DNA of 63,434 nucleotides, counting the filler, from Folioceros fuciformis (lineage: Eukaryota), in assembly GCA_049999805.1 (NCBI GenBank). It is 6 parts of 6 records of this genome, joined end to end, with 100 filler letters (N's around TTAATTAATTAA, not from the genome) between each part and the next. Parts side by side here need not be neighbours in the genome. Positions count along the whole stretch, not along the records: positions 46,541 to 55,041 come from JBNGIO010004568.1; 5 more parts are not named here. The stretch is one strand, 5' to 3'. This document shows, in pieces, positions 1 to 63,434 of this stretch. A program made the position numbers and the translations under genes. Below the pieces are notes generated by a model. It had not been told where the DNA came from, did no database searches, and saw nothing but the letters and a program-made list of their open reading frames with translations. Position 1 is the stretch's first letter. Every line of letters begins with the position of its first letter.

Positions 1-640
1 CTCGACCTCCTCTCAAGCCAGGAGGCGGCGAGTGTGTTCCCGGCTCTGACGCTCATGGGGAGCCGGCACTTCTGCGATTTCTGGCCCCGGTGGTGGAACG
101 AGGGGGAGATGGCCTCCTGAGGAATCGCGGAGGTGCTGTTGTGCGCGGCGGCACACCCTCTCTCCAATTCCTTTGAATGGGTCTTCTTCCTCGCTTGCGC
201 TGGAGATTTGTGGTTCCTTTGCTAGGGTCAAGGCGCGATTGTCTATGCTACCTTTCTTGGAGAAATTTCCAAGACTCCTCTTGGTTTCTGCCCTCCTCCT
301 GGTTGGTCCGTTCTCTGTCGGTGGTGATGGTTGCTGGGAAGTTGCTGCTACCACCTCTAGGTGCTCCCGACCTCGGCCTCTAGATCCTGGCTGCCGACCT
401 TGATCCTAGATCTAAGGGTGGCTAGCTCATAGGCTCTAATACCAAAGATGTTATGGGGTAGCTCTAGATTCCAGCTTTGGGAAAATGGACGTTCTCTTCA
501 TGTTCGGATTCGCTACAAATACATGTGTGTGAGCAGTGCCAGTATACAGGATATCCAGATAACAAAAAATTCTTATACCAGTAGAATCCCAAGAAGTAGG
601 ATAATTAGGCGGGCAGGCACCATGAGTGTTTTGTATGGTT
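1..640 (-). mobile_element. LTR retrotransposon 5' end (LTR end, PBS, start of gag-like ORF)
   Basis: 433-444 is the reverse complement of a tRNA-Met PBS (TGGTATTAGAGC) next to TG at 449. Low-complexity gag-like ORF 13..354 lies downstream on the minus strand. Distal LTR edge approximate. Confidence 0.5.
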
Positions 641-1249
641 CTTGCTACCTATTTTGTGGTAGCTTCGGTTCCTCGGGGGATGAATTGAGTGACCTGCTCG
701 TCTTCATGTTTCATGTTAGGACCATTTTCCGGTGGTTACATAAAGGAATGAAGGATGTGATTTGGCTATCATCGCTAAAGGAGGAGGAATGGACAAGTGG
801 TGCGTGGGGAGCCTATGCATTCGAGGATGGAGAGGAGAAGTCAGACTGGAAACATGACCTTTCCCCTCCCCTCGACCTCAATAGAGCAATGCAAGTTTCA
901 CTCCAAAATGGAAACTGGTCGGCAAAATCCTTTAGGGTGGTCTCCCCCAATGGCATGTTAGACCCCCAAGGGAAGGTTGATGGTGAGATCTGCCCTGGAA
1001 GACTGCGTCTTATCACTATCCTCACAAGAACCTCAAGGGCAAGTCGTTGGCGAACACAAGGAGAGGCACTCGTTGCAAAAGATCCCTCATGCCTTAAACC
1101 ATCATTGTACTGGTTCTGCTTGATAGAAAACTTGGAACTAACCTCAGACTTGATCTTTTCAGGTGGCCATCATGAGAGAAGGAAGATATGAACAACTCCC
1201 GATCTTTCTTCAACTTCCACACTCCCCATGTCTACTGACAGTTAACACG

Positions 1250-1900
1250 GGCTCAAAGACTTGGCGAGAGGAAACTAATGGCCCTTAGGTTGAAGCTGTC
1301 CAGACATCGCTAGGTGCAATCACTCAAGCTCTTGTGGACCTCTAGAGGCATCCCACCTAAGGTTCGGATCATGCTGTGGTGTTTCTTTTAGGCCTGCTTA
1401 CCTAACACAGACAGATGGGATGGGCTTTTGGCTACCACGGGGGAGGAATGTTGCAGATTGTGCTCCTCTGGCACGGCACAAAAAAGCCAACACATTTTTA
1501 ATCACTACAAATTTGCGTTCGCTTTTTGGCGTGTGGTAGAAATATGGTTACAAGGTTTGGTTACTTCGAAGAGAATTGTGGTGGAGGAACAAACCGCCCT
1601 CTTTGGCCTAGAGGGTGCCTCAGGTAATCCCCTACTCCAATTCTAATGGTGGGTGTAGTATGGAGCTCCTGCTTGTACGCCTTGTGGTGGAATTGTACGG
1701 CACTTTTCTATGGTGGCAAGGACCCTTTGTCCACTAGGTCATTGTTGTGGAGCACGTGGGAACACATACTAATTGCTGCAGAAGCTCTAAAGGCTACACA
1801 TCCAAGTAAATTCAAACGCAAGGAGTGGAGAATGGCAAGCTTCTTTAAAGCAAAGTCAACCAATCATTGGTACCACAGCTGCCCATGGAGAGGGTAATGT
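1250..1900 (+). mobile_element. LINE ORF2 3' remnant (zf-RVT-like Cys/His motif), degraded
   Basis: Translation CRLCSSG..QHIFNHYKFAFAFW followed by LYALWWN fits the C-terminal CxxC..H.F..C.FA..FW and LW..RN pattern of plant L1 ORF2. Frameshifts present. Confidence 0.55.
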
Positions 1901-2299
1901 GGAGCTGAAGGGAGGGAACCTCCGCGTTTTAGATGCCTTTGACCTACCTCATCTCTTACCTTTTATAATCCTTTTCAGCCCAAGGTAGGGCATCTTTCAA
2001 TCTGATATTTTTCCAAAAAAGAAAAAGAAAAGAGGAAGAGCAAACTTCTTGATCTCTACTGTCAAGGCCGAAGGAGAGGCTTGCTTTTTCACCACAACAT
2101 GTGTCTCAGAAGTGGAGTTGCCCTCCTTGCAAGGTACTTTGGCCTGCTTCGTACAACACTCATTCTCCTAATGTCCTGGAATCTAGCACCAGTGGCATCT
2201 TCTAGACTTCTTGGGTTTCTTCTGTGATGTAGCTGGCTTGAGCTACCAGCACCTTGAAAGGTATTATGCTTACCTTTGAAGTTAAGCTTTGCACCTTTA

Positions 2300-3033
2300 T
2301 TTTTGTTTGTGGTGTAAAGAGCCTAATGCTTGCCAACATGCTTATTTTGTCCTCTTGTTGCTTCTTCTCAGAGAGGAGCTCCCACTAACTCTACAAATGT
2401 TGTCTGTGGTATTGTGACATTTGCAGCCCTAGCGATCTTAGCAACCTGAAGCTATGAGGCATTGTATGAGGTCACAAAGTGTGACCAAGAATCAGGAATA
2501 GACATTATGAAATACAGGGTAAGCAACTCATCAGTAAGAGTCTCTTGAGAGGCACTCTCTAGTTTAGATTCAAGTGTTCTAAAGTGCCATACATGCCTTT
2601 CGACTATATCCCCCTCTCTCATCCTGCAATTCCGTATATTACAAAGGGCAATCATTTGACTTGTTGTATTGACACATGCATACAGATCTTGTAATCTAGA
2701 CCAAATTTCAACTAATTTTTTGTATCCATAAGTCTGTTACAACATGTCAGAGATTAGTCCACTTCTTATCAAATACATTGCAGCTTCATCTTTTATATAC
2801 CAAGCCTCTTGATTTCTTCTTTTAGCAAAAGGAGGAGTCTCATCAGTGGATTGAGTACCAGGGAGAATTTCTTCTCCTATGGCTATAAGGGTAATAGGGA
2901 GAATTTNNNNNNNNNNATAGGGAGAATTTCTTCTCCTATGGCTATAAGGGTAATAGGGAGAATCTGACCCTCTCTTGTGGCTATCTTCCAAAGTCTCTTG
3001 TTTTGTAGGGCTCCACACATCCGCATGACCCAA
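2300..3033 (-). mobile_element. Ty1/copia gag fragment (UBN2-like), degraded
   Basis: AWYIKDEAAMYLIRSGL...IWSRLQDLYA...MREGDIVERHVWHFRTLESKL...IMSIPDSWSHFVTS, with stops. Confidence 0.7.
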
Positions 3034-4129
3034 ATGTCATAGTCTGTCCCCCCAAACCGATCTTTCTCTTTGAAACCATCAACACCCAGATTAGTGGTGT
3101 TTGCTAATTTTAGAATTTGATAAATTTTGTTCTAACTGTTAGGTAAATGACTATGTGCTGATTTGTGACCTATCTAGACAAGGTGCAAAATCCTAGAGAA
3201 AGTGGGGAAGAATAAGATGCTACTGTTGCATCTGATGTAGGCTGTAAGAGAAGCCCTATCAGGATTTGCAAACATATTTGCTGCAGGTTGGTTTGCAACT
3301 AGGTTTGAAATTCTTTGGTTTGTAGTCTCCCATCTATTAAATGAATAGATAGAACATTAAGGATAGGAGTTTGGAGCATCAAATTTGTGAAACTTATATT
3401 TCTTGTTTGCACGCTTGCAGGTAACACCCTAAGAATAGGATTTGCAAGCAAGGTTGGTTTCAGCAAAGCAAGCAACTTAAAATCCAAATGCTCTATATGT
3501 TATTTTAAATCTTGCCTAATTGAAGCAAGTTTATAATAGATGCTCTGGTAACACTCATCAACATGTTGTTGATGTGTCTCTATCCTAGCATTTAATTGTG
3601 ATACACTTACGTGTGGTGATGTGTGTGTAGTTAGGAAACCCTGAGGTTACCATTTCCAATCAATGGAAGATTGTTAGGATTTCTTGGTCGTGTGGCAAGG
3701 GACATATGGTGTTGTTGAGGGATTATAGCATCAAGAAGATTTTTGTAAGACTCCCTCACTAGTTGAGTTTTTTCAGGCTGATCTTGCATCTAAAGAATCC
3801 ACTCTAGAGTTTGCTGGTATAGTGATTCTACAATTGTTAGCCTGTCTTCTTGTGCTTGCCCTCTACTGGCATTCCTTTGAGGAATCCACTCAGTAGGGCA
3901 TGGCCGCCATCGCTGCCCATCCACGAAATTGGCCATTTATTTGGCCAATGTTGTATTTACTGTTTTTCAAGAATCATTCTATGTTTATATTTTTCTATTC
4001 TATAAAGAAATATTTGCCAATTTTGGCAATTGTTCTAATGTTAGAATGCAAATGCAATATGAGAAAAGGTACACTAGAATGAACTCCTAGAAATGCAAAA
4101 TTTTCAACTATAAAATCAAGAAAACGCAT

Positions 4130-5355
4130 ATGTGTACATGTTAGTCGCTTCAGGGTGTTAAGAGCTCAACTAGCTTCATTGGGTAGTATACTTACAGACA
4201 ATGAGGGTGTTGCTCAATTGTTGTCCAGCCTTCCTCGCTCCTACTAGAGTTTTGTTTCAACCCATAATGTTGCCTTGAGATTCTCTGTAGCTGCTATTGC
4301 ACATGTGCACCTGGTAAGTTTCTTTGAGCTAATTCCACACTGCTGCTGCAGACACTAAGTATTCAACTTTTGTCACCGTGGCTTCATCCAGGCCAGATAA
4401 AAGAATAGCAAAAGCAATTTTATTGCCTTTGTTCCACATAACAATCTCATGAGCAGTTGGTTGGACTGGGGCTGTTGCTGGAATCTTGCGAGGATCAGGT
4501 AGGGTACCATTAACATNNNNNNNNNNNNNNNNNNNNNNNNNNNNNNNNNNNNNNNNNNNNNNNNNNNNNNNNNNNNNNNNNNNNNNNNNNNNNNNNNNNN
4601 NNNNNNNNNNNNNNNNGGCAGCATTCTGGGTTGAAACAAAACTCTGATAGGAGGGAGGAAGGCCGGACAGCAACTGAGCAACTGCCTCATTTTCAGTAAG
4701 TACACTGCCCACAGAAGCTAGTTGAGCTCTTAACACCCTGAAGTGACTTATATATATAGCAACAAAATCGCCTTTCTTCATCCTCAAAGAGTGAAATTCA
4801 TTCCTAGCAGCAACCAGAGTAAGGATATTCTGCACCTGGTAAGTTTCTTTGAGCTAATTCCACACTGCTGCTGTAGACTCTAAGTATTCAACTTCTGTCA
4901 CCGTGGTTTCATCTAGGCCAGATAGAAGAATAGCAAAAGCAATTTTATTGCCTTTGTTCTACATAGCAATCTCATCAACAATTGGTTGGACTGGGGCTGT
5001 TGCTGGAATCTTGTTGAGGATCAGGCAGGGTACCATTAACATACTCCCACACATCCTGCGCATCCAGGTAGGCCTTCATCCGAGCTCGCCAACCCTCATA
5101 TCTAGTTGGTTTTCCATCAAACCGATCCTTCTCTTTGAATTCTCTTCCATAGCCACTAGGAACAACAGCGGGAATAGGAGAAGACATAGATGTGCCAGCC
5201 ATGGCTGCAGCTAATTGAGGTTGTGATGACTGACTTGCCATTGTGACTTGTGAAGGATAGGTAACAAAGCCTACATCCTCAACATAACCTGAAGCTAAGA
5301 CTAGGCAAGCTAAGGACTCGAACAAGGAATCAAGATCTAAGTCATCCTCATCCAT
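4130..5355 (-). mobile_element. Ty1/copia gag fragments, partly duplicated and inverted
   Basis: FDGKPTRYEGWRARMKAYLDAQDVWEYVNG and LRMKKGDFVAIYISHFRVLRAQLASVG..LLSGLPPSYQSFV. 4308-4516 repeats 4833-5043; ~4140-4275 is an inverted copy of ~4617-4750. Confidence 0.8.
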
Positions 5356-6315
5356 CCAACAAGCACAGAGGCAAAAACATCAACCAACAACCAGGTCAGG
5401 TAAGACTTACTCCACTGTTCCATGTTAAGTTGCAGCAGGCAATAACATGAGCCAAAAACAACAACTTCAGTTATCAAAACGACAAGCTAGTCTTAAGAAC
5501 ACAAAACAGTAAACTAACTGTTTGTCACTTTCCATTCAGCTACAGACATTCAAGGCGCCGAAATGACAGCAACCACATGCGCGCTTATCTCAATCTGCCA
5601 CGAATTTCACAACGGAGGCTTGTCGCGATGATGCTTGGGCACGAGCACATGTGATGCAGGATGTGCCTTGCCAAATCCATGCGACGGGTAGGGGCGATCT
5701 CGAATTGCTGATGAAGATTGACCCAAGGTACTAGCTCCACCAAAATCTTCAATCAATCCAGCAATTCTGACCACAAAAGAGTTTAACCGTGACTCTAGCT
5801 TGGTCTTGCTTGAATAGCGCACACCTGAGGAGGAATTCAATGGATTCAAGGCGAGCAATTAGTGTTGATAGCATGGCGTCAGATGTCTTATGTCTGAAAT
5901 TTTTGTGAACAACTTTGCTTGAATGAAATCCAGTATTATGCCGCCTCTCTAAGTCACCAAAGAAATCCTGTCGCACAGGATAGCCACCTGTCTATTGACT
6001 TGATCTGGCCTACTGGGATCACAATGCTGTCTTCACAAAAACTGAGGCAGCAAATCCTCATAAGGCCGCCTACCGCCTCGTGCCATTAAACCAACAATTC
6101 AGAACCATCTATCACAAAAATGGGTTTTCCATTGAATTCCAGTTTCCAACAATAGACTACCAGCAATACATCTAAATAAAGTGTATATGCCTCAGCATAT
6201 ATAGACTAATCTCATAAATGCATGAATATCAACAACCAAGGACTAGAAAAATTATCACCATAACTCAACAGCATTTCAAGGTCCAAGGAATTTTTGTTTA
6301 AAGCTAAAGACCATG

Positions 6316-6400
6316 GCTTTGATACCATGTCAAAGTTGCGGAAGCATGAAATCTAAATAGATAATCAAAGTATTACAAAATTGGTTTTTAAAGGTCTAAG
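6316..6400 (-). mobile_element. Copia PBS (tRNA-Met) and adjoining 5' LTR end
   Basis: GCTTTGATACCA at 6316-6327 (reverse complement TGGTATCAAAGC) directly followed by TGTCA at 6328. Confidence 0.65.
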
Positions 6401-6488
6401 ACTAACCCTGGTTAATCAACCCATCTCTGGTTAAATAACCCATGTTGGGTTAACCCCATTAATACCTAGTGCAGTAGTAGTAACACCA

Positions 6489-7745
6489 TTGGTCAGGTTG
6501 TTAACACCTCCTGCAAGTGTTCAGATAGTCATCTCATCAGTCATTGTCACAATGTCAACTCCAGTAGTAGTGTTAGTAGGGGCTATTTCTCATCCAATCA
6601 TTATCAATCAAGTGAGTGGAGGAGTTGTTGCAATGATGGCTGCTACTTCTCTTCCTAGCTGTCAGCAGTATGTGAATTTTATAGACAAGCGATATGGGGA
6701 GGATGCTGAGTCCTTCATGAGGACATTTGAGCATGTGTCCCTTGCTAACTTGGAGGACACTATAGCTGACCGTTTGAGAATTTTTTCAAGACTGCTAAGA
6801 GGACAAGCTCAGTGCTGGTACAGTAGGACGTATAGAGTGACACCACTAGTGGATTGGAACAATTTGAAGGAAGAGTTCTTGATCAGATTTATGGGTCTTA
6901 GCCATGGACATCACACATATGCTGGGTTGAGAACATTGAATAGAGGGAAGAAGGAGGACCTCCATGACTATATTGAGAGGTTCTATAGTTATGTGGATAG
7001 GATCCTACGGGCAGGTCAGCTGTCCTAGGAGGTCTAAGTACCTTGGGGTACACGAATGCCCAAGCATTAGATTGGTTTGCTGGAGGACTGCATGATAGGA
7101 TGACAACCCATTGCACAAGGGGCGTGACCACCTTGTAAGAGGCTTTGAAGGGTATAGAGGATTTTGAACTATCTAAGTTTAATAGGGAGGAGGAGGCAAA
7201 ACTGAAAGTATGGGTATAATAGGAGGTCAAGCCATCATAGCCCCACATCATTCTCAAGGTCGAGGTCACCCTCTAACTTTGACCCAGATTATGACAGTCT
7301 TATGTCAGATGAATGATGAGGAGTTAAATAGGGCTTATGAGAGGTGAGTGAGGAAGGATTTGGAGAGAGCGCGCAGACACCGTGAGGAGGAAGAGGACCG
7401 TCAAGCTGACAGGGATAGGAGAGGCAAAGGGTCCAATAGGATTAAGAGGGTAAACCAAGTTGGAATTGAAGGCAGTACGTAACCAAGCGCAAGAGGTCAC
7501 CTTCACATGGCAGACAATTTATTTACTACATCTACTAGGGCTCCTTGTCATTTTGTCAATCAAGTGGAAGCATACTTACCAAGAGATTATCGGTATGTTG
7601 ATGACTCTTACCAACTGCAGCTTATTACTGTCCCTCATCCACTGCAATCCATTCGGCCATCCTTCCAACCGCTAGGAGCTCCTAGCATGAGGTATGGACC
7701 TCATCCATTGTCCCTAGGACCTTGGAGACCTGACCCGTCCTAGCA
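6489..7745 (+). mobile_element. Ty3/gypsy gag (Retrotrans_gag) remnant
   Basis: EDAESFMRTFE...LLRGQAQCWY...DWNNLKEEFLIRF...EDLHDYIERF; stops downstream. Confidence 0.75.
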
Positions 7746-7758
7746 TCCACAGGTGGTA

Positions 7759-10318
7759 AGTTAGAATTACATGTAGAAGCGTCTTAAGCAAAGATGCTAT
7801 ATTAACAATGAATTAAGTGTGTTCATAGGTGGGCTTTTATAGGTGGTCTCGTAAGGGGTGTGTCCTTTCGCTAGCCTAGCTAACTACCTACACTAATTGC
7901 TAGGCCTGGCTGACTAACCATATTGGTACAGAACCAACATGGTATGCTATTATTTCTAACTCTCCCTCTTAGACACGTTGCTGTTCTGAGAGCTCCGAAC
8001 TAAGAAAAGGAGATCACTACTAAAAGAAACTGCCACTAAAGGCTACCATCTTTGGCTCAGCTATCACATCTTCTAGTCACACCTACTGACCCTGAGTCTG
8101 TCGTCGACAGCAACTCACGTAGTGGAGCACCAATCATGACCAGAGCAGAAGCAACTCTCCAACTTAAGTTATCTTCATAGATGATGGATCAAACACGAGA
8201 GCCTCACCAAACGAGTGATTTGTCTAGCATCACATAGCAACTACAATCTACAAGTCCAAGCCCTTCTCTATGGAAACAGTGTTTAAACTTGGGCAGAGAC
8301 TTCGTCCGTACATCGGCCGTATTATCATCTGTTGATACATACTGTATCTTCACTAAGCCCCTCTCAACAACATCTCTAACATTGTGATGTTGAATCTCAA
8401 TGTGCTTAGTGCGGGCGTGAACCACTGGGTTAGAAACCAGGGCGATGGCTAACATATTATCGAAGTTAATAAGCGTAGGTCCTACTTGTTGCATACCCAA
8501 GTCTTCGCATAACTTCCTTTCCCACTTTGCCTCCTTTGTGGCTTCTGTGAGTGCTTTGTACTCTGACTCCATGGAAGATAAAGATATAGAGGCTTGTTTC
8601 TTACAAGACCAATTTATAACAGTAGAGCCGGCGAGGAAGCAATAAGCTGATAGACTCTTTCGGGTGTTTGCATCAGAAGCTCAATCTGCATCAACATAGC
8701 AAGTCACTTGTAGACTCCTTTTGCCACTAGGCTTGTAGCAGAGACCATAGTTAGGAGTACCTTTGAGATACCGCATAATTCTTTTAAGTGCTGCCTAGTG
8801 ATCCCTTCCTGGGTTCTCATAGAATTCGGCAACTGCATTAACAGCATTAGATATGTCTGGTCTTGTCCAGTTGCTTAGAAGCATGAGGGTACCAACTGCC
8901 ATACGATAGGGTACACTCTCCATTTCCTTTTTCTCTTTGTCAGACTATGGACAAGAAGATGAGGAGAGCTTAACACCAACAACACCTGGGGTGGTAGCTT
9001 CTCGTGCATACTCCAGGTTGAACCTCTTGAGCATCCCGGCTACATATTGACCTTGATGAAGGTAGATTGCTCCAGTGGACCTGTCTTTGTGTACATGCAT
9101 TCTAAGAATGTATTTAACTTGACCCAGATCTTTCATTTCAAACTCCTTGCTAAGGTCAGCCTTGATTTGGTTAACCAAATCCACATTGTTACCGGGGATA
9201 ACTAAGTCATCCACATATAACGCTATCAAAACAATCGAGCTGTCCTTTTGTAGCACATATAGGTTAGTATCTGCTTCACTTTGCACGAAGCCAATCTTCC
9301 TAAGATAAGAGTCAATTCTCTTGTACCACAGTTGAGGACTTTGTTTGAGCCCATAAATAGAACAAAGGAGTTTACACACCTTATGTGAGAATCTCTTATC
9401 CTCATAATCCTCAGGTTGATCCATGTAGATCTCTTCTTCCAAGTGACAATACAGGAAAGCTGTACAAACGTCCACCTAATAGATGTCCAAGTTAAGTTTA
9501 ACACATAAAGCAAGGAGCATCCTTATTGAAGCTGCTTTGACGGCAGGTGAGTAGACTTGATTGCCTTGATAGTCGACTCCCTCTTTCTGACTATAGCCCT
9601 TGGCCACTAGCCTCACTTTATAACGGATGTGGGGATCAATCTCTTGAAACTTTGTTTTAAGTACCTACTTGCACTTGACAATAGTACTTCTTGGGGGTAG
9701 GTCCACTAACGCCAAGTGTTATTTTTGACTAAAGAGTTATACTCATCGTCAACAGCTAGTTTCCACTTGTTAGCCTAAGGTCTAGCATATGCTTCTTGAA
9801 GTGTTAGAGGATCTCCCTCTGAAACAACTAAACTCATAGCAAAAGAATAAGCGGCTGGATCAAGATCAATATAACCTGCTTGATGGAACTCCAAGTCAAA
9901 TGGTTTCTCTTTCCAGAGGTGTCTTGGTAGTCTCTGACGCGTATGGTACCTACACTCAGGAACAACGACTTCAGGTCTCGGGGGTGATGGAGGCGGTAAA
10001 GGAATATATGGAGCCGCTCCATCATGTATGCCCCCCAAATCCAGAAGCGGCTGTCCTAGTGCATCATCCATGGGCCGATCATCTTCTCCCTCTCGAACAG
10101 GAACCAGAAGCTTTGGAACTGCTTGAGGTAAAGGAGCCATGGTAGGGATAGGAACAGCAACAACAGGAAAAGACGAAGGGCTTAAATCAAAGTGAACAGA
10201 AAGGCCGTCAGTAGAGCGGGGACTATGGTGGATAGAAGCTGCATCATCCTCCTCATCCAGAAGCAGACCAGAAGAGAGAATACTAGCCTCGTCAAAAGTG
10301 ACAGTTCGAGCATAAACA
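7759..10318 (-). mobile_element. Ty1/copia 3' half: integrase tail, RT, RNase H, PPT and 203-bp 3' LTR; degraded
   Basis: DVCTAFL..EEIYMDQP, SIYGLKQSP, LYVDDL (RT); ESEYKAL..HARTKHIEIQHH..ADVRTKSL (RNase H); purine tract AAGAGGGAG before LTR 7759-7961. Many stops. Confidence 0.92.
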
Positions 10319-10418
10319 NNNNNNNNNNNNNNNNNNNNNNNNNNNNNNNNNNNNNNNNNNNNTTAATTAATTAANNNNNNNNNNNNNNNNNNNNNNNNNN
10401 NNNNNNNNNNNNNNNNNN
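10319..10418. other. Artificial scaffold-joining linker (44N-TTAATTAATTAA-44N); also at 22595-22694, 36965-37064, 46441-46540, 55042-55141
   Basis: Identical 100-nt cassette five times; the palindromic 12-mer puts stops in all six frames. Confidence 0.95.
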
Positions 10419-11518
10419 AAATTCTGTTGTTGTTGATTGGACCAGCTGAACATCAAGGATTGTGGTTGGCGATGAGCCGGGAGGGCCACCCAAGGATCCT
10501 ACACAGCCAGGACCGTGTCTCTAAGCTCCTGCCAAGACATAGGCACCGCCCGTAAATCTACTGGGCTATCCCCTCGAATGTCCTCACGGCGTTCAACAAA
10601 GTTGAAGTCGCCAGCCAGCATCCATGGGATCTGCTCATCAAGCTGATCCCCCAGCCTACACCACAGGATACTCCTGTTAATGGTAGCGTTAGGCATAGAA
10701 ATATTGTAGATTCCAATTGGACCTTGAGGAGTTTGCAGCACCAACCACACAAACCTCCCATCCTCATCTTACCCCGAATCCAAGATGTTGTGGGTTTTTT
10801 CTGGGTGGACTGTAATGGACACGCTGCTGCGGTTCGCTAAAACTCATTGAGAAGACCTCTCTCCATCCCTTGAATCCTCTGCTCTAGCTGCTGCCCATTC
10901 TGTTCGACCAGGAAGAAAGATCTTCTTCACTCTCTGGATTTGCTCCAGAGACAGTTTGTGCTCTTACAAGCACACAACGTCCCAAGTGACTTCCTCTTCT
11001 AGCAGATTCTTTAACCTTCTACACTTCGACGCTGTCTTCAACCATCCCCCCAAACCCCTAACATTCCAGGAAATGATCCGCAGGTGAGACCCCCTCTCAT
11101 AGTTCTTCAAAGTGTTGATACCCATTTAGCGGGACTTGCTTGAGAGATTCCGGATAGCAGAGGGCATGGGCATCCTAGCCCCAGACACTGACTTGGACCG
11201 CGCCAGATGATCCTTTGTTTTGAACTCAAGGGGCAATCTTTGAAGCCTTTCAGACTTGCGAACAACGGGAGCAATCCTCCTGTCCTGGCCATCTACAAGC
11301 CCCTCGACATCACCCACTGCCATGTCTGGACTCCATATCCTGTCTTTTGCCCAAGGCACGTCCAAGGACCTCCTCCACTCTAGGATAAATGGCATATTGG
11401 GTCCATAAACTTGTTTTTGCCGAATGTCGGCAAAAAGTTGACCATCCTTCTGGTATATACCACGGAAGAATTCCACCTCCTTTCCCTCCTTCCCTACTAG
11501 AACCCCTCCGGCAGACAA
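10419..11518 (-). mobile_element. LINE (L1-like) ORF1 tail and ORF2 AP-endonuclease, degraded
   Basis: LRIISWNVRGLGG near 11080, VVCL*EHKL, GIYNISMPN, WMLAGDFNFVE; 130-aa ORF immediately upstream. Confidence 0.85.
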
Positions 11519-11569
11519 GAATTCAAATATCCTTTCCTACCCTGTATGCAACTGGTGCAGTGTAATGAT

Positions 11570-12850
11570 AAGGGGTAACTACTCCCCCCCACCTCCTGTC
11601 ATAACTAGAAAAGAATAAAGGTCCTACACCGTTCTCGTAACCATTAGGTTAATCTCAAACTGTCTGCCTTTCCTCCTTGTTGTACCTTCCGCCTTCCTGA
11701 TCTCCTGGGCACTCAGGAAACAAGATACCTCCTGCCCTGGAGGAGGATGCTCATCATGTGCCTCCTAAACCTGCATTGAGGCCTTTTCCAAGGAATTTAA
11801 CGGGGAGGTACTGCTTTGTCGCCGGAGAAGACGGCTTGCACTTCATGCCAGACAGTATCGATATCCTCATCATCCTCAGCACAGGAAGAGGAGAAAAAGT
11901 CCTCCTCGGAAACATACACCGTTATCTGTCATGGTGGGGCTAGCCTATTTTGTGGGGCTGGCACAATCCACCAAGGCTTTTCCGAGACACGCCGNNNNNN
12001 NNNNNNNNNNNNNNNNNNNNNNNNNNNNNNNNNNNNNNNNNNNNNNNNNNNNNNNNNNNNNNNNNNNNNNNNNNNNNNNNNNNNNNNNNNNNNNACCTTT
12101 CTCGTAACTGTTAGTTTAATCTCAAACTGTCTGCCTTTTCTCCTTGTTGTACCTTCCACCTTCCTGATCTCCTGGCCACTCAGCAAGCAAGATACCTCCT
12201 GCCCTGGAGGAGGATGCTCATCCTGTGCCTCCTTAACCCGCATCGGGTCCTTTTCCAAGGAATTTAACGGGGAGGTGCTGCCTTCGTCCCCAGAGAAGAC
12301 GGCTTGCACTTCATGCCAAACTTTATCGGTATCCTCATCGTCCTCAGCACAGGGAGCGGAGAATAAGTCATCCTCGGAAGCGTACACCATCTTATCTCTT
12401 TTGGTGGGGCTAGCCCGTTTTGTGGGGCTGGCATAGTCCACCAAGGTTTTTCCGAGACACGCCGAACGTGTTCCCTCCATCCTATACCCCATTTCCGCTC
12501 CATATTTGTGTTGACCGTGCACTGCCACAGGGTCGTTCCCCACGCCAGCAGAGACCTTCCCACGAAACCTATTGCCACCCTTTGGCACTTCCAGCACCTT
12601 AATCTTTTTGCCTTCCGGGGAGGTGATATCCTAGGCCATGCGTTGAACGACTTTGTTCAACGCCTTCCTTGCTTTAGCCACAACAATATGATCCTGGCGT
12701 TTAAGTCCTGCTGACAAATCCTCCGAAACACGGGTCCTCTTCCCTACTGCCACCTCCATGCTCCTCTGTTTGTCTATTGTCAAGACAGATGTAGCCACCG
12801 TGTTCCAGGCAGTGGAATTTCCAGCCGATACTGTGCCTGATTCCACTGTT
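11570..12850 (-). mobile_element. Non-autonomous LTR-retroelement-like segment with duplicated 3' part
   Basis: Charged gag-like ORFs 12631-12846 and 11929-12597. 11630-11994 is a diverged copy of 12095-12465. G-rich PPT-like tract (GGAGGTGGGGGGGAG) on the minus strand near 11582-11597. Confidence 0.4.
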
Positions 12851-13613
12851 CCAATAGGATTGAGGCCCCCTCCAAGGTCGGGGGACTGATGGCCCGGAGC
12901 AGACAGGTTGTGAAGTGCTGGGTCTCCCCGCGGAGAGACAAGAAACTAAGGCCCATGAAGCATCTTGGAAGGCTCCCTTTCCACTACTTCACCGATTGCT
13001 TGAGAGGGAAGGGCATAGCTTGACCCCTGATTCGAGCCCGTAGTAGCCATCCCATCACAGAACATCTGAGGAGGTGAAACCGGCAGTTCAACAGGACCTC
13101 GGGACCTGCTGTGAGCACATCTACTGAAATCTCCTCCTGATGGACCACAACATTATATAACATTAATATTGATATGCAAGATAGTGATGTTGACTGTGCC
13201 ATAGACACAATCCCTCAGCATGATCCTGACTACATTACAATTTCAAGTCTAAGTGCTGCAGATCATGGGGGGAAAAGTTTAAGGGACTAGTTGGCCCTTA
13301 TCTTATAGCAGCATGCATATAACTCCAACCCCAGAGAGTAGCCCCATATTCTAGCTCCATGAACGAGCTTTGAAACAAGTCTATGTGACTTAAGTTTCGT
13401 TTCAACCAAAGTTTCATATTCACTGGTATATGAGTTTCAACCTGGTTTTGCATCTTCTAGTATTCGTAGTGCACTCCACACCTGTTTTATTTTATATATT
13501 GTTATACCATGATNNNNNNNNNNNNNNNNNNNNNNNNNNNNNNNNNNNNNNNNNNNNNNNNNNNNNNNNNNNNNNNNNNNNNNNNNNNNNNNNNNNNNNN
13601 NNNNNNNNNNNNN

Positions 13614-14205
13614 AAAGGTTTGTTATCACATGAATCTAAAGGTTTGTTATCACATGAATCATGCAACTTGCTTCCTGCTTTGTCTGGAGCTTGTAACTGT
13701 CTCTACACAACTTGCATCATAATGATTTTGATATTGATGTGTAGCTCTTGACAAGAACTTTTCAACAAGTAGACTTTGCTTGAGTTTCATAACATTAGAG
13801 TTAGGTACAAATTTCTAAAGGTTTGCTATTAAATGAATCATGCAACATGGTTCTTGAATCATGTAGTGCTTGTAAAATTTTTTGCACACCTTGCATCACA
13901 ATGATTTAAATACCATTGTGTAGCTCTTGATAAGAGCTTTTCAACAAGTGCACATTGTTAGAGTTTTGTTATATTGAGAGGAAGATACAAATTTCTAAAG
14001 GTTTGCCATAACATGAATCATGCAACTTGATTCTTGTATCGTCAAGTGCTTGTAACCTTCTTTGCACACCTTGCATCACAATGATTTTGATATTGGTGTG
14101 TACCTCTTGACAAGAGCTTTTCAAAAAGTGTGCATTTCTTGAGTTTTAATGCATCTGGAGGAAGATATAGATTTCTAAAGGTTTACTATTATATGAATTA
14201 AGCAA
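13614..14205. repeat. Diverged ~180-bp tandem repeat (about 3.2 units, runs into a gap)
   Basis: AAAGGTTT...ATGAATCATGC recurs at ~13638, 13817, 13997, 14177. Confidence 0.85.
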
Positions 14206-14504
14206 GGTAATTTCTACATAGTTTGATTCTATAACTTGCTTCAACGACTCTCCAATTTTTCATATGAATTTGAAGTTCATTCTACAACCTATGACCAACC
14301 GATCAGAATTTATTACTAAGCTTGAGAAGGCAGTCTCCAATTTTTTCCTAGAGTTGCAATGAAACCAAGCTCAATATCTTTATTAACTTACACCATATTA
14401 TTCTTCACGTAAACCATATCTTTGTTTCATAGCAACAACTCTTCATGCTTCCTTATATCTAGCTACATACTCTCAGTATGACACATGCCTTCTTTGTCTT
14501 CAAC

Positions 14505-14652
14505 ATCACCCCGAGCGTAGACAAATGATTGAGTCATTGTGATCACCTCGAGCGTAGACAAATGATTGAGTCATTGTGATCACCCCGAGCGTAGACAAAT
14601 GATTGAGTCATTGTGATCACCCCGAGCGTAGACAAATGATTGAGTCATTGTG
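14505..14652. repeat. 37-bp minisatellite x4
   Basis: ATCACCCCGAGCGTAGACAAATGATTGAGTCATTGTG at 14505, 14542, 14579, 14616. Confidence 0.95.
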
Positions 14653-14894
14653 GACAATGTTGTAGTAACGGCCTTCTCCTTTAATTTTATGTGCTTAATT
14701 CTCTTCGTTGAACATTATTGAGGATCTCCTTTTGATACCTTCTCCATGGCCTCATTTAAAACATCTGATTGAGAACAGGAGATTGACTTTGTAGGTATCG
14801 ATGAGTAACTTGAAGTACCTAGAGTTTACAAAAAAATTGGAGTCAATGATTAGATCATTTGGAGGGTCAACAACTCACTTGACAACCACCATCT

Positions 14895-15200
14895 AGGCCA
14901 TAATGGTTTCATACAATTCATGGTTGAAGTCCATATACAATTTTTAATCTTTCCTATCTGATGAAGTCATTCTCCAATAGTGTGAGTGACCACTTTGCAT
15001 TCCATGCCGACTTTAGTCAAAATTCTTCTTCCATTGTTGATGTAACAGCTCCCACGGATCTGCATTGATGAGGGAAAGCATTAGTGCCATTCTTCACATA
15101 ATAAGCGGCTACTACATCCCACCTCACCGTTGCGGACTTTATCTTCTCTTTTACACTAGCAAATGCCTATTTTCCTTCTTCGATTCTCATAGGCGCCTAA
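14895..15200 (-). pseudogene. Degenerate trihelix/Myb-SANT-like domain fragment
   Basis: Across frameshifts: KSATVRWDVVAAYYVKNG..HQCR / WELLHQQWKK / HYWRMTSSDRKD / LYMDFNHELYETIM, matching the W..VA.Y...G....QC..W..L...KK and YW.M...ER pattern. Confidence 0.6.
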
Positions 15201-16145
15201 AGCACAAGACTATCGTTGTTTTTCAAAGACATTCATGTTAGCAAAGATGGAGGCAATGGAGCAAAGGGTCCTCGGGAGGAGGTCTATGTGGAACTAGAGA
15301 AGGCAATGGAGATATCTCAACATGATGTTACTAAGAGGAAGGCAGAAAAAAATGTTGTGATTGAAGAGGAGAATGTTGGGAATCGAGAACCAAGGGCTCA
15401 CTAAATGCCATTGTTGATTCTGTAGCTTTGGTGTGGTAATTCTGCAGCTTTGGTGTGGTACGTGGCAGCCTCATTACGTGACAATGTCTACAATGGAGAC
15501 AATCTCTACAATGGAGAAAGAACAATGCGGCCACTCAACAACGTGATAGGATGTGCCGGTGAAAGGTATTGTCGATAACCCGTAAGGGTGCTAAATGTTG
15601 GTGAGAAAAGCACAAAGGAGGGGAGAGGAGGGCTAAAACGAAATGGGGAATCTTTCCACCCACCAAAAGTGGAATGCGTTGTTTTTTAGTAGTTTTGGTT
15701 TTGTTTCAAATGCATAGAAAGCAGCCCTTAGTCTACAATTCTCACTTCACAAAACAATCTAGTCTATGGATTTTCCCTTCCACTATAGAAACCTCACTTC
15801 ATAACACAATCTAGTTCGTTGATCTCGCTTCTTCCCTCTTGTACCTTGTTTTTACCTTTTGGTCCTTAAAGTTAGCCTTTTTGTTTACCGTGTCATGGAC
15901 TCTATATGTTTTGATTTTACTTTCGTTCTCTATTTTCGGAAGTGAGCCTTTCTGTTAATTGAGTAGCTAACTCCAACTTATGGATTTTGCTATAAAATAT
16001 TAATTTCAGTACCAACGCATAATAGTTTTTTTATATCGCCCACACACGCACATGGAGTCCGTGAGTTAGGAACAAAGAAGCACAAGCCACCCACGATCTC
16101 AGGTAGGGTTTGTCAATCACTGGATCCTGTCGAGTTAGGTCTGGA

Positions 16146-17860
16146 TCAGAGGCCAAGGTATTTTGTGGCGTATGGCAGCCCTGCTCCTGTGGCTCGCAGC
16201 TTGACGGAATGGATGGAGGTGTCGTTCAGGATGTATAGAGTATCCAGCTTAGGGCCTGCAAATCCCATGTTGGCAGCTCCAGGGACTCGGATCAAGCCCA
16301 AAGGCACTCCATACTTGGAGAACACTGCGCGACGCGTCAGGAATGAAACCATGTTAGAACAGCGCGTAGGACACAGACAAGACACGTCAACACAAAAGCC
16401 GCTAGAACAGAGGGAATATCAGCCCACCTTGAACCCCATCTCCTGTGGCCACATACACCCGACCCCGGGTATCCACTTTGATGCCGTCGGGCACTGCCAA
16501 CTGTGCCGAATCGTATCTCGAAACTGATGCGAAGAGGCGACTGTTGACGAGAAAACGGCCTTCCCTCACGTCGAACACCGTGACACTGTGAGGTTTCTGG
16601 ACGTCCAAGGTCCCAGTCCTGAAATACCGACATGGCAACAGCAACTCAAATGGTCAAGACCAACGTCCCGAGTCCGAACAGACATGTAGGAAGAAAAGAT
16701 AGGTCCTCACCCCGTGGCCACACCAGAGTCCGTCACGTAGAGCAGCTTCTCATCCTCGGAGAAGGCCAGCCCGTTGGGCTTGACGAAGCCAGCAGCAACC
16801 ACGTCCACGGTGCCGTCGGCGTCGATTCTGTACACCTGGTTGTTCACCTTGGGGGAACCCTCAAAGCCCTGAACGCTGAACAGGATGGGCAGGGTGTCAT
16901 GAAAGACTACTGTGTGAGCGTGCAGCACGATTTATCGACGGCTCACCAACCTTCCGTAGTCGGGGTCCGTGAACCAAATGGACTTGTCGCTCTTCTCAAC
17001 CACGTCGTTAGGGCTGTTGAAAGGGAGGTTGAACCAGTTGTCCGCCACGTCCTCTGTCTTGAGAGTCTTGAGGTCGATTCGACCAATGAAGGCAGGATTT
17101 CCGATTTGCCCTTGTTCACAGAGCAGCAGATTGCCATCGGCATCTAACGCCAGGCCGTTGGCGAAGTTTGTGTCGTTCACCACCGTGCTCACCTCCTTCG
17201 TCCCCAAGTGCAATTTTTGCAGCTGCCAGCATCAACAACACCGTCACAATGGCTCCAAGCCTGAGAACTTACTCTTTCCAACATCCCTCTAGGGTAGCTG
17301 CCCGGGACGAAACGAATCACACCTGGATTGGCTGGCCGGGAACCCTGACGGTGGTGAAGTAGAAATCATCCTTATCTGGGTAGTACACTCCTCCTTCGTG
17401 GGCAGCGGCAGCGGCTTCGAACTTGAGCTCAGGAGTTGGCCCCAAAATTGACAGGAACTGCAGCTGCCGGACCTGCGCAGCATGCCAGGCGTCACTGGCC
17501 CCTTCTCTGTGGGATGGACACGAAGGTAGCTAGCTGGGTGACTGCTTTGCGATTTCACCTGAAAATCACACCCTTGAATATCTGGGGGGCCGGACAATGC
17601 CCCGGTCCGAATCCTATTCTGCTTCCAGTAGCACGTGTGTGCCGGAAGCACTTTGGATGGCTCAGCCGCAAGCGTCCCTGCCAGCACCCGGCGGTTGCGT
17701 GTCAGGAACTCATGGACTTGGGAGGATTACGGCCCACAAATCTCAGCTCGCAGATCTCACTGGGCGGTTGTAAATCGGTACCATTGGCGCAGTTTATGAT
17801 GAGCAGAGCATAGAAGCACAGAAGGCTGGAACGCCATGCTCTCCATTCCTTCCGCTCCAT
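16146..17860 (-). CDS. SMP-30/gluconolactonase/LRE-family six-bladed beta-propeller lactonase with signal peptide, ~391 aa, 7 exons
   Basis: GT-AG exons 17860-17761, 17677-17559, 17472-17323, 17222-16951, 16875-16711, 16618-16428, 16324-16146 join in phase (1176 nt). Motifs AHEGGVY, ANGLALD, FNSPND, FTDPDYG, KPNGLAFS, VPDGIKVD. N-terminus MERKEWRAWRSSLLCFYALLIINCANG. Confidence 0.88.
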
Positions 17861-19026
17861 GTCGTGAAGTTCAATGCGCTTTTCCGACAAAGAAACAGGT
17901 CCTTGGTGGTATTTAAGGACGGATTGCGTCAGGACACTCATGCCCTCGTTTACAAGAAGGAAGAAAACGCGTGTGTTATCAGTTCGACTAATGACGCAAG
18001 CTGGCCTGTGTTTGAGGAGACCACGGATATGGTGACGAAGTCTTACCTCCGTACGCAAAGGGAAAGGCACTCGTTGGCCGCTGAATCCTTACACAGAGTG
18101 AATGGTGGAAAAGTGCACGTACAATCCTTTTGAGCGGGAGCGACTGCCGCTTACCTGGCTTCAGCTGGCTGGCCCAAGGAGAATCACTCTCATACGTGAT
18201 GGAGTAGGGGTACGCTGCCTCACTCCCATAATCGTGGAGTTCTCGTCTCTTACTGGAGAAATGGATATCAAGGAGCCAGACTGGAATTCACTGTACGAAA
18301 AGGGAGGAGTCGCCACTGGTTACTCACGACCGACTCAGCCACCGCTCCTGTCGGATCAGGGACCAAATGGATGTCATCCAACAGTTCGCTCGATGTAAGC
18401 AGGAGTTACCTATCCCACCACGTACCCGGAGAAGGCTCAGTCGTGAACCAGATGCCTGGCCAGGTAGGGTGAGATCAAAGCAACAGTCCCTGGCAAGTTC
18501 CTTTCATCTCTCCGCGGGATGACCCAAGCCGGCCTGCATTCAGAGCAATCACAGTGACGATATTTTCCCTTCGCTCGGCAAGGAAATGGTTTGTGTCGAT
18601 TAGAGTTTGGCTGGTGGAAAAGTACCTTTCCCGCTGCGCAGGAACAACCCAAAATAAATATAGCGGCACGTCCTGTGGCTTCAACGTGTCGCAGTTTATG
18701 CGTTTTGGGGCTGTGATTCACTGTCCCACGGAAATCATGTTTACCCTAAATATTTTATACTTTAGTGAAGTCTTTACAAGACTTCTTTTTTCCCTACCAA
18801 CCTTGAAGATCTAACGTCATGTTGGATTGAAAAACATATGCATATTTTATTTTCTTTATAGATAAATCAAAACTAAACTAACGACCCAAAACCCTAGTCG
18901 CTCATTAGCAACGAGGTTCCTATTTATCATTCGTTTCTAACAAAAGCCTAACATTGAGTGTTCTATTTTCATTAGGAATGTTACGAGAATGCACCCTCTT
19001 TCGCTTTTCAACTAGAGCCCAAGATA

Positions 19027-19156
19027 TGGCGTACCTAAAGCAAGGCCTCATTTCACGCTGGCGTACTTGAAGCAAGGCCTCATTTCACGTTGGCGTACTT
19101 GAAGCAAGGCCTCATTTCACGTTGGCGTACTTGAAGCAAGGCCTCATTTCACGTTG
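19027..19156. repeat. 32-bp minisatellite x4
   Basis: TGGCGTACTTGAAGCAAGGCCTCATTTCACGT at 19027, 19059, 19091, 19123. Confidence 0.95.
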
Positions 19157-22100
19157 TACTATGTGAAGGCAAACTATAGCAACTGAAGGTGGGAGACACA
19201 TGCTAACACGGATGCTACTTTTAATGTGGAATGACAATAACACCAAATGCCCTTCCTTGCAATGTGTGAAGGCACATTGTAGCCTAATGAAATCTTTTGC
19301 AAGTTGCCCACTTCAACTACAAAGTTGGTGTACCGAGCCAACACCTTATCTATTATGCATTGTCTTGCCCTACATGGCCATCCTACTCCTCTTTCCCCTC
19401 CTCACTTTCATTCGCATCTTCAAGATGCTTTGATTAAGCAAGTGAGGTCTTGTTTGCTTCAATTACCACAATCTTCCTCTTTCCATACTAGCAAACTCTT
19501 TATTATGTGTGCCCAACATGGCAATCTGAACTTAAAGATTGCTTGTAGTTGCTGTTATACCTATTCCTATTGGCTCTATTGTTGTCTTGGACCATTTAAT
19601 TGGAGTGCCCTACACTTGGGCCTATACTCTTGCCTAGAGTCTTGGTTAAGCTTTTATGTTTGGCCATGACCCTCTTTACAATGGTATGCATGTTGCACAA
19701 TATAAGGACCAACTTGCTCCATAAGAAGTGATTATGTGGAGCATATTAGTGTTCATGTGTTTTTAGCATTTTGTAAGACAATACTGTATTTTCCAAAGGT
19801 TAAAGCGAGCTTAATAGTTATCCAAAGTCCTTAGTTCTTACTGGCCTTATAAGAGTGCACGTTGTCGTATAGCCAAAAGTGATTGCTTGAGGATGCACAT
19901 TGCAAAGAATGTTATTGAGTTCTAGAAAGGGCCTTCATATGTTGGCTGCATCTGAAAGAAAGACCAATAATAGCAAAATATTTGAAGTCACTAGTAGATG
20001 CTTGTGTCCTATGTAACGTTTTCTTCTAACAGTTATTGTAACAGTGTTGTAAGTTGTTATATCTGGTGGCATGGATGCGGAGGGCGCTCCAAACCAGGCC
20101 TTGTAACACAAAGGTGTAGCGCTGCATGCTGGTCATTTGACCTCTTCATAGCAGCTAGTCCCGAACCTCGTCCGGTATCGCAAGCACTCCAGCATGAGCA
20201 CCACTGCTTTTAATGGATGCAAAGGATAGTGGCCCTTATTAGTGTGATGCAAGTAATGGTTACTAGAAAATAATATCTTCCTCTCTATTTGATAAAGTGG
20301 TGGGGGCAATGACCAAGAACCTCGCCCCTTGTGCTGTGTGGCACTGTCGCACCAGCGATGCATCCTGGTTTGTAGGGTTTAGGGCATTGAATGACGTTGT
20401 CAGAAGGAGGGCATTGCTGGCGACATGAACGCGAGCACACGGGCTACCTACGGTCACTGCAGCGCAAGGCAACATGGGCAGCAATGGTTGATGCTGGCAC
20501 ACAGGGTGCCAACTAGAGCCTCCTCATCTACCAAACCCAAACACTAAATCCATTCCTAAATGTGGGATGGGGGCACCACTAAAATGCATCCTTCTCGAGT
20601 CCGTCGCATGTGTTGCGTGCAAAGATTGGTTAGCAGAAATGTTATGAAAGTGCGGGCACCACGGCCACTAGGAGGAATATGTACATTTTATTGCCATGTA
20701 GCAAAGATTTGTATGAGTAGACAAAGCTTTGGTTGGGTCCCTGCTCCTATGTGGCGGTGCCTGCATCGTGTGCAAGGGATACACATTGGTGTCGTGGCAG
20801 GTGAACACAGCGCCAAGTGGAGCAATGACAGTCTGTGGGAATGGAGGTTACAAACACAAATAGGTTTTGAGGGCATAGTAGGCAGTCCTTACCTATATGC
20901 CAGCAGTTGTTTTCGGTTGCCGCAACTACTCACCCTCATACACCTCCACATGTAGCACTTCGCCGATGGTTTGAATTGCAAACAAGTAGGCATGTGACCT
21001 ACCTACCAACAAGCCATGGATGCAACCTCCTGCAAGGGTATAGCACACTTCCACCACCATCTCGGCAGCCCCCAGCAATTGGTATTGTCCCTCAATGTTG
21101 CAGTTGAAATCAGCGTATGCAACAAAGTGCTCAATGTTGTTGTACACAGACCGCAATTTGGTCCAGATTGTTGTGCACAATTGTCATGAGGCCTGTAGCT
21201 AATGATGGAGACGTAAGCATCGATCACAACCCGGGTTTTAGAGCACTCCACAACAAATACCACCTTTCATCCCCAAGGGATCCCCTCACAGACATATAGC
21301 TCTTTCCCCCACAACCACTTATGGAATTGTACCTCCTCTTGAAGAGATGACTGAAGGTTACCAGGCCGCTAGTGAGCCCTGGCGGGTACAAATACAAATT
21401 GTCTAAACTGTGCCACCTTTGGAATAATTAGGACGTTGAACTTGATGTCTTCCATGTACGCTTGGCAGAAAAGTGTCTCACGACCTATGTCAAATCGCAA
21501 GAGGAATATGTTGTTCCGCCATCTTTGTCGCAACGCCTCCACTACTCTGAACACTACAAGTGCCACCTCTTTCTCGCTTCCCAGAAACCCAAGGCCCATT
21601 CTCTTTGAGCACGGTGCCCAAATTTTGCGCTCATCCTCATCTTCTCTTGAATAGAAGATTGGATGTGGGCCATCTACTCGCAAAAAACTGAGCATGCTTG
21701 GAAGCCAACCCACCAGCTTCCAAAACTTGCAGCACCCACCGTCCCTCACCTCTACTCCACAGTGATGGCATTTTCACACTGCCAAATCGATATGCCCAGG
21801 CCCACACACGTTCAGCACCATCAGTTGCTCCAACGTTACCAGCCCACACTGGTTTTGCAAGATTCTCTTTCTGCTCACCTTCCACTCTTGGCAGAGGCAC
21901 TGGGAATGTTGACGTCGAGCCCCTACAAGTCGCGGCTAGGCGCATTCGAGTGCGGCGGTTCTCTTCCATGAAGTCCAATGGGGGATCAGCCATTGCGAGG
22001 GAGACAAGTTGTTCCATTTCTTGAGTGCCTATAAATGGCTAAGAGAAACTATCGTCCTTGCATCCGTATGTGCCCATAGTAGATGGTTGTGTCTCCTCCG

Positions 22101-22694
22101 CTATATTCAATAAGAACATCCATCCCATTATAGAAAACTGAAATAAGGTTGTAGCCAAATTTGCAGTCATCACTTTTCATTCCCAATTACATTTTGGAGA
22201 AAAGACAATTACGCAAAACCACCTTCAAAGAGTGAAAAGAGTTAGTGGCTAATGTGCTTTTTCTCATGATGTTATTTATCTCATTTCAAACCCAAATTGG
22301 TGAAACAAAGTTTGGATACATACCTGAAACCTTGGGAAAAAACCTTCAATTAAAAAGGTGCGAACATCTTCACATAGTAATCTCCGTCTTAGAAAGTTAT
22401 ATGGTTAATATCTTTTTCTTCTTGAGTGAGCCATTTTAGAGATTTGTCGATGCTCAAACCCGCTCTTTGATCGATTGTTGTTGGAATGAAAAACCCTGGT
22501 GTCTTCTTATCTTGTAGGGTTGCTTCACAACATAACTCGAACTCTAGCATAATATTCACCAAGTCTTGGGCCTCAAATCCAATAAAGTTCTTTGNNNNNN
22601 NNNNNNNNNNNNNNNNNNNNNNNNNNNNNNNNNNNNNNTTAATTAATTAANNNNNNNNNNNNNNNNNNNNNNNNNNNNNNNNNNNNNNNNNNNN

Positions 22695-23020
22695 CATTTT
22701 GAGACCATACAACGTCTTTGAGATGATTCATTTTGAGACCATACAACGTCTTTGAGATGATTCATTTTGAGACCATACAACGTCTTTGAGATGATTCATT
22801 TTGAGACCATACAACGTCTTTGAGATGATTCATTTTGAGACCATACAACGTCTTTGAGATGATTCAAACCATTTTGAGACTATACAACGTCTTTGAGATG
22901 ATTCAAACCATTTTGAGACTATACAGCGTCTTTGAGATGATTCAAACCATTTTGAGTCTTTGAGATGATTCAGCTTTAAAGCATAAAACCATTTTGAGTC
23001 CATACAACTTCTTTGAGACG
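22695..23020. repeat. 34/39-bp minisatellite
   Basis: CATTTTGAGACCATACAACGTCTTTGAGATGATT x5, then variants with a CAAAC insertion. Confidence 0.95.
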
Positions 23021-23265
23021 ATTCGGTTCTTCTCCACCTTGATTCAACTTCCTAGTTTACTTAATGGTTCTTCTCCACCTCGTTCTATGGCAATGAGAGT
23101 GCCCACTCTCTAAACCATTTTGAGATGATTCAACTTTCTAGGGTTAATGGTTGTTATCTAGTTTTTTTTAGATTCAACTTTTTTGAGACAATTCCCTTTC
23201 CGGGATTTAGGGTTCTAGCTTTCTTGGGGTAACAATTCTTCTTCACTACGTTATGTGAAAGTAAC

Positions 23266-23577
23266 AAGACAATGAGAAGAAGTAGCTAGAAGGATGTAGC
23301 ACGGAAGTGAGAGTAATGAGACAATGAGAAGAAGTAGCTAGAAGGATGTAGCACGGAAGTGAGAGTAATGAGACAATGAGAAGTAGTAGCTGGAAGGATG
23401 TAGCACGGAAGTGAGAGTAATGAGACAATGAGAAGAAGTAGTTGGAAGGATGTAGCACGGAAGTGAGAGTGATGAGACAATGAGAAGAAGTAGCTGGAAG
23501 GATGTAGCACGGAAGTGAGAGTAATGAGACAATGAGAAGAAGTAGTTGGAAGGATGTAGCAGAGAAGTGAGAGTAAC
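23266..23577. repeat. 52-bp minisatellite x6
   Basis: GAGACAATGAGAAGAAGTAGCTAGAAGGATGTAGCACGGAAGTGAGAGTAAT at 52-bp period (23318, 23370, 23422...). Confidence 0.95.
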
Positions 23578-26045
23578 AAAGCATGAGAAGAGTAGTTGGG
23601 ATGAGGGTTAGCTCCAGCTATGTGAAGAGGGTTAGCTACTCTACATGAGAAGAGAACTATAAATTTCTTGTCTCCTTGCCTCCTCAATTCTTCTCCTCTA
23701 GTAGTATTGATCAATCTACTAGCTTGGGATCACCAACCCTAAGGTGCCTTGTCTCTACATAATATGTTAGGACTAAAGTTCTTACTATTATTGTGCATAC
23801 ATCTTAATTCTAGAGTAGTGTAACAGCTAACGTCCAATCATAGGAGAAAATGATTGATGAGGATGTTTTGAGCAACTTATTGGATTGAGGATGTCTTGAA
23901 CAATTTATTGGGCTTAGTATGTCTCGAGCAATTTATTGGGTTGAAGGTGTATTGGGCAATTAATTGCAGTTGTGTGAGGAGGAAAACTAGAATGTCTGTT
24001 TTGTGATGAGAGCGGAAGGACCTAATCTTTGGATAGATGAGATGAGTGAACGAGAGGCATAGGAATAAATTAGAAGATAAGCATCTGGATTGTATATGAA
24101 AAGAGGCTTCAACCTCCCAAAAACAAGAACAAATACATGCCATGCCTTGGCTAAGAGGCATAGGGCTAAAATTAGAAGGAACTTCATAAGCATTTGGATT
24201 GTATATGAAGAGAGGCTTCTACCACCCAAAAACAAGAACAGAGTACATGCCATGCCCTAGCCTCACCCATTGTGACTTTGCAACCCATTGAGCTAGCTAT
24301 TCCTTACATGATCCATTGCAGATAGTTCAACATCCCCAACTATTTCTAGGGTTGTCTCAAACCCCCATAGGAGTAGGTGGTCTCGAGTTTAGTTCGTAGA
24401 GAAAGTATCTTATGATACTTTGTGATAGTTGGAGAGTATCTTTTCAAAAAGATTCAATCTCTTTAAGGAGCGGAATGATTATCTTGTCCATTACCAAGAG
24501 CATGATTACATAGTCTTATCATGAGAGTAACTATTAATTAATTGACTATTAATTAATTGGAGTCTTGAAAGGAAGTGTTAATTATTTGGCCTTAGACAAG
24601 CATTATCTATATGAGTTGTGACTTTTATGACCCCAAGTTGGGGGTTGTGATTGTCAATGGCCCCAAGTTGAGAGTCGTGACTTTCATGGTCCCAACCTTG
24701 TACATAAGCCCCATGATTGTGAAGACCTCTCTTAGAATCGACCATATTTGAACTAATATTTGAAACAACTCTTTTCATGAGTGCTTGAGATAAGAGGGCA
24801 AGGAGAATAGGACTGTAATCACCATATACTACACACACTTATAATTCAAGGGGTTTTAGATTTTCCTTGAACTATTTTATGTCCAAGGACAAGATTGTTA
24901 GTTTGGTGCTTCCTTTGGACAAGATGGTTGGTTTGGTGCTTCCCTAAGATTGATGGTTTGGTGCTTCCAATATTTCTCGCTTCTACACCTAGTTAGAGAG
25001 AGAGTTTTGCACCTACCCCTCTATTTTGTATTTCTTGCTTCTACATCTAGCTCGAAAGAAAACTATGCACCTACCCTCTTTCTGGTATTTCTTGCTTCTA
25101 CAACTAGTTTAGAGGGAACTATACACTTGTTGTTGCACTTCAGCTTTTCAACACATCATCTGTTTGCACTGCATAACAACTTATAGTTAGATGTTGTTCG
25201 ATAGCAATAGAAGCTAGAAGAAAATTTATGTCAATGTCATATCACAATTTTGTTTATCTTATTTCTTGGCCATGATGAGAAGTTAGGTGTTCTTCGATGG
25301 CAATAGTAGCTAGAAGGAAATTTATGTCAATGTCAAATCACGATTTTGTTTATCTTATTTCTTGGCCATGATCAGAACTATATCTTTATAGGTTTGTATG
25401 CCGTAATCGTATTACCTTAGATAAGATTATTGATACATACAATTGAATGCTTATCCTTGGGTATCAGCTTGGGCACGATTCTTCCGCCTAGGAGAAAATT
25501 GAAAATTTATCATTAAAAAGATAAAGAAATGTTCTTGACCCACTAACTTTGCCTCGTCGGTCCTGTGTAGGTAACGTTCCTAATGTTCCTGACCCACTTA
25601 ACTTTGCCTCATTCGTCGTGTACGTAGTAGTTTCTTGCGGAACCGATCCTTTACAGGCCGTGCCTAATGCTGCGTCCTGAAACGGACGAGGGACCCGTCC
25701 ATCGAGGTCTGCGTCCTGAAACGGACTAGGGGCCTGTCCATCTAGGTCTGCNNNNNNNNNNTCCATCTAGGTCTGCGTCCTGAAACGGACTAGGGGCCTG
25801 TCCATCTAAGTCTAAGTCTTGTTACCAAGAGGTAGTTAGCAGTTCCTACCTCGACATTGAATCCTGCTATTCTACTCGACGTCATATACAATGCTAGTCT
25901 TCGTTTGCAGAAAACCTGCATTCCGTCAATCACATCCAATCGTATGAAAAAGACAGCGCTGAACAGGTAAGTGTATGTACAGACCTGGGGATCAAAAGCC
26001 TAACCAGAACCTCTTGGACTACTTAGCGGGTAATAACACTGGCTC

Positions 26046-30285
<4,240 letters not shown>

Positions 30286-31205
30286 AGCAATACCCCCAGA
30301 CGCCACTCCCCGGTGCGAGCCCGGGCCAGTCGAAGGGAATTCAAGTGCGCCCAGAGGCCCGATATTGTTCAGGGTCTGAGGCCCGACATCGTTCAGTGTC
30401 TGAGGCCCTGGCCATCGCAGCAGCAGGTGCAGCGCGTCGCCACAGCCTCGATTGCTGCAAACTGCGGACCAATGAAAGCGGCCGAGATGGCAGGCACCGA
30501 TTGCACTGGCACTTGCGCTTGCGCTTTCGCGTGCGCGCACAAGATGCACCAACTCCGACTCCCCGCTCCTCAAATATCATAGCTCACCTGACCTTCCTGT
30601 GAAACCCAGGGAGTTGCACTCGTGTGATGGCACCAAGTGGCATTTTCTTTGACTACGCATTATCCAAAGGTCCAAGTCAGTCCTAACGGCTTGCGGCCCT
30701 TTTCTTTCACCTTCTTATTACGGATGTGGTCATCCAGTGTGCGAGCGGGCCGGGCCCAACACTGTGCAGTACACACGAACTTCGTTCACACAGCAGGTGC
30801 TTCTGGGTTTTCTTTGTCATATGGTGGACTGATTTCCGACCACTCAGGAGTTGCTCCATCCTTCCCATTGGAGAATGCCCTGTACTGTACCGGCAAGCAC
30901 AGCCTTCACGATCTCCCTTCACGTTCAGGCCCAGGGTGCTTGAATGGGGGTTCTGATGAGCTCATCTCATGCAGGACCGAATCGAAACCGAAGCACGGGG
31001 GAAGCAACCGACCCAAAAAAATCATCATTATATGTATATTGAACTACGTACAGTACATACATCGATAAGTCCCAAATGTCCTTACCTGCATCATAGCATT
31101 TATTTTGCTTAAGGAGGACGGATATCAAGTCCCAAACAATTTGGTCCCAAAACGAGCATACTTTTTCAAAAACGTGTTTGAAAAGTAAACAAACTGCCGT
31201 AAGAC

Positions 31206-34200
31206 TCACGTAAGTGCGCCTGCTTTCGTTACGCGTCTGTGCTGAGGAGTTCTCACTTCTTCTGTCAAAGTCGTCAAGATGGCATAAATATTCCTTCTCT
31301 CACAGTGTTCTCGGTCATGAGCCATGAAAGAATGCACGATATCATCCACTTCAATCCAAGTACGACCCGGTTCCTTGGAAAACCCGAATTTCGCCATGCT
31401 TTTCCTGACCTCAGCTTCCTCTTCCCACCTGCCACTGTCAGCATAGATGCTACACATGAGCACGTGAGCCGCCAGGTTCTGCGGATCCTTTCTCAAAATG
31501 GCCTCGAATGAGCGTCTGCCTAAACCTGCCTCACCATGAGTCCTGCAAGCTCGTAAAACTGACAACCACATCATGGCATCAGCTTCTGGCACGCTGAGCA
31601 TCAAGTTTTCTGCCTCTTGCAGATGCCCGGCACGGCAGAGGAGGTCCACAATGCAGGACTTGTGCTCGATTCCTGGGGTGATCCCGAAATCCTGCAACAT
31701 ACGTTGGAACAAGGCGAAGCCCTCGGCCAGTAGGCCGGCATGGCTGCAGGCCACCAGGACGTTCACAAAGGTGACATCGTTCGGCTTCACACCCTCCTGT
31801 TGCATTTGTTGCACATGTCCAAGAGCTTCATGCGCATGTCCATGCTGAGCACATGCGCCTATCATGGCATTCCAAGACACTACACTCCGCCGGACCAGTT
31901 TCGCAAATACTCTCTGGGCATCGTTGAAACAACCACATTTCGCATACATGTCAAGGAGCGTGCTTCCCACATACACGTCTGTTTCAAATCCCCTCTTGAT
32001 AATCCGGTCATGGATAGCCCGCCCCGCTGCCAAGGCTGCTATGCTGCTGCAGGCTTTCAGGATGCTCACAAACGTGACCTTGTCTGGTTCCACTTCGGCG
32101 TTCAGCATTTCCTGGAACAGATGAAGAGCCTCTTGGCCATGCCCATGTTGGGCATAGCCTCCAATCATGGCAGTCCACGAAACCAGACGCTTTTCCAGCA
32201 AACTGTCGAAAACTTCCTGGGCCACATCCAGCATTCCATATTTGGAGTACATGTCAACAAGAATGCTGCCCACGTTCCCGGATGATTCCAGGCCAGACTG
32301 TCTGATAAGGGTATGGACGTACTCAAGCTTCTCTCTGTTTGCAATGCCACCACATCCCTTGAGGAGATTTACGTACGTGATCTCATTTGGCTGGACAGCA
32401 TAACCAGACATCTGTGCAAAAAGGTCTAAAGCAGTCTTAATCTTCCCACCCTGAGCATATCCCCCAATTATTGTGTTCCACAGTACCACATCTGTTTTAC
32501 ATAACTTGTCAAACACGTTACGAGCCTCGGCCAGGCTTCCACACTTCGCATAAAGGTCAACGAGGCTAGTGCCGATGACAATGTCATTTTCCAGCCCAGC
32601 TCGTATGAGATGTGTGTGGATCTGCCTGCCCTGATCTAAGGCAGCTGTGGCCACACAAGACTTCAAAATGGTGGTGAAGGAGGTCATGCTTGGCTTCATA
32701 CCCTCCTCCTGCATTTGCTTCAAAAGCTGGAAGCCTCGTTCACCGTAACCATGCTCAAAATATCCAGCAAGCAGTGCTGTCCATGAAGATACATCTTTGA
32801 CAGGCATCTGCTCAAATGCATCCAATGCATCCTCTAGGCTGCCACATTTGGTGTACATACACACCAGCGCGTTCCCGACCGCCAAATCCGAAATGTACGT
32901 ACTCGCCCTGAGCTGGGCATGAACTTTCCTGCCCTCTTCAAGTGATGCGATGCTCCCACAGGTCTTCAGCATTATGATGAAAGTTATCTTAGTGGGTTGC
33001 ATACCCTCCTTCTGCATTCTTAGAAATAGTTGGATTGCTTCGTGGGCTTGTCCATGATGGGAATAACCCGCTAGCATCGCAGTCCAGGACACAACATTTT
33101 TGACTGGCAATATGTTGAAGACAGTCTCAGCTTCCTTCATGCTCCCACATTTTGCGTACATGTCAACAAGTGTGCTTCCGAGCACCACATCCAGTTCCAA
33201 TCCGTGCATCTTAAGCTGGGAGTGAATCTGTCTACCCTGCTGTACTGATGCCAAGCTGCCGCATGCCTTAAGCATGCTCACAAACGTGACTTTATTGGGC
33301 TCCACACCTTCCCCTCGCATACCTTCGAAGAGGTCGAGCGCTTCCCGACCATGCCCATGTCGGACATAGCCTGCAATTAAAGCAGTCCACGTCACAACAT
33401 TTCTGACCACCAAGTTGTCAAAAACAGCGTGCGCCTCATCCAAGCTCCCACATTTGGCATACATGTCAATAAGACTGCTTCCCACGATTACATCCAACTC
33501 TGCTCCAGTTTGAATCAACTGGGCATGAAGTTGTCTACCTTGATCCAGGGCTGCTATGCTGCCACAAGCTTTGAAGACACTGGCAAATATCGTATTGTTC
33601 GGGCCGATACCCTCGAATTGCATTCGGCTGAAGAGCTCCAGAGCTTCATGTCCACGCGCTTGCCTGGCATATCCACCTACCATAACTGCCCATGAGGCAG
33701 GAGACCTTTCCAGCAACTTGTCAAACACAAATCTAGCCTCATCAAGTGAGCCGCATTTGACGTACATGCTGACCAGAGTATTGCCAATCTCGACATCTGC
33801 TTCATGACCAGTTGCTCTGACTTGTGCGTGGATGGTGCTGCCCTCCTTCAGGGCTCCTAGGTTCGCACAAGCCTTGAGGACGGTAACATAAACCTGCCCG
33901 CGTACCTGCACGCCAGAGTCCAGCATCTCTTGATACAAACTGATGACCTTTCTGTCTTGTCCATGACTGGCATGAGCAGAAATAACTGCTTCCCAAATTT
34001 GCATATTCGTTTGACACGCTTGCAGGTAAGGATGGCTTTCATCCCCTCGCTTCCCCTGTGGAGCTATTTTTTTGCCAGCCGCCAGATACCTCTCCTTGAC
34101 AGAGCACAGAGAATCAATCACCGAGGGCACAGCTCGCTCATCGGTTAGTGCAACACTGCTGAATTCCCATGGAAATTGACAGCCCGCGGATAGCAGCCTG

Positions 34201-34301
34201 TCAGACAGCCCTCGTGTACGAACCCAAAATTTCCAGGTCTTGGAGCAAGTGCGTTGCAAGCATCTGACGCTGACACGAGGCCAGGAATGACCGCAAACCA
34301 T
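31206..34301 (-). CDS. PLS-class pentatricopeptide repeat protein, E1-E2-E+ (PG box, no catalytic DYW)
   Basis: 1031-aa ORF with more than 20 P-L-S motifs (e.g. VVTWTALIAGY, LVDMYAKCGS), E domains and KEPGRTWIEVDDIVHSF; ends before HxE. True start may involve upstream exons. Confidence 0.93.
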   Translation of the reverse strand: MVCGHSWPRVSVRCLQRTCSKTWKFWVRTRGLSDRLLSAGCQFPWEFSSVALTDERAVPSVIDSLCSVKERYLAAGKKIAPQGKRGDESHPYLQACQTNMQIWEAVISAHASHGQDRKVISLYQEMLDSGVQVRGQVYVTVLKACANLGALKEGSTIHAQVRATGHEADVEIGNTLVSMYVKCGSLDEARFVFDKLLERSPASWAVMVGGYARQARGHEALELFSRMQFEGIGPNNTIFASVFKACGSIAALDQGRQLHAQLIQTGAELDVIVGSSLIDMYAKCGSLDEAHAVFDNLVVRNVVTWTALIAGYVRHGHGREALDLFEGMRGEGVEPNKVTFVSMLKACGSLASVQQGRQIHSQLKMHGLELDVVLGSTLVDMYAKCGSMKEAETVFNILPVKNVVSWTAMLAGYSHHGQAHEAIQLFLRMQKEGMQPTKITFIIMLKTCGSIASLEEGRKVHAQLRASTYISDLAVGNALVCMYTKCGSLEDALDAFEQMPVKDVSSWTALLAGYFEHGYGERGFQLLKQMQEEGMKPSMTSFTTILKSCVATAALDQGRQIHTHLIRAGLENDIVIGTSLVDLYAKCGSLAEARNVFDKLCKTDVVLWNTIIGGYAQGGKIKTALDLFAQMSGYAVQPNEITYVNLLKGCGGIANREKLEYVHTLIRQSGLESSGNVGSILVDMYSKYGMLDVAQEVFDSLLEKRLVSWTAMIGGYAQHGHGQEALHLFQEMLNAEVEPDKVTFVSILKACSSIAALAAGRAIHDRIIKRGFETDVYVGSTLLDMYAKCGCFNDAQRVFAKLVRRSVVSWNAMIGACAQHGHAHEALGHVQQMQQEGVKPNDVTFVNVLVACSHAGLLAEGFALFQRMLQDFGITPGIEHKSCIVDLLCRAGHLQEAENLMLSVPEADAMMWLSVLRACRTHGEAGLGRRSFEAILRKDPQNLAAHVLMCSIYADSGRWEEEAEVRKSMAKFGFSKEPGRTWIEVDDIVHSFMAHDREHCERRNIYAILTTLTEEVRTPQHRRVTKAGALT

Positions 34302-35187
34302 GGATGAGCTCCAATATCAACAATATAAGTGGGGTGCGCCATCTGGTTTACCTGAAGTGAACTTTCGTTTGAGCACCGTGACTAATGGTCAAATGGATGA
34401 CATACATCCGTATCCTTTTCATGGTAGCTGAGGCCACCACCATCAACCCAGCAAATTCAGCCATCCCAGAGCTCCTTTTTTCCACATCGCCTAACAAATG
34501 CTCTGGACGAAACCCAGGGAAAAAGTTTGCAAGCTGCTAAGCTCCCAGCCTCATCTCCCGTAACACCTTGATAGGTTTGTGGCACCGATGCTTGAGCTGC
34601 AGCAACTGGAGCGACCTCCATTGAACAACAGGTCCCAAAGACAGATCGGTAACGAGCCACAGGAAACGGACCGATGCAACGACGACTAGAAAATCATCCA
34701 GATTCCACGCCAGGGGCGACGTTCATCCAACTCGTGCATACCAAGCCCGCGCGCACTCCGCATTGCAGCCGACTGAGATCAATTTCCAAGAAAGCTCCGT
34801 CGTGTACTGGGCAAAGATGAAACCCGTGTGTACGGAAAGTGTGTTACTTATGAGTAACACACGCCATAAGAAGGACTTCGCGTGTGGCCACCTCACCCAC
34901 CACGATACCAGAACAAATCACTTCCTGTTACGTACAGGAAACTGCAAAAACATCCCGATCCCCCAGCGTGGGGGGAAAGCCAAAGGCAGACAACTGGTAG
35001 ACATGTTGGTGACCTGGGAGTCCTGATTTTCGACAATTTTCGAAAGGAAATATCCCATTTCTACGACCAGTCAGGCAGCCAGGTGGGAGCTGTCCACACA
35101 AGGGAAGTACTAATGGCCCTTACAATTCAACACGCCCGCTACCCAGCTACCTCAAAAGTTATTTGAGCAGGAACAGACTGGTGGCCC

Positions 35188-36390
35188 TCATCCTACAAGC
35201 AGCTTGTTCTCCTCTAAAAATGAATAGGGTGGGACTTCAAGATTGTAAGGGGCAGGTCCCTTACGAACACGTCCAGATGTGTCATAGTGGGATCCGTGGC
35301 AGGGACAAAACCATCCATGATAGTCACCGGCGTTGGGCAGAGGCACACATCCAAGGTGCGTGCAGACACCGACCACCACCAACCATTCAGGCTTCTGCAC
35401 TCTCACTTCGTCAGGTTGAGGGTCGCGCAACTCGTTCAAATTGACATTTAAAGCAGCCTTGATGTCCTCTTCAGAGCGTCTTCGGATGAAGACCGGTTTT
35501 CCCCGCCACTTCACTGTGACCGTGGCACCTTGCTCAATGTTGGACAGATCAACCTCCAGAGAAGCCATGGCCAGGACATCCTTACTTGCCGACATGCTCA
35601 GGACCAGCTTCAAAACCAAAAGCCGAAGGGCGGAGGCATAGGCGAATCTCCCTCCGGTGAGAAGAAAGTAAGTGAAAGCCTTCTTGCTCGGGTCCCCTGG
35701 TGCAAACCTTTCATGCACGTGTTCGTCATACGTTATGGCATGAGTCGGGTTCTTCATGGCTACCACAGTTGGAGACAAGCCGTCTAGGTCACCCTTGGCA
35801 GTCAAGGCATCGGATGCAAACCCTGCCATCGAACCAAAACACTGTTACTCTGGGTGCACCAGCGAAACCACGACCCAGACAGCAACGAACACATGCTCCT
35901 TGCCATCCTCAAATACTGCAGCCTCCGCGGCACGGTCAACTCCAAGCTGGAGGGTTCGACAACAGTGAAGCCTTCACACGATCTCCTTCACCTTCCCCTG
36001 ACTTCACCTAGCTAGCACTGGACTCAAGCACACAACCCTCGCAACCTACGACATCGAGATACCATAACTTTGGTCACGACTACGCTACATTGGCTATGAG
36101 GAACGGACGAGATACGTTAGCGGTGCTCCATGCGGCAACAGGGAGGGCGAATCTCTCGACGAAAAGCTGTAACATGCATTCCTGAGAGACATACCTCGAG
36201 AGAATGAGGGATTCCAAGCAGCCAAAATGGCAGCCACGCCATCACTCCGGCCATCCTCGGAAACCCTGTCGTCCCACGATCCAATCCCTAGAGTGGGAAA
36301 CCGCGCTGCGCCCGACGAGGAGAGAGAGGGAGAGCAGGAGCCAGCCAAGCGCGCCAGCGACGGAAGCGAGCGCCCTACCCCCCTCATCAT
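35188..36390 (-). CDS. UCR1: Mitochondrial cytochrome bc1 Rieske iron-sulfur subunit, 276 aa, 2 coding exons
   Basis: Exons 36390-36195 and 35822-35188 join in phase 1. Rieske boxes CTHLGC and [18 protein letters not shown]; Arg/Ser-rich presequence [15 protein letters not shown]. Confidence 0.96.
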
Positions 36391-38236
36391 CCTGGACACA
36401 CCACCTGTGAGCAAGACAGATCACACAGCGTTACAAGAGTCCAGGGGCGCTCAGGTGAGAAATTCGGCAGCAAAAAGATTCGATGGAGGCAGGTACAAGA
36501 GGAGGTGCAAAGCGGGCGTTCAGATTTACCTCAGAAAGAACAAGAGCCTCCCTCCACGGAAAGCAACAAAGGGCTGTGACAATGGAATGCACGAATGCAC
36601 AGGTGCCCACGACCTGCGAAGAACCTGCGTGAAAGACGACGTAGCAGACGTTTGGTAGGGCTGCCTGTTAACCACGGTGCCTGGTTTGGTTTTAATCAAA
36701 ACCTCATTATGCATTTCGGATCGGGATGTATTTTTATTCCAGCCTAAGTTGGAGAACCCCAAACGAGCCCGCATTCCAGATCGATATCTGGAAGCTCGGC
36801 GAGGGCTGCAGAACTGAACTGCCCTTCCCCCCGGTAGTGGAGAATCAATCACATGAAAAAATACGATCATCTGGTTCCTTTTTTCTTTTATTTTCTTTTC
36901 TTTTCTTTTCTTTTCTTTTGTTTGTTAGTAAATAAAAGATCACTTTATTATAATTATTATTGTANNNNNNNNNNNNNNNNNNNNNNNNNNNNNNNNNNNN
37001 NNNNNNNNTTAATTAATTAANNNNNNNNNNNNNNNNNNNNNNNNNNNNNNNNNNNNNNNNNNNNGACAGACAGCGTCAATTGGTATATGGAGTCATACAG
37101 TAGTAGGCAGAAAGGTGGAAAGGACTGAAGTGGAAATTGATGCATCAGCTACTATATTTTGTGGAGAAGATGAATGCGCTGCGTCATGCATTCTTCTAAT
37201 AGAGAACTGCAACAACCACTTACGTAAGGTTGCTGGAGAGCTGTCTCATGGAGGCAAGCTATAAAAGACCAAGAGTTAGGACTCATTTCCCCGTCTAGCG
37301 GGCAGGCAAGCTTGTGTGCGCGCTGCAAGCCCTACCTTGCGGGATGTAGAAAGTTTAACTAAGTGAGCTTATGATTGCATCAAGAGCTCAAGCTCTTACC
37401 TTGAGGGGAGTGGAGAGCTTAGCTAGTGAGCTTATCATTGCATCGAGAGCTACGGAGAGCCTTATCTAGAGAGTTGTGGAGATTTAATATGTCATTATAA
37501 TATAATATAATATAATAATGGGCAGTAGTTAATTTGGTATGTATTGTATTATGGTTGGACTGAAGAACTTCTTTATGTGAATAAAGAGAGGCATGGACAA
37601 TTATGTCTCCATGTCTCTTGTGATAGCATCATCTTAATATCACATTGTGCTACCTAGTTGTTGGTCATCGTCCAAGATGTCTCCTATCTTCTCATGCTAG
37701 AAGTTATTTAAAGAAGAAGATAGTGTCACTAGTACAACGTAATGTGCCTTGTATGCAACATGCATCTCAAGCTTTTTGACTAATGCCTAAGCCCTAAAAG
37801 TCTATCGCATTATAGCAGTACTCACTTTATGTGGCCATTAAAAAGAAATTAAACACTTGTGTTGGCGCATTAAGAGAAGCTAGCAGAAAATATTGCGATG
37901 CACCTTACTTCATTGCTCCTAGCTCTCATGGCTTGCCTCCCTCCCTTCTTGCTACCACTCTAGTTGAGGGGACCTCATTTTGGAAAACACAATCTTAAAA
38001 TTCTATGATTGTGGACAAATTTTGAACATTATTGAAGTGTTGTGTGCTATCGCTTCTAACAAGACTTGTTTGTGTATTGTCCTTTTTGGAACATGACTAG
38101 CTTTTGTGTTTGTCGTTTGTGAAACATGACTAGCTTTTGTGTTTGTCCTTTGTGAAACATGACTAGCTTTTGCTTTTGTCCTTTGTGAAACATGACTTTC
38201 TTATGTGTGATACATCCCTTCTAAAATGACTTGCTT

Positions 38237-38553
38237 GTGTGTTGTCACTTCTAATAGGATCTACTAGTGTGTTGTCAATTCTAATAGGACATACTAGAGT
38301 GTTGTCACTTCTAATAGGACATACTAGAGTGTTGTCACTTCTAATAGGACCCACTAGTGTGTTGTCACTTCTAATNNNNNNNNNNGTGTTGTCACTTCTA
38401 ATAGGACCCACTAGTGTGTTGTCACTTCTAATAGGACCTACTAGTGTGTTGTCACTTCTAATAGGACCTACTGGAGTGTCATCACTTCTAATAGAACCTA
38501 CTAGAGTGTCATCACTTCTAATTGGACCTACTAGAGTGTTGTCACTTCTAATA
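38237..38553. repeat. 30-bp minisatellite (~10 copies)
   Basis: GTGTTGTCACTTCTAATAGGACC(T/C)ACTAGT/A repeated; gives the ORF-track artefact VLSLLIGPTS. Confidence 0.9.
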
Positions 38554-39004
38554 GCACACCTTTTACAGGATTCTTAAAGATGATTAGTATTTTCCAAGCC
38601 CTTAACCATGGACATAATTGTTGTTCCACATGGTTGCAAAGGCAATTACTATTGAGGACTTTTAACCATTAGTTTTGGCCTTGTGCATATACTATAATCC
38701 CAAGCTATTAGACTTGCGATTGTGTGAATGAGTGGTATTTTCCAACACCCACCACCTCACAGGTTGAGGGATTCTCAAGATGACTGTTATTTTCCAACCT
38801 TAAGCTTGGACATACCAGTTACTTCTATGCAATTACAAATACAATTATAGGTTTCCAACCCTTAGTTATTTTCCAACCTTAAGCTTGGACATACTAGTTT
38901 CTTCTATGCAGTTACAAAGACAACTGTAGGTTTTCAACCCTTAGTTTGACCTCGCGCACATACAAGCTCAGATTGTGTGGATGAGTATGAAGAGGTTAGG
39001 GAAG

Positions 39005-39420
39005 TATCAAAATGACCGTTATTTTCCAACCTTGGACATAACGGTTTTCCAGCCCTTTGCACCTAAGCGGTCAGGAGATGCTCTTATAATTGCCATAATT
39101 TCCAACCTTGGACATAATGGTTTTCCAGCCCTTTGCACCTAGGCAGTCAGGAGATTCTCAAAATGGCCACAATTTTCCAAACCTGGACATAACGGTTTTC
39201 CAACCCTCTCGAAGTAAGGGGTCAAGAGATTCTCAAAATGGTCGTTATTTTCCAACCCTGGACATAACGGTTTTCAGCTGTCTTTACCTAACGGGTCAAG
39301 AGATTCTCAAAATGACGGTTATTTTCCAACCCTGGACATAACGATTTTCTAGCCCTCTCGATGTAAGGGGTCAAGAGATTCTCAAAATGACTGTTATTTT
39401 CCAACCCTGGACATAACGGT
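39005..39420. repeat. ~75-bp diverged tandem repeat inside the foldback arm
   Basis: GATTCTCAAAATG..TTATTTTCCAACC(C/T)TGGACATAACGG recurs about 6 times. Confidence 0.8.
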
Positions 39421-40824
39421 ATTTTCACAACTATAGGTTTCCAACCCTTAGTTTGGACCTCCGCGTGTATAAGCTCGAAATTATGTGGATGAGTAGTATT
39501 TTTCAACCCTCTCTACCTAACAACTCAAGCCAGTCAAGGGATTCTCAAAATGCCCATTATTTTCCAATCTTATAGATAAGAGTGCAAAGACAGCCGTAGA
39601 TTTCCAACCCTTAATTTGGACTTCGTACATGTACATGCATGAATTTCCAACCCTTCATACATGTACATGCATGAATTTCCAACCCTTAATTTAGACTTCG
39701 TACATGTACATGCATGAAGGCGCAGAGTTGTGTGGATGGCTAATTTGTTCCAACCCTCTCCACCTAACTACTTTTCACATGGTCGGGAAGATGATCTTGT
39801 TATTGGACCCATAACTTTAGTGTTGGGCACAGACTTGTGCTCACCACCGCATTGTCATGGGATTGTGAGAGTGACTTGTATCTTCTAACCTACTATATGT
39901 AAATATATTTTCATTCCATTCCTAAGTTTCCAGCCAGGACAATAAAGGTCCATCTCTAGTGTAGAATATGAAGATGCCAATCTTTTTCAACCTTGTTCAT
40001 AACATAGGATTTATACACACCAGTTACCTGACTATGATTTCAAGAGTTGGCTCACAGATATACTCAATATATACTACGTATGGTGTAGGCAGAATTTGGT
40101 GTAGCTCTGGCTGTGTGGGTATGTATAACGCAAAGGCCTTCCCAGCAGGACGGTGTGCAGTCGTTGATGGATGGCCCCAGCCCTGGCCGCGGCGAGAAAA
40201 GGAGCTGTTCTCCTCACGCGTGGCGGTTGGTGGCAGGTGGGTGTCTGGGCCTCAATCTCTCTGGGCTGGGCTGCATTTTTCACTTCGAATTTCCCCCATC
40301 TGCCGTGTCGGAAGGGTAAGCCATGAAGGTACCCGGCCTGACAGTTATCAGGAAAAGGAATCCCGTGGATACCCTGTCACCCAATCCCAGCCTTGCATGC
40401 AGGATGCCATCAACGGACAGCATAAGGTGCATTGGCTGGAAAAGACGAAAGGTAACATATCAGTGCTGCCCAATGCCCACCCGCGCAGCCCAGGGTGACG
40501 GAGAAGGCAGTAGGGAGTAGGGCCCCCCCCTCGCTCACCTGCTTTGGCCCGCCATTTTGCATGCCAGCCGTCCGGCAGTGGCCCGAGCAGAGAGTAGCTT
40601 GGGCCCTCAACCCGGTTCGCCCTCGGACCACCTCCCGGAGCGGAGCTCCGGCTCCTACCCTCCGTCGCGGCCCCGCTTTGGTAACAGTCGTCATTTCTCC
40701 TGTTTTCACTAGACAAGGTTCTTGCCTTCCTGCTCTCTTCACCGGACGAGCCGCTCTCTTCACCAGAGGAGACTCCCTGCCTGCCTTCCGTCTTCACCAG
40801 ACGAGCCTCCTTCCTTCCTGCCTC

Positions 40825-41146
40825 CTGCCATCACCACACGAGCTTGCTCCAGCTTCTGCTATTTCCACCACACCACACGAGCTTACTTCAGCCTCCTTTC
40901 TGTCTTCACCACACGCGCTTGCTTCAGCCTCCTGCTGTGTTCACCACACGAGCTTGCTCCAGCTCCTACTCTTTTCACCACTCGAGCTTGCTTCAGCCTC
41001 CTGCTCTTCTCCCAACACAAGCTTCCTTCAACTTCCTCCTGTTTTCACCGCGCGAGCTTCCTTCAGCCTCCTGCTGTTTTCACCATACGAGCTTGCTTCA
41101 GCTTCCTTCTGTCTTCTCCACGCGGGCTTGCTTCAGCCTCCTGCTT
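40825..41146. repeat. Diverged ~35-bp tandem repeat in the foldback spacer
   Basis: TTCACCACACGAGCTTGCTTCAGCCTCCTGCT units. Confidence 0.8.
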
Positions 41147-42099
41147 ATTGAGAAAGACACGCACCTGCCACTAACCGCCACGCGTGAGGAGAATAGCTCC
41201 TTTTCTAGCCGAGGGCCGAGGCTGGGGCCATCGATCAACGACAGCGCACCATCCTGCTAGGGAGGCCTTTGCATTATACATACACACAGCTAGAGCTACA
41301 CCAAATTCTGCCTACACCGTATGTAGTATATATTCAGTATATATGTGAGCCAATACTTGAAATCATAGTCGGGTCACTGGTGTGTATAGATCCCATGTTA
41401 TGAACAAGGATGAGAAAGATTGGCATCTTCACATTCTACACTAGAGATGGACCTTTATGTGCCCAAGCTGGAAACTTGGAATGGAATGAAAATGTATTTA
41501 CATATAGCAGGCTGGAAGAAATGAGTCATTTTCACAATCCCATGACAAGGTGGTGGTGACACAAGTGTGTGCGCACCACTAAAGTTATGGGTCGAATAAC
41601 AAGATCATCTTCCTCACTATGTGAAAAGTAGTTAGGTGGAGAGCGTTGGAACATACCAGCCATCCACTCAACCCCATGTCTATATGCATGTATGTGTACG
41701 AAGTCCAAATTAAGGGTTGGAAATCTAGAGTTGTCTTTGCACTCTTACCTCCAAGGTTGGAAAATAATTGTCATTTTAAGAAGCCCTTGACTGGCCTGAG
41801 TTGTTAGGTGGAGAGGGTTGAAAAATACTACTCATCCACACAATTTGCAGCTTATATGTGCGTGATGTCCAAACTAAGGGTTGGAAACCTACAGTTGTCT
41901 TTGCAACCGTGTAAAAATACCGTTATGTCCAGGGGGAAAATAACAATCATTTTGAGAATCTCTTGCCCCTTAGGTGGAGAGGGATGGAAAACCATTATGT
42001 TGAGGGTTGGAAAATAACAGCCATTGTACATCAGGACAAAACTAAGGGTTGGAAACCTCAAGTTGTCTTTGCAACTACATGGAAAAAACAGGTATGCCC

Positions 42100-42311
42100 T
42101 GTTAAACAAGTAGATATTAGTTGTTAGTACATTGCCTATACTCTTAGGGTTGTACCTTAGGTAGTTAGATAGTTAGGGTTATCGTAGTAGTTACAACTGC
42201 TAGTGTGTGAGGACATATGTATAGTGGACCTTATTCTTAAATACTAACTCTTTTGTGTATATATGCGTGTGGTCTGATCCATGCACAACAATGTTTTCAT
42301 GGTATCAGAGC
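42100..42311 (+). mobile_element. 200-bp LTR (TG...CA) with tRNA-Met PBS
   Basis: TGTTAAAC at 42100 (where arm homology stops), TTTTCA at 42299, perfect TGGTATCAGAGC at 42300-42311. Confidence 0.85.
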
Positions 42312-42729
42312 AAGGCAATTTTCCTGCCTTGCTCATCCTGATGGCTATTTGAAATCTTACATAATTGCCAAAACCATGCTTTTTTCAATTCTTGATTCTT
42401 TAACAAAAAAAGTGGTCTTATGGCAATTGAACAATATGTGCGCGGTTTGATGTGGTGGAGGCGAGATGCCTCGGAAGGGCGTCTGCAGGCAGGTGTGGCC
42501 AGTCTCTGCTAGGAATAGCATGGCTGGGCATCAATCTACTTCTGAATTGGAAAGTTTTGGAGAAGAATTTGAATGACTGTATTTCAAGAAACAAATCTCT
42601 GCCAGTCAACAGGAAGAGCGGGTGCGTTTCTTGAAAGCATTTACTGATTCCTATTATTCAGAACATTCTAGCTCCAATTCACCTGCGCAATTTAGAAATG
42701 TGGACAGATTAGACACCTCCTGCATGTCG

Positions 42730-45050
42730 TAAGAAGATATGTAGGTATGTATACCAGATTTATCTGACTTGTTGATACTGCATGTCGTAAGAAGTGGTGG
42801 TGCACTTCTATGTGCTTGGTTCTTGCATGAAGAACTGGGTTTTGAGCAAGTGAAAGGGCAGACTGATTATCGCATTAGATTGTTGTTGGTTGTGTCTGCT
42901 CCTGGCCCAAAACCATATGCCCTCAACCATATGCCCTCCTTTGTTGCTTGAGTGAGGGCAGAATACTCTGCCTCAGTCGAGGATAATGATACTGTGACTT
43001 GCTTTTTCGAAGACCAGGTGATTACCTCTCCAGCTAGCAAGAATGCGTATGCGGAGACAGACTTTCTGGTGTAGGTAAAGAGATGTCGAGCCTGGTGTGA
43101 TTAGAGCAAAAGATAAGTGACCCCACTGCTTGTGAATAGGGAACCCCTTCCATTTCCTGCTTATCTGCTGCTACAACTGGTGACTGCTCCAGGCTTAGCT
43201 TACAGCCTGCTTCCATGGGTGTTGCAGCTGGCTTGGCATCTGTCAACTTGTACTTATGTAACATGTCAAATATGTATTTCTCCTGATGTATGATGAGTGT
43301 GCCACTTGACAGGTCACGGAGCAGCTGTGTACCCAAGCAATAGGACAGCTCCCCAATATCAACCATGTCAAACCTTCCAGATAAGAGAGCCTTCACTATG
43401 TTGATGCCTTCTAGGTCAGTGCCCAGTAAACTACAGTCATCAACATACAAAGCTAACACTACGAATCCTGTTTTGTCTTGTAGAAAGTACACGTTGGAAT
43501 CAGCATCGCTTTTGGAAAAACCAAGATCCAGCAGAAACTCGTCGATGCACTGGTACCAAGCTCTAGGTGACTACTTCAACCCGTAAATAGTCTTCAGCAG
43601 TTTACAAACCCAGTCCTCCCGTCCTGCAGCTTCGTATCCCTCTGGCTGCGCCATATAGATTTCTTCCTCCAACTTGCCATGAAGAAAGGCTGTTTTCACA
43701 TCCATCTGGTGGATGAACAGGGAGAAGAATGCTCACATGGCGAACAGGGCACGGAGGGACTGTGCCTTCACCACCGGAGAAAAGGTATCATGGTAGTCTA
43801 GTCCTGGGACTTGGGAGAACCCTCTAGCTACTAAGCGTGCTTTGTACCTCGCTATAGACCCATCAGCTTTATACTTCAATTTAAACACCCACTTACAGCT
43901 AACTACCTTCCTCCCCTTAGGCGGGGGACAAAGCTCCCATGTGTGATTGTGAAGCAGGGAGTCATATTCAGAAGTAACGGCAGCAATCCAGTGACGTGAA
44001 TCAGGACCTGTAACAGCCTCCTGATAGCGCTGTGGCTCATAGCCAGGCTGGACAGCAAGGTGAGAAAACTCGGCAACCATCTCATCTGGATTTGCTCCCA
44101 CTGCACGAGGAATTGGAAGAGTCCTACGTGCTTGCCAGTCTTCTGCCTCATAAGGTTGTTCCCGCCATTGATCTCTGCCCCGATGTGTTCTCTCTGATCT
44201 GCGAGGTTGAACTGCAGGAAGATTAGGTGGGCAAACAAAATATTCAACGGGGTCGTCAACATCTGGATCAGTAAGGGCAAGAAGTACGGGGGCAGATCTT
44301 CAACTGAGCCAACGTCATCACAGCTGGAGGATTAGGATCAGGGTGAACTGGCACAGCAGGTGGGACTGCAGGGTCATGTCCGCCAGGTTGAGAGGGATCA
44401 ACAGCAGGAAAATCCACAATATCCATCATGTCTGGGTCCACATCCTCTACTTGACCTTCTGGTGATTCATGAACTTCCAGGTCAGGAACAATGTCTGAGT
44501 CATGAGGAGTGGTAAGAACAGTGCGTTCATCGAACACTATTGTGAGCATGGACAACTCGACAAGAAGATGGCTCAAACAGCTTATACCCATGGATACCAG
44601 GTGTGTATCCTATGAACACGTGTCTCTTAGATTTGAAAGCAAACTTCTGTCTAAGCTTATCTGGAATATGAGCATAAGCTGTGCTGCCGAAAACCCTGAA
44701 ATGTGAAATGTCAGGCTTCACTCCTATCTAGGACTCAAACGGTGTACAGTCAGGAAGAGAAGACACTGCAAGCCGATTCTGGAGATAAGTAGCTGCCTGA
44801 ACAGCTTCAGCCAAGAAACGAATAGGCAGCCTCCCCTGAAATAGCAAAGCCCTTGCAGCATCCTGGATTGTTCTATGTCGGCACTCTGCTCTTTCATTCA
44901 TGTCAGAATGATAGGGAATAGTCAGCTGCCTTGTAATACCATGTTCTTGACAAAACTCCTGGAATGGTATAGACAAGTACTCCTTCCCATTATCCGAACG
45001 GATGCACTTAAGTTTATAACCTGTTTGACGTTCAGCATATGCCAAGTACC
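42730..45050 (-). mobile_element. Ty1/copia pol fragment (integrase-RT-RNase H), degraded
   Basis: CIRSDNGKEY, HFRVFGSTAYAHIP, CKWVFKLK..YKARLVARGFSQ, LYVDD, SSTEAEY, HARTKHIEVHHH. Confidence 0.93.
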
Positions 45051-45546
45051 TAGCAAAAGGGAGGGAAGGAATCCATAAGAGCTAGGAGTAATGAAGTAAG
45101 GTGCATCACAATATTTTCTGCTGGTTTCTCGACACAAGTGCTTAATGTTTATTTAATGGCCACACAATGCACTCCACAAATCAACTTCTAGAAAATGTAG
45201 CTCAACTAGAAATCAATTGCTATGTATTAAAGCGAGTACTACTTAAGTGCGCTACACTTTTAGGGCTTAGGCATTAGTCAAAAAACTTGAGATGCATGTT
45301 GCATACAAGGCACATTACGTTGTGCTAGTGACACTATCTTCTTTTTTAAACAGCTCCTAGCATGATGAAAGAGTAGATAGGAGACATCTTAGACGATGGC
45401 CAACTACTAGGTGGCAAAATGTGATATTAAGACGATGCTATCACAAGAGACATGGAGACATATAAATGTCTATGCCTCTCTTTATTCACATAAAGAAGTT
45501 CTTCAGTCCAACCCTAATACAATATATACAAAATTAACTACTGCTC

Positions 45547-45620
45547 ATAATATAATATAATATAATATAATATAATATAATATAATATAATATAATATAA
45601 TATAATATAATATAATATAA
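45547..45620. repeat. (ATAAT)n pentanucleotide microsatellite; shorter counterpart at ~37496-37518
   Basis: Direct reading. Confidence 0.95.
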
Positions 45621-47427
45621 TGATATACTAAATCTCCACAACTCGCTAGATAAGGCTTTCCATAGCTCTTATGATATGCTCACTAGCTAAGCTCTCCATA
45701 GCTCTTGATGCAATGATAAGCTCGGTGCCTAAGCTCTCCACTTCCCTCAAGGTAAGACCTATTGCTCTTGATTCAATCGTAAGTGAGTCAGTTCGTTAAA
45801 CTTTCCACATCCGTCAAGGTAGGGCNNNNNNNNNNNNNNNNNNNNNNNNNNNNNNNNNNNNNNNNNNNNNNNNNNNNNNNNNNNNNNNNNNNNNNNNNNN
45901 NNNNNNNNNNNNNNNNNNNNNNNNNCGTCAAGGTAGGGCTTGCAGCGCACACGAGCTTGCCTGCCCGCTAGACGAGGAAATGAGTCTACGCTGAAAATCC
46001 TAACTCTTGGTCTTTTATAGCTGGCCTCCATGAGACAGCTCCCCAGCAGTCCTATGTAAGTGGTTGTTGCAGTTTTCTATTAGAAGAATGCATTAAGCAG
46101 AGCATTCATCTTCTCCACAAAATACAGGAGCTGATACATCAATTTCCACTTCAGTCGTTTCCACCTTTCTGCCTACTACTGTATGACGCCAGATACCAAC
46201 TGACGCTGTCTGTCCTGGCGCGGGACCACCGACCGGGCCCGGGCCAGAGGTAGGGCTTGGCATTCCTCGTCCCTGTCATATGCCAGACCTGATTCATCTA
46301 TGTGCGGAGCCACGTTTCCTCATCCATGTCCAGCAAGTGGAGGATGTGGCAGATCTCCTGCAATTGAACGTGTTCAGGATGAAGTCAAAAACGTGTGGAG
46401 ATGCCTGAGTTGATCATGGCGGCACAAGTTGGCTAGCTGCNNNNNNNNNNNNNNNNNNNNNNNNNNNNNNNNNNNNNNNNNNNNTTAATTAATTAANNNN
46501 NNNNNNNNNNNNNNNNNNNNNNNNNNNNNNNNNNNNNNNNTACATGTGATAATATCGGTGGACCCCAAGCAATAGTATAGGGCAAGATGGCCGGCGGGGT
46601 GGTAATGTGGATCGAAATTCCGGGTCCAGCATCTCGCCAACGAGGAGGGTGCAGAAGGGGTAACACGAGCTCTCCTATTCTGAGGTGTGTTCCTCTAGAG
46701 AGGAGGAGGATGACACACTAGTGCGTCCATGGCGAGGTGCCACTCGTGGCAGACAACCGTCTCTCACTCACCATGAGGGTCTCATAGCAGTGTTAATCGG
46801 TGTATCTCTGAAACACTACCAAACCTTAACCCCTACAATGTACAGGTAGGTCCCTGGACATGGCTACGTTCAATACGGGAATTTATGGTAGATTCCACCG
46901 TATATTCTCATATATCAAAAAAAAAAAAGGCGTCTAAGGCGTGTTTGAATTGGTATTCCATACAAGGAGTCTGTACTTTCTTCAAAATAATAGGCCCATA
47001 GATTACTAGAGTATGGAATACCGATATGGTTAGCTAGTTTTCACACAAACTTTACCGCGGCATATATGGTTCAAACTTTTTGGACGTAATAGATGTGCTC
47101 GCTTCGGTCGTAGGGCACAAAGTAGGTGTCCTGATTAGGATACCTATTTTGTGATNNNNNNNNNNCGTAGGGCACAAAGTAGGTGTCCTGATTAGGATAC
47201 CTATTTTGTGATAATATTTTATCCCTCACGTTCGGATCAGTTACGTGTTATAATATTTGGGGACAGCAAGCAATGGTGCAGAGCAAGTGATAATATCCGA
47301 GGGACCCTAGGCAATGGTGCAGATCAAGTCATAATATCCCAGGGACCCCAAGCAATGGTGCAGAGCAAGACGGCTGGCGGGGTGGTGATGAAAACTACCT
47401 CTCGCTCGCCCTGAAGGTCTCAGGGCG

Positions 47428-47792
47428 GTGTCAATCGGTGCATCTCTGAAACACTACCAAACCCTGCCGTGTCAATCGATGCATCGCTGAAACACTACCA
47501 AACCCTGCCGTGTCAATGGGTGCATCTTTAAAACACTACCAAACCCTGCCGTGTCAATCGATGCATCTCTGAAACACTACCAAACCCTGCCGTGTCAATC
47601 GGTGCATCTCTAAAACACTACCAAACCCTGCCGTGTCAATCGGTGCATCTTTAAAACACTACCAAACCTTGTTGTGTCAATCGGTGCATCTGTAAAACAC
47701 TACTAAACCCTACCATGTTAATCAGTGCATCTTTGAAACACTACCAAACCCTGCAGTGTCAATCGGTGCATCTCTAAAACACTACCAAACCC
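47428..47792. repeat. 41-bp minisatellite x9 within a larger degenerate direct repeat (~46547-46970 vs ~47288-48190)
   Basis: GTGTCAATCGGTGCATCTCTGAAACACTACCAAACCCTGCC at 41-bp period; single copy at ~46791. Confidence 0.93.
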
Positions 47793-49129
47793 TAACCCCT
47801 GCGAACCCTCGACATGTTTCATCCTGATTTTTTATGATGAGGGTGCATGAACCCAAATAAAAAACATACTATGTGTCTGTATGGATCCACATGCCCGCAG
47901 AGAAAAAAAGTCCCTCTACGGACGGTGTACATGTAGGTCCCTCTACAGTATACAAGTAGGTCCTCTATCGTGTAGANNNNNNNNNNCATGTAGGTCCCTC
48001 TACAGTATACAAGTAGGTCCTCTATCGTGTAGAGGTAGGTCCCTCTAAGGTATACAAGTAGGTCCCGTGACGTGGCTATGTTCAGTATGGGAATCTGTGG
48101 TAGATTCTACTATATATTCTCATAAAAATATGTAATCCAACAAAAAAAAAATCAGTGTCCAAGCCGTGTCCGAATCGGTATTCCATACTAGAGACTTCTA
48201 CATACAATAGTGTGATATTAAATGTTAAAAAGAATAAAAATAAAATAAAGGGTGAAGGTGAGAAGGAACACCTAACTTTCTTATCTCAAATTCCAGCACT
48301 TATTGCTAACAAAACATTATAAGCGAGCAGAACAACAGACAGTTTGCAAAGCGCAGAGGAAGAAGAGAAAGGACCAATCGAGAGACCCCTTAAGGAGGCA
48401 TAGCATGGCTTTCTGGCACAGTAGAGTATTCAAGCCACCCATCTCCATGGCTAGTTCAGACTTGTGAACGGCATGGCCTTAAAAAGATGAGCAAACGTGC
48501 TACCAAAAAGTGGAAATGACTAATGGCGTGGCCTGACCTTGGTAACATGAGAAAGGCTGCGGCAGATATTTTTCCGAAGGTAAGAGTGACTGATGCTGTG
48601 CCCAGGGGCCTACATACATACATCTCCTTGTCCCTCGAGATGCGTCCCGCTCTAGGGTGGGCTGCCCACCGCACAAGCCCTTCCTCCTCCCGTACTGAGA
48701 AATACATGCAGTTCTCTCCGCACTTCGAAAAAACGGCTCTGACAACCCTAGGTCCTTGAGGTCGAGATTCAAGATTGCGACATCGAGATCGAATGAAGCT
48801 TCGGATCGAGATTCGATGGTCCTGTAGTGGAAAAGGCAGGCTCCCCCGCATTCTTGTCCCAGGCTAAGGCTACGCCTTACAATTCGAGATCGTTGGCCAT
48901 TCTAGGGTTGACGGTCGATATTCCGCAAGGAGAGAGATTCATTCGCATCTGTTGTGCTCCGTTACGGTGTTAGGCGGATCAGTGTTAAGCGCGCTGTCCA
49001 TGGCTCAGCTTGGAAAGGGATGGAACTAACCAAGTACTTTGCCCTCCAAAAGCTAAAAGCAATATTCCCTGGCGTACCCACTTGAGCACTGGCTACCTGA
49101 CTACCTGGCTACCTGGCTCTTCGTTGTTC

Positions 49130-52033
49130 TCAAGGCCGACCCTTACAACTGCAACAACCAGCTGCGAATCGATGCACACGGTACCCATCTCTCACCACAA
49201 TGTCTCTCTGTTCAAGCCTTGACATTATCTCCGTGGAACTGTGGCAGTCACTGCACATGCGCAGATTCTTAGTTACCACGAGTGGTGTCCCACTCGGGGT
49301 GTTCAAGAGACCAAACGCCAGAGCTAGCTTCTCAGCGTGCCCGCAAAGTAGATCTTCCTTTTCCATCTCAGACATCGGCTTCAACACCAACTTTGTGTGG
49401 GGAACGTGCCCTCCTTCCTGCTGCACACGTGCACTTGTTCTCTCTGCCTGAAGTGCGATATCCTCACTTCTTTCTCCCACCAAAAATCTGTGTACTTCCT
49501 TTTTCACCTCAATGGTTGCCACTGCAGGTTTCTTGTTAGCTCCTGCTATTTTCCTCTGCGTTTCAATCCTGTCTACATCGGTCCACATACCTGCGTCCGC
49601 ATAGGCATTGGCCATGAGCACATAGGCGGGCCCCTCCTGAGGGTCCAGCCTAACAATGCTTTCAAAACACCACCTTGCCCTGTCTATATCTCCATGGGTT
49701 TTGCAGGCATTCAACAAAGACCTCAATCCTACAACGTTACATTGGGAATCGGACGATAATAATCGCATCTTCTCTGCTAGCATCTTCTGTGCCTCATCTA
49801 AATGGCCTGCACGCCCAAGAAGATCAATCATGCAATTGTAATGCTCAGGAGTAGGTTTGATGCCGTGCTGCTCGGCCATGGACTCCAAGAGCTTGCGACC
49901 GTTGTGGACCAGTCCCCCATGACTGCATGCTACTAAAAGGCACGTAAAAGTAACATCATTCGGCTGAAAACCGGCAAGCAACATCTCCTCAAAGCAAGCT
50001 AGTGCCTTATGAGCTTCATCACAGGTACCATAGCCAGATATCAGGGCGGTCCATGTCACAACGTCTTTCGTCTTCATGCTGTCAAAAACCTGGCGTGCGT
50101 CTTCCACTTCCCCACATTTTCCATACATGTCCACCAAGCAGTTGCCCACCAATACGTTATCCAGCAGTCCTCTCTCCACAATCTCCGAGTGCAGCTGCCT
50201 TCCCTTCTGTAAGGCACCGGTGCTTGCACAGGCTTTCAGAAGGCAAGCGAAAGTAACAGGGTTGGGCAAAATGAGGCCTTCTTTTTTCATCTGTTCATAC
50301 ACTACAAACGCCTCTTGGCAGAGTCCTTGCTGTGCATACCCACATTTTGCATACATGTCTACCAGACAATTGCCCAAGACTACATCATCCAGCAATCCTC
50401 TTTCAGCAATCTGTGTGTGCAGCTGCCTGCCCTTTTCTATGGCGCCGGTGCTTGTACAGGCTTTCAAAAGGCAAGCAAAAGTGACACGGTCAGCTACAAC
50501 CAGGCCCTCCTCCTCCATTTGTCCATACACACCAAGCGCCTCATGGCCGAGGCCTTGCTGTGCATACCCAGCAATCAGGGAATTCCATGTCACCACATCC
50601 TTTCTGACCATGCTGTCAAACACCCGGCGCGCATCAGTCATTTCACTACATTTTGCATACATGTCCACGAGGCAGTTGCCCAACACTACGTTATCCAGCA
50701 TTCCTCTTTCTACAATGTGTGAGTGCAGCTGCCTGCCCTTCTGCACGGCACCAGTGCTTGCACACGCCTTCAGAAGGCAAGCAAAAGTAACCTGGTCAGC
50801 CACAATGAGGCCCTCCTGCTCCATTCGTCCATACAAAGCAAGCGCCTCTTGACCGAGTCCCTGCTGTACATACCCAGCAATCAGCGCTGTCCATGTCACC
50901 ACATCCTTCGTAGCCATGCTGTCAAAAACCTGGCGTGCATCTTTCATCCTTCCACATTTTGCATACATGTCCACCAGGCAGTTGCCAACAAACAAGTTAG
51001 AAGGAATCCCACTTCGCACCACATCGTGGTGAACTTGTCTGCCGGATTCAAAGTCGGCAGCAAACGCACAAGCCTGAAGGGCAGCTACAAAGACGTGACC
51101 ATTCGCCTTCACCCCGGACCTGCGCATCTCACGGTAGAGTTGTATGGCCTCCTTCGGTTTCCCATGCTTGGCATGAGCAGAGATTATGGAAAACCACATG
51201 AAGACATTTGGTTTGCCCACCCTGGTGAACACATCCATGGCCTCCTGCAGCCTACCCTCACATGCATACATGCGCAAGATATGGTTCCCCAAGAACGCAC
51301 TCGCCTCGTATCCAAGTTTGGCAGCGACATGATGAACACGACGCCCCACAACCAAATCCTTCTTAGCTGTGCACAGTTTCAGCACAGTATACAACACAGA
51401 GAGAGAAACAGCACCGTCCGTCTGCGCCAGGGATTCCAGTGCTCCCACGGCCTCCGAGAGCTTCCCCTGCTGACATAACGTGCTCACGGTAACAGCAGCA
51501 ACGACGCCCATACCCGATCCCGCACGTGGAAGTAATGGACTCCTTACACTGCTGAAGCTGGCTCCCAGTTCCGAACCTGCACACCGTCCAGGTTCCGCAT
51601 CACCTGGAGCGGCAACATCACCCATGTGCACATCCAAGGAATCCCGCAGCTCATCATCAACCCAAACTGGCTTTAACCTCCTATCTCCCCACAGCACCTC
51701 GCCGGACCCCTTCTGACCAGGGAAACGGGAACTCTTGTAATCTCGTCTCTTGTCCCACCAAAGAGCCGGGTCCAGAAAAAATTCTTCCCACAAGTGCTCC
51801 GGCTCCCGGCAACGACCATCCCTGGAAACCCCGTCCCCATCCACACTCTCTCTCAGATGCGGAAGCGCTACGCTCCTTACACCGCTGCACCCGGCCGAAT
51901 TGCTCGCCAGGCGCCGATTCCCCGCAGCAGCTCCTCGTAGAATCCCTCTACACACACAAATTCGTGGAGTCCCGCCTGAAATCCAACGAAGTGCCAAGAA
52001 AAGGAAAGAAGCTTCAGCCCCGGGTGCGGCCAT
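49130..52033 (-). CDS. PLS-class PPR-DYW:KP (GRP-type) RNA-editing factor with N-terminal PDF-like motif, 967 aa
   Basis: Single ORF: Arg/Ala/Ser-rich targeting-like N-terminus, W-rich motif at aa ~81-129, ~16 PLS motifs, E1/E2, KPAVA in place of the PG box, CGHAEK, LRMCSDCH, HRF..CSC, C-terminal GRP. Confidence 0.93.
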   Translation of the reverse strand: MAAPGAEASFLFLALRWISGGTPRICVCRGILRGAAAGNRRLASNSAGCSGVRSVALPHLRESVDGDGVSRDGRCREPEHLWEEFFLDPALWWDKRRDYKSSRFPGQKGSGEVLWGDRRLKPVWVDDELRDSLDVHMGDVAAPGDAEPGRCAGSELGASFSSVRSPLLPRAGSGMGVVAAVTVSTLCQQGKLSEAVGALESLAQTDGAVSLSVLYTVLKLCTAKKDLVVGRRVHHVAAKLGYEASAFLGNHILRMYACEGRLQEAMDVFTRVGKPNVFMWFSIISAHAKHGKPKEAIQLYREMRRSGVKANGHVFVAALQACAFAADFESGRQVHHDVVRSGIPSNLFVGNCLVDMYAKCGRMKDARQVFDSMATKDVVTWTALIAGYVQQGLGQEALALYGRMEQEGLIVADQVTFACLLKACASTGAVQKGRQLHSHIVERGMLDNVVLGNCLVDMYAKCSEMTDARRVFDSMVRKDVVTWNSLIAGYAQQGLGHEALGVYGQMEEEGLVVADRVTFACLLKACTSTGAIEKGRQLHTQIAERGLLDDVVLGNCLVDMYAKCGYAQQGLCQEAFVVYEQMKKEGLILPNPVTFACLLKACASTGALQKGRQLHSEIVERGLLDNVLVGNCLVDMYGKCGEVEDARQVFDSMKTKDVVTWTALISGYGTCDEAHKALACFEEMLLAGFQPNDVTFTCLLVACSHGGLVHNGRKLLESMAEQHGIKPTPEHYNCMIDLLGRAGHLDEAQKMLAEKMRLLSSDSQCNVVGLRSLLNACKTHGDIDRARWCFESIVRLDPQEGPAYVLMANAYADAGMWTDVDRIETQRKIAGANKKPAVATIEVKKEVHRFLVGERSEDIALQAERTSARVQQEGGHVPHTKLVLKPMSEMEKEDLLCGHAEKLALAFGLLNTPSGTPLVVTKNLRMCSDCHSSTEIMSRLEQRDIVVRDGYRVHRFAAGCCSCKGRP

Positions 52034-52458
52034 CGTTCAGGGACCAGCGATGGAGGCGCATTGACAGGACCAGGCCGCTGTGAAACGCGTCGTCGCAACG
52101 CGCACTGACCCACAGCCTCCACCGCAGCCAGGCCAGGGTTGGAGGACACACCTGGACGGCGAATGGGCATGCGTACAGAGCTCCAGGGCAGTGACAATTG
52201 CCCTGCAGAACAGCAAGGACGCACAGGACTAGAACAAAATTCTTGCTTCCTTCCCCCACACCGGATCCCATCACAACTGGGGACACAAGCCCCCCCGGAC
52301 CGGATCCGTGCCTGGATGGGTCACCTCCTGGATGTTCCAAGCTCCTCGTCCTCTCCACTAGGTCCCTTCATCCATCCTCCCCGTCTCCCGTCTCCCGTCT
52401 CCCATACAGTAGTATGGTACTCACTCGATGGGCATGCGTTATGGGTATATGGATGTAA

Positions 52459-52546
52459 TGTATGTATGTATGTATGTATGTATGTATGTATGTATGTATA
52501 GTATAGTATAGTATAGTATAGTATAGTATAGTATAGTATAGTATAG
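52459..52546. repeat. Compound microsatellite (ATGT)n-(ATAGT)n
   Basis: Direct reading. Confidence 0.95.
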
Positions 52547-54355
52547 TGTAGTATGCTGCATTTGCATGCACGACCATGTAGGCGCAGCCCCGTGTGGACG
52601 CCCTTCCAAAGAATCTCCCTTTTCAGGTACAGTGCACGAAGTCTAGTGCTTTTTTATGAAAAAGTATTACCCGTATTTATTTACTCACCATTTTGTGATC
52701 TTGTTGAGGCCAAGGGTATTTCTATCCACCGGAATAACACCACCTCCTTAGCACCCATTTGCCCATTTGCCCCTTTGTGTTGTAGAGCAATGATACATAC
52801 ACGTGAGCCTTGTCTCCTCCATAGGAACAATGCAAACATAAGATCCTTGTCTCTTCTCCTTTGCAGGGACAAGAACCATACACATACACACGAGCTCTTG
52901 TTATTAACTGTCCAAGCTCTTTGCACTACCTTGCCCTCATATCACAAGTCTTCAAGTCTTTCTCCTTTCGATAAGCTTCACTTCTATTCTATTTGCTCTA
53001 AGTACATACTATTATCAACTTTGCTTTGCTTCATGTAACTTCATGAGACTCGCCAAGGATGTATGAGCAAAACCCAAACCCAAATCCCTCATCAAAAGTG
53101 TGACTACCTATCAACATTGAGAATGACTTCTGGGCCCCTTTGCCCTTGACAATGACGCCAAGGCCAAGGATCACTACTCAACTCGAAGAGATTGGAACTG
53201 GAAGCTATCCATATCCCACTCCTAAAGCATGTCATTGTCATGACACCATCTTCTTATCTCTCTTTTTGTTCCAAATGGTTGAGCTTGCTCTTATTAGTGG
53301 AACCATTGGTAATAGTTAATATTACTCGATCTTGAAGTCATGTCATCCTAGGGGCCAATGCTAATGATGTGTTAGTAATGAGTCAATGCAAGGAAGTCAA
53401 GCTAAAATGCATGCTCCTCACCTATTCACATGACATTTGGCAAAATGAAGATCCATGAAGAAGGGAAAGGTTGTAGTCACAAAGCAAGTCAGCAAGTCAG
53501 CATAACAAAGATATCTCGTACAGCGAGATGTGTTGAAAAGCACCTTGAAATATTCATGTTCTAAGCTTCATATTTGAAGTTTGGGATTGTCGAACAAGTT
53601 TGCCTACTATATCTTCATGGTGTGACACTCGAGCAAGAATGTGAAGAAAATGGCTTGACATGAGAGAGAGCCTTACAATATTGAATGTGATAGCACCCAT
53701 GGTAGCAGCAATCCCGGATTTCGTAACCCAACAAATCATAGATGAACTAGGATGATGCAAAACTTGTGCAAGGATGTTAAGAATATGTGTCATTGGATAC
53801 TCATTCTGAGTTTGATACAAAAGGTTTGGTGCTAGATCATTCACACCGTACGCCTATCTCCTTTCCATCCTTTCTAAGAGTCGAGGTTAAGTGAACAAAA
53901 TACTTGTAAGAGGTCATGGGGACGGTGAGCCGCATCAACCTCACTTCCTAGCCACATGGGCAAAGGAAACCAAGTCCTTGTAAACCCGCGAGATGCAGAG
54001 CTTCTCCCATTTGCCAGCATTTGGGTCTTGGAGTCTTGTGCTTGCCTCCTATTAGCGTTGAAGAAATATGCCCTCACAAGTAGCCTATCCTGAGCCGATA
54101 AAATTACATCAAGATTTAATCTATCGAGGATGAGAATCTTTGTTTGTTGCAATAATGGAGGTAAGGTGGGGTTCGACACTGAATCGGGAATCCCGATTAG
54201 GGGGGGCGAAATATTAATAGGTTGGGTGTCCCCATCGGGAACCAGCGACGCCAGTCCACGCCAGTTTTGTGTGGCATTGTTTGGTGCAGCAACTTGGGGT
54301 CGCCGACTCCCATTTGTTTTCCAGCTCCGTCTGTCCTGCTTGGGCCCGTGGGGTG

Positions 54356-54510
54356 GGACGGCATGGGATGGGATGGACCCGCCGGGACCGGACCGGACCG
54401 GACCGGCCCGGCCCGGCCCGGGCCGCGCCGCGCCGCGCCCAGCACAGCACAGCACAGCACAGCACAGCAAAGTAGAGCAGAGCAGCGCTGCGCTACGCTG
54501 CGCCGCGCGC
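54356..54510. repeat. Compound phase-conserved pentanucleotide array
   Basis: GGATG, GACCG, GCCCG, CGCCG, AGCAC, AGCAG, CGCTG blocks in one 5-nt register. Confidence 0.9.
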
Positions 54511-54695
54511 AACCTTGTTCCTCAATTCTTGCATTTTGTTTACTTCAGGAATGTTTTATGTGCTGTGTTTGGATACGTAAAGTATCTCTGTTCTGTTCTG
54601 TTGTGTTCTGTTCTTGATTAAACTCGTTTCCAGGAAGAAAAGAAAGACTTGGCTCGCGCGAAGCGATTCCCTGATTCCCCGTTTCCAGGCTCGGC

Positions 54696-54763
54696 CCGAC
54701 CTAACCTAACCTGACCTGACCTGACCTGACCTAACCTAACCTAACCTAATCTAACCTAACCTA
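54696..54763. repeat. (ACCTA/ACCTG)n pentanucleotide repeat
   Basis: Direct reading. Confidence 0.9.
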
Positions 54764-55467
54764 AAAATGTGGTCCCCTTCCCCTGGAGGACAGTCGTACA
54801 CACTGCGCTTGCGCTGCTGCTTGTGCTGAGCCTGTGGAAGAGGAAAGGGTTGTGCAAATGGAGTAGAGTCGAGCAAGAGGTTGTGCAAATGGAGTCGAGT
54901 CGAATGGAATCGAGTCGAGGAAAAGGTTGTGCAAATGGAGTGGAAGTTGGCGCACAAGACACAAGTGCAAAGCAAGGGAAAGGGAAAGGGCAAGTGAAAG
55001 GGCAAGGGAAAGGGCACGGCAAGCACAGCAAGTGCGCGGGGNNNNNNNNNNNNNNNNNNNNNNNNNNNNNNNNNNNNNNNNNNNNTTAATTAATTAANNN
55101 NNNNNNNNNNNNNNNNNNNNNNNNNNNNNNNNNNNNNNNNNCTTGCCTGCTAATCCACTCACGCTCTCACGATCCTAGCACGTCTCTAGAACTCTCATGC
55201 AAGATGTTGCACCGAAGCAAGTTCAAGAGGTCAAAGGACCACATATTTATCAAGAGGATCACCATGCACGATAGACCAGTGATCGAACACTAAGAAGCAG
55301 AAGGCTTGTCCTTGGGTATGGTATCGCAAATCTGTCTCGAACCTAAAAGACTTTGTTATTGGTAAGAAAGCCTGCACACAAAGAATAAGCTAGGCTATGT
55401 TAGGAACATAAGCCTAGCTTACTCTAGCACATATGAGATACTCTAGAAAAGAAAGTCCAAGTACACC

Positions 55468-55968
55468 ATGGTTTACTTTCTCAAATCTAAGGATGCGTGT
55501 TTGTCAAAGTTCAAGGAATACAAAGCACTTGTGGAGAATCAGATCGGCAAGAAAATCAAGGTTTTAAGGAGTGACAATGAAGGGGAGTACATATCTAAGG
55601 ATTTTGAGGCCTTTTGCAAGGAGCTGGGAATCATGCATCAATTCTCACCTCCCTACAGTCCTCAACAAAATGGGCTTGCAGAACGCAAAAACAGGACTTT
55701 GGTGGAGTGCACTAGAAGTATGCTTCATCACCAGCAAATGGGTAATGAGTTTTGGGGCTAGGCCATTGCAACTGTTGTATATCTAACCAATAGATGCATA
55801 ATTATGTCATTGGAGGGTGTTACTCCCGAGGAGTGTTGGTCAGGAAGAAAGCCAAAAGATTCTATATCTCATTTGTATGTTTTTGGATGTTCAGCATTTG
55901 CTCACAAACCCAAGGACATGAGGAGCAAGCTAGAAGGGAAAGCCATGGAGTGCATCTTTGTGGGCTAT
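55468..55968 (+). mobile_element. Ty1/copia integrase (rve) fragment
   Basis: VYFLKSK..FKEYKALVENQIGKKIKVLRSDNEGEY..SPQQNGLAERKNRTLVE; then VFGCSAFAH..RSKL..CIFVGY. Confidence 0.9.
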
Positions 55969-56659
55969 GATGGTGTGGAGTGATTCTTGCACCCAAGAAC
56001 CATCGAAGGGTCCACATTAGCCCTTATTGTCGTTGCAGTCCTAGGATCTGCTCCCAAGGGAGTGAACTAATGTCAAGACAACCTACAAATTCCCCACAAT
56101 GCCCTAGTCTAATCCTATCTATTATTCGATACGTAATGCTACCGCAATAGGTCAAAATCTATAGACCTGCCTTCAGCACCAACCACAGCATCAGCTGAGT
56201 GAGAACTCTAGGATCGCTTTCAGCCCCCACTTCCAAGTGTGAGTACCAGCTACCCCAGCAGCTGAGAGGAGGCCCCAGCCCCAACCTCGGCCTCCACCCT
56301 GAGCCCTCCACCCAACCTCGGCCTCCACCCCCAGCCACCTCAGAAGCTGAATGAGAGCTCCAGCACCTAAGCTCCTCACCTCAGCACATCAACTCCATGC
56401 TCGAGCACTTCACTTCCACACTTCACTCCTGGATTTTGGGAACACAACAACCTTCCCACTTGCAGCCCTCGAGGCAAGGGTGGATAGGCCTGGGTTGGAT
56501 AGCCTTCCTAGCTCACAGCCCTGCAACCCTTTGCCTTGCAAACCCCTTAAGGACATCAAGATACCCCAACCAACTTGCAAGAAAGGTAAGCCCTTATAGA
56601 TCTGGCCACCCAACTCTTAGCAGTTTTAGGAGCTACCACATCCCCCTAGTGGCCGGACT

Positions 56660-56910
56660 TAATCAACTCGATGACGGATTCAAGGGCTCCCCTCTAGCTC
56701 CAATCAGGCGAGGCCCAATCCTTGCTGTTCAGCAGACAACTGCACCTCTCTCTGTGCCCACAAATGCACTCCAATCACTACAACGACACTAACCTCTTAG
56801 ATCTACTACTTTCCTCACTCACTCACTCACTCACTCTAGCACCAGCAACCAGGAACAACACCACTACCTTCTACACTTACCTATTGGCTAGACTAACCCC
56901 AAAGGAGAGC
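56660..56910 (+). repeat. Dispersed repeat (LTR-like family) shared with 62715-62990
   Basis: ACTCGATGA.GGATTC.AGGGCTCCCCTC..CTGCACCTCTC..CACTACAACGAC.CTAACCTCT.AGATCT at both sites. Confidence 0.75.
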
Positions 56911-59900
56911 ATGCCACCACCCATGATCCTACTAGACACCATGCAAGCATGGTCGGCACTCACTCCAGCCCTGCGAGGAAACGAGAATGACTGATCATGG
57001 TCACACAACGCAGAGAGCACAATCAAGAATTAAAGGGACTCTGCCCTTAACGGTGGCCACTACTTCTCAAAGCTTTACCAAACGCTGCACACATGCACAG
57101 CCGGCACACACTGCTGTATCCAAGCAAGGACAGCTTGAGAGAGATCGCAAAGTGACAACCTACTCACTCGATCTTATAGGAGCCTCTCTCTCTCTTACCT
57201 CACCTTTCTCTAGCTTGACAATTATTATTTTAATAAGAACACTAGCCTAGCCGGCTATCACCAACCACATATTTAGACTTTCCTAGCACATATTGCCACC
57301 AATATTGATGAGCTGGCCCGACAACTTGTTGAACCTACCACCACAAGTATCCACCACCTCTTAAACTATCTTGAGACCTTGAAGGATGCCTGATCTTCAA
57401 AGATCTTGCAGACGCCGCCTCTTTCTTACCGGATGGCTGGCCTCAAAGGCTTCTCGTGCAACTGTTCCCCCTAGGTGACTAAGCCTGCCTCCATGGGAAG
57501 AGTATGAGCAGTGGAAGAAGAAAGGGAAGAGGTGAGAAGAAGTGTGATCAACAACCGGAACCGAGCCTGAAATCGGCAACTTTTTCAGCAGAATCAGCTA
57601 TTCCTCGACCATGGAAAACTAACCCCAGGGTGCTAGGATAGGTCTCGGACTATTGGGGGAAGGAAACAGGTGAGAAAGAGTTGAGTTAGAATTTCATAAA
57701 TTAAATCCAGAAAAATAGGAGTGAAAATGAAAGAGGAAAAATAGAAAAATAAAAAGAAAAAAAATATGGGAATATGGATACCATATATATATCAATATAT
57801 ATCAAATAATTATAAAATAAAAGAGGGGGTGTATGTATACGAATTGTATACATACCTTAAAGCATTGGATACAGGCAAGAGAGGCAAGGAAGTGGGATGA
57901 NNNNNNNNNNNNNNNNNNNNNNNNNNNNNNNNNNNNNNNNNNNNNNNNNNNNNNNNNNNNNNNNNNNNNNNNNNNNNNNNNNNNNNNNNNNNNNNNNNNN
58001 AACTACGACGCTGGCGGGCCTAGACAGCAGTATTGTGGTGGCACTAGATCTGCAACGCCGCGGTGGGGGAGGAAATCAGGATAGTGGGGAGTGGCGAAGC
58101 GGGGCAAGAGATGGCAGCGCCGGCGAGGCTCAATTGCCTAGCAATGGGCTAGGATTGCGTTAGCCTGCATGAGGGCGGCGCAGCCTGGACAATGGGAAAT
58201 CACTAGCCAGCACTCCTCAATCCTATAGCAGCAATTTGGGGCAGAGCATATCCAGCAGCGTGGGCTACGGATTAGGCCTACATGGACAGAATCAGGACAG
58301 GGCAGATGGGAGAAGAGGAGGCCGGGGAGGTTGGGGACCATGGACGGAGCATGTAGGGAAGAGACAACAGTGGAAGTGGGCGCGGCGATGGAAAATCAGT
58401 CTCGGGAGTGGATTGGGGAGGAAATCAGGATAGGCAGGAGGGGAACTGGAAAAGAAATCAGGGAGAAGAAGAGGTAAGGGTTGGCCCTGCATCGGCCAAA
58501 TCCTTTAGCTTGGCTCAACCTCCTCTTGTGTGCACATTCAGTCCCATCACCCGGGGATCCCTCCTTCTACTTGTAATGTGGATCCAAAGAAGAAGCGGGA
58601 CAAAGAGATGGAGAAGGAAGGAGAAAAGAGGAAGCCGGGATAAGAGGAGAATGGAAGAGAAGGGAGAAAGGGAAGGATGGGATCGGCCGCAATCCCTTCC
58701 CTAGCTAGGGCACGGCCTTCACGGCCATTTAGTCCATCATGCAATCAGACCTGACATCTGACCCTAACATACCCCATATTCCCATTCTTAGGTTCAAACA
58801 ATTATTTAACTATTATGTTATTCAGTATTATTAAATGATATTTAATTCTTTAATACTATATATCTTTAATTAATATTAAACCAATCACCAAACCTACATT
58901 CAAACTTTCTCGACCCTATGGTCTGGTACCGAAGCTAAACTTTTCCAGGTTTGGGACCAAACCTATACCCTCTCTAGTAACCAAACCAATTATTCCTTAG
59001 CCAATTAACCTGATTAGCACAAGAGAAAAAAAGGAAAAATCACCAGAAAATAAAAGAAATTTAGGGAAAATAAGTAGAAAAAGAAAACCAAAGCATACCA
59101 CTATTAACTCTTTTTTAACCGAAACAAATTACTAGCACAAACTTTGGAGGTTCACAAGTTGGTATAAAAGAGACTTCAGAATCTCATGCTGAGTATATTG
59201 GTAAGTCTACTTTTGATGATGTGAGTGTTAAGACAGTGAAGTACAAATTGTGTAATTGATTGTCTAAATTGTGAACGCAAGAGACTAATTGTTTGTTTTT
59301 ACATTTTAGCTAGCTTATTTCTTTGCATAGTTGAATGAATTAGAATCTATTCTTGTGCTCACATTCAAAAGTCTCTCTCCCTAATGCATGANNNNNNNNN
59401 NNNNNNNNNNNNNNNNNNNNNNNNNNNNNNNNNNNNNNNNNNNNNNNNNNNNNNNNNNNNNNNNNNNNNNNNNNNNNNNNNNNNNNNNNNNGTTGTACAA
59501 ATCTTAAAATTAGGGTATTGTTTGTGAGAAGACCTAAAAGATTCCTTGTTTTCCCAAGTTGGATTTGAGGGAAAATGACAAGATCTATTACTACTACAAC
59601 AAGAAGCAAATGCAGACTTATGAGGTAGGTGACATCTACAATATAGCTGATTTCTTGTCATTTCGCCTGCAAATTAGTTCATTTGTGCGAATATCCAGTA
59701 ATACAGATAACCTCAATGTGAATTTGAGGAATGTTGTTAATCTTATTGTCTTTCTCCTTATGTGCTGCACTTGGTGAAGTTCCAGAAGCCAAATTGTGGC
59801 ACTTCTTTCTGTGTAGTAGTTTTGGTAGGTGAGGAAAGAAATATTTCCCCGAATACATGAAAGATCATGAGTCTAATGCTTATTTGCAGGTGGTGTGGCA

Positions 59901-60884
59901 TGTACTTGAGCACATAATGCAATCACCATTAGGGTGATGGTTATTGTGTTATGCGCCCAGTTGTACGTCACACTACATGTGTGTAAGCAAGCTCTGACAC
60001 CATAAACAATTCTAAGTTTGCTCACACGTGGAGCAAGCACTCACAGAGAATTGCACAAGATAATTATAAAGGAAGATCGTGTGTGATGAATAGGAAAGTG
60101 ATGAAACAACGTGTCAGTTATGAACCTAAATGAAAAGTTACCCTAATTAAACCTACCATTTTGTAATAATATTTTGTAATAACCCTGCCTAATATGGTAA
60201 TTAGTTAGGGATGCATTTATAAATAATGCCTTATTTCTATAGTCCTATGCTCAAGCCCTACCCTGCTCATTCACCAGCTCCTCATAGCTCACTCTTTGGG
60301 TTCACTAGCGTGATCCCATCTCCTACACCGACCAAAAGAGAGCTTGGCGAACAATCTTTAGGAGCGACGAAGATGCATACGCTCAGAGAGCGCACCCGGA
60401 CAACCTACTAATCCCCCAACTACAACGAACACTATCCAAGATGTATTGCCAACGATATGTACCAAGTCGAAGTCGCTACCACCTACCCTTGTGGTGCCAC
60501 TCTTTTGTCCTTCTTCTCCACTGCCCGTCACCGACTTTGCCTCTTCATCTCGAACTCTGCGAAGTGGCGTCCTCGTGCCAGGCCCACCCTACCTCCCTAT
60601 CCACCCCTTGTCCCACTCTAACTTCAACCCTTTGTTTCTTTAGCATCTCCCAGACCTATGCCACACTCTTCCCACCAGAATATCACTCAATTGGTTGTTT
60701 CTTGTATTGAGGTGAGTAGTGGCAATAGTGTAGGTGTTGGTTGGAGAAGCCCTTGCCACATTCTGCTAGGGTACCAATGCCTCTAACACAAAGAAGTTGG
60801 AGAGTGCAAGGATTCGAGGGAAAGGAAGTACTGCAAAACTGCCCCGTGTGCACCTTATGTGAGTGCTATTCAATTTATTTTGGC

Positions 60885-61046
60885 TAATAATAACAGACCA
60901 TGTTGGTTCTGTGCCAAGATTGTTAGTTAGCTAGACCTAGCAGTTAGTAAGCTAGTGAAAGGACGTGCCTCTTACAAGACCAACTGTAAAAGCCTACCTG
61001 TGAACACACTTGAATTATTATTGTTAATTTAGCATCTTTGCTTAAT
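60885..61046 (+). mobile_element. Partial copy of the copia LTR seen at 7759-7961, interrupted at 61047
   Basis: ACCATGTTGGTTCTGT...GAACACACTT...TAGCATCTTTGCTTAA matches the reverse complement of ~7784-7950. Confidence 0.75.
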
Positions 61047-63434
61047 GTGGTGGAAAAAATCCGGGGACACCCAGGGGCTTTCCTCTAGCGGCCACACCTA
61101 TCCCGCTGTCGTGTAGTCTAGCAGGTATCATTCCCTCGAAGGAGGGCCTGTCCCAGTTGTGAGTGTGAACGACTCTACTCGTACCTCTCTTCTACCACGA
61201 TCTTCAAGAGTCTGAATACACCTCCTGCCTACCAACCACGCCTCTGCTGCCGGCGACTCACTCCAATAGGACACCCACGTTCCTCACTCTCTTCCCAGGT
61301 TACTTCCTTGTTTCCAGTCCAACACTTCCTCCCTTGCTCTCGTCTTTTCTTCTCCTCGATCTAATCCTCCCGGACTAGCCTCCCCTTCTCAACTCAACTC
61401 CCTCAACTCCTCGACTCCATACCCACCTGACTTCGTTCGCAAGGACGACCACTGATGCGGTGGTAGCGAAGACCTCCAGTCAGCTTGCGCTGAGTCGAAG
61501 ACCCGGGCCCTTCTCAACAAACTCACCCAGGTCGGACACCACAAGTGTGCGTGCGAAACACGGCACCTCACATCCAGGCGTCTGGGCCGTCACAATCCCC
61601 ACCAAGCTACCAGACACTGCAGACAACGCAGCCGGCAGGAGCGCACTCGTTGGAACACAAACAAGTGTGCTCAGGCTTGGAGAGAAACAGGGAACGACCA
61701 CTTTATCTCTTGAGCCCTATGACTCTTATAGAGTTCCAAGCTACTGTCGGTTAGGGTGGTTGATCGGGTAGGCAGCCATTGATGGTCTCTCACCTGCCAC
61801 AGCGCTTAAGCGCATTAAACAGTGTCTTTAAACGCTTAAACTACCCCCTCTACCACGTCTATCCTAACTACCCAACTCTATTGGGGACGCTTCGGTGGTT
61901 CGAATGGGCAGGTCAGAATGGCAATCTTCGCATCCTTTTCCCTACTTGTTTCTTCACACGCTAGACACCTACCGTCACCGCGTGCCAACTTTTCAGTTGG
62001 GAGGCGAAGAAAACATCCCTTTCTAGTGGAATATAGAGCTCGGCAGAAAAATTGAACAGGAAGACCACTCTGTTCTATTTCTTTGGCTAGGGCCGTATCT
62101 GCTTCATCGAGCTTGGCATTGTCTTTCCTCTGGGCATGTCCCCACGGTTGCTTCCTGATCTCAACAGCGATGGTTCCTGAGGTGTCCTCTATTTCAACAT
62201 CCATGCACTCCTACACCAAAAACAGCTCCCGATCGTCAGCAGCATTACCGAGTACAGTGTTCATGCCCCGTTCCAAAATCCTCCCGTGAATCATGTGCAG
62301 ACCCCTTGTTGTTTCATACAAGTACTCGACAAGGAGAATGACAGACTGATCCTGCCCGCATGGGTTTCTGCTTCTTGACATCAGGCCCCAGATAAGCCTT
62401 GGGATTCAAGTTTCTCCCCTTTTTGACAATGATGGTCTTCTTCTTGGACACTGACAGCTTGGTGTGATGCCTCTGTTCCATCTTGTTGGCCAGGCCAGAA
62501 ATAAATGCACAGTTCTTAATCCTTGGATCAGGAAATTCTTCAAACTGCTGCAAAATGATCTGGCCATGTGTGGAGGCAAAACCTCGGGCACTGATTGCCA
62601 ATGGGTTCCACCTTTAGTGGCCACACTTATCCCACTGTCGTTGAGACATTGGGTTTCGTTCCCACGAAGGAGCGATGGGGTTCCTTGCTGCTGTGGATGG
62701 AGGGTCGAACTCAATTGACTCGATGATGGATTCGAGGGCTCCCCTCCAGCTCCGATCAGGCGTAGGACAAGCCTCGTTGTCTAGCAGTAAGCTGCACCTC
62801 TCTTGGTGCCCACAAACTCACTCCAGTCACTACAACGACCCTAACCTCTCAGATCTGCGACTTCCCTCACTCACTTCACTCGCTCTCTCACTCCAGCATC
62901 AACACCAGCAACTAACCATGACACCACTACCTTCTACACTTCCCTATTGACTCCTCCTACCCGGCAAGAGTCACTAGACTAACCCCAAAGAAGAGAAAGA
63001 AGGGAACACACTCTCCCCCCACACCCCCTCGGATATCTCCTCCCCACCACCTTACCAGACGCCATGAAACATGGCCGGCCTACAACATTTGTCAAAACAG
63101 GGAACAAGAGTGGACAGGTCGAGAGAAAGACACATCCTTTACAATCAAGAGCTAGGGGCAAACCCCTTCACCCTGGTCATTACACCTTGTGATCCTTGAA
63201 GGATCGGAAAGGGAGCCACATGATGAAGGAGAAGGGAGAGGAGAGGAGAGGAGAGGAGAGGAAGAGAGGAGAAGAGGAGAAAGAGAGGTCTCACAATGTC
63301 TCTCACAGCTCTCTCCTATCTCTCTCATCTCTCTCATCTCCCTTGAAAAGAGAGCTCAAGAGGGTATTTATACCCTCTAGAAAAGCTTCCCAAGGAAGCT
63401 TCACAAGAAGATCACAGGAAGCTTCACAAGAAGA
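61047..63434 (+). mobile_element. Two diverged LTR-like copies starting TGTGG at 61047 and 62569
   Basis: Both begin TGTGG and share GGCCACAC.TATCCC.CTGTCG...TTCCC.CGAAGGAG about 45-95 nt in. Confidence 0.55.
61935..62568 (-). pseudogene. MET1: MET1 (DNMT1-type cytosine-5 methyltransferase) fragment, RFTS2 end to BAH1, internally deleted
   Basis: HGQIILQQFEEFPD..AFISGLANKMEQRHHTK..NLNPKA..KPMRA, then a frameshift, then [68 protein letters not shown]; these match plant MET1 segments recalled from knowledge. Confidence 0.88.

Follow-up and report, generated by a model that had tools for sequence, protein, structure and literature searches.

A 967-aa open reading frame (ORF) of Folioceros fuciformis combines a PDF-like motif, an array of PLS-type PPR repeats and a DYW:KP deaminase domain. 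It lies on the minus strand of the analysed stretch of 63,434 nucleotides, referred to as the window. Profile and alignment evidence show the motif to be genuinely homologous to that of OSB proteins; it is the most eroded copy seen. The fusion itself is neither a singleton nor specific to the KP type. We consider it slightly more probable than the opposite that an old PDF-PPR-DYW family passed the motif down as an accessory module, now degenerate in a candidate U-to-C editor that is otherwise ordinary.

The reading frame and its deaminase domain

The ORF (P0001; 49130..52033, 967 codons and a stop) opens with the ATG at 52033, the first start downstream of the preceding in-frame stop. All features of the ORF described below are on the minus strand. 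The first 76 residues (51806..52033) are presumed to be an organelle-targeting presequence. Their composition is in line with this role (11 Arg and Lys, 5 Asp and Glu, just one acidic residue before aa 62), as is the motif position in homologs with complete N-termini, where the motif starts at aa 77 (P0075) or aa 86 (P0064) behind a presequence of similar length. The PDF-like motif follows at aa 77-130 (51644..51805); the peptide quoted in the original prediction corresponds to aa 81-129 (51647-51793). A low-complexity linker (aa 131-183, 51485..51643) exceeds its lycophyte counterpart in length, with 27 columns of gap in the alignment to the homolog P0157. It leads to the PLS-type PPR array (about aa 184-779, 49697..51484; Pfam PPR_2 3.7e-80, PPR 2.6e-79, PPR_1 4.9e-55), the E motif (aa 780-842, 49508..49696; PF20431, 7.3e-14) and the deaminase domain (K835 to the C-terminus, 133 aa, 49133..49531). 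Within the latter, the Pfam family DYW_deaminase (PF14432) was matched at aa 875-965 (5.1e-33), in the frame of the PPR array and of the motif. Tandem PPR motifs, then an E motif, then a DYW deaminase, all recognised by Pfam, present the layout of a PLS-class PPR editing factor. The tripartite protein that had been proposed, with the motif in frame with PPR array and deaminase, was thus recovered by Pfam and profile matches within one ORF. Inside the array, an in-frame deletion of 26 aa at aa 565/566 (50324..50356, junction of MYAKCG and YAQQG) fuses an S-type and a P-type motif: the unit spacing is 102, 102 and then 76 aa, and the alignment with P0157 has a 26-column gap on the side of the 967-aa ORF.

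Contigs of three runs (two studies, one organism), one of which may be the source sample of the window, covered at least positions 51461-51937 with 0 differences to the window, thus the shortened core of the motif is not a local assembly slip. All runs consist of contigs; those of a run labelled 'RNA?' cover the flanks of the gene, too. The summed contig depth was unequal between the two halves of the motif, and contig depth cannot rank the parts of a gene. In a second PPR gene of the window (31206..34301, minus strand), a PDF-like motif was not found by tblastn within the window. A possible second motif copy at 40910-41032 (tblastn, E 0.031) was rejected because its translation is a stop-ridden low-complexity tandem repeat.

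The primary descriptions of hornwort DYW:KP editing factors are reportedly those of Gerke et al. 2020 and Gutmann et al. 2020. DYW:KP domains are characterised in the accessible text of PMC11845758 by a Lys-Pro pair in the N-terminal box and a length of 132-133 aa, and in that of PMC9478123 and PMC11845758 by HxE...CxxC with Ala or Cys after the His, by Lys88 and by a Met before the first Cys. For the GRP subgroup of hornworts, the accessible text of PMC9478123 adds a terminal G-R-P and a Glu at the place of K103. In the 967-aa ORF, Lys-Pro replaces the Pro-Gly of the box (K-K-P-A-V-A-T-I-E-V, aa 834-843). The zinc site comprises HAE (aa 899-901) and CSDCH (aa 927-931), while KNLRMC (aa 922-927) holds the Lys88 equivalent and the Met before the Cys. 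Glu stands at the K103 place (S-S-T-E-I-M-S versus T-A-T-K-F-I-S of a PG domain), the protein ends with CSCKGRP, and the 133 aa fit the published length. By these sequence criteria the domain belongs to the GRP subgroup of the DYW:KP type, and the gene is thus a hornwort-type candidate for U-to-C editing. All of these features, from the Lys-Pro pair to the domain length, are shared with the hornwort GRP factors on which the designer proteins KP2 and KP3 were based; in contrast, an N-terminal PDF-like module is unmentioned for those factors in the accessible text of PMC9478123, PMC11845758 and a 2026 survey of domain fusions. According to the accessible text of the first two, published evidence of U-to-C editing is limited to designer consensus proteins. 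The gene product would be a nuclear-encoded, presumably organelle-targeted PLS-class PPR RNA-editing factor: the PPR array would pick the target and the DYW:KP domain catalyse the conversion, probably in the U-to-C direction. The catalytic residues of the domain are intact, so that the gene, taken as a whole, gives no impression of decay.

Homology to the OSB motif and erosion of its core

The resemblance of 51647..51793 to the PDF motif of OSB proteins, suggested in the original prediction, was confirmed by profile and sequence searches. An OSB-only profile, made of 42 motif copies from 25 SSB-domain proteins with PPR proteins and the 967-aa ORF left out, scored aa 77-130 at 41.7 bits (E 4e-15, Z=1). 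Against the same profile, the top score of 2000 shuffles of the first 180 aa was 4.8 bits, and none of the remaining six-frame segments of the window exceeded 5.4 bits. A phmmer search of 1.84 billion representatives, with aa 60-150 as the sole query, returned 94 matches at E<=1e-3, 11 of them at E<=1e-10; in 30 of the 94, the matched motif was preceded on its N-terminal side by the Pfam family SSB (PF00436), the arrangement of OSB proteins. Angiosperm matches of the motif profile include proteins with the source names OSB1, OSB2, OSB3 and PTAC9. From the 18 columns conserved at >=70 %, 14 are kept in aa 77-130. An ESM Atlas search with aa 60-150 yielded unnamed clusters (best score 0.79) and no lead.

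The OSB proteins are organellar ssDNA-binding proteins and comprise OSB1-4 of Arabidopsis and relatives. With them the ORF shares a motif of about 55 residues that starts with L-W..F..P..W-W-D.R..K and ends with L-W......P.W-V...L. Membership in the OSB family was nevertheless rejected, because the OB fold is absent. OSB proteins carry an SSB/OB-fold with the motif C-terminal to it, whereas the motif of the 967-aa ORF is N-terminal, single and combined with an RNA-binding PPR array and a deaminase. In a Pfam scan at E<=10, PF00436 was found neither in the entire ORF nor in its first 178 aa, and no Pfam family was matched in the latter.

The core of the motif had been described as eroded, and the alignments agree. 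Where OSB proteins have P-D-F-K-H-K-x-T-G, aa 105-111 (51701..51721) read P-G-Q-K-G-S-G: the P is kept, D is changed to G, F is lost and two residues are deleted. No residues of the motif are better conserved than D and F (96-98 % of 199 copies). The PDF triplet occurs in 188 of the 199 copies and in 127 of the 135 PPR-linked ones, among which the copy of the 967-aa ORF is the sole one without both D and F. The ORF therefore lacks the Pro-Asp-Phe signature of the motif and retains the overall profile match. Its best-copy profile E-value (4e-17) was the weakest among 95 proteins, the rest having <=2e-20. In a tree of 357 motif copies its terminal branch was six-fold longer than the median (1.06 vs 0.18). 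The lesion is limited to one short stretch in the alignments, and all tryptophans as well as an unbroken frame are retained.

AlphaFold2 was applied to the motif of the 967-aa ORF and to the canonical copy of P0024 with the same 39 sequences for both. The canonical copy was modelled with a pLDDT of 90-94 across the motif as a helix, three short strands (at W-W-D, F-K-H and A-L) and a helix, F-K-H occupying the central strand. The eroded copy reached a mean pLDDT of 64.9, with 55-57 over the core, and had no strands. The low pLDDT may stem from the divergence of the query in a shallow alignment rather than from a loss of the fold. Searches with the canonical model revealed no match in the PDB at E<=1e-3 (Foldseek, best 1.8) and no recognised solved relative among 48,161 chains (VIA-align, best Z 4.2); that neither program found a solved PDF-motif structure does not make the fold new.

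If the module is an inherited and degenerate one, D and F were lost through substitution and the 2-residue deletion, and the middle strand of the predicted three-stranded sheet would have disappeared with them. From the loss of D, F and this predicted strand, the module of the 967-aa ORF would most likely be weakened or relict and contribute little. The 14 retained columns, the tryptophans and the open frame could also mean continued selection on a modified, working module. The hornwort lineage would then have changed the core to P-G-Q-K-G-S-G and the segment would still aid the editor, for example with RNA or a protein partner now preferred over ssDNA, so that it binds the substrate or a component of the editosome. 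Both helices are kept, the damage is confined to a single short stretch, the frame stays open for the 136 codons upstream of the next Met and the deaminase is intact, all of which would suit a remodelled module. However, the exchanged residues are those that hardly any other copy has lost, F-K-H forms the central strand of the canonical model and the branch is far longer than the median. A second sequence with the altered P-G-Q-K core was not found in the searched libraries, from which hornwort proteomes seem absent. We regard a remodelled, functional module as unlikely. Word-seeded protein searches in these libraries with aa 1-180 (proteins of near length, E<=1e-3) and aa 50-210 (shorter proteins, E<=1e-2) gave no match.

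The damaged core could also indicate that the mature protein lacks the segment. In-frame Met137 and Met175 sit between the motif and the first PPR, and translation may start at one of them, or the segment may be removed with the transit peptide or by splicing, leaving a fossil in the 5' leader. Yet the ATG at 52033 is the first after the upstream stop with 136 codons remaining open, homologs with full N-termini share the layout with the motif behind a presequence of 50-90 aa, and a leader would not long keep 14 of 18 conserved residues. This explanation is very improbable.

Distribution of PDF-PPR proteins

The combination of PDF and PPR is not special to the 967-aa ORF, because it is common in clubmoss and peat-moss proteins. 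PPR proteins accounted for 12 of the 94 cluster representatives matched by phmmer with aa 60-150. In the motif-profile search, PPR proteins with an N-terminal PDF motif were 96 among the 120 matches listed; these at least 96 proteins originate from Diphasiastrum complanatum (80), Sphagnum spp. (10), Adiantum (1) and other sources (5). The concern that the fusion might be a singleton is thereby removed. One, two or three PDF copies per PDF-PPR protein were present in 66, 27 and 7 proteins, respectively. About a hundred public PPR proteins carry the motif, and those of Diphasiastrum, Sphagnum and Adiantum are annotated merely as 'hypothetical protein'.

Apart from the 967-aa ORF, 34 of the retrieved proteins combine a PDF motif with a DYW domain. 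All 34 are PG-type, with a PG-like box and a DYW or NYW end; 33 have HSE, and P0149 had no regex match to the active site. The 967-aa ORF is the sole KP type among the PDF-DYW proteins retrieved. A KP-specific enrichment of the fusion was therefore rejected, and the special link between the PDF motif and reverse editing considered in the original prediction found no support.

Among the closest counterparts are proteins with the layout PDF-PLS-PPR-(E)-DYW:PG, found in Diphasiastrum complanatum, Sphagnum spp. and Adiantum capillus-veneris (e.g., P0157, P0075, P0064). They share with the 967-aa ORF the domain order and the PPR-linked motif subtype E-F-F-x-D-P. P0157, a DYW:PG protein of Diphasiastrum, is collinear from the PDF motif to the DYW domain (aa 79-963, 43 % identity, 922 columns). 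These proteins have a PG deaminase and nearly always an intact P-D-F, whereas the 967-aa ORF has a KP/GRP deaminase, an eroded core and the 26-aa deletion in the array. At 4 of the 5 columns that separate PPR-linked from SSB-linked motifs, the 967-aa ORF has the PPR-linked residue, and the labels PPR and SSB require just 5 changes on the tree of 357 motif copies. In the reading as an inherited module, the PDF segment would thus not be a new gain of the 967-aa ORF. It would descend from an old family whose members begin with a presequence and 1-3 PDF copies, followed by PLS-PPR, E and DYW; this family is abundant in a lycophyte and in Sphagnum and present in a fern.

Role of the module and meaning for plant editing factors

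The retention of the module in about a hundred PPR proteins suggests that it does something in the PDF-PPR family. In OSB proteins, the PDF motif accounts for the binding of ssDNA, according to the accessible text of PMC6963530, PMC6451138 and PMC4166229; thus the most likely role at the family level would be that of a sequence-unspecific single-stranded nucleic-acid binder or anchor, 5' of the PPR-bound RNA. OSB1 and OSB2 prefer ssDNA to dsDNA or RNA, as far as the accessible text of PMC4166229 goes, which by analogy fits a DNA tether better than an RNA clamp. The original prediction envisaged such a tether to nucleoids, ssDNA or R-loops that couples U-to-C editing to transcription. The ssDNA preference of the OSB proteins, the wide retention of the module and the limitation of R-loops by OSB1 in Arabidopsis mitochondria, reported in the accessible text of PMC8330923, are consistent with this idea. 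The uniform PG type of the other PDF-DYW proteins retrieved speaks against a link to reverse editing, however, and the tether is weakened for the 967-aa ORF because its copy has lost the two most conserved core residues and folds with low confidence in silico. A tether of this kind is quite improbable for this protein.

The PDF motif of OSB proteins and PPR-DYW:KP editors are each known already; their combination is absent from the papers searched. A description of a PDF-PPR or PDF-DYW fusion was not found in the searched literature, and such architectures may be listed in the protein tables of PMC13386178 and PMC13393729. The term PPR has 0 occurrences in a 2026 survey of the OSB family, and OSB or PDF have 0 occurrences in the 2026 survey of editing-factor domain fusions.

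For the 967-aa ORF alone the outcome is sobering: although its motif is real, no other copy seen is as degraded, and a special tie to reverse editing is missing. Beyond this gene, we tentatively raise the possibility, short of an even chance, that PDF-PLS-PPR-DYW proteins are an old, undescribed class of land-plant editors, with members in Sphagnum, a lycophyte and a fern besides the hornwort-type gene. Here an ssDNA-binding module, as known from OSB proteins, would be wired to a sequence-specific RNA editor, either for editing at the nucleoid or transcription bubble or as a second, unspecific grip, and U-to-C editors would have arisen inside the class or recombined with it. The collinear hornwort KP/GRP copy would then show this origin or recombination, and the remodelling of its core might amount to a natural experiment on the role of the P-D-F residues. 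If the module binds single-stranded nucleic acid in these proteins, it would be an unrecognised accessory domain of plant editing factors, relevant to the way editors find their substrates during nucleoid-associated transcription and to designing synthetic PPR editors.

Protein architecture and identity of the N-terminal motif

A single uninterrupted open reading frame of 967 codons occupies positions 49130..52033 on the minus strand, starting at the first ATG past an upstream stop. Pfam recognised many PPR repeats within 49130..52033 (PPR_2, 3.7e-80). They are followed by an E motif at aa 780-842 and, at aa 875-965, by a DYW deaminase domain (5.1e-33); the first 178 residues matched no family. 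The peptide for which the original prediction had proposed likeness to the PDF motif of organellar ssDNA-binding (OSB) proteins is aa 81-129 of this frame, exactly 51647-51793. Contigs of three runs from two studies of one organism, one run possibly being the source sample, cover 51461-51937 or more with 0 differences, thus the local sequence around the motif is sound.

A phmmer search with aa 60-150 only against 1.84 billion cluster representatives retrieved 94 proteins at E<=1e-3, among them 11 with E<=1e-10; in many, several stretches matched. An SSB domain (PF00436) lay N-terminal of the matched repeats in 30 of the 94, the published OSB layout, and PPR repeats were present in 12. The consensus of a profile made from 199 motif copies reads ..LW..(F/L)F..P..WWDNR..K.NP..PDFKHK.TGEALW.....P.WV...L. 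Against a control profile built from 42 copies out of 25 SSB-domain proteins and no others, aa 77-130 (51644..51805) scored 41.7 bits (E 4e-15 for one sequence), whereas the N-terminal 180 aa, shuffled 2000 times, reached at most 4.8 bits; nothing else in the six-frame translation of the window exceeded 5.4 bits. Matches of the motif-profile search included proteins named at source OSB1, OSB2, OSB3 and 'plastid transcriptionally active 9'. By its profile score aa 77-130 is a PDF motif, and both the predicted likeness and the tripartite arrangement of PDF-like motif, PPR array and DYW:KP domain hold for this one reading frame. According to three reviews, the PDF motif of ~50 residues is the ssDNA-binding part of OSBs, and OSB1/2 favour ssDNA over dsDNA or RNA (PMC6963530, PMC6451138, PMC4166229). 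A candidate second motif copy on the minus strand was rejected as a spurious weak tblastn match to a low-complexity tandem repeat at ~40700-41260, which has long ORFs on the plus strand.

The PPR array carries a 26-aa in-frame deletion at aa 560-570 (50324-50356, minus strand; junction of MYAKCG to YAQQG), a gap on our side relative to the lycophyte homolog P0157. Here a P-type motif is fused directly to the first helix of an S-type one, and the repeat spacing is 76 instead of 102 aa. The cause could be a collapsed assembly, or unequal recombination of repeats that are nearly identical. Another PLS-class PPR ORF (31206-34301, minus strand, 1031 aa) has the PG-type box E-P-G-R-T-W-I-E-V and ends ~50 aa past it, ahead of any HxE/CxxC site, so that the DYW domain is truncated; no PDF motif was found in this ORF. 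The ORF at 35188-35829 (minus strand, 213 aa) contains C-T-H-L-G-C and C-P-C-H-G-S, which we take to be the Rieske iron-sulfur signature, and probably belongs to a nuclear gene of the mitochondrial Rieske protein, as the whole of it or as an exon. Two 44-base N runs exactly 12 bases apart occur at each of five places (10319-10418, 22595-22694, 36965-37064, 46441-46540, 55042-55141). This identical geometry suggests one repeated element, masked or left unresolved, but the places are the joints between the parts, where 100 filler letters do not come from the genome. Ordinary gap runs of 10 and 100 bases are also present.

Distribution and inheritance of PDF-PPR fusions

Of the 94 initial matches, the 12 with PPR repeats bore intact, N-terminal P-D-F-K-H-K motifs, and two of these 12 had a complete canonical DYW domain. 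A profile of 13 motifs retrieved 344 proteins at E<=1e-3, in a ranking biased by the choice of motifs, 12 of the 13 being PPR-linked. Fusions were counted in the best 120 of these 344, from libraries in which hornwort proteomes are seemingly absent: 96 carried PPR families of Pfam, by manual tally 80 from Diphasiastrum complanatum, ten from Sphagnum species, one from Adiantum capillus-veneris and five without a named source; the other 24 were OSB-type or without assignment. Named PPR entries among the best 120 were all annotated 'hypothetical protein' or like. Among the PPR-linked proteins, 66 held one motif copy, 27 two and 7 three, in every case N-terminal of the array. Judged from these sequences, the fusion is neither the singleton that the original prediction had allowed for nor bound to reverse editing. 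P0002, P0006 and P0007 (534-730 aa) are made up of 7-9 PDF motifs in tandem, and Pfam found neither an SSB nor a PPR domain in them; this PDF-only architecture goes beyond the 1-5 copies described for OSBs in the literature consulted.

Between aa 79 and aa 963 our protein is collinear with P0157 from Diphasiastrum, the two being 43% identical over 922 columns; a 2-residue core gap and the array gap are both on our side. The domain order from PDF motif to DYW is shared, whereas P0157 is of DYW:PG and ours of DYW:KP type. Five columns separate PPR-linked from SSB-linked motifs, and at four of them our motif shows the residue of the PPR-linked group. In a FastTree phylogeny of 357 copies the PPR/SSB labels need only five changes, most forks being without resolution and our long branch not firmly placed. 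The simplest reading of these sequences is an old PDF-PPR-DYW lineage common to seedless land plants, with ours as a divergent member.

No literature joining the PDF motif with PPR or DYW proteins was found, supplements and the 2006 OSB and 2020 PPR-KP primary papers being outside the scope. PPR is mentioned 0 times in a 2026 OSB survey for which OB fold and PDF were joint requirements, and neither OSB nor PDF occurs in a 2026 survey of domain fusions in editing factors that was kingdom-wide. The architecture thus appears undescribed, yet it is not rare.

The deaminase and reverse editing

Our deaminase domain spans 133 aa from K835 and shows a K-P-A-V-A box, HAE, K-N-L-R-M-C, C-S-D-C-H, Glu at the position of Lys in the T-A-T-K of PG domains, and a C-terminal G-R-P. 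These are the features listed for DYW:KP domains (KP pair, Ala/Cys after His, conserved Lys88, Met replacing V95, length 132-133 aa) and for the GRP subgroup of hornworts (K103 to Glu) (PMC9478123, PMC11845758). The same sources give U-to-C activity for designer consensus proteins only, so U-to-C editing by our protein is inferred. A special tie of PDF to DYW:KP was not borne out among the proteins retrieved: the other 34 PDF proteins with a DYW domain all have a PG-like box and a DYW or NYW end, 33 with HSE (the active-site pattern had no match in P0149), and ours alone among them is of KP type.

The eroded core and the role of the module

Our copy retains 14 of the 18 columns conserved at >=70% in the 199-copy profile, lacking K28 and the core D-F-K. 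Concordant alignments place P-G-(2-residue gap)-Q-K-G-S-G against P-D-F-K-H-K-x-T-G. Of the 199 copies, 188 have P-D-F intact. The same holds for 127 of the 135 unique copies linked to PPR, and in this set only ours lacks both D and F; the core is eroded as predicted. Its best-copy E-value (4e-17) is the weakest of 95 proteins (the rest <=2e-20), and its terminal branch on a tree of the motifs measures 1.06 against a median of 0.18.

AlphaFold2 models were made from the same 39 sequences, a shallow alignment, for our motif and for P0024, a canonical single-motif PDF protein. P0024 was predicted with pLDDT 90-94 across the motif, its three short strands (W34-W35-D36, F49-K50-H51, A57-L58) lying between one helix and a second, long one. 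The residues lost in ours fall in the predicted central strand, F49-K50-H51 of P0024. Our motif gave a mean pLDDT of 64.9 on this shallow alignment (55-57 in the core) and helices without strands, a prediction that does not prove misfolding. No solved structure resembling the P0024 model was recognised (Foldseek best E 1.8; VIA-align best Z 4.2), thus the fold of the canonical motif, confidently modelled, appears structurally uncharacterised.

In editing factors of this kind the PPR array reads the stretch of RNA that lies upstream of the target, and the base itself is acted on by the DYW:KP domain. In our protein the array would recognise such RNA, the deaminase would modify the base, and the PDF module would sit 5' of the bound RNA. 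Across the family the motif is too well conserved for an idle module. From the ssDNA binding known for PDF motifs, two roles are candidates: a further hold on single-stranded nucleic acid without sequence specificity, or anchoring to the ssDNA of nucleoids. In our copy, with its damaged core, we lean slightly towards a weakened or relict module. The 14 retained columns leave some room for a remodelled but working one, which is nevertheless rather unlikely with D and F gone. The tether to DNA or R-loops first proposed would draw on the ssDNA preference of OSBs and is improbable for this copy. That the segment is absent from the mature protein is a shade less probable still. What this locus newly contributes is a member of KP/GRP type whose core is broken.
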